Positions 1 through 41,447 of a stretch of 41,447 bases of DNA are shown one piece after another. Numbering within the stretch: position 1 is the stretch's first letter; the number at the start of each line of letters is the position of its first letter. This DNA is from Candidatus Micrarchaeota archaeon CG_4_10_14_0_2_um_filter_60_11 (GTDB lineage: Archaea; Micrarchaeota; Micrarchaeia; Norongarragalinales; Norongarragalinaceae). The notes beneath the pieces are model-generated. The model saw only the letters and a program-made list of their open reading frames with translations. It searched no databases and had not been told where the DNA came from. The translations under genes and the position numbers were made by a program. The stretch covers positions 1 to 41,447 of the forward strand of contig PFPF01000034.1 of assembly GCA_002792915.1 (NCBI GenBank), in the 5' to 3' direction.

Positions 1-156
1 GCGGTTAAAACGGCTTTCTGCGTGCAAAAATTAATGAACCCGCGGCGCGTCATCACTGCATGGTTTCGCTGGTGGAAGTCGGCGTGCTCTTGCTTTTCCT
101 CGTATACCACGTGGACGAAGGCGAACGCAAAGGCGAGCCGGTCTACTCGCTGTTCT

Positions 157-2154
157 TCAAGAAATGACCCTGGATTCGCCCGCCTTCTTTTCAATGCGGT
201 AAACCTTGTCCGCGAACGCCTCCAATTCGCGCTCGTGGGAAACGAGTATGACCTGCCCGCCGCGCAGCCCGTCGAACACCGCGCGCATGCGCTCGAGCTG
301 TTCGCGGCTGAACCCGTCGGTCGGCTCGTCCAAAATCAGCAGGTTTTCCGCCATCGCCGCGCATTCGCGCTTAACGAGCGCGTTCAACGCCAATCGGTAA
401 GCGAGCGCTATCGCGGTCTTCTCGCCGCCGCTCAGCGCGCCCACCTCCTGCTCGAAGCCGCCTTGCGTGACTTGCGGGGTGAACGCCTCGTCTAAGCTTG
501 CATCCAAATCCCCGCCTTCCAAGAGAACGGAAACCCACTTCGAGAAGAGCTCGTTGAATTCCGCGTTCAGGTAGCGCAACACGTGCTCTTCAATCGAGTC
601 CAGCGACGGGATGAAGAAGTCGTTGAGCCACGCCTTCTGTTTGGAACGCTTCGCCAACTCCTCCTCGAAAACGCGCGCCGCTTCCTCCTCCGTATGCGCC
701 TCCTTCAATTCGCGAGCGTCGCGTTCCAGCGCGGCCTTCGCAGCGGCAACCGCGGCCATCGCCTTCGCGTGCCCTGCCCTCGCCAGCCCCGCCGCGCTTT
801 CCTTTTCCGCGTAACCCTTCAGGGAATCGTTTTTCTGTTGTAGCAGTTTTTTCTTTTTCGCCAGCTCGCCCTCGCCTTCGGCCGCGAGCTTCTCCGCCTC
901 TTTTTTCTTGCCTTCCACTTCGGCCTTGCGCTTCGCGGCTTCCCCCAATTCCGCCTTCTTCCCCAACGCCTGCGCGTACTCGGATTCCGCCCTTATCGCC
1001 GCGTCCTTACCGCGCGCCAATTCATCGCAGCGGCTACGCTTTTCAACCGCTTCCGCGCGCAACCGCTTTTCGTTCGCCTCGTTCTCGCTTATTTTCGCGC
1101 CGAAGCCCTCGTTGCGCGTTGCCTGCCCGCAAGTCGGGCATTCGCCTTTCTTGACGAGGTCGCGCAGGGAGTCCGTCTTGCTTTCGAGTTTCGCCAATTC
1201 GCCCTCGAGGCAGCGCAGCGCGGCGTCCGCCTTCTTCCATTCGCCCGCGATTTCCGAAGATGCTTTTTCCGGCTTCCTCAATTCGGCTTTTTCCGCCAGC
1301 TTCTTGTCAAGCCGCTTGATTTCAGCCGCGTAATCCTGCGCGAGCGCATGCAGCCGCTTGAGGCTTTGCTCCAGGCGCGGGACTTCGGCGGCGAGCGCGG
1401 CAGCCTCGGACTTTTCCGCCTGCAAGGCCTTCAATTCCCTTTCCGCCGCTTCCAGCGTTTTTTCTTTTTTCTTCGCGTCGCCTTCGAGTTTTTCTGCTTC
1501 GCCTTCGCCTTTTTTCACCGCCCGCGCAAGCAACGCGATTTTTTCGCGCAGCGCGGCGAGCCCGGAAACCTTGCCTTCGAGGAAAGAGAGGCGCTGGCGG
1601 ATGGACTGCAACGCCGTGCGGCAGTTGTCCTTCGCGTTCTTGTAGTCCTCGATGCCGAATGCCTTGCGCAGCGTCTGCAGCCGCTCGTCCGGCTTCTGGT
1701 TCAGTATAAACTTCATTTCCTCCTGCGGCGTGAACACCGCGTACCTGTAGATGACGCTCGTGCTCTTGGGGTCCGCGGGCTCGTTGAACCCGAGGATTTT
1801 CAGCACGGCGGGCTTGATTTCGGACGGCGCGAGCGCCGTGCGCACGCCGTTGCTTTCAAGCCAGCCGTCGCCCTGCGAGACAGTTTTTTTGCCGCGTTCG
1901 AGCGTGCGCTCCACCAAATGCTTTTTGCCGTTGACCTCGAAATCCAGCCGAACCCTGCCGCGCTTGGCGCCGTGCCGCAAGAGGTGGCTCGCCTTCAACT
2001 CGCCCAAACCGAATAACGCGAATTCTATCGCGTAAAGAAGCGTGCTCTTGCCCGAGCCTATGTCGCCCTCGAACAGCACGACTCCGTTAGGAAATTCAAC
2101 CGTTGCCTCGCGGTACGAGCGCACGTTTTCCAGTTCGAGCTTGAGGAGCCTCAT
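157..2154 (-). CDS. rad50: Rad50 double-strand-break repair ATPase (SMC-like), short coiled-coil version (665 aa)
   Basis: Walker A 'FEGDIGSGKSTLLYAIEFALFG'. Long A/E/K-rich coiled coil with a central zinc hook 'GECPTCGQ'. C-terminal signature and Walker B 'LSGGEKTAIALAYRLAL...LLILDEPTDGF'. 4-nt overlap with mre11 upstream. Confidence 0.93.
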   Translation of the reverse strand: MRLLKLELENVRSYREATVEFPNGVVLFEGDIGSGKSTLLYAIEFALFGLGELKASHLLRHGAKRGRVRLDFEVNGKKHLVERTLERGKKTVSQGDGWLESNGVRTALAPSEIKPAVLKILGFNEPADPKSTSVIYRYAVFTPQEEMKFILNQKPDERLQTLRKAFGIEDYKNAKDNCRTALQSIRQRLSFLEGKVSGLAALREKIALLARAVKKGEGEAEKLEGDAKKKEKTLEAAERELKALQAEKSEAAALAAEVPRLEQSLKRLHALAQDYAAEIKRLDKKLAEKAELRKPEKASSEIAGEWKKADAALRCLEGELAKLESKTDSLRDLVKKGECPTCGQATRNEGFGAKISENEANEKRLRAEAVEKRSRCDELARGKDAAIRAESEYAQALGKKAELGEAAKRKAEVEGKKKEAEKLAAEGEGELAKKKKLLQQKNDSLKGYAEKESAAGLARAGHAKAMAAVAAAKAALERDARELKEAHTEEEAARVFEEELAKRSKQKAWLNDFFIPSLDSIEEHVLRYLNAEFNELFSKWVSVLLEGGDLDASLDEAFTPQVTQGGFEQEVGALSGGEKTAIALAYRLALNALVKRECAAMAENLLILDEPTDGFSREQLERMRAVFDGLRGGQVILVSHERELEAFADKVYRIEKKAGESRVIS

Positions 2155-3380
2155 TTGAGCGCCTCCAAAACCTTTTCCGCCTTGGCAGCCACGCGTTCCT
2201 CGAAGCCCTGCTTCGCTTCCCCTTCGGGCCGCGCGGCTTTCAGCTCGTCAAGCAGCGGCCTGCAGGGCTTTTCGTCCCATTTGCCTTCCGCCAATTCGTG
2301 GAAAAGCTTTTCCTCGACTTCGCGCCTGCTGTTGCCCTCGATTTTAACGCCCGAAGCCAGCGGCGCCGACAAGCCCGACCTGTTGACCTTGACGCAGGCC
2401 GCGCCTTCGAACGCGGCGCGCACCGCGTTCCAATCCACTTCCCCCGGGCTGCCGCTTGAAAGCTCACCATGAACCTTAAGCAACACTATTTTTCCCTTCG
2501 CTTCGCACGCCCGCGCCTTTTCCAGCAGTTCTTCCCGCAAATCCGCCGCGCTTTTTCCGGTTGCGCCGCACTCCACGACTTCCACGCCCGCGGTTTCCAC
2601 TGGCTTGAATTCCGTTTTCGCCTTGCCGCCCGCCACGCGAACCAAATAAAAGCCGTGCTTGTTTTCGCGCAAATCCTCCAAGTCCCTGTAATCCGCGGCG
2701 AACAGCGGGCCGGGAAACACGATGCGGCCGTAACCCTTCTCTTCCGCGTCGATGCGCGCGTGCACGTGCCCGCCCGCGTAATAATCGAAGCCCTTCGGGA
2801 ACAGCGAGAGCGGCACGCCGTCCACCCCTTTCAGGAAGTCCGGCTTGTGTTCCTCGACGCCGGAATGAAAGACGAAAATCTTGAACCCATCCTCGGCTTC
2901 CAGCGCCTTGCGGTCCAGGCAGCCGAAGTGCTCGCGTTCCAAACCACGTTTCCGCGCGCTCATTCCCGCGATTTTCGCGCCAGTCTCCGCGTCTTCAATG
3001 AATCGCAGCCGCAGCGCCTCGCCTTCGTATTCGCCCAGCGACACCTTGGTTATCAAGCCCGTGCTTTCGAGCAGGTCGATTACGTTCTTCTCGCCCGGCG
3101 AGTAGTCGTGCGAGCCGTAGACAACGTAAAAGCGCTTGCCTTGTTCCCGCAAAATTCGCATCTTGCGCACCGCGCGGTCGGCAACGGACAAGTCGGGAAG
3201 CGGAGAGTCGAACAAGTCTCCCGCGATTATTATGAAGTCGGCCGTTCCGCAGGCGTCAAGCGCGCGCTCGAAGGCGAGGCAATTGAGCTCCCGCAACTCG
3301 GGCTCGCGGAACGCGCCCAGGTGCACGTCGGACAAGTGCGCGAAAACGAAGTCCCCCATCTTGCAGTTTTTAGGGCGCAC
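2151..3380 (-). CDS. mre11: Mre11 nuclease (calcineurin-like phosphoesterase)
   Basis: Phosphoesterase motifs 'FAHLSDVHLG', 'IIIAGDLFD', 'VVYGSHD', 'GGHVH'. Sits between herA and rad50. The real start is possibly the internal Met at 3359 ('MGDFVFAHLSD'). Confidence 0.9.
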   Translation of the reverse strand: MRPKNCKMGDFVFAHLSDVHLGAFREPELRELNCLAFERALDACGTADFIIIAGDLFDSPLPDLSVADRAVRKMRILREQGKRFYVVYGSHDYSPGEKNVIDLLESTGLITKVSLGEYEGEALRLRFIEDAETGAKIAGMSARKRGLEREHFGCLDRKALEAEDGFKIFVFHSGVEEHKPDFLKGVDGVPLSLFPKGFDYYAGGHVHARIDAEEKGYGRIVFPGPLFAADYRDLEDLRENKHGFYLVRVAGGKAKTEFKPVETAGVEVVECGATGKSAADLREELLEKARACEAKGKIVLLKVHGELSSGSPGEVDWNAVRAAFEGAACVKVNRSGLSAPLASGVKIEGNSRREVEEKLFHELAEGKWDEKPCRPLLDELKAARPEGEAKQGFEERVAAKAEKVLEALK

Positions 3381-3420
3381 TCCAATTTAAACGAAGGCAG
3401 GCGTGGCTTCCGGTGGCTGT

Positions 3421-4881
3421 TCAAACGAACGCTTTTCTGGCCGGCGCGCTAGCCGCGGCAGCCGATGCGTGCTCCTCGAAAAGGGGAATGCTTATGGGCA
3501 CGGCGAATCGCGAGAAGACGCTGGACACTATGGCTTCGCCCTTGTCCAGCGCGGCAATCGCCTTGTCATCCGTGGACAGGTCCTGCGACGCGCTGGCAAT
3601 CAGCGCCTCCCTTTCCTGCTTCATCTCGTTGCCCAAGATGATTTTCGTGTTAAGGTTCGCCAAGACCTCGCGCGGAATCAGGCTCGCGAGCTGGGTTATC
3701 GCAATCAATCCCACGCCGAACTTGCGGCCCTCGCGAGCGATTGACGAGAAGACGTTGGCCCCGGCCGCCTCGCTCAAGACGCGCGGCGCCTCTTCCAGGA
3801 CGATGGAAACTACGGGCTTGTCGGTTTGCGCCGCCTTGCGCCTGTTGAACAGCGCGTTGGTGAAAACGCTTGCAACCAGCAGCTCTGCCTCGCTTCCGAG
3901 GCGCGAAGTGTCGATTACCACCTTCTTCGAGTCCAGCAGGTGGCCGGTTACGTCGTCCACGATCGTCTCGCTGCCGTTTTTCACGAAGACGCGCCCGTCG
4001 AGTATCAGGCCGAGCTTGCGCTGCAGCACGTTCAGCGTGACGTCCTGCACCTTGTCGCCTAGGCTGTCCCCCGCGAGCAGGCGGGTTATCCAATCCTTTT
4101 CCCAAGTCTTGTAAGCCAAGTGCAGGGTCTGCTGCTGGGCTTCGCTGAACGGCATCACGCCGTTGAAGTGCCACGGCTTGAGCGCGGCATAGTTTACGCG
4201 CAGCGACACTTGCCCGCCCTCCGGGTTGGGCGAATAAGATTTCAGCCATTCGCCGGCTTTCGCGTGCTTTTTGAGCGACTTGTGGTACTCGTTGTGCGGG
4301 TCCATCACCAGCACGCCGCAGTAATCCTTGTCCAGCAACTCGTAAAGCATTACCTTCACCAGGTTGCTCTTGCCGCGCCCCGTCGTAGCGGGCACGAGAA
4401 CGTGGTGACTCAACACCTTTTCGCCGTCCAGCTCGATGCGCTTGTCAATTGCCTTGCTGCCGCTGCGCAGCCTGCCCAGGAACAGCGGCTTCTCCGGCTT
4501 ATCGAGGAACGACAGGTCCGCGTCGCGGATGCGCCGCAACCCGTTGAAGAATTTGGGAAGGGTTTTCGTGGAAACGGCCTTGCCGCCGCGCACGGTTACA
4601 AGCCCCTTGACTTTGGCGAGCACGTAGTGCCTTAACTCTTCCTCGAAGAAGCTGGTTTTTTCCCCCTTGCCCTCGAGGCGCAGGCCGCTCATGAGCTCGA
4701 TTGTTTCCGGCTGGATTTGGCTGCCGTACTCCAAGTCGTAAACCTGAAGCAGCTGTATGCCGTTCGGCTCGTCGCACGCAAGCAACTCGCCGATTTCCAA
4801 TTCTTCCCCGCTTTTTTGGCGCGCGAGAATCTCGCCAAACGCGCCCGAAACGATTTGCCCCACGAACTCCATCGAAAACAC
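3421..4881 (-). CDS. herA: HerA bipolar DNA helicase (FtsK/HerA-type ATPase)
   Basis: Walker A '[18 protein letters not shown]' and Walker B-like '[12 protein letters not shown]'. N-terminal barrel-like region. Located in the nurA-herA-mre11-rad50 context. Confidence 0.88.
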
Positions 4882-4890
4882 CCCTGATTT

Positions 4891-5886
4891 TCAAACCCTG
4901 TCCAGGAAATCGTGCGCGTCCACCGCGCAGGAGTCCAGCTCGATTTCCCGCCACGCCCCCTCCCCGATTTCCTGCCGCATCACTCCCTGCATCTGCCTGG
5001 CTTCCTCGAAGGGAACGCGCGCGCGTTTGTCCGCGTCCACCAAGCCGTAAGGATAGCCTAGAAAAGCCAAGTCCGACGCCTGGAACGCGAGCGCGGGCAG
5101 CACGCTCAGCGCATCGCAGCCTCGCTTCACCTCGAAACGGAAGCAGTGCGTGGCGTTTTCGTGCAGCTTGGCAACGAACAAGTCCGCCTCGTGGTCCGGC
5201 TGGCTGTTGACGCACAACGGGCCGTAAACCCACGGCGCGGCGCGCTTACCCGCGAGGCGTGCGACCGCCGAAACCAGCGGCAGGCCCGTAGTCGTGTAAA
5301 GAGAACTCGTTTTCGCCAGCGCGGAGAAAACGCCCTTGCTTTCCGCGTACGCCTTCCGGCTGAAAATGGATTCGTTGGTGACGCTGGTCTGGAGCGTGCC
5401 GTCGCGCACCGGGTTGAAGCACCTGCATGCCATCTTCCATTCCGCGAAGCGGCGCGCAACCGCGCCCAGCGCGGACGGCGACGCCTTGAACCCGCCTTGC
5501 GCCAGAGTCGCGTCCGCCCAGTCGAAAGCCAAGTCCTCTTGCAAAAGCTTGGGTCCGTTGAGCGGCATTGTTTCCGCCTTTAACAGCATCTGGCCGCCCG
5601 ACGCGGGCTCGACGCGCGTTATTACCAGAAACTCGGATTCTTCGCTCGTCTTGCGCTCGCCGCCGTCGAACTCGTTGCGGTAAACGCGCACGAGCTGGAC
5701 CGAAAGGTTGGGCGTGTTGATTACGCTCGCGTTGCCGCCGTCCACGCATGTCAGCCTGCCCGCTTCCGCTTCGAAGGATTGGAAGCGCGCCTCGTCGAAC
5801 GCGAGCGGCGAGTAGCGCGGGTCGCTGAAGTGCGGCGCGCCCAGCGCGGTTTTTTTCGGCGAGAGTTTAGCGAAGTCGAAAGCCAT
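4891..5886 (-). CDS. nurA: NurA 5'-3' nuclease
   Basis: 'CVDGGNASV' (DGS-type catalytic Asp region) and C-terminal 'FLGYPYGLVDADKRARV' typical of NurA. Immediately upstream of herA. Confidence 0.8.
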   Translation of the reverse strand: MAFDFAKLSPKKTALGAPHFSDPRYSPLAFDEARFQSFEAEAGRLTCVDGGNASVINTPNLSVQLVRVYRNEFDGGERKTSEESEFLVITRVEPASGGQMLLKAETMPLNGPKLLQEDLAFDWADATLAQGGFKASPSALGAVARRFAEWKMACRCFNPVRDGTLQTSVTNESIFSRKAYAESKGVFSALAKTSSLYTTTGLPLVSAVARLAGKRAAPWVYGPLCVNSQPDHEADLFVAKLHENATHCFRFEVKRGCDALSVLPALAFQASDLAFLGYPYGLVDADKRARVPFEEARQMQGVMRQEIGEGAWREIELDSCAVDAHDFLDRV

Positions 5887-5911
5887 GCTTGCTTAACTTT
5901 TCGCTCCCAGC

Positions 5912-5918
5912 TTTAATA
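5912..5918 (-). promoter_or_regulatory. TATA-box-like element upstream of nurA
   Basis: The minus strand reads 'TATTAAA' about 26-32 nt upstream of the nurA ATG at 5886 (archaeal leaderless-type spacing). Confidence 0.4.
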
Positions 5919-5947
5919 CGGTTGCGAGGGCCGGCTTCCTTGCTTGG

Positions 5948-6922
5948 CTACTGATTGAAAAGCAGGAAGCCTACCGCCGCCATGACCATGACGAGCGCCG
6001 CAATCGCGGCGACTCCGGCGACCGCAATCCACCATTTTTTCTCCTTGACCGCAAAATAGCCCGCGGCGAACCCGGCCGCCGGGAGCATGGAGTAAACCGC
6101 CGTAACTATTATTGCCGGCAGGACCATTTCAAGCGAAGGCGCCAGCAACAGCAGCCACATGCCCGGCAGCAACGCCGCGCACAACAGGATTAGGGCCCCG
6201 ATGGCGCCGGCCCGGCGGGCGTGCTTCTTTTTCTTTCCCGTGAAGTGAGCCGTAAGCGCCCCGACGACGAGCATGGGCAGCACCACGAGGGCCAAAAGCA
6301 GAATCGTCAGCACGAGGGCGCCTGGCATCGCGTCCGCAATGCTTGCCAGAGGCCGGTAATTCGGGTCGTATTCCGGCGAGAACGGCTTTTCCGTGAAGAA
6401 GGAGTCCCGCGACAGCGCCGAAGCCGGGCCGTCGTATTCGAGCATTGTAACATACTCTGCCCTGCCAAGCCCGTATTCCCATGCCAGCGTGTTGTTTTTC
6501 ACGGCGTGCTTGAATTGCAGCAGCCCTGACGCGTCGTCGAAGCACTGCGCCCCGAAAACGTAAACGTCGGCAAGCGTGTTCCCCTCGTTGATGCCCGAAA
6601 TTGCCATGGGGTAGAAGGGCCTTTCGGGAGTGAAGACGAATTCGAGCGGCGTGGCGATTCCTTCGCGCAGCTCGACGAGCGCGCGCACCGCGTCAAAGCT
6701 GGCGTTGGCGCATTCGCCTGCCGCGCTGAACTGCCCTTGGATTTGCATTTCTACGCGCGCAGCCGTTTCCGACGCGTTGCGTCCGTAGGAATCCGCGTAA
6801 ACCCAGATTTCGCCGGCGCACGCCCTCTCGGTTTCGCCGACGGTTGCGTTCGGGTACTCGTTGAGCAGGTCGATTTTGTTCGCGACGAAGTAATAGCTAC
6901 CGCGCTGCACGTAATAGTCCAA
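5948..6922 (-). CDS. Membrane protein: soluble/extracytoplasmic-type N-domain plus about 5 C-terminal TM helices. Probably 5'-truncated (DUF2330-like by memory, unverified).
   Basis: No signal peptide or N-terminal TM. Only a TTG start at 6922. The frame stays open, without any start codon, for 24 further codons upstream ('[24 protein letters not shown]') up to a stop at 6995-6997. The C-terminus has hydrophobic helices ('[22 protein letters not shown]', '[22 protein letters not shown]', and others). Confidence 0.5.
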
Positions 6923-6939
6923 GGCGCCTTTCCTATCGC

Positions 6940-8544
6940 TTGGGAATGCGAACCCGTTTTCATTCAGCCAGTCGAGAAGCGCGCTCGCGTTCGCTTACGG
7001 GCGAAGCGGTGCGCAAGCTCATGGATTTGCAGCCGAAAAATGCGCTCGTGCTGCGCAACGGGCGCTCGATTCAAGTGCCGGTCGAATTGCTGAAGGTCGG
7101 CGACGTTTTCCTCGTGAAGCCCGGCGAGCGCGTTGCCACGGACGGCATAGTGGTTTTCGGGAACTCCGCGGTTGACGAATCCATGGTCACGGGCGAGTCC
7201 ATGCCCGCCGAGAAGAGGAAGGGCGATGCGGTGGTCGGCGGCACGGTTAACGGCAGCGGCGCGTTGCGAGTGCGCGCCACTCGCGTCGGCTCGGAAACGA
7301 TGCTCGCGCAGATAGTCAAGCTGGTGGAGGACGCGCAGGCTGCCAAGGCGCCCGTGCAGCTTCTGGCGGACAAGGTTGCTGCCGTTTTCGTGCCCGCGGT
7401 CATAGTGATTGCCTTTGCCGCGTCGGCGTACTGGCTGCTTCTCGCGCACGCCTCGTTCGATTTCGCGCTGACTGTTTTCGTTTCCGTGCTCATAGTCGCG
7501 TGCCCGTGCGCGCTTGGCTTGGCGATGCCCGTCGCGGTGCTCGTGGGAACTGGGAAGGGCGCGGAGCACGGCATATTAATCAAGGGCGGAGACGCGCTTG
7601 AAGCGGCCGGGAAAATCGACACGGTCGTATTTGACAAGACGGGAACGCTCACGAAGGGAAAGCCGGAGGTCACGGACGTAGTTGCGTTCGCGAAGGTTGA
7701 CGCGCTGCGCTTGGCCGCAATCGCCGAGAAGAATTCCGAGCACCCGCTCGCGCAGGCGATTCTCGCCAAGGTGGGGGGCCGCGTGCCAGACCCGGCGGCG
7801 TTCAAGAGCGTAGCGGGCAAGGGTGTGAGGGCGCGTTACGCGGGAAAGGAAATAATCGTAGGCAGCAGGAAGCTCGTGAAATGCGGCGCCAAGGAGGACG
7901 CGGTTGCCAAGCGGCTGGAGGCGCAGGGCAAAACCACGGTTTTCATCGGTTCGGGAGGCAAGTGCGTGGGCGTGATAGCGATTGCGGACACAATCAAGCC
8001 GCATGCCGCCGACGCGGTTGCCGCGCTCAAGCGCAAGGGCTTCAAGGTGGCGATGATTACGGGCGACAACGAGCGCACCGCGCGGGCGATTGCCGCCGAA
8101 GCCGGCATAGACCAAGTGATGGCCGAGGTGCTTCCCGCGGAAAAGGAGCGCGAAGTCGCGCGCATGCAGAAAGGCGGGCGCCGCGTCGCGTTCGTGGGCG
8201 ACGGCGTTAACGACGCGCCGGCTCTCGCGCGCGCGGAGCTGGGCATCGCGCTGGGCAGCGGAACCGACGTCGCGATGGAGACCGGAGGCATAGTGCTAGT
8301 GCGCAACGACTTGCGCGACGTGGCCAACGCAATCGACTTGAGCCGCTACACGCTGCGCAAAATCAGGGAGAACCTGTTCTGGGCGTTCGCCTACAACATA
8401 GCCGCGATTCCGGTCGCCGCGGGCGCGCTTTATTCGTATGGAATCCTGCTTGACCCGATGCTGGCGGGCGCGACCATGGCTTTTTCCAGCGTTTCCGTGG
8501 TCGGCAACGCGCTGCTCATGCGCGGCTGGAAGCCGGAATTTTAG
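6940..8544 (+). pseudogene. copA: 5'-truncated heavy-metal (P1B-type, CopA-like) P-type ATPase lacking the metal-binding domain and the first four TM helices
   Basis: Homology begins at the post-M2 linker '[22 protein letters not shown]'. It continues through the actuator domain '[12 protein letters not shown]', the CPC helix '[13 protein letters not shown]', 'DKTGTLT', 'GDNERTA', '[14 protein letters not shown]' and the last two TMs. Roughly 200 N-terminal residues expected in CopA are absent, and the longest ORF starts at a TTG only. Confidence 0.7.
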
Positions 8545-8547
8545 TTG

Positions 8548-9831
8548 CTACGGGTAAGCCCTGTTGATTACGCGCGGGAAAGGCACCGCGTCGCGGATGT
8601 GCTCCAAGTTCAGCAGCCACTTGACCAGCCGTTCGACTCCCAGGCCGAACCCGCTGTGCGGAACGCTGCCGTAGCGCCGCAAGTCCAAATACCACTCGTA
8701 ATCCTTCAAGTCCAGGCCCGCGGCGCGCATCCTCGCGACGAGCTTGTCGTACTCCCAGACGCGCTGCGAGCCGCCGATTATCTCGCCGTGCCCCTCCGGC
8801 GCCAGCAAGTCCGCGTTCAGCGCGTACTTGCCGTCAAGCGTGGTTTCCATGTAGAACGGCTTTATTTTCGCCGGGAAGTTCGTGATGAAAACCGGCTTTT
8901 CAAGTCCGCTTGTAAGCAGTTCCTCCTGCGGCACTCCGAAGTCCTCGCCCCACTCGATTCCGCATTTTTCCACGGCTTCGTCGTACTTCATGCGGTAGAA
9001 CGGCGGCTCTATCGCCATCAAGTCTTCCGGCTTGCGGCCAAAGTTCTTGAGGAGCTTGGAGTTGTTTTCCACCAGGCCGCGCGCGACCGAGGAAACCAGC
9101 TCTTCCTGCAGGCGCATGTTGTCCTCGTTGTCGAAGTGCGCCGCCTCTTCTTCCAAGTGCCAGTACTCGGTCAGGTGCTTGTTCGTCCTGCTCTTTTCCG
9201 CGCGGAAAGACGGCGCGAGTATGAAGACCTTCTCCAGCGAGGTGATGAACGCCTCGTTGTACAGCTGGCCGCTCTGCGTCAGGTAAGCCTTTTCGCCGAA
9301 GTAGTCCAACTCGAACAGCGTGCTGCCTCCCTCGCACCCGCTCTTGGTGATTATGGGCGGCGAGAGCTCCCAGAAGCCCTGCTCGTCGAAGAAGTCGCGC
9401 AAATACTTGACGATGTAGTGCCGCGCCTTCATCACGCTCGTGAGCTTTTGCGAGCGCAGCCACAAGTGCCGCTTGTCCAGGAGAAATTCAACGCTTTGGT
9501 CTTCCGTAATCGGGAACGCCTCGCCCTGGTGCGTGAGCTTGAAGCGCGTGGCCTGCAGCTCCCACCCGCCGGGCGCGCGCTCGTCGCGCTTGACCGTGCC
9601 GTAAACCTCGACCGCGGACTCGATGAACGCCTTTCCAGCAGCCTCGAAGTCCGTTTCGGGAACAACGCCCTTCTTGACCGCGCACTGCATCACGCCGCTC
9701 GCGTCGCGCACCACCACGAAAGCCAGGCCGCCGCTCGAGCGGCTGCGGTGAACCCAGCCGCGCAGCGAGACCTCGTCGCCTTCCTTGGCCTTGCCTTCGA
9801 GGACGAATTCAATCGGGGTGAACATCAGCAA
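8548..9831 (-). CDS. asnS: Asparaginyl-tRNA synthetase (class IIb)
   Basis: 'KRDERAPGGWELQ', 'GCEGGSTLFELDYFGEKAYLTQSGQLY', 'PSFRAEKSRTNKHLTEYWHLE' and 'DYEWYLDLRRYGSVPHSGFGLGVERL' are near-identical to archaeal AsnRS signatures recalled from Pyrococcus. AspRS is the less likely alternative. Confidence 0.85.
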   Translation of the reverse strand: MLMFTPIEFVLEGKAKEGDEVSLRGWVHRSRSSGGLAFVVVRDASGVMQCAVKKGVVPETDFEAAGKAFIESAVEVYGTVKRDERAPGGWELQATRFKLTHQGEAFPITEDQSVEFLLDKRHLWLRSQKLTSVMKARHYIVKYLRDFFDEQGFWELSPPIITKSGCEGGSTLFELDYFGEKAYLTQSGQLYNEAFITSLEKVFILAPSFRAEKSRTNKHLTEYWHLEEEAAHFDNEDNMRLQEELVSSVARGLVENNSKLLKNFGRKPEDLMAIEPPFYRMKYDEAVEKCGIEWGEDFGVPQEELLTSGLEKPVFITNFPAKIKPFYMETTLDGKYALNADLLAPEGHGEIIGGSQRVWEYDKLVARMRAAGLDLKDYEWYLDLRRYGSVPHSGFGLGVERLVKWLLNLEHIRDAVPFPRVINRAYP

Positions 9832-9920
9832 GACATAGGGCGGGGGGTTTTTTATCCTATTTTAAGCGCGTGGCCGCGGTTTGCGAAAGCCAGATATTCC
9901 GGCTTTCCCTCCGCCTTTCG

Positions 9921-10271
9921 ATGTTCAAGCAAGCCATCGTTCTCCGCAGCGATTTGGAAATGGGAAAGGGAAAACTAGTCGCGCAGGGGAGCCACGCGTC
10001 ACTGGAAGCCTTCATCGAGGCGCAGAAGTCCAGCGCGCTGACCGTTGCCGCGTGGCGCAGCACTGGCTGCAAGAAGATTACGCTCAAAGTGTCAAGCGAA
10101 GCCGAGTTGAAGGAACTGTATTCCAAGGCGAAGCGCCTCAAGCTGCCCTGCTCGCTGGTGCGGGACGCGGGGCACACGCAAGTCGAGCCGGGCACGATAA
10201 CCGCGCTCGCAATCGGCCCGGCAGCCGACGGCACGATAGACAAGGTCACCGGCGGCTTGAAACTGCTATAG
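9921..10271 (+). CDS. pth2: Peptidyl-tRNA hydrolase, archaeal type (Pth2)
   Basis: 'MFKQAIVLRSDLEMGKGKLVAQGSHASL...VRDAGHTQVEPGTITALAIGP'. Start set at the ATG at 9921 rather than the track's 9870. Confidence 0.88.
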   Translation: MFKQAIVLRSDLEMGKGKLVAQGSHASLEAFIEAQKSSALTVAAWRSTGCKKITLKVSSEAELKELYSKAKRLKLPCSLVRDAGHTQVEPGTITALAIGPAADGTIDKVTGGLKLL

Positions 10272-10274
10272 ATT

Positions 10275-10646
10275 TCAGATTATTTGGTCGAGCGTCAAGC
10301 CGGACTGGGATTCGCGGCTGTTCAGCGTGAAGCCCTTATCCGCCTCGTTGAACACCGCGAGCGGGAAGAAGTGCCAGCCTTTGCGTGCGACTTTCCACGC
10401 GACGTAAACGGGCATTCCAGTCGTCGCCTGCCACTGCTGCATTATTCTGAACTTCGCCTTCTCGATGTACAGGTTGTTCTTCCACGCCTTGCATTCGATT
10501 GCGAACTTCTTAGTCGTATGCAGCGCGATCAGGTCGGGCGACACGCCGTCCACTCCCGAACCGCTGGCTCGGACAACAAAAAAGCCCTTGGCGATTAGCA
10601 GTTTTTTCAGCTCGCGTTCGGCTGCCGAGCCCTTGTTGTAAGACAT
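10275..10646 (-). CDS. hjc: Holliday junction resolvase Hjc
   Basis: 'GSAAERELKKLLIAKGFFVVRASGSG...PDLIALH...FAIECKAW' (E...D...ExK nuclease motifs). 123 aa. Confidence 0.88.
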   Translation of the reverse strand: MSYNKGSAAERELKKLLIAKGFFVVRASGSGVDGVSPDLIALHTTKKFAIECKAWKNNLYIEKAKFRIMQQWQATTGMPVYVAWKVARKGWHFFPLAVFNEADKGFTLNSRESQSGLTLDQII

Positions 10647-10739
10647 CGCACGCGTTACGCCGCGCCGGCTTTTAACGCATACGCATTTAAACCGCTTCGC
10701 GCCGTTATTGTTCAGCGATTATAGAGGGAGGTTGTCGTA

Positions 10740-11042
10740 ATGCCTGAACGCGAACTGTTTTTGAAGCAGAGGGAAGGCAAGTTTTCGCTTAAGCCCGCGC
10801 CCGAGGCGCCTTTGACAAACGAGCGGCCCGCAAAGCTGCTTTTCAAGAGCACCAAAACGCCCGCCTACCTGCTTAGGAACCCGGGTTTGCACGCGCTGCT
10901 TAACCCTACGCACGAGGAAGGCGCGTACCGCAAGTTTGTGCGGTATAAACTCGGCCCGAACCCGCCAGCCAGCAGGGAGAACATCGCCGACTTGTTCCGC
11001 AATAACTACCCGCAGCGCGCCGCCAAGACCTACCGCAAGTAA
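10740..11042 (+). CDS. Hypothetical small basic protein (100 aa)
   Basis: ATG preceded by a strong 'GGAGG' 8 nt upstream and an 'ATTTAAA' box about 50 nt upstream. No recognisable domain. Confidence 0.5.
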   Translation: MPERELFLKQREGKFSLKPAPEAPLTNERPAKLLFKSTKTPAYLLRNPGLHALLNPTHEEGAYRKFVRYKLGPNPPASRENIADLFRNNYPQRAAKTYRK

Positions 11043-11111
11043 TTGTCGTCGCCTGCCGTTTTCGCGAACCTATTTAAATGCGGAAACGGAAATTGTTGGG
11101 ATAAGGTTTAA

Positions 11112-11534
11112 ATGGAGACAGGCATCAAAGTCGGAGACTGCATGAAGACGGTCCTGGTTACCGTCGGCGAAGATTCTTCGCTGAAGGACGCCGCCTCTAG
11201 GATGAAGCAATCCAAGGTGGGCAGCCTTTTGGTGACCAACAAGGCCGGGAAGATTTACGCGATTATAACCGCGGAGGACATCGTCACGAAGGCGGTGGCT
11301 TCCGAACGGTTGAGCGAGCCCGTCAAGGCGTTCGCCAGCAAGCCCCTCGTCGGCATAAAAGTCGACGCGGACTTGAGGGATGCCGCCAAGCTGATGGGCG
11401 AGAAGAACATAAAGCGGCTCGTGGTCCACAAGGGCGACGGGTCAATCGCGGGAATACTCTCGGAAAGGGACATAGTCAGGATCTCTCCTTCTTTGTACGA
11501 CCTGATCGCCGAGAGGGAAAAATTGAACCGTTGA
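11112..11534 (+). CDS. CBS-domain pair protein
   Basis: Two CBS repeats ('VGDCMKTVLVTVGEDSSLKDAASRMKQSKVGSLLV', 'IKVDADLRDAAKLMGEKNIKRLVV...GILSERDIV'). 'TATTTAAAT' box about 35 nt upstream. Confidence 0.85.
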   Translation: METGIKVGDCMKTVLVTVGEDSSLKDAASRMKQSKVGSLLVTNKAGKIYAIITAEDIVTKAVASERLSEPVKAFASKPLVGIKVDADLRDAAKLMGEKNIKRLVVHKGDGSIAGILSERDIVRISPSLYDLIAEREKLNR

Positions 11535-11636
11535 ATCACCCGCCCGCGCGTGATGCGCGTAGGATGGCTCCCCCGACGCCGCAAGGCGAATGGAGGGGCA
11601 GTTCAACATGCGCGCGCAAAGCGGGGGTATGGCGCA

Positions 11637-12062
11637 ATGAATGCCGTTGAAAGGCTGCGTGAAACGGGCAGGCTGCTGCGAACGCTTGAGACGCGAGTAA
11701 TCGTGGTCGAAGGCGAACGCGACGAGGCTGCCCTGCGCGGCATCGGCATCAATGCGCCGGTGATTCAAGCGACGGGTTCGGTCGAGCGCCTCGTGGCGCG
11801 CGTTTTGCGCGCCTCCCGAGGCAGGGACAAGAGCGTTGCGCTCCTGTTCGATTGGGATGCCGAAGGCAGGAGGAAGGTGCGCTTTTTCGAGGCGCGCTTC
11901 CGGGCCGAAGGCGAGTCCCGCGTGCTCGACCGCGTGACGCCGTTGCGGTTCAAGGCCCTCCTTGGCGTGCTCTTCGTCGAAGAAGCTTCGTCGAAGTTCT
12001 CCAGAATAACGGAGGAAGGAATGAAATGGGAAAGACGTGCATTGATACAGTCAAGTACATGA
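11637..12062 (+). CDS. Small stand-alone Toprim-domain protein
   Basis: 'VIVVEGERDEAALRGIGI' (Toprim Glu) and 'LLFDWDAEGRR' (DxD). Start set at the ATG at 11637. The 3' end overlaps dnaG by 37 nt. Confidence 0.65.
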   Translation: MNAVERLRETGRLLRTLETRVIVVEGERDEAALRGIGINAPVIQATGSVERLVARVLRASRGRDKSVALLFDWDAEGRRKVRFFEARFRAEGESRVLDRVTPLRFKALLGVLFVEEASSKFSRITEEGMKWERRALIQSST

Positions 12063-13423
12063 TTCGCGCGCGCTTCGAGGTCGACGGCCTGATCGAGAAG
12101 CCGGACATCGTCGGCGCGCTGTTCGGGCAGACGGAAGGTTTGCTCGGCGATGAGCTGGATCTCCGCGAGCTCCAGAAGAACGGCCGCATCGGCCGCATCG
12201 AGGTCGAGGCGAACGTCCGCGGGGGCAAGAGTTTCGGCGCGATTCTCGTGCCGTCCAGCCTGGACATGGTCGAGACCAGCATTTTGGGCGCCGCGCTCGA
12301 AATAGTCGACCGCGTGGGGCCCTGCGAAGCCCGCGTTTCCGTCGAGAAGATAGAAGACACGCGCAACTTGAAGCGCAAACAGGTCCTCAACCGCGCGAAG
12401 GAGCTGCTCAAGGGGATGCTCTTGAACGAGATTCCCGAAAGCAAGGAACTCAGCGAAATGGTTCGCGACGAGGCCAAAGTCAGCGAAATCGTGGCTTACG
12501 GGCCCGACCAGCTGCCCGCAGGGCCCGACGTGACGTCAAGCGAAACCATCGTCATGGTGGAAGGCCGCGCGGACGTGCTGAACCTGCTCAAGAACGGCAT
12601 CAAGAACGTGGTAGCCATCGGCGGAGCCAACGTTGGCGAAACCGTGGCGCGCCTCGGCCGCGAAAAAGAGCTGACCGTCTTCCTTGACGGCGACCGCGGC
12701 GGGGACATCATCCTCAAGGAGCTGATGGACGCGACGGACGTGGATTACGTCGCGCGCGCTCCGCCCGGAATGGAAGTCGAGGACTTGACGCGCAAGGAAA
12801 TAATCAAGGCGCTGCGCAGGAAGGTGCCCGTGGACCAGGCCAACCAATTGAAGGGAGGCGGGGACCGCGAGCGCCGCCGCGACTTCGACCGCGACCGCGA
12901 GGAGCGCCGCGAGTTCGACCGCGGCGACGGAGGCAACCGTGACGCGCGCAGGTCGCCCGTTGAGCGCCAAGAGCGCAGTGCCGAGCGCCCAGAGCGTGCC
13001 GAACGCGTTGAACGCGGCGAACGCTTCGAGCGCCCAGCCGGCGCTGAGCGCACCGAACGCGGCGAGAAATACTCGGAAGCTTCGCCGCTCGCGCGGGAAG
13101 TCGCCTCCGAGCCCGCAACCGTGCTGACGCCCGAAGAGGCGGCGAAAGTCGTGGAGGCGCGCAAGGTGCTAAAGGAGCTGGAAGGCTCGCTGAAGGCGCG
13201 CCTGTTGAGCGCGGATTCGACGACCTTGTCCGAGGTTCCCATCCGCGAAATCATGAGGTCGCTGGAGGAAACGCAGGGCGTGCACGCCGTCGTTCTCGAC
13301 GGCATCGTCACCCAGCGCCTCGTGGATTTGGCGGAACAGAAGGGTGCCAAGTTCATCGTGGGCATCCGTTCGGGCAACCTGACGCGCAAGCCGACGAGCC
13401 TGAAAATAGTTTTGGGCCAGTAG
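12026..13423 (+). CDS. dnaG: Archaeal DnaG (Toprim primase-like, exosome-associated) with an Arg/Glu/Asp-rich low-complexity insert
   Basis: N-terminus 'KYMIRARFEVDGLIEKPDIVGALFGQTEGLLGDELDLRELQKNGRIGRIEV' is typical of archaeal DnaG. Toprim motifs 'IVMVEGRADVLNLLKNGI' and 'VFLDGDRGGD'. Start at the ATG at 12026. Confidence 0.9.
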   Translation: MGKTCIDTVKYMIRARFEVDGLIEKPDIVGALFGQTEGLLGDELDLRELQKNGRIGRIEVEANVRGGKSFGAILVPSSLDMVETSILGAALEIVDRVGPCEARVSVEKIEDTRNLKRKQVLNRAKELLKGMLLNEIPESKELSEMVRDEAKVSEIVAYGPDQLPAGPDVTSSETIVMVEGRADVLNLLKNGIKNVVAIGGANVGETVARLGREKELTVFLDGDRGGDIILKELMDATDVDYVARAPPGMEVEDLTRKEIIKALRRKVPVDQANQLKGGGDRERRRDFDRDREERREFDRGDGGNRDARRSPVERQERSAERPERAERVERGERFERPAGAERTERGEKYSEASPLAREVASEPATVLTPEEAAKVVEARKVLKELEGSLKARLLSADSTTLSEVPIREIMRSLEETQGVHAVVLDGIVTQRLVDLAEQKGAKFIVGIRSGNLTRKPTSLKIVLGQ

Positions 13424-13435
13424 AAAGCAAATAAC

Positions 13436-13479
13436 GGGGGCGGCGTCCCCCTTCCCCTTTTTCTTGATTTTTATTTTTG
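13436..13479 (+). terminator. Hairpin plus oligo-T tracts downstream of dnaG
   Basis: 'GGGGGCGGCGTCCCCC' stem-loop followed by 'TTTTTCTTGATTTTTATTTTTGT'. Archaeal termination typically occurs at oligo-T. Confidence 0.4.
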
Positions 13480-13557
13480 TTGCGAGGCTTGCCTTTCCGC
13501 GGCGAAAGCCACCCTTTTTTATTTCGGCGCGCCTTGATTCCTGGCGGTGGTGTTTCC

Positions 13558-13857
13558 GTGCATTCGATAGTCAGGCGTTTGAAGAGCAAGGTCTTGTCCG
13601 CCGGCGTGTCCGCCGAAGGCGTCGGCATAATCCAGCTGCGCAAGCGCGTCACCGAGGCGGAGTTCAAGGCCGCGGCAAAAGAGCAGGGATTGAAGACGAA
13701 CTTCCAGGGTTCCAAGAAGTATTTGGAGGCGCGCAACCCGAAGGACCAGCTCGTCGCGGTTCTCGTAGACTACAACCACCTGATACTGCCGAAGCACGCG
13801 CATTCCAAGCAGGCCGCGTTCGACTTGGCGAAGTCGCTGTTGGGGGCCAAGGAATGA
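13558..13857 (+). CDS. Hypothetical 99-aa protein translationally coupled to the Lon-like ATPase
   Basis: GTG start after 'GGTGGTG'. Protein-like composition. The stop overlaps the next start (ATGA at 13854-13857). Confidence 0.45.
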   Translation: MHSIVRRLKSKVLSAGVSAEGVGIIQLRKRVTEAEFKAAAKEQGLKTNFQGSKKYLEARNPKDQLVAVLVDYNHLILPKHAHSKQAAFDLAKSLLGAKE

Positions 13858-15269
13858 AATTCAAGTCGACGGCTGACGTCGCAATACCCGCGGACCCGCT
13901 CGCACAGGTCATCGGGCAGGACCACGCCGTTGAAATCGCGAAAATCGCCGCGCGCCAGCGGCGCCACCTGCTGCTGGTCGCCGCGCCCGGAACGGGTAAA
14001 AGCATGTTGGCTCAAGCAGTCGCATTCCAATTGCCTTCGCCCACCGAGGAAATCTCGGTTTTGCACAACCCCGCGAACCCCGAGCGGCCTTCCGTCGAAA
14101 TCCGCACGCAGTCGGACGCGGTTAAAGAGAGAAAATTGCGGGAGCGCATTCAAGGCAGGCTGGTGGCGCCGATCGACGTGCCGTCATTCGTCGCGGAACG
14201 CCTTGGCTTCAGGTGCCCGCGTTGCGGGGCGCTGGGCCGCGCAGCCGACCGCGCGTGCGCGAATTGTGGCGCGGACAAGTCGTACGCGTTGAACCCGTTC
14301 TCGAACATTTACGTCGAAGAAAAGGACGCACCCCGCCGCGTGCACACCACGCGCCTCAAGGAGGACAACTCGGAAGAGGTAATCGTTTACGAGCGGATGG
14401 GGGAAAAAGTCCGCGTGCTCGACCAGGCCGCGCTCGAACAGCTGGACGCGCTGCAGAAGCGCCAGCCGCGCAAGATAATCGTGCCCTTCGAGCGCAACAC
14501 TTTCGTAGTCGCGACGGGTGCCTCCGAAACAGAGCTGCTGGGCGACGTGCGGCACGACCCGTACGGCGGCCACCAGCAAATCGGCACGCCGCCCTATCTC
14601 CGCGTTGTTCCCGGCGCCATTCACGAGGCGCACCAGGGCGTCCTGTTCATCGACGAGTTGAGCGCGCTTGCGTACATACAGCGCTTCCTCCTCACCGCGA
14701 TGCAAGAGAAAAAGTACTCAATCGTCGGGCGCAACCCGCAGAGCGCGGGCGCGAGCGTGAAAGTCGAGGGCGTGCCCTGCGACTTCGTATTGATTGCCGC
14801 GTCCAACATCAACGACTTGCCCGCCATACTCCCGCCTCTGCGCAGCCGCGTCATAGGCAACGGCTATGAAGTCCTGCTGGACACTGTGATGCCCGACACC
14901 CCCGTTAACCGGGAAAAAATCTGGCAATTCGTGGCGCAGGAAATACGCAAGGACGGAAAAATACCGCACGCTTCGCCGGAAGCCATGGAGGAAATAATCG
15001 CGGTGTCCGCAAAGAAGGCGAAGGAGTACGACGACGCGGACTCTTCGCTGACGCTTCGTTTCCGCGAGTTGAGCGGCCTCGTGCGCCTCGCGGGGGACAT
15101 CGCCGTCGTGGAGGGCGCGCCGCTCATACTGCCAGAATTCATCGGCAAGGCGTTGAAGCGCGGCGCGCGCGTCGAGAAGCAAATCGAGGAGCGTTACGGC
15201 TCGCTGTGGAAGGGCGGGCAGGCCGACTCGGCAAAGCCAGTTTCAAAGGACGAGCGCAGTTTCGGCTGA
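13854..15269 (+). CDS. LonB-like AAA+ ATPase without a protease domain. A zinc ribbon sits in place of the LonB membrane hairpin.
   Basis: 'VIGQDHAVEIAKIAARQRRHLLLVAAPGTGKSMLAQAV' (Walker A). 'CPRCG...x11...CANCG'. 'LLGDVRHDPYGG', 'GVLFIDELS' (Walker B), 'LIAASN', 'PPLRSRV'. The protein ends after the AAA+ lid (472 aa) with no Ser-Lys protease domain and no hydrophobic TM segment. Confidence 0.75.
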   Translation: MKFKSTADVAIPADPLAQVIGQDHAVEIAKIAARQRRHLLLVAAPGTGKSMLAQAVAFQLPSPTEEISVLHNPANPERPSVEIRTQSDAVKERKLRERIQGRLVAPIDVPSFVAERLGFRCPRCGALGRAADRACANCGADKSYALNPFSNIYVEEKDAPRRVHTTRLKEDNSEEVIVYERMGEKVRVLDQAALEQLDALQKRQPRKIIVPFERNTFVVATGASETELLGDVRHDPYGGHQQIGTPPYLRVVPGAIHEAHQGVLFIDELSALAYIQRFLLTAMQEKKYSIVGRNPQSAGASVKVEGVPCDFVLIAASNINDLPAILPPLRSRVIGNGYEVLLDTVMPDTPVNREKIWQFVAQEIRKDGKIPHASPEAMEEIIAVSAKKAKEYDDADSSLTLRFRELSGLVRLAGDIAVVEGAPLILPEFIGKALKRGARVEKQIEERYGSLWKGGQADSAKPVSKDERSFG

Positions 15270-15321
15270 CCAACCCGCTGGTTCGGTTGACTTTTTATTC
15301 GGTTCCGCCAAATAATTGTTC

Positions 15322-15669
15322 ATGCCGCGGGAACCGCTGAACGTAGTGCTGGTTAGGGGCTTCGAGCCGCGCGCAGGTCTGCTCGACTTGGAGGGGCTCG
15401 TGCGGCAATTCAAGGAGGCGCGGTTCGACCCGCAAGGTTATCACGTGTTCCTGCTTCCGGAGTACCGCTTCGGTTCGGAGTTCAAGGGGTTGCACAAGCG
15501 CAACAAGGCCGCCTTGCGGCGCGTGCAGGAACTATTAAAAGGGACGAACTGGAGCGTCGCGTTCTCGGTCAACGAAGGCGTGCCTTCCGGGTTGTCCAAC
15601 ACGGGCTACCTGGAGCGCGACCGAGGCGGTCGTGCGCCCCAAAACCGCCATGCCTATGCCCGATCTTGA
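15322..15669 (+). CDS. Hypothetical protein, N-terminal part of a possible carbon-nitrogen-hydrolase-like gene
   Basis: 'VFLLPEY' and 'SNTGYL' resemble CN-hydrolase motifs. 'TTTTTATT' box about 25 nt upstream of the ATG at 15322. Confidence 0.4.
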   Translation: MPREPLNVVLVRGFEPRAGLLDLEGLVRQFKEARFDPQGYHVFLLPEYRFGSEFKGLHKRNKAALRRVQELLKGTNWSVAFSVNEGVPSGLSNTGYLERDRGGRAPQNRHAYARS

Positions 15670-16255
15670 CGCGATAAACGCCCAGGGCGGCCGCTTGACT
15701 TTCGAGAGGATGGATGCGCTGTGGCGCGGACTTTCGGAGGAGTCCAAGCGGGGGCTATTGAGGCTCGTTCAACCGTGGCGGCCGTTCTTTGGCAAACGCC
15801 GGGATGTCGGCAACCTTTCAACAAGCCAGCTTGACGAGCGCTGGTCCGGGCTGAAACCCGAGGACAAGAGGTTCCTGGTGAGGGATTTGTTCAAGTCGAA
15901 GTGGAACCGCCGCAGCCGCACGGTCGAAAGCCGACCGTTCAGGACGATTGAATTGGGCGGCCACAAGGTAGAGCATAGGGTTTGCGCGGACGCGGGGGTG
16001 GACGCGCCGCAAGACGAGGCGGCCGTAACGCTGATTTCTGCAAGCGGCTTGGAGATGACTCGCGCCGGCATTGGCAGGCTGCCGTTCTTGCGCAGCAAAG
16101 TGGTCGTGAACGACTCCATGCAGGGGTATACGCCGCGACTTTACCTCTACAGCCGGCTTTACCGGCTGCACGAGTCCGTGGGCGAGGCGAACCGGGCGCT
16201 TGCAGGGCATGCATTAAAGCTGCGCTTTTTCGACGCGCGCCCGGCTAGCCGCTGA
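15632..16255 (+). CDS. Hypothetical protein. Possibly the +1-frame continuation of the preceding ORF.
   Basis: 'FRTIELGGHKVEHRVCADAG' resembles the CN-hydrolase catalytic Cys region. Internal repeat 'ERMDALWRGLSEESKRGLLR' / 'QLDERWSGLKPEDKRFLVR'. Overlaps the previous ORF by 38 nt in another frame. Confidence 0.4.
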   Translation: MRPKTAMPMPDLDAINAQGGRLTFERMDALWRGLSEESKRGLLRLVQPWRPFFGKRRDVGNLSTSQLDERWSGLKPEDKRFLVRDLFKSKWNRRSRTVESRPFRTIELGGHKVEHRVCADAGVDAPQDEAAVTLISASGLEMTRAGIGRLPFLRSKVVVNDSMQGYTPRLYLYSRLYRLHESVGEANRALAGHALKLRFFDARPASR

Positions 16256-16769
16256 GCGCCATTCCGATGAGGCCGCGTACGATTACCGAGTTGTTTACCA
16301 TGAATGCCTGCCCGCCTTCGATTTCGATGCGCCCGTCCACCTTGAGGCAGTCGCACCCGCTCCCCGAAATCACGATTTGCGGGTTCGAGCAGAACGAGGT
16401 GTTCTCGTCGCAGCCGATTTTGCTGCCGTCGTCGACGATCTCGTAAACGTAAACCATTTTTCCGCGGGACGCGAGCGCGTACGCGACTTCCGCGCCCATC
16501 ATCGCGACGCCGGAAGTCTGCGTGCTGTTCAGCGCGGTGGTGTGCTCCTCGATGCGGATTACCGGGTCCGCGAGAACGGTTTTGATGCCCTGCCGCGCGT
16601 CGCCGGCCGAGCGGATGTGCAACCCGTTAAGCACGACTTCGTTCGGCGTCATTATGCTGTATGCCATGTAAGCTGCGCCGATCAGGAACACCAGCGCGAC
16701 GCCGGCGAGCAGCATCGTTTCCGTGTTCGCGCCTTTCGCCTCTTTTTCGGTTTTGTTTTCAACGGTCAC
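16245..16769 (-). CDS. Hypothetical N-terminally membrane-anchored protein (about 174 aa)
   Basis: The GTG start overlaps the rnz stop (GTGA). TM 'MLLAGVALVFLIGAAYMAYSI' followed by a Cys-containing soluble domain. The long N-terminal extension in the track (to 17291) overlaps rnz and is Arg-rich junk. Confidence 0.5.
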   Translation of the reverse strand: MTVENKTEKEAKGANTETMLLAGVALVFLIGAAYMAYSIMTPNEVVLNGLHIRSAGDARQGIKTVLADPVIRIEEHTTALNSTQTSGVAMMGAEVAYALASRGKMVYVYEIVDDGSKIGCDENTSFCSNPQIVISGSGCDCLKVDGRIEIEGGQAFMVNNSVIVRGLIGMALSG

Positions 16770-17653
16770 AAGCTCAACTCCAAACCCTCTTCCGCGGCCA
16801 CGGTTTCGGGGAATATTTTCTTGGCTTCGGCGAGCAGCGGCTTGCGGTCTTCGTACCGGTTGCTGAAGTGCGTCAGCGCGAGGCGCCCAGCTTTCGCCTT
16901 TACGGCCAGCTCGGCTGCCTGCGTCGCGGTGGCGTGCTTCTTTTCCGCTGCCATCGCCGCCTCGGATTGCGAAAAGCACGAGTCGTGAATCAGCAGGTCC
17001 GCGCCCTTCGCGGCCTCGGCCAGCGTCCTGCACGGCGCGGTGTCGCCCGAGTAAACCAGCTTCTTGCCTTTCTGCCTGTAGCTTACGTCTTCGAGCTTGA
17101 CGGCCTTCTTCCCGATTTTGATTTTGCCTTTTTCCAGCAGCCGGGTGAACAGCTCGCCCTTGATTCCGGCGGCCTTTGCCTTGTCCTCGTAAAAACGCGT
17201 TTTTTCGGGCTCTTCCAGGACGAATCCGAGCGCGGGGCAGCCGTGCTCGACCGGGAAGCAGGAAATCGTGAAGAATTCGGCGCGTAGGCACTCGCCTTCG
17301 CCGCAGTCCTTGATTTCAACCGGGAAAGCCGGCGCGAGTTGGCGCAACGCGAAAACCGAGGACAGGAACTGCTTCGTCCCGCGGGGTCCGTAAACTCGAA
17401 GCGGTTCGGTGCGGCCGATCAGGTTCATGGTTTGCACGAGTCCGAACAATCCGAGGAAGTGGTCGGCATGCAGGTGGCTCAGGAAAACCGCCTTGATGCG
17501 TCCGTAGCTGGCGTTGTTCTTCATCATCTGGCGCTGGCAGCCCTCGCACGCGTCGAACAGGTAGACCCCGCCGCAGGTAACCGCGAAACAGCTGGAGTGG
17601 TGCCTGGGCGAGGGAAGCGAGGCGCTCGAACCAAGGAAGGTGACTTTAATCAT
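16766..17653 (-). CDS. rnz: Ribonuclease Z (tRNA 3' endonuclease, metallo-beta-lactamase fold)
   Basis: 'MIKVTFLGSSASLP', 'FLSHLHADHFLGLFGL' (HxHxDH), 'DLLIHDSCF', 'LALTHFSNRY'. Confidence 0.88.
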   Translation of the reverse strand: MIKVTFLGSSASLPSPRHHSSCFAVTCGGVYLFDACEGCQRQMMKNNASYGRIKAVFLSHLHADHFLGLFGLVQTMNLIGRTEPLRVYGPRGTKQFLSSVFALRQLAPAFPVEIKDCGEGECLRAEFFTISCFPVEHGCPALGFVLEEPEKTRFYEDKAKAAGIKGELFTRLLEKGKIKIGKKAVKLEDVSYRQKGKKLVYSGDTAPCRTLAEAAKGADLLIHDSCFSQSEAAMAAEKKHATATQAAELAVKAKAGRLALTHFSNRYEDRKPLLAEAKKIFPETVAAEEGLELSL

Positions 17654-17707
17654 GCCTTATTCTTGAAGCCCAAAGGGCTTTTATTGGTTGCCGCCCTGTT
17701 AGGAACC

Positions 17708-18796
17708 GTGGCAAAAAAAGGCAACCGCAAAGCCTCCGCCAAAGTTTCTTCGGCAACCGCTAGGGTCAAGGCCGCGAGGCCGAAAACCAAAGCCAATGCC
17801 AACGCGGCCTTTTTGCCTCCCGAAATCAAGTCCAGCGCGGACCTGAAGGTTCCCGAAAAAATCGTGGACCGGGTGATCGGGCAGGACGCCAGCGTCGAAG
17901 TCATCCGCAAGGCCGCGTCCCAAAAGCGCAACGTGCTGTTCGTAGGCTCGCCGGGAACGGGCAAGAGCATGCTTGCGCAGGCCATGGCCGAGCTGCTTCC
18001 GGTTGAAAAGCTGGAGGACATACTTGTCTACCCGAACGCGGAGAACGAGAACGCGCCCATCGTGAAAGTCGTGCCTGCGGGCGAAGGCAGAAAAATCGTG
18101 GAGCAGGAACGCGTCAAGTCCGTGGTTCCCGGCGGCAACCCCAACCTGATAGTGATGGTCCTGCTCATGGTGTTCTCGTTCCTGCTGCTGACCTTCTGGA
18201 GGCCGACGCTCGGCGACGTGATAACCGCCGCGCTCCTCATTTGCACTTTCATATTGGCGGGACTTGTTGCCATCGGCTCCCAGCTGAGCCGCGGCCCGAA
18301 GCTCTTCGAATCCGCCGCCGAAGGCGCGAAGCTCCTCATCGACAATTCCGGAAAGACGCGTGCGCCCTTCGTTGACGCGACCGGCGCGCGGGCGGGCGCT
18401 TTGTTGGGCGACTGCAGGCACGACCCGTTCCAGTCAATGACCGGCGAGGACAGGCTAGTGGTTGCAACCGGCGGCATCGAGAAAGAGGTTTCTTTCGCGG
18501 AATTGTGGAAGCGCACGGCTGCCAAGCATCCAGAACTCGTCGAAACGAACGAGGACGGCTACGAGGCGATAATACTTCCCGGCGACGAGGAAGTTTACAC
18601 CATCGGCTACGATGCCGGCGCGCCAATCAAGACGCGCGTCTTGTTCCTGAACCGCAGGCCTTACGACGGCGAAATCGTGGAAGTCAGAGCTGGGGGCAGC
18701 GAAGCGGCGTTCACGCCCGAACACGAGCTCATAACCCAGTCCGGCGACAAGCCCGTTTCGCAGATAAGAAAGGGCGACGAGCTCGTCACGCGCTAG
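17708..18796 (+). CDS. lonB: LonB protease N-terminal fragment (Walker A plus membrane hairpin) fused to an N-terminal intein half. The ORF stops inside the intein.
   Basis: 'VPEKIVDRVIGQDASVEVIRKAASQKRNVLFVGSPGTGKSMLAQAMAELLP'. Two TM helices ('LIVMVLLMVFSFLLLTF', 'ITAALLICTFILAGLVAIG'). 'LLGDCRHDPFQ' is followed by Hint-like sequence. TATA-like 'CTTTTATT' about 27 nt upstream of the GTG at 17708. No Walker B, sensor or protease domain follows. Confidence 0.8.
   Translation: MAKKGNRKASAKVSSATARVKAARPKTKANANAAFLPPEIKSSADLKVPEKIVDRVIGQDASVEVIRKAASQKRNVLFVGSPGTGKSMLAQAMAELLPVEKLEDILVYPNAENENAPIVKVVPAGEGRKIVEQERVKSVVPGGNPNLIVMVLLMVFSFLLLTFWRPTLGDVITAALLICTFILAGLVAIGSQLSRGPKLFESAAEGAKLLIDNSGKTRAPFVDATGARAGALLGDCRHDPFQSMTGEDRLVVATGGIEKEVSFAELWKRTAAKHPELVETNEDGYEAIILPGDEEVYTIGYDAGAPIKTRVLFLNRRPYDGEIVEVRAGGSEAAFTPEHELITQSGDKPVSQIRKGDELVTR
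18434..18793 (+). mobile_element. Intein N-terminal splicing half (Hint blocks A and B), 120 aa, without an endonuclease or C-terminal splicing region
   Basis: Block A-like 'SMTGEDRLVVATGG' directly after the conserved LonB 'HDPFQ'. Block B-like 'FTPEHELITQSGDKPVSQIRKGDELV' (TxxH) about 94 residues later. TAG stop at 18794. Confidence 0.6.
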
Positions 18797-18833
18797 ACAA
18801 CTCTTTTATTCGCAGCAATCAGACTCTTAGCAG

Positions 18834-20072
18834 ATGAAGCGCGCCCTCCTCCTGCTGCTCGCCTTTTCGGCTTTCGCCCTCGCAGCCGAGGCAACGCCCG
18901 CGCCGCATTGGTACGAGCGCGTCAGCCTGTCCGAAAGCCACACGAGCCAGCAAATGCTGTTGCTGGACATCGACGGCGCGCGCCTCACCGTCAACGGCAA
19001 CGAGTTTCTTGTCGACTTAGTCGACCGTTCGCCGGACTCCGTTGCCTTGAAGATAACCCATGACGGCGAAGTCTTGTGCAGCGGCTTGGAGCCGAACTGC
19101 ATCTTGAAGGCGGGACAGGAAAACGACGCCTTGCTGGCCATGACGGGCGTGCGCATCTCTTGGACGCCCTCGCAGTATTCGGACGACATGAGCAACGGCG
19201 CGCTCATCCTTTTCGAGTTGCCGGGTCCGGCTTGTGTCCAGATTTACGGCAGCGCAGCCGTTGAAACGGGCTTGAACCTGGCGTTTGTTTCCGACGGCTT
19301 CGAAAAAGGCGAGGAGGCGGAGTTCAAGGCGGCAGCCGTGAATGCCGTGCGCGACCTAATTTCCGTTGCGCCTTACTCGCGGCACGCCGCCGCGGTGAAC
19401 GCGTACTACGTGCCGGCCAGTTTCGGCAAATCGTACGAGTTCACCGACCAAGGCATGCCCGAAGGCATCAGTAATGCGGTCCGCGAGTGCAGGCAAGCGG
19501 TGACAGTGCTGTTGTCCAAAGAGTTCTGGAAGGGTGAAACAGCCTTAGCCTCTCGTGGGTTTGCGCGCCTGCCCGCACCCCTGTATTTGAAGTCGCGTTC
19601 GGACGCGCTGACCGGCAGGTTGGTCGTGGCGCACGAGTTCGCGCACGCGATTGCGGAGCTGGACGACGAAACGTTCAACGAATCCAGGTTCGCTTCCGGC
19701 GAAGGCGCGACGCTGGTTTACGCGCCTAACACGGACATGCTCGGCTGTGGCAAGTGGTGCTCGGGCGCCAACGGCGGCGGCAAACAGTGCAATACCCTGT
19801 GGGCCGCCTTCTCGAATTGCCAGGGTAAGGGTGCGGAGTGCGTTGCTGGCGTGTCCGCCGCTTACGGCGCGGACGCTTTGGCCGCCCTGCTGGCGTGCAA
19901 CTTCGGCTCGGACTGCGTCAGCGGTACGGGATGCTACGCGGGCGTCGGCTACGTGTTCATAACCGCATTCAAGCCCGTTAAGAGCGATTGCATCATGGGC
20001 GATTTGTATTCCGCCCGCTTCTGCCCGGTTTGCGAGCGCGCTCTAGAGGAAAAGCTCAAGGAGTTCGGTTGA
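18834..20072 (+). CDS. Secreted zinc metallopeptidase, M64 (IgA-peptidase)-like, with a Cys-rich C-terminal region
   Basis: Signal peptide 'MKRALLLLLAFSAFALAAEA'. 'NLAFVSDGFEKGEEAEFKAA...APYSRHAAAVNAYYV'. 'VVAHEFAHAIAELDDE' (HExxH...L.DE). Confidence 0.6.
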   Translation: MKRALLLLLAFSAFALAAEATPAPHWYERVSLSESHTSQQMLLLDIDGARLTVNGNEFLVDLVDRSPDSVALKITHDGEVLCSGLEPNCILKAGQENDALLAMTGVRISWTPSQYSDDMSNGALILFELPGPACVQIYGSAAVETGLNLAFVSDGFEKGEEAEFKAAAVNAVRDLISVAPYSRHAAAVNAYYVPASFGKSYEFTDQGMPEGISNAVRECRQAVTVLLSKEFWKGETALASRGFARLPAPLYLKSRSDALTGRLVVAHEFAHAIAELDDETFNESRFASGEGATLVYAPNTDMLGCGKWCSGANGGGKQCNTLWAAFSNCQGKGAECVAGVSAAYGADALAALLACNFGSDCVSGTGCYAGVGYVFITAFKPVKSDCIMGDLYSARFCPVCERALEEKLKEFG

Positions 20073-20073
20073 A

Positions 20074-20640
20074 TTGAAGGCGTTGCTCGCGTTCCTCGCG
20101 GTTTGCTCGCTCGTTGCCGGCGCGCAGCACTTGGCCGTCGAGCTTGATTATTCGAACGGCAGCTTGTCCTGCGTTTCCGCGCAACTTGCATCGGGCTACC
20201 CCGAAGACTACCGCCTGCACTCTTCGGCTGGCGATTACTCGTACGCGCTGCTGGCCGAAAACAACAGCGTTCTCGACTCTTTTCCGTTCGGCGCGCCAAT
20301 GGTTTTTTACGACGACTTTTCCGCGAATTCGACGGGGGGAAGTTCGGCGGAGCTGGAGGGACCTTTCGAGTTGCGCGCCAAAAGTTTAGACGGCGCGGCA
20401 GCCGTGAAGATAAGCGAGGGCAACCGCACGGTTTGCCTGCTTTCACTGGCCGCGCCTTCAGTCCCGCAAATGCAGGCGACCGCGTCGCCTTCCGCTTCAC
20501 CTTCGCCCTCATCTTCCCCGCAGCCTTCACCCGCCCAGCCAACCGGCAGCAATCAAGGCTTTTTCTGGGCGGCTGTCCTGCTCGCTGCGCTGGCGGCCGG
20601 AGCGTTCATTTACTATTCGGATAAGCGCGGGCGCCGCTAG
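20074..20640 (+). CDS. Secreted/anchored protein with a Pro/Ser linker and a C-terminal TM plus basic tail (PGF-CTERM-like)
   Basis: TTG start 1 nt after the previous stop. Signal 'MKALLAFLAVCSLVAGA'. 'SPSASPSPSSSPQPSPAQPTGSNQGFFWAAVLLAALAAGAFIYYSDKRGRR'. Confidence 0.55.
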   Translation: MKALLAFLAVCSLVAGAQHLAVELDYSNGSLSCVSAQLASGYPEDYRLHSSAGDYSYALLAENNSVLDSFPFGAPMVFYDDFSANSTGGSSAELEGPFELRAKSLDGAAAVKISEGNRTVCLLSLAAPSVPQMQATASPSASPSPSSSPQPSPAQPTGSNQGFFWAAVLLAALAAGAFIYYSDKRGRR

Positions 20641-20662
20641 GGCTTGAATGCGCTTAAATTCG

Positions 20663-20905
20663 TCAGCCGCCCACGTACGATTCCACGGGCTGCCTCATGT
20701 AACAAGTGCCAGACTGATTGCTTCCGTCGGGTCCCGTGAACCAGCAAGAGTAAGGGTAGCCACCCTTCTGCAGGTAATCGCCGGCCGCAGCCGACTGCGC
20801 GGCGTAACAGTAACCCGCAAGCGCGCCCACGACGAGGCAGGCGAGCGCCACCAGAATCAAGACGCGACTGTCCTTTCCCTTCATCCGCATCGACCCCTTT
20901 TCCAC
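20663..20905 (-). CDS. Small hypothetical membrane/secreted protein (80 aa)
   Basis: TM 'VLILVALACLVVGALAGY'. TATA box about 25 nt upstream of the GTG at 20905 (ATG alternatives at 20890 and 20884). Confidence 0.4.
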   Translation of the reverse strand: MEKGSMRMKGKDSRVLILVALACLVVGALAGYCYAAQSAAAGDYLQKGGYPYSCWFTGPDGSNQSGTCYMRQPVESYVGG

Positions 20906-20924
20906 GAATGCTTTGCGCCCCCGG

Positions 20925-20934
20925 TTTATAAAAA
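20925..20934 (-). promoter_or_regulatory. TATA box ('TTTTTATAAA' on the minus strand)
   Basis: AT-rich box centred about 25 nt upstream of the 20905 start. It lies in the divergent region with csp, which has its own 'CTTATATAC' box around 20960. Confidence 0.4.
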
Positions 20935-21015
20935 GCCCGCCTGTCGCCTCCAGACAGGAATCTTATATACCCCACCGTCCAAAAGATTTGGTCTACAGTG
21001 GTGTGGTGATATGGT

Positions 21016-21207
21016 ATGAAAGGTAAAGTAAAGATGTTCAACACCGCGCGCGGTTTTGGATTCGTCACGGGCGACGACGGCAAGGACGTCTACGTGCACA
21101 CCTCGGCAATCGAGGGCGGTGCGACTCTCGCGCCGGGCGACGCAGTCGAATACGAAGTCGAAGCGAGCGAACGCGGTTCCCGCGCAAAGAGCCTGAAGAA
21201 GCTTTAG
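21016..21207 (+). CDS. csp: Cold-shock domain protein (CspA family)
   Basis: '[31 protein letters not shown]' (RNP1 'GFGF', RNP2 'VYVH'). 63 aa. Confidence 0.9.
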
Positions 21208-21269
21208 GACGCTGCGTTTTTTGGCCGCAGCCAACATTTTCGGCTAGCTCCGGCTGGAATAAAATAGGA

Positions 21270-21314
21270 TGCAGGGGGAGAGATTCGAACTCTCGAACCC
21301 CTAAGAGAACCGGT
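21270..21314 (-). tRNA. Orphan tRNA 3' half (class II, Leu-like): anticodon-stem 3' strand, long variable arm, T-arm, acceptor 3' strand and A73, with no adjacent 5' half
   Basis: The minus strand reads 'ACCGG TTCTCTTAGGGGTTC GAGAG TTCGAAT CTCTC CCCCTGC A'. The matching 5' acceptor 'GCAGGGG' is absent from the 100 nt upstream. Confidence 0.6.
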
Positions 21315-21353
21315 CATTGCACTGGAACCGAGGTCTACCTTTGTTTTTAAATT

Positions 21354-22076
21354 GTGAAATGCTGGGCACTTTGGCTGGCTATGGTTTATGTCCCGAAAAT
21401 TACGGAGTTCGACTTGAATGTGGATACTGCGTATTTGACTGGCGTGATAATCGGCGACGGCCACATAAGCGGCGATTATCGTTCTTTTCCGCCGCGTGAC
21501 GAAATTGATCCGAAGATTGCGATAGAAGGCGGCAATCGGGTGTTTATTTGCGATGAAGTTAAGCCACTCGTAGACAAAACAATTTTGCGGAGTTGCAATG
21601 TTACCGAGCGGGGCAGCAGGGGAATTAACCGGAACCCTACTTGGGTTCTTGCGTTCAGGAGCAAGTATTTTCACAAGTTTTTGACCGAAGACTTGGGTCT
21701 GCCTAAAGGCAAGAAAGCCGAAAAAATCTCGTTGCGCGTCATGCTGGAAAAAATAGGCGATCGTGCTGAAGTCAAGCGTGCTTTAATTGCAGGCATTTTT
21801 GACACGGACGGCGGTTTGCGGGGGAACAGCATAGGGCATTGCACGGCGAGTAAATCCTTGCGGGATGAAATGATTGACTTGCTCGCAGAAAACGATATTG
21901 CCGCAACAAGAAGCGAATGGGTGAACAAGCGGTATAACAAGAAATACTACGACTGGCGAATAAAGCGCCATGAATCAATCCGCTCTTTCTTGGAAAAAAT
22001 TCCGCTTAGGAATAAAATCAGAAAAGAGCGGATTCGCCAGCGTTTTTGCGCCGCGCCTGCGGCTAAGGTTGTGTAA
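21354..22076 (+). CDS. Free-standing LAGLIDADG (double-motif) homing endonuclease
   Basis: Motif 1 'YLTGVIIGDGHI' and motif 2 'LIAGIFDTDGGL'. The likely real start is the ATG at 21381 ('MVYVPKITEF'), with a 'TTTTTAAAT' box at 21344-21352. Local GC (about 40-52% per 60-nt row) is clearly below the flanks. Confidence 0.85.
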   Translation: MKCWALWLAMVYVPKITEFDLNVDTAYLTGVIIGDGHISGDYRSFPPRDEIDPKIAIEGGNRVFICDEVKPLVDKTILRSCNVTERGSRGINRNPTWVLAFRSKYFHKFLTEDLGLPKGKKAEKISLRVMLEKIGDRAEVKRALIAGIFDTDGGLRGNSIGHCTASKSLRDEMIDLLAENDIAATRSEWVNKRYNKKYYDWRIKRHESIRSFLEKIPLRNKIRKERIRQRFCAAPAAKVV

Positions 22077-22077
22077 A

Positions 22078-22210
22078 TGCAGGGGAAGGGAGTTTCAGCG
22101 TTTTTTAGCGCGGGTTTTTGCCCGCAGCAAAAAAGCGCATTTGAACCCTTGTACCCCTAAGGGACAGCCCCCTAAAGGCCGCGCATTTGACCAGGCTCTG
22201 CCACCCCTGC
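22078..22210 (-). tRNA. tRNA-Leu(UAG) with an approximately 48-nt intron in the T-loop
   Basis: The minus strand reads 'GCAGGGG TG GCAGAGCCTGGTCAAATGC G CGGCC TTTAGGG GGCTG TCCCTTAGGGGTAC AAGGG TTCAAAT [48 nt, about 22091-22138] CCCTT CCCCTGC A'. All stems pair. The intron folds as a long hairpin (GCG.TTTTTT/AAAAAACGC and GCGGG/CCCGC). Confidence 0.8.
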
Positions 22211-22235
22211 AACGCTAAGTATTCCGGCTTCAAGG

Positions 22236-22244
22236 GTTAAAAAC
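22236..22244 (-). promoter_or_regulatory. TATA-like box upstream of tRNA-Leu
   Basis: The minus strand reads 'GTTTTTAAC' 26-34 nt upstream of the tRNA 5' end at 22210. Confidence 0.45.
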
Positions 22245-22256
22245 GCGCGGCTGGGT

Positions 22257-22985
22257 TCAGCCGTACATCGGGTTGGTTTCCATGCGCTTGTAGTCCTGGT
22301 GGAGCGCCTGTATTTTTTCCATGGCGTCCTTCATCTTGGACTCGATTTGGTTGCCTTCCTTGCGGAGTTCAACCGTGTCGATGGGCACGCCGATTATTTC
22401 AGACAGCTTTTCAAGCAGCGAAGCCGCGGCCTTCGGGTCCATCGGCAGCTGGGTTTCCGCGAGAATGTTCGCGGCAGGGTAAGACTCGCTCGCGCACTCG
22501 GCGATGAGCAAGCCGCTCACGCCCTGCGTGGCGCCCTCCTTTATGAGCTCGATGCCGTTCTTCTTGAGCAACTCGGACATTTTAGGCGTGCTCGCGATTC
22601 CGTGTATTGCCGCAGTGGGCGGCTGTTGCGTGGCTATGCCCGCCAGCGAGTAAATCGCCCGCGCTTTCTTCGCCTTGGCGTAGTCTAGAATCGTCTGCGT
22701 CAATTCGTAGACCACTTCCGCGGGTATCACGAACTCGGAGAAAAGCACTATCAAGTCGTGCTTTTCGGAAGCGTAAATGCGCGCGGGCGAGACCGGCTTG
22801 TAGTCGTGAATCGCCGAGATTGGCGGGAAATGGCTTGACGCCACGTAGCCAACGAGCTTCATGTCCATCTTGCCGGACAGGTAGGCCGCGGAAAGCGTCC
22901 CTATCATGCCGATGCCCGGGAACCCCTCGATTATCACCGGGTTCTTGGTCTTGAATTTGCAGCACTCCTTGATTTCGACTTTCAT
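22257..22985 (-). CDS. PAC2-family proteasome assembly chaperone (PbaA/PbaB-like)
   Basis: 'NPVIIEGFPGIGMIGTLSAAYL...SSHFPPISAI...ARIYAS'. C-terminal helical region ending in the HbYX-type tripeptide 'MYG'. Confidence 0.7.
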   Translation of the reverse strand: MKVEIKECCKFKTKNPVIIEGFPGIGMIGTLSAAYLSGKMDMKLVGYVASSHFPPISAIHDYKPVSPARIYASEKHDLIVLFSEFVIPAEVVYELTQTILDYAKAKKARAIYSLAGIATQQPPTAAIHGIASTPKMSELLKKNGIELIKEGATQGVSGLLIAECASESYPAANILAETQLPMDPKAAASLLEKLSEIIGVPIDTVELRKEGNQIESKMKDAMEKIQALHQDYKRMETNPMYG

Positions 22986-23010
22986 GACGGGGTAACCGCG
23001 AGGCGCTTTT

Positions 23011-23850
23011 TTAGGCTATTGTTGCGGAGCGGACGAGCTCGAATATTGCCAGCGCGCAAGGCAGGCAGAGCGCGGCGTAGGCGATGAACTTCTTTGGCGC
23101 GCCTTCGAACGACGCGGCGAACCAGCACGCGAGCAGGGCGAAAGCCGCCAGATAAGCCTGGCTGCCCAGAGTCACCGCGTCAAGCAGCGCGCTTCGCTGC
23201 GCCGCGCTCGCCGAAGAGTAAAACAGCCCGCCGCTTGCGGCAAAGCTCCCGTTCAGGGAGTTGACCACGCTCAACAGGACCGCCAGGATAAAAGGGACGA
23301 GCGCCGCCGAGGCAATCAGGAGCGTGTACTTTTGCACGGCGAGCGAGGCGGCGTTCTCCCTGCCGAGCGCCTGCATCTGGAACGCGTCCTCGGCGACTTC
23401 CTTGAACGCGTTCGACTGGTCGCCGCCGTTCGCGTAAGCGTTAGAAAGCAGCCAGCACGCGCGCCCCAGCAACGCCGAGCCGTTCTCCCGCGCCATCAGC
23501 TCAAGAGCTCGCGGCACGCTTGCGCCCGCGTTGACGCGGCGGTTCGCCTTCGCGAACTCGTTGCTTAGCAAGCCGTAGTCGCTCGCGGCTATTGCCGCGA
23601 TTGCCTTCTCGATGTTCGCGCCCTTCGGGAGGGAAGCGACTTGGAACAATGCCGAGGGCAGCGCTTCCTCGATGTCGCGGACGCGGCGTTCCGCCTGATA
23701 GCCCGCATAGGCAACGAGCGCGGCGGGGGGAACGCAGGCGGTCGCGAAGAATACCAACGCCATTTTCAGCGGCGGCAAGTCGAACAACGCGAGTTCGAGC
23801 AAAGCCAACGCAAGCGACGCGCCCGCGGCTGCCAGCACCAGCTTACGCAT
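23011..23850 (-). CDS. Type II secretion F-domain platform protein (TadC/FlaJ-half-like), 279 aa
   Basis: N-terminal TMs, a cytoplasmic helical domain ('IEEALPSALFQVASLPKGANIEKAI...VPRALELMA') and C-terminal TMs. Overlaps the upstream paralogue by 8 nt. Confidence 0.65.
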   Translation of the reverse strand: MRKLVLAAAGASLALALLELALFDLPPLKMALVFFATACVPPAALVAYAGYQAERRVRDIEEALPSALFQVASLPKGANIEKAIAAIAASDYGLLSNEFAKANRRVNAGASVPRALELMARENGSALLGRACWLLSNAYANGGDQSNAFKEVAEDAFQMQALGRENAASLAVQKYTLLIASAALVPFILAVLLSVVNSLNGSFAASGGLFYSSASAAQRSALLDAVTLGSQAYLAAFALLACWFAASFEGAPKKFIAYAALCLPCALAIFELVRSATIA

Positions 23851-24682
23851 TGGCGTTCACCTTGGGCGCCTGCGAGCGCAAGTATTGCAGCACGATGAAA
23901 TCCGCGGCTGGGAAGCCCAGCAGGTAGGCGTACAATATTTGTTCGGGAGTAAAAGTGACCTCCAAAAAAGCCGAGCCGATTATTGCGTACGCGCCGAAGA
24001 ACGCGGGAATAATGCCGCCGACCGCGATGAACGCCAGGCTGGCAATGCCCTGTTTCGCCGCGTACCTCTTGAGCCGCTCGCGCTGCAGCGAAGCCGTTTC
24101 GTCCGCAAGCCTGCGCAACCCCTCGGCTTTGCCTTCCTCGAAAGCGGTCGACAGTTGCACGCACGCGCGCTTTACGACGACCGAGTCCACTCGTTCGCCC
24201 ATCTGCCGCAATGCTTCGGGAAACGCTTTGCCGCGCTTGACATCCCCGAGGACGCGCTTGAATTCCACGCCGGCCAAGTCGAAGCGCGTTGCGCTTTCAA
24301 CCGCGCGCTCGAACGACGCGTTCAAGCCGAGCTCCGTCGCAATCGTGCGTAACGCAGCCGACAGTCCGTCTTCCACGAGTTCGGCGCGCTCGCGCGCCTT
24401 CCAGAAGGGAAGCGAATGCAAAAGCCACAAGACCAACGCGGAAAACGCGAAGCCAACCGCAAGGGCAATCCCAATTTGCCCGGTGAACGCAAAAGCCGCC
24501 AGTATTGCTATTGCCAGCGTGAACGCGCTCGCTGCCGAAGCGAAGCCCAGCCACTCCCCCGCCCGCGTCTTGAAGCCCGCCTTGTGCAGCGCGCCCGCCG
24601 TGCGAAGGCGCGTGCGCTCGTCGAACAGCTTGGACGCGTTCCAACCGATGCTTTCCGCGGCTTCATCCAGCATTGCAATCAA
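23843..24682 (-). CDS. Type II secretion F-domain platform protein (TadB/FlaJ-half-like), 279 aa
   Basis: TM - helical domain ('LVEDGLSAALRTIATELGLNASFERAVE...FPEALRQMG') - TM architecture. 4-nt overlap with the ATPase gene. Confidence 0.65.
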   Translation of the reverse strand: MIAMLDEAAESIGWNASKLFDERTRLRTAGALHKAGFKTRAGEWLGFASAASAFTLAIAILAAFAFTGQIGIALAVGFAFSALVLWLLHSLPFWKARERAELVEDGLSAALRTIATELGLNASFERAVESATRFDLAGVEFKRVLGDVKRGKAFPEALRQMGERVDSVVVKRACVQLSTAFEEGKAEGLRRLADETASLQRERLKRYAAKQGIASLAFIAVGGIIPAFFGAYAIIGSAFLEVTFTPEQILYAYLLGFPAADFIVLQYLRSQAPKVNANA

Positions 24683-26034
24683 CCGAACAGGTACGCGTTC
24701 ACCGCTTCCGCGAAGTTTGGCGCGCCACCCAGTTTTTGCAGGTGGCTGCAGCGCTTTTCAGCCTCTTTTTGCAGCGCGCTCGCGTTCATGCCATAGTTCG
24801 CCTCCAGCCTTTCGAACAGCGCGTTCCCGCCGTAGCGCCTTGTTTTTGCCAGCGCGCCTTTTGCCGCGTCGTACGCGAACAGGGGCACGGCTTCGCCGTC
24901 CTGCACGAGGTCCAGCTCGGTCACGCGCCTTGACTCGCGCTGCCGCCTGGTTTTCGCGTCGTAAACGAGCACGCGCTGCTGCACGAGAAGCAGGTCGAGC
25001 GCCTTCAAGTCCGCTGGGCGCGCGCCCAGCGCCTCGAAACGGGCCAACGCCTCGCCGCCGCTTGCCGCGTGGAATGTCGCGTAAGAGCCGCGCGCCTGTC
25101 CCGCGAGAAGCGAGTCGAAGAGCGCGGCGGTTTCGCCTTCATCGCGGACTTCCCCGATTATCACGCGGTCCGGGCGCATGCGCAGCGTGTCTTTCACGAG
25201 CTCTTTCAGCGTTATGCCCAGCTCCGCGTTCGCGACGAGGCGCACGCAGTGCTTGTGGGGAATGCTGATTTCCGGCGTCTCCTCGGTTATGATGATGCGC
25301 TCGTTCAACGGGATGAATGAGAAAAGCGCGTTCAGCGTCGTGGTCTTTCCGGACCCCGTCGAGCCCGCGATTACGAGGGAAGTGTCGCCGTAAAGCGCGA
25401 GCCACAGGAACGCGGCAGCGTCAAGCGGCAGCGTGCCGTTCGCGGCCAAGTCGGGCACTGTGAACGGCTTCTCCTTGAATTTTCGCAGCGTCAACTCCGC
25501 GCCGTTCGTGGTGAGCGGGGCGATGGACGCGTGCAGGCGGCTGCCGTTCGGCAGCACGGCGTTGAGCCGCGGGTTCTGCGCGGTGAGACGCCTGCCGAGG
25601 GGGCGCGCCATCTTGTTCGCAGTGTTGACCGCAAAATCCTTGGCGGTAACGGCGCAGTTGGTTTCAAGCCAGCCGCGCGTGCGGTGGTAAACGCGGATCG
25701 GCTGCCCTACTCCCGTGAACGCGATTTCCTCCAAGTCGTCGTCCGCGAGCAGCGCGTCGAACGGGCCGAAGCCCACCGCGTTGGCCAGCGCGGCGCGCAG
25801 CACCCGCTCGGCGGATTCCCTGCCCAGCAGTATGTTGCGTTCGGCGCAGTGTTTTTTGAGGAGGCGCTTGAGCTCGGCTGCCGCGTCTTCTTTCGCCTCG
25901 TCGTAGGCGTCAACGAGCGCGCTCAACAGCGTTTGTTCGGCTTCGTTCAGCTCCAGCGCGGGCACTTCATAGTCTGCGCGGCCCGATGCGCGCCATCCGA
26001 GGGCGTCCAAGGTTTCACCACCTGAGTGTTTCAC
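24679..26034 (-). CDS. Type IV pilus / archaellum-type secretion ATPase (FlaI/PilB/VirB11/TadA family)
   Basis: 'LVIAGSTGSGKTTTLNALFSFIP' (Walker A), 'IITEETPEI', 'RMRPDRVIIGEVRDEGETAALFDSLLAGQARGSYATFHA'. Confidence 0.88.
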   Translation of the reverse strand: MKHSGGETLDALGWRASGRADYEVPALELNEAEQTLLSALVDAYDEAKEDAAAELKRLLKKHCAERNILLGRESAERVLRAALANAVGFGPFDALLADDDLEEIAFTGVGQPIRVYHRTRGWLETNCAVTAKDFAVNTANKMARPLGRRLTAQNPRLNAVLPNGSRLHASIAPLTTNGAELTLRKFKEKPFTVPDLAANGTLPLDAAAFLWLALYGDTSLVIAGSTGSGKTTTLNALFSFIPLNERIIITEETPEISIPHKHCVRLVANAELGITLKELVKDTLRMRPDRVIIGEVRDEGETAALFDSLLAGQARGSYATFHAASGGEALARFEALGARPADLKALDLLLVQQRVLVYDAKTRRQRESRRVTELDLVQDGEAVPLFAYDAAKGALAKTRRYGGNALFERLEANYGMNASALQKEAEKRCSHLQKLGGAPNFAEAVNAYLFG

Positions 26035-26338
26035 CCGCGCGGACGCCCCTCCTGTCCGCGGTTTCTATGAGGTAGCGGGCCGGCTTCCTCGGCTCAATCC
26101 ACCCCAGCCAGGGTTTCACGCGGCGCACTTCGATTACGCGCTTCCTCTCGTCCATCCAGACCGCCCAGAAAGGCGGGCAGAACAGCGAGTGAATCGCGTT
26201 CGGTCGCGTCGCCTCGCGGCCGAAGTCGAACAGCAGCGGCTTGAATTTCTTGCGGAGCATTATGCCCCGAAATTTTTGCCAGTGCGTTTCGGCTGCGGCG
26301 CAGTCGAACGCGACGCGCCTGCCTGCGTGAACCTTCAC
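26015..26338 (-). CDS. DUF192-like small protein at the head of the pilus-type operon
   Basis: 'FRGIMLRKKFKPLLFDF...FWAVWMDERKRVIEV...ARYLIE...VRAGETL' resembles DUF192 (recalled pattern). 20-nt overlap with the ATPase start. Confidence 0.45.
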   Translation of the reverse strand: MKVHAGRRVAFDCAAAETHWQKFRGIMLRKKFKPLLFDFGREATRPNAIHSLFCPPFWAVWMDERKRVIEVRRVKPWLGWIEPRKPARYLIETADRRGVRAGETLRW

Positions 26339-26384
26339 GAAACGTTTTCTTGGCGGGGGTATTAAAAGCAGTTAGAGGGACTAT

Positions 26385-27086
26385 GTGTATCGTATGCGCG
26401 CGCTTAATTCACTCGCAATAATCCCGGACGGGAACCGCCGCTACGCCAAAAAACAAGGGTTGAATCTCGCGGAAGCCTACGCCGCGGGTTTTTCCAAAGT
26501 CGGCGATGTGCTGGACTGGTCCGGCGACGCCGGCGTGCGCTCGGTGACCTTCTGGGCGCTCAGCCTGGACAATTACAACAAGCGCACGCAAGCCGAGCTG
26601 CGCGTGCTGTTTTCGCTCATGCGCAACAAGGCGGACGAAGTGCTTTCGAGCAGGCGGTTCAACGACGAGGGCTGCCGCGTGCGCTTCTTCGGCCGCCGCG
26701 ACCTGCTGCCCTCCGCGCTTGAAGAGCGCTTCGCGAAACTCGAGTGCGAAACGCAAAACAACCGGGAGCGCGAGCTGGGCATCGCAATCGCGTACAGCGG
26801 CCGCGACGAGCTGCTGCAGGCGTCCAAGAGGCTGTGCGAGGACTATGCAGCGGGCAGGCTGAAGAACGTGGACGAGCGCGCCATCGAGGAACGGCTGTAT
26901 TCAACGGCCGCGCCAGACCTGGTCATCCGCACGGGCGACGCGCCCCGCTTGAGCGGGTTCCTGCCGTGGCAGGCGGCGTATTCCGAGCTGTACTTCTCGA
27001 AAGTGCTGTGGCCCGAGTTCGACGAGAAGGAATTCAAGCGCGCCGTGGACTTTTACTCGCGGGCCGAAACCCGCCTCGGCGGCTGA
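26385..27086 (+). CDS. uppS: cis-prenyltransferase (undecaprenyl/dolichyl diphosphate synthase family)
   Basis: 'AIIPDGNRRYAKKQGL', 'VTFWALSLDNYNKR', 'IAIAYSGRDE', 'DLVIRTGDAPRLSGFLPWQAAYSELYF'. The ATG at 26394 is an alternative start. Confidence 0.9.
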   Translation: MYRMRALNSLAIIPDGNRRYAKKQGLNLAEAYAAGFSKVGDVLDWSGDAGVRSVTFWALSLDNYNKRTQAELRVLFSLMRNKADEVLSSRRFNDEGCRVRFFGRRDLLPSALEERFAKLECETQNNRERELGIAIAYSGRDELLQASKRLCEDYAAGRLKNVDERAIEERLYSTAAPDLVIRTGDAPRLSGFLPWQAAYSELYFSKVLWPEFDEKEFKRAVDFYSRAETRLGG

Positions 27087-27728
27087 TTATTTAAGCGCCT
27101 TCAATAATTCTGCACGCCGTTTCGCGCCGGTTTCCGCGTCCATCGCGAAGAGAAGCAAGTCGAAGATTCCGGTTTCCAGCCCGGTTTTTGCCGCGGCTTG
27201 CCCAATAACTTTTTCCAAACGCTCGTACTCTTTTTTTGTAAGCGTTTTGGCGGGTTTTGCCAACCCATATTTTTTGATGACGCTTTTCACGTGCCGGTCT
27301 ATGATTGCAACATCGAAGAATCCAATGTTACGCAAAAAGTGTGAGGCTTCCTTTTGGCCCAAACCTTCGATATTTTTTACGAGCCACTCGCGCTTTTGCC
27401 CGGTGCCCCTGATTTTCAGCAGGGCGCGGCCGTCGAACTTGACGCGCGCGAGCGCGACGTAGCGCGCCTTGTTGTTGTGGAAGCGCGTTTTGCCCTTCAG
27501 CGCCGCGGCCATCCCCTTTTTGTTTCCCTTTTGGAGTAGCCCCTTGTTTTTGAGCTGGCAGACCGCGTGCTTGCACTTGAGCATGCTTGATTGGGGCGTG
27601 AGCAGGCAGAAAACGAGTTCGTCGAACATCCGCTTGCGGTTGTTCTTGAATTCCCGCCTCTTGGCGTCGAGCGTCTTGCGGTTTTCGGCCGCGAGCTTTC
27701 TGGCTTCTTGATAAAAATTCCGGCTCAA
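27087..27728 (-). CDS. ogg: 8-oxoguanine DNA glycosylase/lyase, archaeal Ogg2-type (HhH-GPD)
   Basis: 'MFDELVFCLLTPQSS', 'RFHNNKARYV', 'LVKNIEGLGQKEASHFLRNIGFFDVAIIDRHV'. The TTG start at 27728 overlaps the upstream stop (TTGA); the GTG at 27740 is an alternative. The track's long N-terminal extension is rejected. Confidence 0.8.
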   Translation of the reverse strand: MSRNFYQEARKLAAENRKTLDAKRREFKNNRKRMFDELVFCLLTPQSSMLKCKHAVCQLKNKGLLQKGNKKGMAAALKGKTRFHNNKARYVALARVKFDGRALLKIRGTGQKREWLVKNIEGLGQKEASHFLRNIGFFDVAIIDRHVKSVIKKYGLAKPAKTLTKKEYERLEKVIGQAAAKTGLETGIFDLLLFAMDAETGAKRRAELLKALK

Positions 27729-28171
27729 ATCTTGTCCCACACCGTCCTTTTTTGCGACTTCCTTTTCTCCTCGACCGCCGCGAGCGCGTCCGACAGGACT
27801 TCGCCGCGCAATTCCTCGTCCGGCAGGTGGAACAGGAGTTCGCAGGCGATGCGCAGCGCCTTCGTGACGCTCTTGCCGTTCTCCGTGTTGAAGAGCGTCT
27901 CGAAGCCCTTGTTCGTGAAGTGGAAGCTGTACGTCTTTTCCTCTCCGTCGCCGGCGTTCACGCTCAGGTTTACGACCTTCTCGTGACCCGACTCCTTCTC
28001 GTAGAGGAAGATTTCGCCGTGCTCGACGCCGTGGTAGGCGCCGCCCTCCTGAAAAACGCGGTGGCCCAGGTCCAGGTTCCACCAAGTGAGCTTGTCGTCG
28101 CCCGCGGCCACCCAGATGGACGGCTCGAATTCGACGTTGAGGAAAGGGGTTTTCGGCTTGTCATTGTACAC
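27725..28171 (-). CDS. Hypothetical protein (148 aa) translationally coupled to ogg
   Basis: Balanced, protein-like composition with no recognisable motif. 4-nt overlap with ogg. Confidence 0.5.
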   Translation of the reverse strand: MYNDKPKTPFLNVEFEPSIWVAAGDDKLTWWNLDLGHRVFQEGGAYHGVEHGEIFLYEKESGHEKVVNLSVNAGDGEEKTYSFHFTNKGFETLFNTENGKSVTKALRIACELLFHLPDEELRGEVLSDALAAVEEKRKSQKRTVWDKI

Positions 28172-28225
28172 TTTTAGAAAGTCACCGCTTGGCGCAGGTA
28201 ATTCAACACTTCGCTCGGCTGGTTT

Positions 28226-29302
28226 TTATTGCTTGTGCCGCGCGCCCAGCACATAGTCCATGTCGCCGAAGCGCGACAGCAGCCATTCCCCGCCCAGCAC
28301 TTTTGCGGATGCAAGCAGCAGCCCGACGCGCCGCTCGCCCATCGAATCGTAAAGCCCGCGCAAACGCGCGTGCCATTTCAGCGCCGAAGCCTCGCGCCGC
28401 CATTCGCGCTCGTAAGCGGAGGGTTCGCCCCGCGCGACGCATTCCGCCAAAACGCGGCCGCACTTCGCGCCGAACACTATGCCGCCGCCCGTGGTCGCCT
28501 TAACCTGCCCCGCGGCGTCGCCCACGAGCAGCGTGTTGCCCTTGACGGTTTGCGCCCGCGCCCGCAGGGGAATCAGCGCGTTGAACTCGGTTTTTTTCTC
28601 CGCGTTCGCCAGCGTTCTCCTGACTGCCGCGTTTCCGAGAAGGCTTTTCTTCGCCTCGCTTAGCGAAGGGTGGTCCGTAGTCGCCAAGCCCACGCGCACG
28701 CGGTTGCGCGAAACGGGCACAATCCACCCGAAGAAGCCCCTGATTTTTTTCGGTTCCAGGAAAACGTCAACGAAAGCCGCGTCCTCGACTCTTGCGGAGG
28801 AATACTCCGCCTGCCAGGCGAGGGCATAAGCCGCAGCGGGGATTTTCGGAAAACCCGAGGCGCGCGCGGTGAACGAGTTCGCCCCGTCCGCGCCGACGAC
28901 GTAGCGGGCCGCGAAGGTGCGCTTGCCGCAAACGATTGCATCTTTTCTGAAGCTCGTGGCGCGGCTGTTGAAAAAGAATTCCGTCCCGCTTGCCTCGCGC
29001 CTGCACTCCTCGTCGAACGCCTGCCTGTCAAGCACCAACGCAACAGTCTTCTTCGCGTCAACGGTCAAACGGGTGGAGCCGGAACGGATGTTGCATCCCC
29101 TTATTTCGTTGAGCACGGCGCCTTCGTAATCCGCGCCCGTTTCCTGAAGGCCGCGTTTCGAGACGATTCCAGTGCATCTTCCGAACTTGCCCGGCTTCGA
29201 GTGTTCTTCGAGCACCGCCGTGCGAAGCCCGCGTTCCGCCAAATTCCGGGCGGTAATGCACCCTATCGCGCCCCCGCCAACGATTGCGGCGTCGAAACCC
29301 AT
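28226..29302 (-). CDS. Geranylgeranyl reductase family FAD-dependent oxidoreductase
   Basis: 'FDAAIVGGGAIGCITARNLAERGLRTAVLEE' (Rossmann GxGxxG). 'LVGDAAGQVKATTGGGI' typical of GGR / digeranylgeranylglycerophospholipid reductases. Confidence 0.8.
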   Translation of the reverse strand: MGFDAAIVGGGAIGCITARNLAERGLRTAVLEEHSKPGKFGRCTGIVSKRGLQETGADYEGAVLNEIRGCNIRSGSTRLTVDAKKTVALVLDRQAFDEECRREASGTEFFFNSRATSFRKDAIVCGKRTFAARYVVGADGANSFTARASGFPKIPAAAYALAWQAEYSSARVEDAAFVDVFLEPKKIRGFFGWIVPVSRNRVRVGLATTDHPSLSEAKKSLLGNAAVRRTLANAEKKTEFNALIPLRARAQTVKGNTLLVGDAAGQVKATTGGGIVFGAKCGRVLAECVARGEPSAYEREWRREASALKWHARLRGLYDSMGERRVGLLLASAKVLGGEWLLSRFGDMDYVLGARHKQ

Positions 29303-29337
29303 AACGCTTTTTAACGCGGCTGGGCTTTAAACCGTTC

Positions 29338-29592
29338 ATGCTACAGGAAGCCGCCGGCGGCCTGCTGTTCCTCGCCGCGGGCTATTGCGCGTCGCTCGCC
29401 TTCTTCCGCAAGGGCGACCTGGTCGCGCGCGTTGCCCTTTCAATCGCTGCCGCGCTCACGGTTCCCGCTTTTTTGCTCGTAGCGCTGAACTACCTGGGGC
29501 TAAAGCTGGATGTCGTGACGGTCTACGCCGTGCTGCTCGCCTTCTGCGCGGCTTGCGTGCTTTACTCAAAATCTGCTGAGCCTAAGCGCTAG
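29338..29592 (+). CDS. Small hypothetical membrane protein (84 aa, 3 predicted TM)
   Basis: Hydrophobic helices only. Its 3' end overlaps the convergent GT2 gene by 27 nt. Confidence 0.3.
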   Translation: MLQEAAGGLLFLAAGYCASLAFFRKGDLVARVALSIAAALTVPAFLLVALNYLGLKLDVVTVYAVLLAFCAACVLYSKSAEPKR

Positions 29593-30264
29593 CAAGTCCC
29601 TGAACATGCGCGTTGCCGTGCCAAGCACGCCCAGCGCGCCGCCGGAAGCCGCGGGGCCGCCTTCGACTTGCCTCCACCTGATTGGCACTTGCGCGACCCT
29701 GAGGCCGGCGTTCTTGCAGGCGTAAAGGAAGTCAACGTCCCAGACGAACCCCTTCTCGGTGACTCCGGCCAAGATTGGCGCAATCGACGCGCGTTTTGCG
29801 GCCTTGAACCCGCATTGCGTGTCCTCGAAAGGCAGGCAAAACAGGAAGCGCACGAGCAGGTTGAATCCCGTTCCAATGAGGCGCCGCAGCGCGGACATCT
29901 CCGCCTTCGCGCCCCGGCAATAGCGGCAGCCGATTGCAACGTCCGAACCCCCGAGCGCGGCGAGAAGCTTGGGAATCTCGGAAGCGGGCGCAGCCGCATC
30001 CGCATCGTAAAGCAGCACTACGCGCCCGCGCGCCTTCCGCAGGCCCTCCATTACCGCCCCGCCTTTTCCCAGCCGCCTGGGGTAATGAAGCACGCGCGTT
30101 TTCGCGAATTTTCTTGCGATTGCCGCGGTCGCGTCCGTGCCGTCGTCCACCACCAGGATTTCCCAGGAGCCGCGCCGTTTCTTGAGGAACGGCTCCAGCC
30201 GGCGAAGCGTGCCGCCGATGCGCGCCGACTCGTTGTGCGTCGGGATTATCACCGAGATTTCCAT
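29566..30264 (-). CDS. Family 2 glycosyltransferase (dolichyl-phosphate hexose synthase-like)
   Basis: 'ISVIIPTHNESARIGGTL...ILVVDDGTDATA...VVLLYDADAA...DTQCGFKA'. Confidence 0.85.
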   Translation of the reverse strand: MEISVIIPTHNESARIGGTLRRLEPFLKKRRGSWEILVVDDGTDATAAIARKFAKTRVLHYPRRLGKGGAVMEGLRKARGRVVLLYDADAAAPASEIPKLLAALGGSDVAIGCRYCRGAKAEMSALRRLIGTGFNLLVRFLFCLPFEDTQCGFKAAKRASIAPILAGVTEKGFVWDVDFLYACKNAGLRVAQVPIRWRQVEGGPAASGGALGVLGTATRMFRDLLALRLSRF

Positions 30265-30869
30265 GCGAACGTCCCCTTGAGTTTATCGAGCGTCTTGTTC
30301 CAATAGCCCTCGTTTTCAAGCATCGCCAGGATTTTTTCCGGGTGCGGCGCGTAGCCCCATTCTCTGACCGTAAAAATTCCCAGGTCCGCAAGGTAAGTTT
30401 TTGCGCCGTCCGACCCGAAGTTCGCCGCCAGGTGTGCCTGCAGCCCTATGCTGTAGTCTGCGTTCAGGCCGGGTAGCCCGTGCTTTTTCTGCAGTTCGCG
30501 CACGAGTTCGGTTATTTCGCGGGCGCGCGCCTCGTCCGCTTCTTCTTCAAGCTTTGGCATCGCCGCGAATACCGCGCAGCTCCCCTCCTTCCTGTAAACC
30601 CCGAAAATAGTGTCGGGGTGGAAGAGCCCCTTTTTTTTCAGGAATTCGTAAAACTGGGCGGCGAGCACGGCGCGTTCCAGCGACTTTTCTCCGGGAAAGC
30701 TCAGCTCGCGGTAGTGCTTGGTGTCGAACCCGGCCTTGATGTAGGCGTCCCTGCTCCAGTAAATGCCGGGATAGCCCTCGCTGAAACTTGACAGCCGCGA
30801 CTTTTCGAACGGTTCCCCTTCCACGAATGGCTTTACGCCGCCGCTTTTATTGCCTTTTCGGGGCGGCAC
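30249..30869 (-). CDS. Hypothetical protein (206 aa) co-transcribed with GT2
   Basis: 16-nt overlap with the GT2 start. No confident motif ('HLAANFGSDGAKTYLADLG' is vaguely kinase-like). Confidence 0.45.
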   Translation of the reverse strand: MPPRKGNKSGGVKPFVEGEPFEKSRLSSFSEGYPGIYWSRDAYIKAGFDTKHYRELSFPGEKSLERAVLAAQFYEFLKKKGLFHPDTIFGVYRKEGSCAVFAAMPKLEEEADEARAREITELVRELQKKHGLPGLNADYSIGLQAHLAANFGSDGAKTYLADLGIFTVREWGYAPHPEKILAMLENEGYWNKTLDKLKGTFAWKSR

Positions 30870-30921
30870 GCGGCAGGCTTTTATATCTTTTCATACTTTA
30901 TCATACCGTAGTTACGGTGGT

Positions 30922-31662
30922 ATGATTTTGTCCTTGGAGAGGGTAACCGTCACGCTGGACAGGGCGCTGCTCGCGCGAGCGGACGCCTGCGTCGACGGAA
31001 TCCGCTTCAAGAGCAGGTCGCACGCGGTTGCCGGGCTGCTGCGCAAGGCGCTCTCGGGCGAGGGCGTCTCGAAGGCACTCGTGCTTGCGGGCGGCAGGCC
31101 GAACCCGACCGTGCTTGAGGCGACGCTGACGCGCCTGAAGGCGTTCGGCGTGGGCGAGGCGGTAATCGCGCTTTCGAAAGGCGGCGAAGCCGTGGTGGCG
31201 CGGTTCAAGGACGGCGCAGGGTCCGGCTTGAAATTGGTTTACTCGTGGGACGAGGGGCGCGGCAGCGCGCTCGCGTTGCTAAAGGCTAGGCAGCTTCTGG
31301 GCGAACAGCCGTTCCTGTTGAGTTACGCGGACGTGCTTTACCCCGCGCTGGATTTGGCGGACTTGGAGCGCTTTCACGCGCTGAACGGCGGCGCGTGCAC
31401 GCTCGCTCTCGCCGGAGTTGGCGACCCGCGCAACTACGGCGTTGCGAAGCTGGAGGGCAGCCGCGTGGTCGAGTTCGCGGAAAAGCCGCGCAAGGCGGCC
31501 AGCTATCTGGTGAACGCGGGCGTGGCGGTGTGCGACCCGCGCGTCTTCTCGTTCCTGAACGAGCGGATGGCGAGCATCGAGATGGATTTGCTGCCCCTGC
31601 TGGCGCGCAAGGGCGAGCTTTACGGTTACCCCTATTCGGGAGAGTGGAAGCATACCGGCTAA
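30922..31662 (+). CDS. Ribbon-helix-helix (CopG-like) domain fused to a sugar-phosphate nucleotidyltransferase domain
   Basis: N-terminus 'LERVTVTLDRALLARADACVDGIRFKSRSHAVAGLLRKAL' (RHH pattern). Then 'ALVLAGG...' and 'VNAGVAVCDPRVFSFL' (NTP_transferase). Start at the ATG at 30922. Confidence 0.6.
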   Translation: MILSLERVTVTLDRALLARADACVDGIRFKSRSHAVAGLLRKALSGEGVSKALVLAGGRPNPTVLEATLTRLKAFGVGEAVIALSKGGEAVVARFKDGAGSGLKLVYSWDEGRGSALALLKARQLLGEQPFLLSYADVLYPALDLADLERFHALNGGACTLALAGVGDPRNYGVAKLEGSRVVEFAEKPRKAASYLVNAGVAVCDPRVFSFLNERMASIEMDLLPLLARKGELYGYPYSGEWKHTG

Positions 31663-31676
31663 ACGAGGTGTCAACC

Positions 31677-32804
31677 ATGGAAGCAATGCCTGGAGCCAAA
31701 GCGTTCAACGCGTTGAGGGATTCGGACGGTATCATACTCGCGGTCAATCCGCGCGTTTGCACGGGCGTCTTGGACGGGGTGTTCCGCGCCGCCAAGGCGA
31801 ACGACGCGGTCGTGATATTCGAATTGGCGCGCACCGAGTGCAGCCTCGACGGAGGCTACACGGGGTTGACGCCCGCCGGTTTCGCGGCGATAGTGAAGCA
31901 TGCCGCGGAAAAGGTCGGCTTCAGGGAGTGGGTGCTGCACGCGGACCACCTGACGGTCAAGAGCAAGTCCCGCATCGAGATGAACGATTTGAAGGCGCTG
32001 GTGGACGCGCAAATAGACGCGGGCTACACCTCGTTCGCGGTCGACGCGTCATTCCTTTACGCGGGCAACGCGCTTGACACGCGCGAGGCGCTGGAGGACA
32101 ACGCGGCTGCGACCGTGGAAATTTTCGAGCACGTTTCCGAGAACGCGCCCCGCGGCTTCGGCCTTGAAGTGGAAGTGGGTGAAATCGGGAAGAAGAACGG
32201 GCAGGGTCTTGTGCTTACTTCGCCGGAGGAGGCGGTCACGTTTTTGGAAATGCTCGGCGAGCGCGGCGTGCGGCCGCACCTGCTCGCGATTGCGAACGGC
32301 TCGAGTCACGGCACGCCTTACGCGCACGGCAAGCCCGTCGAACAGCTGTCGATTGACATCCCGCTGACCCGGCGCGTGGCGCAGGCGATTCGCGGCGCGG
32401 GCTTTCCCACGCGCCTCGCACAGCACGGAATCACTGGCACGCCCCTGTCGTTCATCGAGGAACAGTTCCCGCGCGGCGACATTTTGAAGGGCAACGTGGG
32501 CACAGCGTTCATGAACCTGGTCTGGGAGTCGCTGGCCGAAAAGGAGCCCGCGCTTTACAAGCGCGTTTACGACTGGACGCTCTCGACTTACGGAAAGGAA
32601 GCGAGGGACAAGGGCGCGGAAAGCGACGCCGAAGTGTTCGGAAAATACTCGAAGCACGCCATCAGGCAGTTCAAGCCTGACGTTGAAGCGCTAAAGCCCG
32701 CGAGCGTTGCGGACATCGAGGCCCGCGCCTTCGCCGTGGCGGACGCGCATTTCAAGGCGTTCCATTCGCAGGGTTCGGCGGAAAAGGCGAGGGTGTTCAA
32801 ATGA
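31677..32804 (+). CDS. Class II aldolase of the tagatose-bisphosphate (GatZ/KbaZ) family
   Basis: 'VIFELARTECSLDGGYTGLTPAGFAAIV', 'LHADHL', 'AGYTSFAVDAS', 'IANGSSHGT'. 'GAGGTG' RBS 7 nt upstream of the ATG at 31677. Confidence 0.6.
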   Translation: MEAMPGAKAFNALRDSDGIILAVNPRVCTGVLDGVFRAAKANDAVVIFELARTECSLDGGYTGLTPAGFAAIVKHAAEKVGFREWVLHADHLTVKSKSRIEMNDLKALVDAQIDAGYTSFAVDASFLYAGNALDTREALEDNAAATVEIFEHVSENAPRGFGLEVEVGEIGKKNGQGLVLTSPEEAVTFLEMLGERGVRPHLLAIANGSSHGTPYAHGKPVEQLSIDIPLTRRVAQAIRGAGFPTRLAQHGITGTPLSFIEEQFPRGDILKGNVGTAFMNLVWESLAEKEPALYKRVYDWTLSTYGKEARDKGAESDAEVFGKYSKHAIRQFKPDVEALKPASVADIEARAFAVADAHFKAFHSQGSAEKARVFK

Positions 32805-33991
32805 AGGCGGTCATACTCGCGGGCGGTTACGCCACGCGCCTCCAGCCGTTGAGTTCGCGTTTGCCAAAACTGCTGTTGCCCGTCGCGGGCAAGCCGGTTG
32901 CGGCTTACCTGTTCGAGATGCTCAAGGACGCGGGAGTAAAGGAGGCCGTAATTTCGCTGAACAGGCGGCAGGGCATCGTGCAAAGCGTTCTCGGCGGCGA
33001 ATACGGCGGCTTGAAGGTTTCCTACGTTTTCGAGGAGTCCAAGGGGGACGAGGACAAGTTGGGCGCGGTGGGCGCGATGCGCTTCGTCGCGCAACAGGCG
33101 AAAATCACGGAGGACTGCCTCATCGTGGGCAGCGACAATTTCGTCTATGGCCTAGATTTGCGCAAGATGGTCGGCGAACACAAGAAGCGCAAACCGCACG
33201 CCACGATTGCGCTGTTCGATTTGGTGGACAAGGCGGACGTCGAGCACTTCGGCGTGGCGCTGCTGGAGGGCAGGCGCATCGCGCGCTTCCAGGAAAAGCC
33301 GCGCGTGGAGGAAGCGATAAGCAAGCTTGCGAGCACGGCGGTTTACCACGTTTCCTCGTCTTTCTTAAAGAACCTGGACAAGTTCGTCGCGGAACGCAAG
33401 GCGCAAGGCAAGAAAGCCGATAGGCTGGGCGACTTGTGGGAGTACCTAGTCAAGGACGAAGTGTTGGAGGGCTTCGCGTTCCAAGGCGTCTGGGGCGACA
33501 TCGGCAGCCCCGAAACGTACATCGAGACCAACAAGTTGGCGATGAACTTCCTTACTTCCGGTGTGATTGACAAGCAAGGCGGCGCTTTCTTCGCGGGCAA
33601 CCAGTTGCACGTGGCGGCAACCGCGCAAATCGGCGCGGGCGCGGTAATCAGGGGTCCCGCAATCCTAGAGGACGGCGTGCGCGTCGGCAAGGATGCGGTC
33701 ATCGGGCCCTATACCCACCTGATGAAGGCCAGCGCGGTCGGCGACAATGCCGCGGTTTCGGGCAGCATCGTTTTCGAGGGCGCGGTAATCGGCGGAAAAT
33801 GCCAAGTCCGCGATTCCATAATCGACCGCAACGCGATTCTCGCGGAGAATTGCCGCGTGGACGACTACTCGCTAATCGGCGAGGAGTGCGCGCTCGGCGA
33901 GGGGTGCCGCGTTTTCAGCCGCACGCGCCTGTGGCCGCGGCTCCAAATCGACCGCGAGGCGGTAGTCGAGGGAACGGTCAGGACGCGTTAA
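32801..33991 (+). CDS. Sugar-1-phosphate nucleotidyltransferase with a C-terminal left-handed beta-helix (hexapeptide) domain
   Basis: '[32 protein letters not shown]'. C-terminal hexapeptide repeats ('[27 protein letters not shown]...'). ATGA overlap with the preceding gene. Confidence 0.85.
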   Translation: [396 protein letters not shown]

Positions 33992-33997
33992 GGAAAT

Positions 33998-36760
33998 TCA
34001 CGCGAACAAGAGCGCGGGCTTGAATGGAAGCGCGCGCTTGGCCTTGTCTTCCTCGGCTTCCTCTTCCGCGACGACTTCCACTTTCACGCCCAGCTGGCTG
34101 CCGATGAATTCCGCCGCCGCCTCGATGGCGTCCAGCTCTTCCTCGCCCGCCAGCGTTTCCGCGCGCAGGCTGGCGGAGTTCTTCGCGAGGGCGTTCACGT
34201 AGGCGACCGCGTCCTTGCCTTTCTTGCGGACTTCCGGCGATTCCATCGCCTTCTTGATTAGTTCGCCGGGGTTGCGCGTCTCGCGCGCCTTGGCGTAAAC
34301 GCCGCGCTTCCATTCCGCGGCAATGAAGACGCGCAGCGATTCCGGCTTCTCCTTCACCATTGAAAGTATTTTTTCGCCGTCCTCGATTACCGCCTTCACC
34401 AGCTCTTCGCCCAGCTCCGCTTCGCGGTTTTCCTTGGCTTCGTCCGCGATTGGGAACGCGGCGTTGCAGCAGAACCCTTCGCCTTCCAGCGACTCCCACG
34501 CCTCTTCCGCCGCGTGCGGGGCGAACGGGGAAAGCATCCTGCAGACGGCTGAAACGGTGGCCTTGAATCCCGGACCGCGCTCGCGCTTGCGGCGGCCGTA
34601 CCACTTCAAGTCGTTGAGCGGCTCGAAGAAGCCCTGTTGGAGCGCGGTGCGGAACTTGGTTTTTTCGAACGCTTCGCGCGACTCGGCCACGTGCTTTTGC
34701 AGGCGGGATTCAATCCAGTCGTCAAGCGCGTCGCGCGGAGCTTCACAGTCCATTTCCGCGGAATTCAGGAACTTCGCAATCCACTGCTGCAGGGACAGCG
34801 CGTTCTCGCGGCGCCAGTCGGGCTCCGAGAGGCCTTCCGCGGAGTACATCAGGTTGCAGCGCGTCACGTCCGCGCCGTACTCTCCCGCGAGCTGGCTGAT
34901 GGTCAAGAAATTGCCTTTGCTCTTGCTCATTTTCTCGCCTTCCACGAGGAGCATTCCGTTCACGCCGATTCCCGCGGGCCACTTGTTTTCCGGAAGGAGC
35001 GCGGTGTGGTGGAACAGGTAGAATGTCAGGTGATTGGGCACTAGTTCGTCAGCCGAGTTGCGGAAGTCGCAGGGATACCAATAGTCGAACTCGCGTTTTG
35101 CCTCGTCCAGTATTTTCGCGTCCAGATGCTTCGCCGCTTCCGCCTTTTTTTCGCCGGTGAAAATGTAATCGAAAACTTCCGGCGCGAGCTGTTCGGGCTT
35201 TATTTTGCGTTCGTGCAGCACTCCCGCAATCGTGTAGAACGCGGGATAAAGCGTCGAATCCGACAGGGTTTCGACAATCCAGTCCTTGTCCCACGGCAAA
35301 TTAGTGCCCAGCCCGCTTCTCCGCGCGCACGCCTTGTCCTGCAGCCATTCGATGGTGTTCTCGAACGCCACGCGGATTTCCTCGGGATACAGCTTTAGTT
35401 TTGCGAGGCACTTGCGGACTTTCTGCTTCCACTTCTCGTCCGAGTACTTGAGGAACCACTGGTCCTTGAGTATTTTGACCAAGCACCTGTTGCCGCAGCG
35501 GCACTCGACTTCCTCATCCGTCTCGAACATGGCGTCCGCGACGCCCTTCTTCCTGAAGTCCGCCTTGAGCCTGTCCTTGCACTGGCTGACCTTGAGGCCC
35601 GCGTACTCGCCGCACGCCGCGTTCAGCACGCCTTCGTGGAACTCCTTCTTGTAAACCTCGTGCGTCGCCTCTTCCGCGCGCGGGTCGTTCTGGTTTTTCA
35701 CCCCGAAGCGGTTGCACGCCTCGATTGCCGGATTTTCTCCATAGCCGGGCGTGCGGATGATTGAGATGGGCGCGATTTTCGAGCCCGCGTCCTCGAGCGC
35801 CAGGTAGTCGAGGGGGGCGTGCGAAGGCACGCTCATCACTATTCCCGTGGCGTTGCCCTCGTCAACGAAGACCGCGGAGAGAATCGGAATATTCCTGCCC
35901 GTTATTGGCGCCTTGCATTCCTTGCCGATTATTTCCGCGCCCTTGAATTCGCGCTTGATTTTCACTTCGCGGAGTTGTTCCGCCAGCTTGGCGGCCGCGG
36001 CTTTGGAGAGAATCCAGTCCTCGCCGTCCACGCTCGCCTCCACGAGGCTGCTTTCAGGGTTGACCCAGACGTTCGTCACGCCGTACACCGTTTCCGGGCG
36101 GAGCGTGCCGCAGACGATTTTCTTTCCGTCCAAATCGAATTTTATGAGGATGAACTCCTCGGGGCTCGCGCCCTCGCCTTTCAGGCGGTCGTGGTCGCCG
36201 GTCGGGGACTTGCAGGATGTGCAGTAAATCACGGGGTGCGTGCCCTTGACCACGAAGCCCATCTCCTTGAGGCGCAGGTACTGCCACTCGATGAACTTCT
36301 TGTAATCCGGGTCAATCGTCACGAACGAGCGGCGCCAATCCACGGCGAATCCCATGGCCTTGGCGGACTCTATCGTGCGCGCCTTGTAATAACCCACGAT
36401 GTGCCGTGGGTCTTCGAACCGGCTTATTTCCGAGTCGGGGACCCCGCTCTCGCGCAGCACGTGAAGCTGCTTCGCATCCTTGTTCTTGACGCGCTTGGCC
36501 ATTCCCACGATGGGCTCTCCCGTCGCGTGGAAGGCGAACGGGAACAACACGTTCTTCCCGTTCATGCGCTGGTAGCGGCTGAACACGTCCACGCGCGTCG
36601 CCGTGTACGCGTGCCCCAAGTGCAGGGGCCCGTTCAGGTAAGGGTACGGAAAAGTGGCGAAGAACTTGCTTCGCCCGTCCGGGTTAGACTCGTAGGCGCG
36701 CGCCTCGTTCCAAGCCGCCTGCCATTTTGCCTCGATTCCAGCGAAATCTTCAGACAACAT
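33998..36760 (-). CDS. leuS: Leucyl-tRNA synthetase (archaeal type)
   Basis: 'FPYPYLNGPLHLGHAYT' (HIGH), 'KMSKSKGN' (KMSKS). A CP1 editing insert is present. 920 aa. Confidence 0.93.
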   Translation of the reverse strand: MLSEDFAGIEAKWQAAWNEARAYESNPDGRSKFFATFPYPYLNGPLHLGHAYTATRVDVFSRYQRMNGKNVLFPFAFHATGEPIVGMAKRVKNKDAKQLHVLRESGVPDSEISRFEDPRHIVGYYKARTIESAKAMGFAVDWRRSFVTIDPDYKKFIEWQYLRLKEMGFVVKGTHPVIYCTSCKSPTGDHDRLKGEGASPEEFILIKFDLDGKKIVCGTLRPETVYGVTNVWVNPESSLVEASVDGEDWILSKAAAAKLAEQLREVKIKREFKGAEIIGKECKAPITGRNIPILSAVFVDEGNATGIVMSVPSHAPLDYLALEDAGSKIAPISIIRTPGYGENPAIEACNRFGVKNQNDPRAEEATHEVYKKEFHEGVLNAACGEYAGLKVSQCKDRLKADFRKKGVADAMFETDEEVECRCGNRCLVKILKDQWFLKYSDEKWKQKVRKCLAKLKLYPEEIRVAFENTIEWLQDKACARRSGLGTNLPWDKDWIVETLSDSTLYPAFYTIAGVLHERKIKPEQLAPEVFDYIFTGEKKAEAAKHLDAKILDEAKREFDYWYPCDFRNSADELVPNHLTFYLFHHTALLPENKWPAGIGVNGMLLVEGEKMSKSKGNFLTISQLAGEYGADVTRCNLMYSAEGLSEPDWRRENALSLQQWIAKFLNSAEMDCEAPRDALDDWIESRLQKHVAESREAFEKTKFRTALQQGFFEPLNDLKWYGRRKRERGPGFKATVSAVCRMLSPFAPHAAEEAWESLEGEGFCCNAAFPIADEAKENREAELGEELVKAVIEDGEKILSMVKEKPESLRVFIAAEWKRGVYAKARETRNPGELIKKAMESPEVRKKGKDAVAYVNALAKNSASLRAETLAGEEELDAIEAAAEFIGSQLGVKVEVVAEEEAEEDKAKRALPFKPALLFA

Positions 36761-36925
36761 TAACCACCGATTACTTGCCCAATGCTATGTTGCAGCCGTT
36801 TTTTAGGGGTTTTGGGCAACCGCTTTATTAGTTTGCTTCGCCGTCGGCCGTTGAAGTAAACGCCAACTTAATAAATATGCCCGCGCCTCAATAATTCACC
36901 TGTTTTTAGGGGGGGTTGAATTATC

Positions 36926-38029
36926 ATGGAAGAACAACACGGTTCAGGCGAGCAGCACGCTCACCAACACGAATACCACGAGCAAAAGAAGGGACCGCTC
37001 GAAAAAATCCCGCTGCCCTTGCTGATTGCCGGCGTGGGAGTGCTTTGCCTCATAGCGGGCTACGCCCTCGCGGCGTTCGCAATGACGCCGGCCCAGCCGG
37101 CGCAGCCGACGGCAACCCCGACCGCGACCGCGGCAGAGTTGGCGGCAATCGAGAACAAGGCTTCCGTTTACCTGACCAGCATGGTCGCGCTGCAGGCCGG
37201 TTCGGAAGGCATCACCGTCGAGGCGACGAACGCGTCGGAATACAAGGGCATTTACGCCATGGACATCGCCGTGATGGACGGCGCCCAGGTCCTGCAAACC
37301 GGAAAAGTTTACGTTTCCAGGGACGGCTCCACGCTCATAATCGGCAACGAGTTCGACTTGGAAACGCCGCTGCCTTCGCCTTCGCCCGTGCCTTCGCCTT
37401 CACCCATACCCAAGGTCGCTAAGCCCGACGCGCAAGTCTTCGTGATGAGCTTCTGCCCGTACGGCGTCCAGGCCGAACAGGGATTGAGCCCGGTCGCGCG
37501 CATCCTGGGAGCCAACATGACCATCGAGCCGCACTTCATCATTTACGATTCGGGCTTCTGCAGCACCTACGGCATGAGCCTGGAGCAGTGCTGCTTCGCC
37601 AACACGACGCTTTGCTCGCTGCACGGCGTCAAGGAGGCGGACGAGGACGCCCGCCAGTTGTGCATCCTGCGCGACTACAACAAGACCGCGTGGTGGGACT
37701 ACGTGGACTACGTGAACGCGAACTGCACCCTCGGCACGATAGAAACCTGCTGGATGCAGGCGGCGAACGCGACGAAGCTCAACGCTACCGCGATAGCGTC
37801 TTGCGCGGCGGCGGACGGCGCCAAGCTGCTCGAATCCGAGAAGACGCTCGGCGACTCGCTCGGGATAAGCAGCTCGCCCACCATCCTGCTGAACGGCATG
37901 GATTACGCGGGCGGCAGCAGCCCCGAGGGCTTCAAGAACGAGTTCTGCAACGCGTTCATCGACCCGCCGGCCGCGTGCAGCCTCACGCTCTCCGAAGCCG
38001 AAGCCTCGGCAAGCGGCTCGTGCGGATAA
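36926..38029 (+). CDS. Membrane-anchored, Cys-rich thioredoxin-fold (DsbA/GILT-like) protein with a His-rich N-terminus
   Basis: 'EEQHGSGEQHAHQHEYHEQ'. TM 'IPLPLLIAGVGVLCLIAGYALAAF'. Pro/Thr linker. 'VFVMSFCPYGVQ' (CPYG instead of CxxC). 'CSLHGVKEADEDARQLC'. Multiple NxS/T sequons. Confidence 0.5.
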   Translation: MEEQHGSGEQHAHQHEYHEQKKGPLEKIPLPLLIAGVGVLCLIAGYALAAFAMTPAQPAQPTATPTATAAELAAIENKASVYLTSMVALQAGSEGITVEATNASEYKGIYAMDIAVMDGAQVLQTGKVYVSRDGSTLIIGNEFDLETPLPSPSPVPSPSPIPKVAKPDAQVFVMSFCPYGVQAEQGLSPVARILGANMTIEPHFIIYDSGFCSTYGMSLEQCCFANTTLCSLHGVKEADEDARQLCILRDYNKTAWWDYVDYVNANCTLGTIETCWMQAANATKLNATAIASCAAADGAKLLESEKTLGDSLGISSSPTILLNGMDYAGGSSPEGFKNEFCNAFIDPPAACSLTLSEAEASASGSCG

Positions 38030-38117
38030 GCGGCCAGTTTTTTTCTTTTCTTTCTAATTTTTTTATTTGAATAATTAGCTTCAGCTGTAAACAAGAAAAC
38101 TTTTTTATAATTTGGAA

Positions 38118-38255
38118 CGCGGGGGCCGAGATTTGAACTCGGAAGAGCCGAAGCTCACTAGATCTCTCTTGCTTCTTTTCTAGTTGAGGTCTTTTCTTCC
38201 GCGAAGAAAAGAAGTCATTCGAGTCTAGCGCGATACCGGATTCTGCCACCCCCGC
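38118..38255 (-). tRNA. tRNA-Ser(CGA) with an approximately 54-nt intron at the canonical 37/38 position
   Basis: The minus strand reads 'GCGGGGG TG GCAGAATCCGGTATCGC G CTAGA CTCGAA [intron about 38164-38217] A TCTAG TGAGCTTCGGCTCTT CCGAG TTCAAAT CTCGG CCCCCGC G'. Variable-arm hairpin GAGC-TTCG-GCTC. G73 fits Ser. The D-stem has one mismatch. Confidence 0.8.
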
Positions 38256-38282
38256 GCGAGTATTAGTAATGGGCGGTTGGCG

Positions 38283-38292
38283 AATTATTATT
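38283..38292 (-). promoter_or_regulatory. TATA-like box upstream of tRNA-Ser
   Basis: The minus strand reads 'AATAATAATT' 28-37 nt upstream of the tRNA 5' end at 38255. Confidence 0.45.
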
Positions 38293-38303
38293 GTTTCGCT
38301 TTT

Positions 38304-39005
38304 TCAGCGCCTGAAGCCGCCGCGCCCCTCGCGGCGCGGGCCGCGGCTGAAACCGTTGCTCCCCCCGCCGCGTTCGCTCCTGCCGCGGAAGCCGCCGCCT
38401 TCCCTGCCGCGCCCGCCGTCGCGGCCCCTGAAGCCGCCTTCGCGCCTTCCGCCGCCTCCGCGTTCCTCGCGTTGTTCGGGCCTGCCCGCCCACTTGCGGC
38501 GTTCCCTGCCCTTGCATTTCGGGCAGACGCCTTCCTGCGACAATTCGGTGCGGTCGCGGCTGCAGAACGCGCGGATGACGCCCAAGTCGTCGTCGACAAT
38601 CGTCAGGTAAGTGCCCAGCTCCTTTACCTCCTTGACGCGGGCCTTGATGAAGTCGCCGATTTTGAAGTAGTCGCGGAACTCGCGGGCGTAATTGTGGCTG
38701 ACTTCCGAGATGCGGATGTAGCAGAACGTGCGGTTGGCGGCGTGGCTCGCGTCGGCGGGCTGGAAGCGGACGAGCGCGATCTGCTCGTAAATGTCCGCGA
38801 TTATTCCGTAGACCGGGTCGCCCGTCTTGATGCCGCGCACGCTCCTGCCTTTCTTGGCGACGGAAACGCTGCGCTTGGCGGCGTCCTCGCGCTGCTCGCC
38901 GACCATGGCCGCGTAAACGCGCCCGTCCTCGTTGTAAGTGTTTTCATCCCCCGCGAGCTCTTCCTCGTAAGCGAGTTGCGTCCCGGGGTAAACCAGTTTA
39001 GCCAA
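38304..39005 (-). CDS. csl4: Exosome complex RNA-binding protein Csl4 (S1 plus Zn-ribbon) with a C-terminal RGG/FRG-rich tail
   Basis: 'LVYPGTQLAYEEE...GRVYAAMVG', 'GDPVYGIIADIYEQIALVRF', 'CYIRISEVSHNYAREFRDYFKIGDFIKARV', 'GVIRAFCSRD...VCPKC'. Tail 'ERGGGGRREGGFRGRDGGRGREGGGFRGRSERGGG...'. Confidence 0.8.
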   Translation of the reverse strand: MAKLVYPGTQLAYEEELAGDENTYNEDGRVYAAMVGEQREDAAKRSVSVAKKGRSVRGIKTGDPVYGIIADIYEQIALVRFQPADASHAANRTFCYIRISEVSHNYAREFRDYFKIGDFIKARVKEVKELGTYLTIVDDDLGVIRAFCSRDRTELSQEGVCPKCKGRERRKWAGRPEQREERGGGGRREGGFRGRDGGRGREGGGFRGRSERGGGSNGFSRGPRREGRGGFRR

Positions 39006-39114
39006 TGTATATCCGCCTCACAATCAGCGTTAATTACTTGCCCTTTCGGGTTTTTATTCCCCTTGTTTTTTCGGCTACCGTTGCTTTTTATTCCACGCCA
39101 GCCGAATTAAGTCC

Positions 39115-39966
39115 ATGGTCTTGGAGTCGGTGGTGGATCCGGCGACTGCGCGCAGCAACCCGCTCAAGATCGTCGCGTTGAGCTTCATTTTCGTCACGCT
39201 CGCGGTCTTCGCCACGCTTTTCCTGAACACCCGCGAGTCCAGCATCCTGCTAGTGCTCTTCGTCGTCCTGCCTTCGGTGCCGTTCCTGCTCAAGCTGTTC
39301 AGCTTCGAGGAAGAGGATTTCGAGGCCAAGCCCGCGCGCGTTGCGGGAAGCAGGACCATCGCGCGCCACCTGCCCACCATAGTCGTCCTGCTCGCATACT
39401 TCGCGGGCATCACCGCCGCGTTCACTTTCTGGTACTTGTGGCTTCCCGCCGCGGATTCGGGCAGGCTGTTCGCCACGCAGGTCACCGAGCTGGAGAGCGT
39501 GCGCGCCAACTTCCAGGGAATGCTGGTGGACGCGCCGGCGGCGTTCAACCTGTCTGCGTTCGAGGTGCTTTTCTTCCACAACCTGCAGGTCCTGCTCATA
39601 GTCGTCGCGCTTTCCCTGTTGTACGGCGCGGGTGCCGTGTTCGTGCTCGTGTGGAACGCTTCCGTAATCGCGGTCTTCCTGGGGTCCATAGTCCAGATCG
39701 CCGTGCTGCACGACCCCGCCGGAGGGGTGCTTTCGGGCCTGGGCTACGGCGTGCTTGGAATCCTGCCGCACGGCTTTTTCGAGTTGCTCGCCTACCTGAC
39801 GACCGCGCTGTCGGGCGGCATATTGAGCCAGGCGATAGTCAAGCGCATTTACTCCAAGCCCGTGTTCACGCAGATTTTTTACGACGCGATGAAATTGTTC
39901 GCGTGGGCGATAGTGTTCCTCGCCGTCGGCGCCCTCATCGAGTCCACGGGCATTCCGCCCGCCTGA
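39115..39966 (+). CDS. SpoIIM/DUF95-family integral membrane protein
   Basis: 'FFHNLQVLLIVVALSLLYGAGAVFVLVWNASVIAVFLG' and 'GILPHGFFELLAYLTTALSGG' (PHGxxE motif recalled for the stage II sporulation protein M family). Confidence 0.6.
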   Translation: MVLESVVDPATARSNPLKIVALSFIFVTLAVFATLFLNTRESSILLVLFVVLPSVPFLLKLFSFEEEDFEAKPARVAGSRTIARHLPTIVVLLAYFAGITAAFTFWYLWLPAADSGRLFATQVTELESVRANFQGMLVDAPAAFNLSAFEVLFFHNLQVLLIVVALSLLYGAGAVFVLVWNASVIAVFLGSIVQIAVLHDPAGGVLSGLGYGVLGILPHGFFELLAYLTTALSGGILSQAIVKRIYSKPVFTQIFYDAMKLFAWAIVFLAVGALIESTGIPPA

Positions 39967-40093
39967 ACAAGCGAAATCAGTCGCTATCTTTCGTCGTCAT
40001 CGCGCAGAGCGCTCGGTGGTTGTTCAAACTCATCACGCTAACGGTTTCCCCCGCACCCGTTTTTTAGGCTTCTTGTGGGCGGTTTTGTAAACC

Positions 40094-40101
40094 AATAATA
40101 A
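40094..40101 (+). promoter_or_regulatory. TATA-like box upstream of tRNA-Arg
   Basis: 'AATAATAA' 25-32 nt upstream of the tRNA 5' end at 40126. Confidence 0.45.
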
Positions 40102-40125
40102 GCGTTCCGCGCAAAAACTTGTGGA

Positions 40126-40200
40126 GGGCCCGTAGCTCAGCTTGGATAGAGCGATTGCCTCCTAAGCAATAGGTCATGGGTTCGAATCCCATCGGGCTCG
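40126..40200 (+). tRNA. tRNA-Arg(CCU), intron-less
   Basis: 'GGGCCCG TA GCTC AGCTTGGATA GAGC G ATTGC CTCCTAA GCAAT AGGTC ATGGG TTCGAAT CCCAT CGGGCTC G'. All stems pair, with one G-U in the acceptor. Confidence 0.92.
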
Positions 40201-40290
40201 TTTTCAACCTCGCGGTTTTTGATTCGCAACGCTAAACCGTTTTCTTTGGCGGTGCCCTCGCCTTTCTTTTCCCAAAAGAAAGGCAAGGCG

Positions 40291-40311
40291 TTCCGAATCC
40301 CATCGGGCTCG
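40291..40311 (+). repeat. Direct repeat of the tRNA-Arg 3' end (20 of 21 nt), 110 bp downstream of the original
   Basis: 40181-40200 reads 'TTCGAATCCCATCGGGCTCG'. 40291-40311 reads 'TTCCGAATCCCATCGGGCTCG'. The 90-bp spacer contains a perfect 10-bp hairpin 'CCTTTCTTTT-CCC-AAAAGAAAGG'. Confidence 0.85.
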
Positions 40312-40395
40312 CTGCCCAACCCCCCTCCAGTTGGCGGCTCGTTTTTTCCCGCGCCTTACCTCGCGTTTTTATTTGCGCGTTGAGTGGCTTTTCTC

Positions 40396-41232
40396 ATGCG
40401 GGGGCAGTTGAGCGTCGAATTCTTCATGGTCCTGTCGCTAATCCTGGCGCTCGCCGTGATACTGTACGCGGGCACCGCGTCCCAAGTTTCCCAAGCCCGC
40501 GAGTTGGACAAGTCCGTCCTGTCGAAAGCCCTGGTGGAGGGCGTCGCGCAGGCGGCGCGCCAAACTTGGTTCGAAGGCAACGCGTCCAGCCGCTCGGTCG
40601 ACGCGTTCGTCCCGTCGGGGGCGAACTGCCTTTACTTCAATTACTCTTCCCGCGAGTTGTACTGCTCCGCGCCCGCGGGGTTCGTTTCCGCGCCGGCTTA
40701 CGCAGTCGTAAACGCCTCCAACTGTTCGACGCCGCTCGCCGCGGGTTGGATGCACTTCGAGGTTCACAGCGACGGCGCGCGCGTCTGGGTGAACTGTTCC
40801 GTGCGTTCCGCCGCGGCCGCTTCGGTCGTTCCGCCCGCGGAAGGCTGGGAGAGCGGGTCGCACCTGTCGCTGGAAGGCATATCCTCGCCCGTGATTTCAA
40901 CGCGCGCGGCTGTTGCCGCGTTGCTGGTGAAGGACGGCGCCGTTTCCTGCGACTCCTCGGCGGTGCTCCTCGTTTCGTTCAACGGCTCGGCGCCCGTCGA
41001 GTATGCGCCCGTGTCGTGCGCGGCAGGGCGGCACGAGTTCGAGGTGGATTCGGCGGCGCGCGGCTTTTACGAAGTCGAGGCGTTGGCGGGCGGGCTTTCG
41101 GCGACCGCGTCGTTCAGTTCGGCGGGCTCGCGGCCCGTCGTGACGCCCGACTTGCCGCCGGTGGTTGCGGTTTTAATAGCGTTGCTTGCATTCGCTTGTT
41201 TGGAGAGACGGAAGAATTGGCGCGCGACTTGA
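40396..41232 (+). CDS. Archaeal type IV pilin-like protein (class III signal peptide) with an additional C-terminal TM anchor
   Basis: 'MRGQLSVEFFMVLSLILALAVILYAG' (basic-Gly|Gln, Glu at +5, hydrophobic helix). About 6 NxS/T sequons. C-terminus 'LPPVVAVLIALLAFACLERRKNWRAT'. The track start at 40384 is a GTG. Confidence 0.65.
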   Translation: MRGQLSVEFFMVLSLILALAVILYAGTASQVSQARELDKSVLSKALVEGVAQAARQTWFEGNASSRSVDAFVPSGANCLYFNYSSRELYCSAPAGFVSAPAYAVVNASNCSTPLAAGWMHFEVHSDGARVWVNCSVRSAAAASVVPPAEGWESGSHLSLEGISSPVISTRAAVAALLVKDGAVSCDSSAVLLVSFNGSAPVEYAPVSCAAGRHEFEVDSAARGFYEVEALAGGLSATASFSSAGSRPVVTPDLPPVVAVLIALLAFACLERRKNWRAT

Positions 41233-41447
41233 GGGAACTGAAGAAGGCCGTGGTCGAGCGCGAGCAGGAAGTGGACTTGAAGGGCATAGTCAAGCGCCTG
41301 CGGCGCGGCTCTGACGAGCGCGTCAAGCACGAGCCCAGCAGCCGCGTGAGCGCAATCGCCAGCAGCCTGACGGGCGAGTCGTACGGCGAGTCGCCGGACT
41401 TCGAGAAAACCGACTTGAGCGAAATCAAGACGGGGCCCATGGCGCTG
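41229..41447 (+). CDS. Partial ORF (5' end only, runs off the window); charged, coiled-coil-like
   Basis: The frame is open from a TTG at 41229 (TTGA overlap with the pilin-like stop; alternative TTG at 41217) to the window end: 'RELKKAVVEREQEVDLKGIVKRLRRGSDERVKH...'. It is not in the supplied track because it has no stop. Confidence 0.3.
   Translation, partial: MRELKKAVVEREQEVDLKGIVKRLRRGSDERVKHEPSSRVSAIASSLTGESYGESPDFEKTDLSEIKTGPMAL

What the first reader, a model, noticed from the sequence alone, without database searches (positions are those of the whole stretch)
17708..18796. LonB gene terminates inside an intein: candidate naturally split (trans-splicing) intein and a split Lon protease
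The ORF encodes a canonical archaeal LonB N-terminus: Walker A 'GSPGTGKSM', a two-helix membrane hairpin, and the conserved 'LLGDCRHDPFQ'.

Where LonB normally continues 'SGGLGTP...Walker B', the sequence switches to 120 aa with intein/Hint features. Block A reads 'SMTGEDRLVVATGG' and block B reads 'FTPEHELITQSGDKPVSQIRKGDELV'. The ORF then hits TAG at 18794.

Downstream is an AT-richer intergenic spacer followed by an unrelated signal-peptide gene. No endonuclease domain, C-terminal splicing blocks, Walker B or Ser-Lys protease domain follow in any frame.

A 120-aa N-terminal intein piece ending shortly after block B matches the architecture of natural split inteins such as cyanobacterial DnaE and Nanoarchaeum equitans PolB. 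A functional LonB would then need a separately encoded IntC plus C-extein gene elsewhere. Contiguous Lon inteins have been catalogued in Pyrococcus (from memory; insertion site not verified). I am not aware of a described split Lon.
Basis: partly seen in the sequence, partly recalled or inferred. Interest (0 to 1): 0.85.

Follow-up and report, generated by a model that had tools for sequence, protein, structure and literature searches.

The report
Split LonB protease joined by intein
This archaeal genome encodes its membrane Lon protease as two separate genes, each ending or starting with half of a self-splicing intein, so the enzyme must be stitched together after translation; the same split occurs in more than a hundred other tiny-celled archaea and I found no description of it in the papers searched.

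Summary
The observation and the interpretation both hold.

**N-half.** ORF 17708-18796 encodes LonB residues 1-242: Walker A, the membrane hairpin, and a sequence ending ...HDPFQ. A 120-aa N-terminal intein fragment follows (Ser1, block B TPEH), then TAG.

**C-half.** The partner gene lies just outside the window. Four independent assemblies match window 1-5153 at 100% identity. They carry, 4.85 kb upstream on the same strand, a 455-aa gene (P0123). It consists of a 35-aa IntC ending His-Asn, then Ser-GGLGTP, Walker B and the Ser-Lys Lon protease domain.

**Splicing in silico.** Joining the two exteins gives a 662-aa protein. It scores 831.6 bits on the LonB model (cut-off 516.6) in one unbroken match.

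**Intein identity.** The intein profile hits solved inteins (E=1e-10). The IntN model (pLDDT 87) matches only inteins by fold.

**Distribution.** At least 120 protein clusters share the N-half architecture. They range from contiguous inteins at this LonB site, through adjacent halves, to dispersed halves.

**Verdict.** This is a new member of a known kind, a naturally split, catalytically cysteine-less intein. Trans-splicing itself is inferred, not shown.

The parts
17708..18796 (+). N-half gene: LonB N-extein + N-terminal intein fragment + TAG stop. It is 362 aa from GTG 17708; gene callers use TTG 17663, giving 377 aa (P0001).
   Evidence: ORF list and sequence. Identical gene on 15 independent contigs. 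Homologues start 'MAKK', matching 17708.
17708..18433 (+). LonB N-extein, aa 1-242, ending ...LLGDCRHDPFQ.
   Evidence: TIGR00764 model positions 4-199 of 608, E=1.9e-57. The profile aligns to T. onnurineus LonB 4zpx/3k1j up to ...HDPFQS218 and stops there.
17945..17968 (+). Walker A motif GSPGTGKS (aa 80-87).
   Evidence: Direct reading. PGTGKS is invariant in alignment A1.
18143..18280 (+). Two-helix membrane hairpin (aa 146-164 and 171-191), the LonB-specific membrane anchor inserted in the AAA+ module.
   Evidence: Hydrophobic stretches read directly. They align to the equivalent insertion of T. onnurineus LonB.
18434..18793 (+). IntN, the N-terminal fragment of a split intein, 120 aa (aa 243-362), cysteine-free, net charge -9.
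   Evidence: Profile hit to the Mja KlbA intein. AF2 model pLDDT 86.8; top 26 Foldseek PDB hits are all inteins.
18434..18475 (+). Block A. The Ser1 codon (18434-18436) is the N-terminal splice nucleophile.
   Evidence: This position is S in 91, C in 26 and T in 3 of 120 homologues. The N-extein model match ends just before it.
18710..18724 (+). Block B, F-T-P-E-H (the TxxH motif; Thr336, His339).
   Evidence: TPEH in 103 of 120 homologues and TSDH in 11. T, P, E and H are invariant in A1.
18794..18796 (+). TAG stop that ends IntN at the canonical endonuclease-insertion or split site, 23 aa after the block B His.
   Evidence: Homologues stop 22-53 aa (median 29) after the block B His. In the contiguous relative P0157 the chain continues here into IntC.
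17679..17685 (+). TATA-like TTTTATT about 25 nt upstream of GTG 17708. It is a possible archaeal promoter for a leaderless mRNA. This is inference only.
   Evidence: Read from the sequence. A similar TTAAAATTA lies about 30 nt upstream of the C-half ATG in L137.
1..5153 (.). Anchor stretch that ties the window to the contigs carrying the partner gene (IntC + LonB C-half, P0123). That gene ends 4,848 bp left of window base 1 on the + strand.
   Evidence: 100% identity over 5,153 bp to L137, L139 and L142, and over 4,818 bp to L141. The C-half gene is at L137 10001-11368, and window base 1 corresponds to L137 16216.

Best explanation
The window holds the N-terminal half of a naturally split lonB gene from a Micrarchaeota (DPANN) archaeon.

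**The two gene products.**
- Gene 1 (17708-18796) makes a membrane-anchored polypeptide. It carries the LonB Walker A region, the TM hairpin and a 120-aa IntN.
- Gene 2 (P0123) lies about 22.5 kb upstream on the same strand, just outside the window. It makes a soluble polypeptide: a 35-aa IntC followed by the rest of LonB (Walker B, sensor and lid, Ser-Lys protease domain).

**Proposed mechanism (inferred).**
1. IntN and IntC associate on the cytoplasmic face of the membrane and fold into one HINT domain.
2. They carry out class-1 protein trans-splicing. Ser1 makes the N-O acyl shift. Ser+1 attacks in trans-esterification. The terminal Asn (His-Asn) cyclises. An O-N shift then forms the peptide bond ...HDPFQ-SGGLGTP....
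3. The product is a normal 662-aa LonB that can hexamerise.

**Shown:** the two genes, their co-residence in one genome, the intein homology and fold, conservation of all catalytic positions, and exact restoration of LonB.

**Inferred:** that splicing occurs, and that neither half works alone.
For: **Anatomy.** Searches give the N-half layout.

**Intein homology.**
- The N-half profile hits the Mja KlbA intein 2jmz at E=1.1e-7.
- A profile of in-silico fused IntN+IntC sequences hits:
  - 2jmz at 1.4e-10;
  - the split NrdJ-1 intein at 2.3e-8;
  - the Pho RadA intein at 1.1e-6;
  - the CDC21 inteins at 6.3e-6;
  - the Pab PolC (1.1e-4) and PolII (1.6e-3) inteins, more weakly;
  - the Neq split intein, weakly at E=0.47.
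- Pfam Intein_splicing matches 9 of 9 fused sequences (best 1.7e-8; 2.2e-5 for the window pair).
- The AF2 model of IntN has pLDDT 86.8, and the top 26 Foldseek PDB hits are all inteins (best E=8.1e-4).

**Catalytic positions.**
- Position 1 varies only among S, C and T (91/26/3).
- Block B is TPEH or TSDH in 114 of 120.
- IntC ends in Asn in all 53 split C-halves, with HN in 37 of them. The +1 residue is Ser in P0123 and in every printed locus.

**Partner gene in the same genome.** P0123 lies on contigs identical to window 1-5153. Both halves also occur in sample ERZ27293412.

**The spliced product is a full LonB.** It scores 831.6 bits on TIGR00764 against a 516.6 cut-off, covering model positions 4-606 of 608 in one stretch. 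P0123 has Lon_C at E=3.5e-34.

**Conservation.**
- At least 120 N-half clusters.
- 53 split C-halves among the top 120 C-half hits.
- Both halves sit on one contig in L130 and in 49 further loci.
- A contiguous cis version of the same mini-intein exists (P0157/L125).
Against: - No experiment or proteomic junction peptide shows splicing.
- The window's N-half alone does not reach curated Hint or intein cut-offs. The fused window pair also stays below the Pfam gathering score (24.8 against 35.8 bits).
- Foldseek E-values are modest (best 8e-4, TM about 0.5). This is expected for a fragment.
- Linkage of the two halves rests on a 5.15-kb 100% overlap, not on one record read end to end.
- I could not scan the whole genome for an additional intact lonB.
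- The charge complementarity of IntN (-9) and IntC (+4) seen here is not general in the family. Family IntN mean is +5.4.
Confidence: 0.85

Rival explanations
1. The two halves assemble non-covalently through the intein fragments, or simply as subunits, and work as a two-chain LonB without peptide-bond formation. The intein pieces would act only as a dimerisation module.
For: Many split genes of DPANN archaea work as separate subunits without inteins (PMC3655853). In some family members the penultimate His is replaced by K, S, A, C or Y. Thr occupies position 1 in a minority. Both changes could lower splicing efficiency.
Against: In the window pair every catalytic residue is canonical: Ser1, T-x-x-H, His-Asn and Ser+1. 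Across more than 100 sequences at a median 41% IntN identity, the nucleophile position is restricted to S/C/T and the terminal Asn is kept. That pattern is expected for retained chemistry, not for mere binding. A 155-aa HINT domain left inside the AAA+ nucleotide-binding fold between Walker A and Walker B would probably disturb ATPase assembly (inference).
Confidence: 0.1
2. The N-half ORF is a truncated pseudogene or decaying remnant, and a separate intact protease does the work.
For: A LonB-like AAA+ paralogue lies 2.4 kb upstream at 13854-15269. The whole genome could not be searched for another lonB.
Against: - The architecture is conserved in at least 120 clusters, with an intact reading frame and catalytic motifs.
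- The partner C-half lacks Walker A and so cannot be a stand-alone enzyme.
- The paralogue has no protease domain and no TM hairpin.
- The two halves add up to a perfect LonB.
Confidence: 0.03
3. The break is an assembly or sequencing artefact (chimeric join, frameshift or spurious stop) in a contiguous intein-containing lonB.
For: The sequence comes from metagenome assemblies. Contiguous Lon inteins at this site do exist.
Against: - The same gene, stop and downstream neighbour occur on 15 contigs from different runs and assemblers, and the C-half on 21 contigs.
- Between the halves lie about 22.5 kb of ordinary genes: a Rad50/Mre11/HerA-type cluster (Pfam) with a fourth 331-aa gene that has no Pfam hit, DnaG, and RNase Z.
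- The IntC gene has its own ATG and a TATA-like box.
Confidence: 0.02

Closest known systems
Nanoarchaeum equitans DNA polymerase B split intein (Neq Pol; NEQ068/NEQ528; PDB 5oxx/5oxz)
   Same: A naturally split intein in a DPANN archaeon joins two separately encoded halves of an essential enzyme. The split is at the endonuclease-insertion site, giving a large IntN and a short IntC. The Neq intein appears among both the sequence and the fold hits.
   Different: The host protein is a membrane-bound AAA+ protease rather than a replicative polymerase. The Neq intein is known to me from a single lineage (own knowledge). This family spans Micrarchaeota, Iainarchaeota, Woesearchaeota, Nanoarchaeia and Heimdallarchaeum-labelled genomes. 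Sequence similarity to Neq is only marginal (E=0.47).
Cyanobacterial DnaE split intein (Ssp/Npu DnaE)
   Same: Obligate trans-splicing of a housekeeping enzyme. The split is fixed across a whole clade, and the halves are dispersed in the genome. Sizes are similar: IntN about 100-120 aa and IntC about 35 aa.
   Different: DnaE inteins use Cys1 and Cys+1, whereas this one uses Ser1 and Ser+1. According to Novikova et al. 2016, all known inteins at that DnaE site are split. Here contiguous, adjacent-split and dispersed-split forms coexist at one site.
Metagenomic split inteins of 'fractured genes' (gp41-1, NrdJ-1, IMPDH-1; Dassa et al. 2009)
   Same: NrdJ-1 is the second-best sequence hit, with block F/G similarity '...T.NFFANDILVHN'. 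In 23 related loci the halves lie on the same strand with 0.76-4.5 kb between them.
   Different: In the window the halves are 22.5 kb apart with ordinary genes between them and no endonuclease ORF. The nearby LAGLIDADG ORF is unrelated. In 22 related loci the large endonuclease-site insert stays fused to IntN, and IntC starts at an ATGA overlap. That arrangement differs from a free-standing endonuclease gene.
Contiguous LonB inteins of Thermococcales and other Euryarchaeota (Pab Lon, Pho Lon; Novikova et al. 2016 list 10)
   Same: Same host protein and, for the loci seen here, the same insertion site (...HDP[FL]Q | SGGL[GE]TP). Blocks F/G are homologous, e.g. L126 Thermococcaceae '...[20 protein letters not shown]|SGG'.
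   Different: Those are single-gene cis-splicing inteins of 430-500 aa with an endonuclease domain. The window's is split into two genes and has lost that domain. The insertion site of the classical Pab and Pho Lon inteins was not checked directly.
Cysteine-less split inteins (Aes123 PolB1 / CL intein; LCGC14 PolB2)
   Same: Ser at positions 1 and +1, and no Cys anywhere in IntN or IntC of the window pair. PMC12707363 calls this a rare subclass. The Aes intein 9hth appears in both the sequence and the fold hits.
   Different: Those come from phage PolB genes. This one is from an archaeal chromosomal protease gene. Its activity and kinetics are unknown.

Membership tests
Intein (HINT-fold, class 1 protein-splicing element) | Block A: a Cys/Ser nucleophile as the first residue directly after the N-extein. 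| tested here: met
   Ser243 follows ...HDPFQ. The position is S/C/T in 120 of 120 homologues. The LonB match ends at the junction.
Intein (HINT-fold, class 1 protein-splicing element) | Block B: the T-x-x-H motif. | tested here: met
   T336-P-E-H339. TPEH or TSDH in 114 of 120.
Intein (HINT-fold, class 1 protein-splicing element) | Blocks F/G: C-terminal (His-)Asn followed by a Ser/Thr/Cys +1 extein residue. | tested here: met
   P0123 IntC reads ...FVYNATTDTGNLFVNGILAHN|S. The terminal Asn is present in all 53 split C-halves. This feature lies outside the window.
Intein (HINT-fold, class 1 protein-splicing element) | Significant sequence similarity to established inteins. | tested here: met
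   Profiles give E=1.1e-7 and 1.4e-10 to the KlbA intein and 2.3e-8 to NrdJ-1. Single-sequence curated cut-offs are not reached.
Intein (HINT-fold, class 1 protein-splicing element) | HINT fold. | tested here: met
   The IntN model has pLDDT 86.8, and the top 26 PDB fold hits are all inteins (prob 1.00 for the first 11 hits, TMq about 0.5, best E=8e-4). It is a fragment model, so support is moderate.
Intein (HINT-fold, class 1 protein-splicing element) | Autocatalytic excision and extein ligation. | not testable with these tools
   Needs expression or proteomics.
Naturally split (trans-splicing) intein | The two intein fragments are encoded by separate genes, each fused to one extein. | tested here: met
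   The N-half ends at TAG 18794. The C-half P0123 has its own ATG 35 codons before the junction.
Naturally split (trans-splicing) intein | Both halves are present in the same genome. | tested here: met
   The contigs carrying P0123 overlap window 1-5153 at 100% identity.
Naturally split (trans-splicing) intein | The exteins join to give the complete host protein without gap or duplication. | tested here: met
   The in-silico product scores 831.6 bits on TIGR00764 over model positions 4-606 of 608 in one stretch. The junction HDPFQ-SGGLGTP equals that of T. onnurineus LonB.
Naturally split (trans-splicing) intein | Canonical split at the endonuclease-insertion site (IntN about 100-120 aa, IntC about 35-40 aa). 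| tested here: met
   120 aa and 35 aa. Alignment with the cis relative P0157 places the break between block B and block F.
Archaeal LonB protease (TIGR00764) | Full-length match above the curated cut-off: Walker A, TM hairpin, Walker B and Ser-Lys protease. | tested here: not met
   The window ORF alone scores 195.2 bits against a 516.6 cut-off and covers only model positions 4-199. The criterion is met only after in-silico splicing with P0123.
Fractured gene (split intein halves flanking a free-standing homing endonuclease gene, Dassa et al. 2009) | An endonuclease ORF lies between the two adjacent halves. | tested here: not met
   The halves are about 22.5 kb apart, with a Rad50/Mre11/HerA-type cluster, DnaG, RNase Z and other genes between them. 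The LAGLIDADG ORF at 21381-22076 lies outside the interval and shows no similarity to Lon-intein inserts.

The most novel reading that the evidence does not exclude
The LonB split intein may not be a one-off. It may be an old, clade-wide and obligatory assembly step for the membrane protease of many DPANN, and some Asgard-labelled, archaea.

Its living relatives appear to preserve every stage of how a split intein is born:
1. a contiguous intein with an endonuclease-size insert;
2. two translationally coupled genes (ATGA overlap), with the insert still attached to IntN;
3. adjacent mini-halves with decaying insert remnants;
4. halves scattered in the genome, as in this window.

If so, it would give a natural test bed for the origin of split inteins. 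It could also be a case where the cell controls protease activity by controlling trans-splicing at the membrane.
Probability: 0.3. Interest if true: 0.8.

Novelty: new member of a known kind. Interest (0 to 1): 0.66.

Why it matters
Natural split inteins are few, and they are the basis of protein ligation technology.

- **A large new family.** This one has hundreds of natural variants.
- **Cysteine-less.** Position 1 is Ser in 91 of 120 N-halves and the +1 residue is Ser in every locus seen. In the window pair there is no Cys in either fragment. A 2025 paper (PMC12707363) calls cysteine-less split inteins a rare subclass and reports only a single highly efficient one so far.
- **An unusual host protein.** To my knowledge it would be the first split intein in a protease and in a membrane-anchored protein. 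It would also be a second archaeal system beside N. equitans PolB.
- **Annotation.** LonB is scored as two unrelated genes ('ATP-binding protein' and 'LonB') in many DPANN genomes. This affects gene-content and completeness estimates.
- **Origin of split inteins.** Contiguous, adjacent and dispersed forms coexist at one insertion site. That makes the long-standing question of how inteins become split directly testable by comparative genomics.

Tried and rejected
1. **C-half inside the window.** A six-frame motif search found only the paralogue at 13854-15269. It is a contiguous AAA+ protein with its own Walker A, a zinc ribbon in place of the TM hairpin, and no protease domain. It is not the missing half.
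2. **P0127 as the partner.** P0127 is a C-half found in the same sequencing run, SRR6240789. I rejected it because its contigs have 54-55% GC against 60.9% for the window, and a tetranucleotide correlation of 0.76-0.83 against 0.95-1.0 for true relatives. It belongs to another Micrarchaeota in the sample.
3. **Window LAGLIDADG ORF (21381-22076) as a remnant of the intein's endonuclease.** There was no BLASTP similarity to any ORF of the 120 Lon-intein loci, nor to the LAGLIDADG ORF near P0127.
4. **The 121-aa ORF upstream of the C-half and the 145-aa Cys-rich ORF between the halves in L130.** Neither gave an informative Pfam match.
5. **Charge complementarity as a family-wide feature.** It holds for the window pair only.
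6. **Naming the roughly 350-aa insert fused to IntN in related loci.** Pfam gave no endonuclease match. Its LAGLIDADG-like motifs are seen by eye only.
7. **Literature.** Eight full-text searches and seven papers gave contiguous LonB inteins but no split Lon. The library covers open-access papers only.
Full report
**1. The observation**

The + strand ORF ending at TAG 18794-18796 is real. From GTG 17708 it encodes 362 aa. Gene callers use TTG 17663, giving 377 aa (protein P0001). Homologues begin 'MAKK...', which fits 17708.

- Walker A GSPGTGKS, aa 80-87;
- two hydrophobic helices, aa 146-164 and 171-191;
- LLGDCRHDPFQ, aa 232-242;
- a 120-aa tail starting SMTGEDRLVVATGG and containing FTPEH, aa 335-339.

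NCBIfam's LonB model TIGR00764 matches aa 40-246 to model positions 4-199 of 608 (E=1.9e-57) and then stops.

On the single sequence the intein signal is weak. TIGR01445 gives E=0.0078 and 17.2 bits, below its 24.5 cut-off. Pfam Hint_2 gives E=0.11.

**2. The tail is an intein N-fragment**

A search of the protein collection returned at least 120 clusters of 320-420-aa proteins with the same architecture. Those that carry a source name are labelled Micrarchaeota, Diapherotrites/Iainarchaeota, Norongarragalinales or simply 'archaeon'.

In their alignment the residue right after HDP[FL]Q is Ser in 91, Cys in 26 and Thr in 3. That is the pattern of a catalytic nucleophile, not of an extein residue. 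Block B is TPEH in 103 and TSDH in 11 of 120. All chains stop 22-53 aa after the block B His.

A profile of 20 N-halves aligns to T. onnurineus LonB (4zpx, 3k1j) exactly up to ...HDPFQS218. Its tail hits the M. jannaschii KlbA intein 2jmz at E=1.1e-7.

An AlphaFold2 model of window 18434-18793, using the homologues as its alignment, has mean pLDDT 86.8. Its 26 best Foldseek matches in the PDB are all inteins. They include PI-PkoII, Pho RadA, TFIIB mini-inteins, VMA inteins, and the split Aes PolB1, Neq and Npu DnaE inteins. The best E is 8e-4 and TM is about 0.5, as expected for a fragment.

**3. The missing half**

No C-half lies inside the window. I scanned one genome per species for DNA encoding Asn-[S/T/C]-G-G-x-x-T-P-x15-G-x-L-[F/Y]-x-D-E. 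That signature should exist only where an intein C-terminus abuts the LonB Walker B segment.

All but one carry archaeal labels; L115 is labelled a Chloroflexi MAG.

Most loci are ORFs of about 455-495 aa. Each starts only 35-50 codons before '...[H/K/S]N|SGGLGTP' and continues through Walker B and the Lon protease domain.

I used the C-half of the window's closest sequenced relative (L072) as a query. This retrieved P0123 (455 aa, 81% identical), among 53 split C-halves and 60 intein-less contiguous LonBs.

P0123 lies on 21 contigs. Four of the fetched loci are 100% identical to the window's left end: 5,153 bp for L137, L139 and L142, and 4,818 bp for L141.

In L137 the gene is at 10001-11368, and window base 1 corresponds to 16216. 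The partner gene therefore ends 4,848 bp left of the window. It is on the same strand, about 22.5 kb upstream of the N-half. Between them lie a Rad50/Mre11/HerA-type cluster, DnaG, a LonB-like AAA+ paralogue and RNase Z.

P0123 begins MVKVESVKRRKLKGFVYNATTDTGNLFVNGILAHN|SGGLGTPPHLR.... This is a 35-aa IntC with blocks F and G, His-Asn, and Ser+1. P0123 also has LonB_AAA-LID and Lon_C (E=3.5e-34).

A first candidate, P0127, came from the same sequencing run. I rejected it on base composition.

**4. The two halves make one LonB and one intein**

Joining N-extein 1-242 to P0123 36-455 in silico gives 662 aa. This scores 831.6 bits on TIGR00764 (cut-off 516.6), with a single match over model positions 4-606 of 608. 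The junction HDPFQ-SGGLGTP is the sequence of T. onnurineus LonB.

I fused IntN and IntC in silico for eight N-half/C-half pairs matched by shared contig length, and added the cis intein of P0157. The resulting profile hits:
- KlbA (1.4e-10);
- the naturally split NrdJ-1 intein (2.3e-8);
- Pho RadA (1.1e-6);
- the CDC21 inteins (6.3e-6);
- the Pab PolC (1.1e-4) and PolII (1.6e-3) inteins, more weakly;
- the Neq split intein, weakly at E=0.47.

Pfam Intein_splicing matches all nine.

P0157/L125, a Micrarchaeia LonB of 786 aa, carries the same mini-intein uninterrupted. It shows that the window's stop codon sits between block B and block F, the canonical endonuclease-insertion and split site.

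**5. Artefact and pseudogene readings**

The N-half gene, with its stop and downstream neighbour, recurs on 15 contigs from several runs and assemblers.

Both halves are conserved. Median identity to the window pair is 54% for the N-extein, 41% for IntN, 59% for IntC and 66% for the C-extein.

The upstream paralogue (13854-15269) is a separate gene. It is a contiguous AAA+ protein with a zinc ribbon instead of the TM hairpin and no protease domain.

**6. Mechanism**

Shown:
- two genes;
- one genome;
- intein homology and fold;
- canonical catalytic residues;
- exact restoration of LonB.

Inferred:
- The membrane-anchored N-half and the soluble C-half meet on the cytoplasmic side.
- IntN and IntC fold together and perform class-1 trans-splicing through Ser1, Ser+1 and the terminal Asn.
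- This releases a 155-aa two-piece intein and an intact LonB.
- Walker A is on one polypeptide, while Walker B and the protease are on the other. Neither half should be active alone.

A purely non-covalent assembly is the main rival. I rate it at about 0.1.

**7. Wider picture**

One search sorted the 120 loci as follows:

| Arrangement | Loci |
|---|---|
| Contiguous intein at this site (161-498 aa), including a Thermococcaceae MAG and the complete Nanoarchaeota YN1 genome | 21 |
| Adjacent gene pair; the N-half keeps a roughly 350-aa insert at the endonuclease site | 22 |
| Adjacent mini-halves | 4 |
| Halves on one strand with 0.76-4.5 kb between them | 23 |
| C-half alone in the fetched stretch | 40 |
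| Undetermined (junction at a locus edge or not recognised) | 10 |

- In the 22 adjacent pairs with the insert, the 39-aa IntC gene starts at an ATGA stop/start overlap in 16.
- These pairs include the complete genome of Heimdallarchaeum endolithica (L107).
- Some of the 23 same-strand loci hold recognisable remnants of that insert.
- Seven of the 40 lone C-halves have at least 3 kb of upstream sequence with no N-half.

The window, with its relative L072/L131, is at the dispersed end of this series.

**8. Novelty**

Contiguous LonB inteins are known; Novikova et al. 2016 list 10. Lists of nanoarchaeal split genes do not include Lon.

Eight full-text searches found no description of a split Lon or LonB intein. 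The library holds open-access papers only, so prior description elsewhere cannot be excluded.

Public annotation where shown names the N-halves 'ATP-binding protein' or 'hypothetical protein' (JGI uses Lon-like protease names) and the C-halves 'LonB'.

The kind of element, a naturally split intein, is well known. I therefore file this as a new member of a known kind. Three points add interest:
- the size of the family;
- its cysteine-less chemistry, a rare subclass according to PMC12707363;
- the evolutionary series it preserves.

Noticed in passing
window 13854-15269 (+): A LonB-like AAA+ paralogue of 471 aa. It matches T. onnurineus LonB at E=1e-66 over the Walker B/lid part. It has a zinc ribbon (CPRCG...CANCG) where LonB has its membrane hairpin, and it lacks the protease domain. 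It is syntenic in the related contig L131. Function unknown.
   Followed up: partly
window 21381-22076 (+): A free-standing LAGLIDADG_3 ORF of 231 aa, 2.6 kb downstream of the N-half. It shows no similarity to the inserts of Lon inteins or to another LAGLIDADG ORF near a C-half (L132 6804-7502). It is probably an independent homing-endonuclease-like gene.
   Followed up: yes
L017, L019, L040, L107 and 18 other loci (e.g. L017 reverse strand 1269-4690): In 22 species the N-half keeps a roughly 350-aa insert at the endonuclease site (two LAGLIDADG-like motifs by eye, no Pfam match). The 39-aa IntC gene starts at an ATGA stop/start overlap in 16 of them. This is a translationally coupled split intein with the insert still attached to IntN.
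   Followed up: partly
N-halves of related loci (e.g. L017, L029; P0023): Thr occupies intein position 1 in 3 of 120 N-half clusters and in 9 of 22 insert-bearing N-halves. That would be an unusual N-terminal splice nucleophile.
   Followed up: no
L130 6835-9932 (JBFMEM010000010.1): In this Micrarchaeota MAG the N-half and C-half lie on the same strand about 0.6 kb apart. A 145-aa Cys-rich, probably membrane or secreted, ORF lies between them. It is not an endonuclease by Pfam.
   Followed up: partly
window 1-89 and 77-3593, versus L138 16216-21368 and L140 (end of locus): Strain L138 carries an extra 555-aa Na+/H+ exchanger gene just left of the Rad50-like gene. Window bases 77-89 (13 bp) occur on both sides of the difference, suggesting an insertion or deletion through a short repeat. 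L140 matches only window 1-89 before its contig ends, so it shares the left junction but the gene is not seen in it.
   Followed up: no
window 157-5886 (-): A four-gene cluster of 665, 409, 486 and 331 aa. The first three have SMC_N/Rad50-like, Metallophos/Mre11-like and DUF87/HerA-like Pfam matches. It lies between the two Lon halves. NurA identity of the fourth gene is a guess from gene order.
   Followed up: no
window 18834-20640 (+): Two genes directly downstream of the N-half encode proteins with N-terminal signal-like segments. The first (412 aa) has a weak Peptidase_M64 match at its C-terminus. The second (188 aa) has a Ser/Pro-rich linker and a C-terminal hydrophobic helix.
   Followed up: no
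L115 (JAFCCG010000016.1), plus L013, L017, L019 and others: A split-Lon locus sits in a MAG labelled 'Chloroflexi bacterium'. Several MAGs labelled 'Methanosarcinales' have Woesearchaeota-like sequences. These are probably binning or taxonomy-label problems in public MAGs.
   Followed up: no

What the first reader, a model, noticed from the sequence alone, without database searches (positions are those of the whole stretch)
21208..22076. Free-standing LAGLIDADG homing endonuclease in a lower-GC islet wedged between two tRNA-Leu-type elements
A double-motif LAGLIDADG ORF ('YLTGVIIGDGHI', 'LIAGIFDTDGGL') lies on the + strand. Its stop is 1 nt from the 3' end of an intron-containing tRNA-Leu on the - strand. 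Its start region abuts an orphan tRNA 3' half, also on the - strand.

Per-row GC across the ORF is about 40-52%, against more than 60% in the flanking genes, which suggests recent acquisition.

Archaeal LAGLIDADG enzymes normally sit inside rRNA introns or inteins in the sense orientation. An antisense, free-standing copy bracketed by tRNA pieces sharing the acceptor sequence 'CCCCTGCA' is unusual. It may record a mobile-element insertion into, or duplication of, a tRNA-Leu locus.
Basis: partly seen in the sequence, partly recalled or inferred. Interest (0 to 1): 0.7.

Follow-up and report, generated by a model that had tools for sequence, protein, structure and literature searches.

The report
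Homing endonuclease lodged beside tRNA-Leu genes
An intact DNA-cutting "selfish" gene sits by itself between a working, intron-containing tRNA-Leu gene and the broken remnant of a second one, and its relatives across many tiny (DPANN) archaea sit against the same tRNA gene, which suggests a previously undescribed class of tRNA-gene-targeting mobile elements that may help explain how archaeal tRNA genes get broken into pieces.

Summary
ATG 21381 to TAA 22076 (+) encodes an intact 231-aa two-domain LAGLIDADG endonuclease (Pfam LAGLIDADG_3; AF2 pLDDT 92; I-DmoI-like fold; both catalytic Asp kept).

- **tRNA:** the stop lies 1 nt from the 3' end of tRNA-Leu(UAG) (22210-22078, -). This gene carries a 48-nt intron at 59/60 with a perfect hBHBh' motif.
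- **Orphan:** 66 nt upstream of the ATG lies an orphan tRNA-Leu 3' half (21315-21270, -).
- **Composition:** the islet has the lowest GC in the 41 kb (HE GC3 0.54 against 0.71-0.82).

The gene is free-standing: no BHB or group I intron encloses it.

The "recent acquisition" reading is not supported. Relatives with 52-59% identical endonucleases occupy the same PAC2/CSD neighbourhood, and divergence tracks PAC2. Equally related lineages have endonuclease-free tRNA-Leu(UAG)-PAC2 sites.

All 38 relatives analysed (31-59% identity; Micrarchaeota, Woesearchaeota, Nanoarchaeota) abut a tRNA-Leu(UAG) gene end, and some also carry orphan tRNA fragments. More distant subfamilies abut tRNA-Met, tRNA-Thr, tRNA-Val and tRNA-Leu(CAA).

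Best reading: a long-resident, selectively maintained homing-endonuclease cassette whose target is tRNA-Leu gene DNA. The orphan is debris of a disrupted neighbouring tRNA-Leu gene. Cleavage itself is untested.

The parts
21381..22076 (+). Free-standing LAGLIDADG homing endonuclease gene. It encodes 231 aa, and the frame is open from GTG 21354.
   Evidence: ORF list. The same 231-aa product is called on six public contigs. Pfam LAGLIDADG_3 scores 48.1 bits against a cut-off of 22.5. D26 and D143 are invariant in the family alignment. AF2 gives pLDDT 92.1 and pTM 0.89 with two alpha-beta-beta-alpha-beta-beta-alpha halves. Foldseek finds I-DmoI at TM 0.73-0.79, plus PI-PfuI and I-Tsp061I. A profile search of the PDB finds I-DmoI at E 2e-9.
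21343..21351 (+). TATA-like box (TTTTTAAAT) about 30 nt upstream of the ATG. It is the presumed promoter of the endonuclease and would give a near-leaderless mRNA.
   Evidence: Read directly from the sequence. TATA-like boxes sit at a comparable distance in relatives. Promoter function is inferred, not tested.
21329..21335 (+). Conserved upstream motif CACTGGA, 25 nt before the TATA box. Its role is unknown; it could be a regulatory site or a cassette-end element.
   Evidence: The motif is on the endonuclease-sense strand 24-30 nt before the TATA box in 10 of 41 family loci, and never on the other strand. The background rate is 0.006 per 150 nt.
21270..21315 (-). Orphan tRNA-Leu 3' half (about positions 38-73): variable arm, T-arm GAGAG/TTCGAAT/CTCTC, acceptor 3' strand CCCCTGC and discriminator A73. 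It has no 5' half.
   Evidence: It is unique in the window, and no second GCAGGGG + D-arm 5' half exists in the 41 kb. ARAGORN does not call it. It matches the 3' halves of tRNA-Leu(CAA) in L104 and tRNA-Leu(TAG) in L110 with 1-2 mismatches over about 40 nt. The spacer to the CSD stop is about 75% identical to the CSD-tRNA-Leu(CAA) spacer of L142. No BHB joins it to the upstream tRNA.
22140..22210 (-). tRNA-Leu(UAG) exon 1, positions 1-59.
   Evidence: The anticodon loop is TTTAGGG.
22092..22139 (-). 48-nt bulge-helix-bulge intron at non-canonical position 59/60 in the T-loop. On the + strand its hairpin and T-runs lie 16-63 nt after the endonuclease stop and could act as that gene's terminator.
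   Evidence: The strict hBHBh' scan finds it (h 5 bp, H 4 bp, h' at least 3 bp). RNAfold predicts the intron hairpin. Splicing it out gives a canonical 85-nt tRNA. It is homologous to the T-loop intron of the tRNA-Leu(GAG) gene in L176. The terminator role is inferred from T6 and T5 runs and from similarity to the CSD terminator at 21214-21234.
22078..22091 (-). tRNA-Leu(UAG) exon 2, positions 60-73. Its A73 lies 1 nt from the endonuclease stop codon.
22237..22243 (-). TATA-like box (TTTTTAA) 27-33 nt upstream of tRNA position +1.
   Evidence: Read directly from the sequence. Function is inferred.
21208..22077 (.). Lower-GC islet of about 870 bp that holds the orphan, the promoter and the endonuclease gene. 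It lies between the CSD gene (21016-21207, +) and the tRNA-Leu(UAG)/PAC2 genes.
   Evidence: GC is 0.47-0.49 inside the islet against about 0.61 outside. It contains the lowest-GC 696-nt window of the whole 41 kb.

Best explanation
**What it is**
- The ORF encodes an intact, monomeric, two-domain LAGLIDADG homing endonuclease of the I-DmoI type.
- It is expressed from its own promoter and lies in neither an intron nor an intein.
- It belongs to a lineage spread across DPANN archaea whose genes sit against one end of the tRNA-Leu(UAG) gene.
  - In Woesearchaeota and Nanoarchaeota the ORF runs, on the same strand, into the tRNA 5' end.
  - In this Micrarchaeota-like clade it converges on the tRNA 3' end, or in one case lies just upstream of the tRNA.

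**How it most likely works**
- It is a selfish homing cassette whose recognition site lies in tRNA-Leu gene DNA, at or near the acceptor-stem end.
- Read along the endonuclease strand, that sequence is the same GCRGGGG whether the neighbour is the tRNA 5' end in sense or the 3' end in antisense.
- A double-strand break in an endonuclease-free tRNA-Leu locus would be repaired from an endonuclease-bearing copy.
- An intact tRNA-Leu gene is always kept beside the endonuclease, so the host loses nothing.
- Displaced or truncated pieces of tRNA-Leu genes remain as orphans on the far side of the cassette.

**This window**
- The working tRNA-Leu(UAG) next to PAC2 is the retained gene.
- The orphan next to CSD is what is left of a second tRNA-Leu gene, probably the CAA isoacceptor, truncated at about its canonical intron site where the cassette begins.
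- The element is an old resident kept under purifying selection, not a recent arrival.

**Shown**
- Enzyme identity and fold.
- The intron.
- The orphan and its orthology.
- Family-wide linkage to the tRNA.
- Presence/absence polymorphism.
- Purifying selection.

**Inferred**
- Endonuclease activity.
- That tRNA-Leu DNA is the target.
- That the rearrangement was caused by the endonuclease.
For: **Enzyme**
- (see parts).

**Free-standing**
- No BHB encloses the ORF in the window or joins the 5' orphans to the full tRNA in L014, L022 and L035.
- No group I intron or rRNA was found in 20 family loci.

**Linkage to tRNA-Leu(UAG)**
- All 38 endonuclease-adjacent tRNAs analysed have anticodon TAG.
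- BHB-guided splicing gives ARAGORN-accepted 84-nt tRNA-Leu(tag) genes for 15 of them.
- The C-terminal tails of family proteins are translations of tRNA acceptor and D-arm DNA in all three frames (18, 24 and 14 proteins). This shows conservation at the DNA level rather than the protein level.
- The conserved C-terminal ...RF motif ends only 4-31 nt from the tRNA end.

**Orphans and debris**
- Window: z = 13.7 against shuffles.
- L014, L022 and L035: 16-23 nt copies of the tRNA 5' end, 91-100% identical to the adjacent tRNA.
- L026; L007 and L009.
- L009 has a 5' fragment and a 3' fragment of one tRNA-Leu flanking a block made of an intact tRNA-Leu plus the endonuclease.
- A second LAGLIDADG family shows the same architecture at tRNA-Leu(CAA) in L135/L086 and L074.

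**Empty sites**
- L109 (PAC2 65% identical), L077 (59%) and L145 have tRNA-Leu(UAG) next to PAC2 with no endonuclease within 0.7-2.5 kb.
- L145 and L010 are 88% identical across promoter and tRNA, and the similarity stops exactly at the tRNA 3' end, where the endonuclease block begins.

**Orphan orthology**
-.

**Selection and age**
- dN/dS is 0.1-0.2 in unsaturated pairs.
- Flanks diverge like the endonuclease.
- Endonuclease identity tracks PAC2 identity.

**Precedent**
- A tRNA fragment and an intact intron-containing tRNA flank a mobile element in Caldiarchaeum (PMC3293823).
Against: **Untested steps**
- No cleavage data exist, and the target site is not defined.

**Signs against active homing**
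- Endonuclease and host divergence are similar, and flank synteny is mostly conserved. Transmission therefore looks largely vertical, which is not what frequent horizontal homing predicts.
- All public copies of this organism's locus are 99.98-100% identical, and no endonuclease-free allele was seen at population level.

**Weak points of the orphan argument**
- Significant orphans occur in only about 9 of about 43 loci.
- The window's two flanking tRNA segments are only 81-87% identical over 15-26 nt, so they are not a clean target duplication.
- The working tRNA-Leu(UAG) sits in the ancestral PAC2-adjacent position while the orphan belongs to a different locus (CSD/tRNA-Leu-CAA). The arrangement could therefore come from a plain deletion that fused two tRNA-Leu loci, with no help from the endonuclease.

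**Specificity puzzle**
- The acceptor and T-arm sequences proposed as target are shared by all five Leu isoacceptors in this clade.
- Yet this family is found only at the UAG isoacceptor.

**Introns as protection**
- Among Micrarchaeota-type tRNA-Leu(UAG) genes, introns are no more frequent beside an endonuclease (3 of 5) than without one (8 of 19).
Confidence: 0.58

Rival explanations
1. Domesticated endonuclease. The protein is kept because it serves the host at the tRNA-Leu(UAG) locus. It might act as a DNA-binding regulator of the tRNA gene, as a guardian that destroys foreign or recombinant tRNA-Leu copies, or as a maturase-like helper for the intron-rich pre-tRNA. On this view its position next to the tRNA reflects function, not homing.
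For: - Purifying selection is strong (dN/dS 0.1-0.2).
- Inheritance is largely vertical, with co-divergence.
- The association with one tRNA species holds across several DPANN phyla.
- A promoter-proximal motif, CACTGGA, is conserved across phyla.
- In the co-oriented arrangement the endonuclease and tRNA must share transcription.
Against: - Both catalytic Asp are invariant, as expected of an active nuclease.
- Distribution is patchy among equally related lineages: the endonuclease is absent where PAC2 is 59-65% identical and present where it is 54-61% identical.
- The position relative to the tRNA is not fixed within the clade; it is upstream-divergent in L008 and downstream-convergent in the others.
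- GC3 is far below host genes.
- Orphan tRNA fragments point to repeated DNA breakage and repair.
- Sister subfamilies sit at other tRNAs (Met, Thr, Val, Leu-CAA), which fits target-switching selfish elements.
Confidence: 0.2
2. Coincidental debris. The endonuclease does home or persist, but its target is not the tRNA gene; it could be the intergenic site it occupies. On this view the orphan was made by an ordinary deletion or recombination between paralogous tRNA-Leu genes that fused the CSD/tRNA-Leu(CAA) locus to the tRNA-Leu(UAG)/PAC2 locus.
For: - The orphan is orthologous to a tRNA-Leu(CAA) at a different ancestral locus.
- tRNA-Leu paralogues share long identical ends and even introns, so they are recombination-prone.
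- tRNA-Leu(UAG) in L010 and tRNA-Leu(CAA) in L142 occupy the same position next to a PEP-utilising-enzyme gene. This shows that tRNA-Leu genes swap places without needing an endonuclease.
Against: - A 3'-terminal tRNA-Leu fragment lies just upstream of the endonuclease promoter in three separate lineages (window, L007, L009), with different fragment lengths and acceptor types. 5' fragments lie in the equivalent place in the co-oriented clade.
- The same architecture recurs with an unrelated LAGLIDADG family.
- The gene-to-tRNA distance is 4-31 nt throughout the family, which is hard to explain without the tRNA end defining the insertion site.
Confidence: 0.15
3. Functional split tRNA. The orphan is the 3'-half gene of a split tRNA-Leu. 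It would be transcribed from the A/T-rich box upstream and trans-spliced to a 5' half encoded elsewhere, as in Nanoarchaeum equitans. Alternatively it would be joined to the upstream tRNA exon by alternative splicing of an intron of about 870 nt that carries the antisense endonuclease gene.
For: - The break is at about position 37/38, the classical split and intron site.
- A TTTAAAAA box lies about 30 nt upstream on the - strand.
- The acceptor 3' strand CCCCTGC would pair with the GCAGGGG 5' strand used by all Leu tRNAs of this clade.
- A chimera of the upstream 5' part and the orphan folds as a tRNA-Leu.
Against: - No second 5' half exists in the 41 kb.
- No hBHBh' motif links the orphan to the upstream tRNA exon.
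- The sequence just 5' of the orphan gives no tRNA-like anticodon loop and no BHB half compatible with any Leu anticodon (manual analysis).
- A high-GC contig, L104 (GC 0.594), which may be from the same organism, carries an intact tRNA-Leu(CAA) with the same T-arm.
- Equivalent fragments in L135 lack a functional BHB.
Confidence: 0.05

Closest known systems
I-DmoI and other archaeal LAGLIDADG homing endonucleases (I-Tsp061I, PI-PfuI)
   Same: Same enzyme family and fold: a monomer with two LAGLIDADG motifs and an acidic catalytic residue in each. I-DmoI is the best sequence match in the PDB (E 2e-9), and Foldseek TM is 0.73-0.79.
   Different: Those enzymes are encoded, in the sense orientation, inside BHB introns of rRNA genes or inside inteins. 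This one is free-standing with its own promoter. It is antisense to its neighbouring gene, and it is associated with a tRNA gene rather than an rRNA or protein gene. Sequence identity is only 14-22%.
Free-standing phage homing endonucleases in tRNA gene clusters (T4 SegB; cited from memory, not checked here)
   Same: An endonuclease gene stands free beside tRNA genes. It is thought to cut the tRNA region of endonuclease-free genomes and spread with flanking markers (intron-less homing).
   Different: SegB is a GIY-YIG enzyme in a phage. Here the enzyme is a LAGLIDADG protein in a cellular archaeal chromosome, it physically overlaps or touches the tRNA gene end, and it is specific to one tRNA species across phyla.
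Mitochondrial homing-endonuclease insertions that carry a duplicate of the host gene's end (for example Allomyces atp6 or Ophiostoma rps3; cited from memory)
   Same: The endonuclease lands in an essential gene. An intact copy of the gene is kept next to it, and the displaced gene end survives as a pseudogene fragment on the other side.
   Different: The hosts there are protein-coding organelle genes. Here the host is a tRNA gene, the fragments are 14-46 nt long, and in some loci (L009, L135) the replacement is a whole tRNA gene with a different acceptor stem.
Caldiarchaeum subterraneum tRNA-Thr(GGU) locus (Sugahara et al. 2012, PMC3293823)
   Same: A tRNA fragment and an intact intron-containing tRNA of the same type flank an inserted mobile element. 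The authors propose this as a route to tRNA fragmentation and intron gain.
   Different: That 1.8-kb element encodes a DNA recombinase and looks transposon- or plasmid-like. Here the only gene in the 870-bp islet is a LAGLIDADG endonuclease, and no recombinase or integrase is present.
Integrase-type elements in archaeal tRNA genes (SSV or pNOB8 type; general knowledge)
   Same: The arrangement is an intact tRNA gene, then the element, then an orphan tRNA 3' segment in direct orientation.
   Different: There is no integrase. The repeats are not identical att cores (81-87% over 15-26 nt). The element is under 0.9 kb.
Non-canonical BHB tRNA introns of Micrarchaeota (ARMAN-2 tRNA-Cys 59/60; PMC5829648)
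   Same: The window's intron lies at the same 59/60 T-loop position and has a bulge-helix-bulge motif.
   Different: Nothing essential differs; this part of the finding is ordinary for the clade. The only extra is that the intron hairpin lies immediately 3' of the endonuclease stop and resembles the CSD terminator.

Membership tests
LAGLIDADG homing endonuclease (two-motif, monomeric) | Two LAGLIDADG motifs, each ending in a catalytic Asp or Glu followed by Gly | tested here: met
   The motifs are ...VIIGDGH... (D26) and ...IFDTDGG... (D143). Both Asp are invariant in 27 homologues, and motif 1 aligns to I-DmoI D21.
LAGLIDADG homing endonuclease (two-motif, monomeric) | Significant match to a curated family profile | tested here: met
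   Pfam LAGLIDADG_3 scores 48.1 bits against a cut-off of 22.5, E 1.4e-12.
LAGLIDADG homing endonuclease (two-motif, monomeric) | Tandem alpha-beta-beta-alpha-beta-beta-alpha fold with a DNA-binding beta saddle | tested here: met
   AF2 gives pLDDT 92.1 and the expected order of secondary-structure elements. Foldseek probability is 1.00 to I-DmoI, PI-PfuI and I-Tsp061I.
LAGLIDADG homing endonuclease (two-motif, monomeric) | Site-specific double-strand cleavage of a 14-22 bp target | not testable with these tools
   This needs a biochemical assay.
Intron- or intein-encoded archaeal homing endonuclease | ORF lies inside, and on the same strand as, a BHB or group I intron, or is fused in frame within an intein | tested here: not met
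   The ORF is antisense to the tRNA. No BHB encloses it. No group I intron or rRNA was found. The 231-aa protein has no intein splicing domains.
Free-standing homing endonuclease cassette (intron-less homing) | Presence/absence polymorphism at the same locus among relatives | tested here: met
   The endonuclease is present in the window, L007, L008 and L009. It is absent in L109, L077, L107 and L145, which have the same PAC2/tRNA-Leu(UAG) neighbourhood.
Free-standing homing endonuclease cassette (intron-less homing) | Own expression signals | tested here: inconclusive
   A TATA-like box lies 30 nt before the ATG, together with the conserved CACTGGA motif. No transcript data are available.
Free-standing homing endonuclease cassette (intron-less homing) | Enzyme cleaves the endonuclease-free allele near the insertion point while the occupied allele is immune | not testable with these tools
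   The insertion boundary is mapped to the tRNA 3' end by comparing L145 with L010. Cleavage is untested.
Free-standing homing endonuclease cassette (intron-less homing) | Evidence of horizontal spread (endonuclease tree conflicts with host tree) | tested here: not met
   Endonuclease divergence tracks PAC2 and flank divergence. Only pairwise comparisons were made, and no full tree was built.
Archaeal BHB tRNA intron (non-canonical position) | hBHBh' motif: two 3-nt bulges separated by a 4-bp helix, with removal giving a canonical tRNA | tested here: met
   The motif is AAGGG|TTCA|AAT|GCG ... CGC|TGAA|ACT|CCCTT. The spliced product is an 85-nt tRNA-Leu(tag).
Archaeal BHB tRNA intron (non-canonical position) | Actual excision by the splicing endonuclease EndA | not testable with these tools
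   No RNA data are available. Broad-specificity EndA in Micrarchaeota is known from the literature (PMC5829648).
Split tRNA gene (trans-spliced halves) | A partner half exists, and leader and trailer pair to form a BHB at the junction | tested here: not met
   No partner 5' half exists in the window, and no BHB-compatible leader was found. The rest of the genome could not be searched.
Integrase-mediated integrated element in a tRNA gene | Integrase or recombinase gene, and identical att direct repeats derived from the tRNA 3' part | tested here: not met
   The only ORF in the islet is the endonuclease. The repeats are 81-87% identical over 15-26 nt.

The most novel reading that the evidence does not exclude
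LAGLIDADG endonucleases of DPANN archaea may form a previously unrecognised class of tRNA-gene-homing elements. Each subfamily would be tied to one tRNA species: Leu-UAG, Leu-CAA, Met/Ile-CAU, Thr-GGU or Val.

They would dock at the acceptor-stem end of the gene. That end reads the same at the 5' end in sense and at the 3' end in antisense, which would explain both orientations seen here.

They would travel with, or preserve, an intact tRNA copy while breaking the resident one. By doing so they would be a direct, still-active engine of tRNA gene fragmentation, producing orphan halves and pieces of tRNA separated by kilobases.

On this reading, they are the long-sought mobile-element cause of split and disrupted tRNA genes in archaea.
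Probability: 0.3. Interest if true: 0.85.

Novelty: new variant of a known kind. Interest (0 to 1): 0.68.

Why it matters
**The open question.** Why archaeal tRNA genes are so often interrupted, split or permuted is unresolved. The leading idea is that mobile elements attacking tRNA genes drive the fragmentation, or that fragmentation protects against them. Direct genomic examples are very few; the Caldiarchaeum tRNA-Thr locus is one.

**What this locus adds.**
- It shows, with its relatives, a concrete and widespread actor: compact LAGLIDADG genes sitting against specific tRNA genes.
- Broken tRNA pieces lie beside them in several independent lineages.
- The question becomes testable with one recombinant protein and a handful of PCR substrates.

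**What is unusual.**
- Archaeal LAGLIDADG enzymes are otherwise known from rRNA introns and inteins. This extends them to a free-standing lifestyle with a tRNA-gene target.
- It offers a family of compact nucleases with naturally diverse, highly conserved targets.

**Practical point.** Many annotated C-termini of these proteins are read-through into tRNA genes. Some end at the tRNA's own TAG anticodon. The intron-rich tRNAs next to them are missed by standard tRNA finders.

Tried and rejected
1. **Giant intron or alternative splicing joining the tRNA-Leu(UAG) exon to the orphan.** A strict hBHBh' scan of the whole 1.1-kb - strand found only the 48-nt T-loop intron and chance-level hits. Rejected.
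2. **Endonuclease inside a D-loop BHB intron in the co-oriented clade.** No BHB joins the 5' orphans to the full tRNAs in L014, L022 and L035. Rejected.
3. **Group I intron or rRNA context.** Rfam found none in the window or in 20 loci. Rejected.
4. **Integrase-type integration.** There is no integrase and there are no identical att repeats. Rejected.
5. **Introns as immunity against the endonuclease.**
   - In Micrarchaeota-type genes, introns at the same positions occur in all five Leu isoacceptors without any endonuclease.
   - Introns are not enriched next to it: 3 of 5 against 8 of 19.
   - In Woesearchaeota-type genes, 32 of 33 endonuclease-linked tRNA-Leu(UAG) genes carry introns, but no endonuclease-free baseline could be obtained.
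   - Not supported in the first clade; left open in the second.
6. **Recent horizontal acquisition.** Not supported.
7. **First claim that none of the 120 metagenome tRNA-Leu loci carries an endonuclease.** This held only for close homologues (tblastn). A profile search then found a second, distant LAGLIDADG family at tRNA-Leu(CAA) loci, and the claim was corrected.
8. **The first strict BHB check of alignment-predicted introns failed for 63 of 64**. It demanded an outer helix, which most of these introns lack because they are relaxed HBh'-type. A relaxed scan combined with ARAGORN validated 15 genes. The remainder are unverified.
9. **Comparison with the six public contigs that carry the identical protein.** It gave no comparative information because they are 99.98-100% identical to the window.
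10. **CACTGGA motif as a decayed D-loop remnant.** This could not be decided.
11. **Literature searches**. They found no description of tRNA-linked LAGLIDADG genes in DPANN archaea. The library holds only open-access papers, so absence is not proof.


Full report
**1. What is in the window**

Between a cold-shock-domain gene (CSD, 21016-21207, +) and a PAC2 proteasome-chaperone gene (22257-22985, -) lies an islet of about 870 bp with lower GC. Read along the + strand it contains:

- (a) the reverse complement of a tRNA 3' half (21270-21315);
- (b) the motif CACTGGA (21329-21335) and a TATA-like box TTTTTAAAT (21343-21351);
- (c) an ORF, ATG 21381 to TAA 22076, 231 aa;
- (d) one base later, the 3' end of a tRNA-Leu gene on the - strand (22210-22078).

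GC figures:

- The ORF is 47.7% GC with GC3 0.543.
- Neighbouring genes have GC3 of 0.71-0.82, and the window mean is 60.9% GC.
- This is the lowest-GC 696-nt stretch among 816 windows.

The only corrections are that the ORF starts at 21381, not 21208, and that the orphan lies 66 nt from the start codon.

**2. The tRNA**

- ARAGORN calls a tRNA-Leu(tag) but misplaces its 3' end, and Rfam's tRNA model misses it.
- Read by hand, the - strand gives acceptor GCAGGGG/CCCCTGC, anticodon loop TTTAGGG, a long variable arm and T-stem AAGGG/CCCTT.
- Forty-eight extra nucleotides sit in the T-loop.
- A strict search of the whole 1.1-kb - strand for helix / 3-nt bulge / 4-bp helix / 3-nt bulge / helix recovers this site as its only strong hit: AAGGG|TTCA|AAT|GCG ... 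CGC|TGAA|ACT|CCCTT.
- Cutting after the second base of each bulge places the intron at 59/60 (22139-22092).
- The spliced product is an 85-nt tRNA-Leu(tag) that ARAGORN accepts as canonical.
- RNAfold predicts the acceptor stem, T-stem and intron hairpin.
- An intron at 59/60 is documented for ARMAN-2 (Micrarchaeum) pre-tRNA-Cys (PMC5829648).

**3. The orphan**

- The 46 nt at 21315-21270 (-) form a variable arm, a perfect T-arm (GAGAG TTCGAAT CTCTC), the acceptor 3' strand and A73.
- Nothing tRNA-like lies 5' of it.
- No second 5' half exists in the 41 kb, and no BHB links it to the upstream tRNA.
- The spacer between the CSD stop and the orphan's 3' end is about 75% identical to the spacer of metagenome locus L142. 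There, a CSD gene 84% identical to the window's is followed at the same distance by an intact tRNA-Leu(CAA) with two introns.
- Homology to tRNA-Leu(CAA) genes (L142, L104) stops at about position 38, the canonical intron site.
- The orphan is therefore the remnant of a once-complete tRNA-Leu gene, truncated where the endonuclease block begins.

**4. The protein**

- Pfam LAGLIDADG_3 scores above its cut-off.
- D26 and D143 are invariant in 27 homologues.
- AF2 gives pLDDT 92.1 and pTM 0.89 with two alpha-beta-beta-alpha-beta-beta-alpha halves.
- The best structural matches are the endonuclease domains of the TliVMA intein and PI-PfuI, followed by I-DmoI (TM 0.73-0.79 normalised to the target) and I-Tsp061I.
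- The best PDB sequence match is I-DmoI, E 2e-9.
- It is an intact two-domain LAGLIDADG endonuclease.

**5. Same organism, close relatives and empty sites**

Six public contigs carrying the identical protein are 99.98-100% identical to the window over 11-21 kb, so they are the same organism. They include GCA_002763255.1 and GCA_002505035.1.

The nearest different homologues are 52-59% identical, and one is annotated as a Micrarchaeota archaeon. They lie in the same neighbourhood but are arranged differently:

| Locus | Arrangement |
|---|---|
| L008 | intron-less tRNA-Leu(UAG) (-), endonuclease (+), PAC2 (-) |
| L010 | endonuclease (+), then an intron-less tRNA-Leu(UAG) (-) that overlaps the stop codon |
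| L007 | CSD, PALP, an 18-nt orphan 3' fragment, endonuclease, then tRNA-Leu(UAG) with a D-loop intron overlapping the stop |
| L009 | 3' orphan, endonuclease, tRNA-Leu(UAG) with a 155-nt T-loop intron and a different acceptor stem, 5' orphan (1-15), a small ORF, PAC2 |

- In L007 and L010 the endonuclease stop codon is the antisense of the T-loop (ATT TGA A).
- Endonuclease identity tracks PAC2 identity: 54.5% against 60.7% for L008, and 52.2% against 54.1% for L009.
- In all four relatives the endonuclease is AT-richer than its flanks.
- The association is therefore old, and low GC is a standing trait of the gene.

A metagenome scan with the clade's tRNA-Leu 5' sequence returned 120 loci covering all five Leu isoacceptors.

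- None holds a close homologue of the endonuclease.
- L109/L107, L077, L145 and L149 have tRNA-Leu(UAG) next to PAC2 (PAC2 49-65% identical) with no endonuclease of this family. L109, L077 and L145 have 0.7-2.5 kb of flank on the relevant sides. These are empty sites, in lineages as close to the window as the endonuclease-bearing ones.
- L145 (no endonuclease) and L010 (endonuclease) are 88% identical through the tRNA promoter and gene. They diverge right after ...CCCCTGCAC, where the endonuclease block begins in L010.

**6. The wider family**

A scan of one genome per species found 52 loci, in Micrarchaeota, Woesearchaeota, Nanoarchaeota and Iainarchaeota. Several contigs are labelled otherwise.

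- In most loci the ORF runs, on the same strand, into the 5' end of a tRNA.
- Acceptor-stem pairing defined genes of 84-272 nt.
- Spliced alignment showed that all 38 endonuclease-adjacent tRNAs analysed are tRNA-Leu with anticodon TAG, and 32 of 33 in the co-oriented group carry 1-4 introns.
- BHB-guided splicing plus ARAGORN validated 15 of them and placed a conserved non-canonical intron at about 30/31.
- The variable C-terminal tails of the proteins (...DVPEWSNG...GDAGVAKRD...RGCRSGQTG) are the three reading frames of the tRNA acceptor and D-arm DNA, seen in 24, 18 and 14 proteins.
- Fourteen proteins end in ...QA*, encoded by CAA GCT TAG, where TAG is the Leu anticodon itself.
- The conserved ...RF end of the enzyme lies only 4-31 nt from the tRNA end.
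- A profile search of 1.84 billion representative proteins gives 61 clusters at E <= 1e-30 and 840 at E <= 1e-10.
- More distant subfamilies sit against other tRNAs: tRNA-Met/Ile(CAU), convergent and intron-rich (L055, L056, L058); tRNA-Thr(GGU) (L057, L059, L061); and tRNA-Val (L062).
- dN/dS is 0.1-0.2 in unsaturated pairs, and the flanks of such pairs diverge to a similar degree.

**7. Orphans elsewhere**

- Copies of the tRNA 5' end 16-23 nt long (91-100% identical) lie upstream of the endonuclease promoter in L014, L022 and L035. A significant partial copy occurs in L026, and by eye in L021 and L028.
- A profile search of the 120 metagenome loci uncovered a second, distant LAGLIDADG family (LLGLHVGDGW...LFSTDGCFSF) at tRNA-Leu(CAA) genes.
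  - In L097, L168 and L178 the ORF ends 9-17 nt before the tRNA.
  - In L135/L086 and L074 a 5' fragment of one tRNA-Leu, broken at about 31/32, is followed by the antisense endonuclease and then a complete tRNA-Leu(CAA) with a different acceptor stem.
  - In L135 the matching 3' part lies about 1.95 kb further on, with no functional BHB across the insert.
- The pattern [quoted passage not shown] therefore recurs in independent lineages and with two enzyme families.

**8. Interpretation**

- The enzyme is free-standing. No BHB or group I intron encloses it.
- Several observations point to tRNA-Leu gene DNA as its homing target:
  - linkage to one tRNA species;
  - a junction only nucleotides from the tRNA end;
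  - presence/absence polymorphism;
  - recurrent tRNA debris;
  - sister subfamilies at other tRNAs.
- This is an inference; cleavage has not been tested.
- Read along the endonuclease strand, the neighbour always starts with the acceptor sequence GCRGGGG. This holds whether the neighbour is the tRNA 5' end in sense or the 3' end in antisense. That could explain how one lineage occupies either end of the gene.
- Against frequent horizontal homing:
  - divergence looks largely vertical;
  - most loci lack detectable orphans;
  - no population-level empty allele was seen for this organism.
- In the window, the working tRNA sits in the ancestral PAC2-adjacent position while the orphan belongs to the CSD/tRNA-Leu(CAA) locus. 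A simple deletion fusing two tRNA-Leu loci therefore cannot be excluded.
- The rivals considered are a domesticated host function, coincidental debris and a functional split tRNA half.

**9. The intron is ordinary for the clade**

- T-loop (59/60), D-loop and 37/38 introns occur in all five Leu isoacceptors of endonuclease-free relatives.
- The window's intron is homologous to the T-loop intron of the tRNA-Leu(GAG) gene in L176.
- Another T-loop intron family is shared by tRNA-Leu(CAA), (CAG) and (UAG) genes in L142, L160 and L161.
- In Micrarchaeota-type genes, introns are not enriched beside the endonuclease.

**10. Comparison with known systems and novelty**

- The enzyme is a member of the LAGLIDADG family, and the intron is a known type.
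- What is new is the lifestyle: free-standing, placed against a specific tRNA gene, across DPANN phyla, with tRNA fragments nearby.
- The nearest parallels are:
  - archaeal rRNA-intron endonucleases (same enzyme, different home);
  - phage T4 SegB and mitochondrial endonuclease insertions with duplicated gene ends (same logic, different enzyme or host; both cited from memory);
  - the Caldiarchaeum tRNA-Thr fragment flanking a recombinase element (PMC3293823).
- Six full-text searches found no description of tRNA-linked LAGLIDADG genes in DPANN archaea. The library is limited to open-access papers.
- I rate it a new variant of a known kind, interest 0.68.

Noticed in passing
L011-L054 (for example L025 3623-3894, L030 3641-3746); proteins P0006, P0016, P0030, P0066 and others: Many family ORFs have no stop codon of their own. 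They read through the tRNA acceptor and D-arm and the first intron, and stop at TAG, the tRNA-Leu anticodon itself (C-terminus ...QA* = CAA GCT TAG). Fourteen of 145 proteins examined end this way. The tails occur in all three frames, so annotated C-termini are read-through, not protein features.
   Followed up: partly
window 21329-21335 (+), and 24-30 nt upstream of the TATA box in L013, L017, L022, L024, L025, L027, L032, L034 and L041: CACTGGA(C) is a strand-specific motif at fixed spacing upstream of the endonuclease promoter, conserved across phyla. It occurs in 10 of 41 loci, about 40 times the background rate. Its function is unknown; it might be an operator or autoregulatory site, or a decayed D-loop remnant.
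   Followed up: partly
L135 5962-8000 (= L086), L074 388-1311, L097 4548-5346, L168 369-1198, L178 2068-2613: A second, distant LAGLIDADG family (LLGLHVGDGW...LFSTDGCFSF) sits against tRNA-Leu(CAA) genes. In L135 and L074 it lies between a 5' fragment of one tRNA-Leu and a complete tRNA-Leu(CAA) that has a different acceptor stem (GCGGCGG) and an encoded CCA. In L135 the matching 3' part lies about 1.95 kb away.
   Followed up: partly
L055 3584-3676, L056 1365-1476, L058 1711-1836; L057 3594-3667, L059 2123-2196, L061 3255-3328; L062 3543-3734: Endonuclease subfamilies about 27% identical abut other tRNAs. One group converges on intron-rich tRNA-Met/Ile(CAU). Another is co-oriented with tRNA-Thr(GGU), and one with tRNA-Val. 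ARAGORN mis-names the intron-containing ones (Ser, Pro, '???').
   Followed up: partly
L142 1389-1564, L160 101-246, L161; window 22092-22139 compared with L176: The same T-loop (59/60) intron sequence occurs in three different Leu isoacceptor genes (CAA, CAG, UAG) in three organisms. The window's intron is likewise shared with a tRNA-Leu(GAG). Introns therefore appear to move or convert among tRNA-Leu paralogues in this clade.
   Followed up: partly
window 22098-22131 and 21214-21235: The tRNA intron hairpin, (C)GCGTTTTTTAGC...TTTTTGCCCGCAGCAAA on the + strand, resembles the hairpin and T-run just after the CSD stop codon (GCGTTTTTTGGCCGCAGCCAA). These are the only two such sequences in the 41 kb. 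The intron may double as the transcription terminator of the endonuclease gene. Its T6 run on the - strand lies inside the pre-tRNA.
   Followed up: partly
L009 422-1600: Nested arrangement on the - strand: 5' orphan (GCAGGGGTGGCAAAG), about 130 nt, a complete tRNA-Leu(UAG) with acceptor GCAGGAG and a 155-nt T-loop intron, the antisense endonuclease, then a 3' orphan that still carries the 3' half of a BHB (TGAA AGC CCCTC CCCCTGCA). L007 has the reciprocal pairing of acceptor types.
   Followed up: partly
L149 1514-2737 (window-like orientation): A 407-aa ORF of unknown nature occupies the space between PAC2 and tRNA-Leu(UAG), where other relatives have the endonuclease or a short spacer. It was not characterised.
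   Followed up: no
L001-L006 compared with window 11381-32076: Contigs from ENA, JGI and NCBI assemblies of different samples are 99.98-100% identical to the window over 11-21 kb. The organism is either remarkably clonal and widespread, or the samples come from related sites.
   Followed up: no
L014, L022, L028, L030 and others; L056; L059 (record titles): Many loci carrying these archaeal-type intron-rich tRNAs and endonucleases are titled 'uncultured Methanosarcinales', 'Falkowbacteria' or 'Gammaproteobacteria'. These are probably mis-binned or mis-labelled DPANN contigs.
   Followed up: no
window 40126-40200 (+): An ordinary intron-less tRNA-Arg(CCT). It is the only tRNA in the window that Rfam detects.
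   Followed up: no
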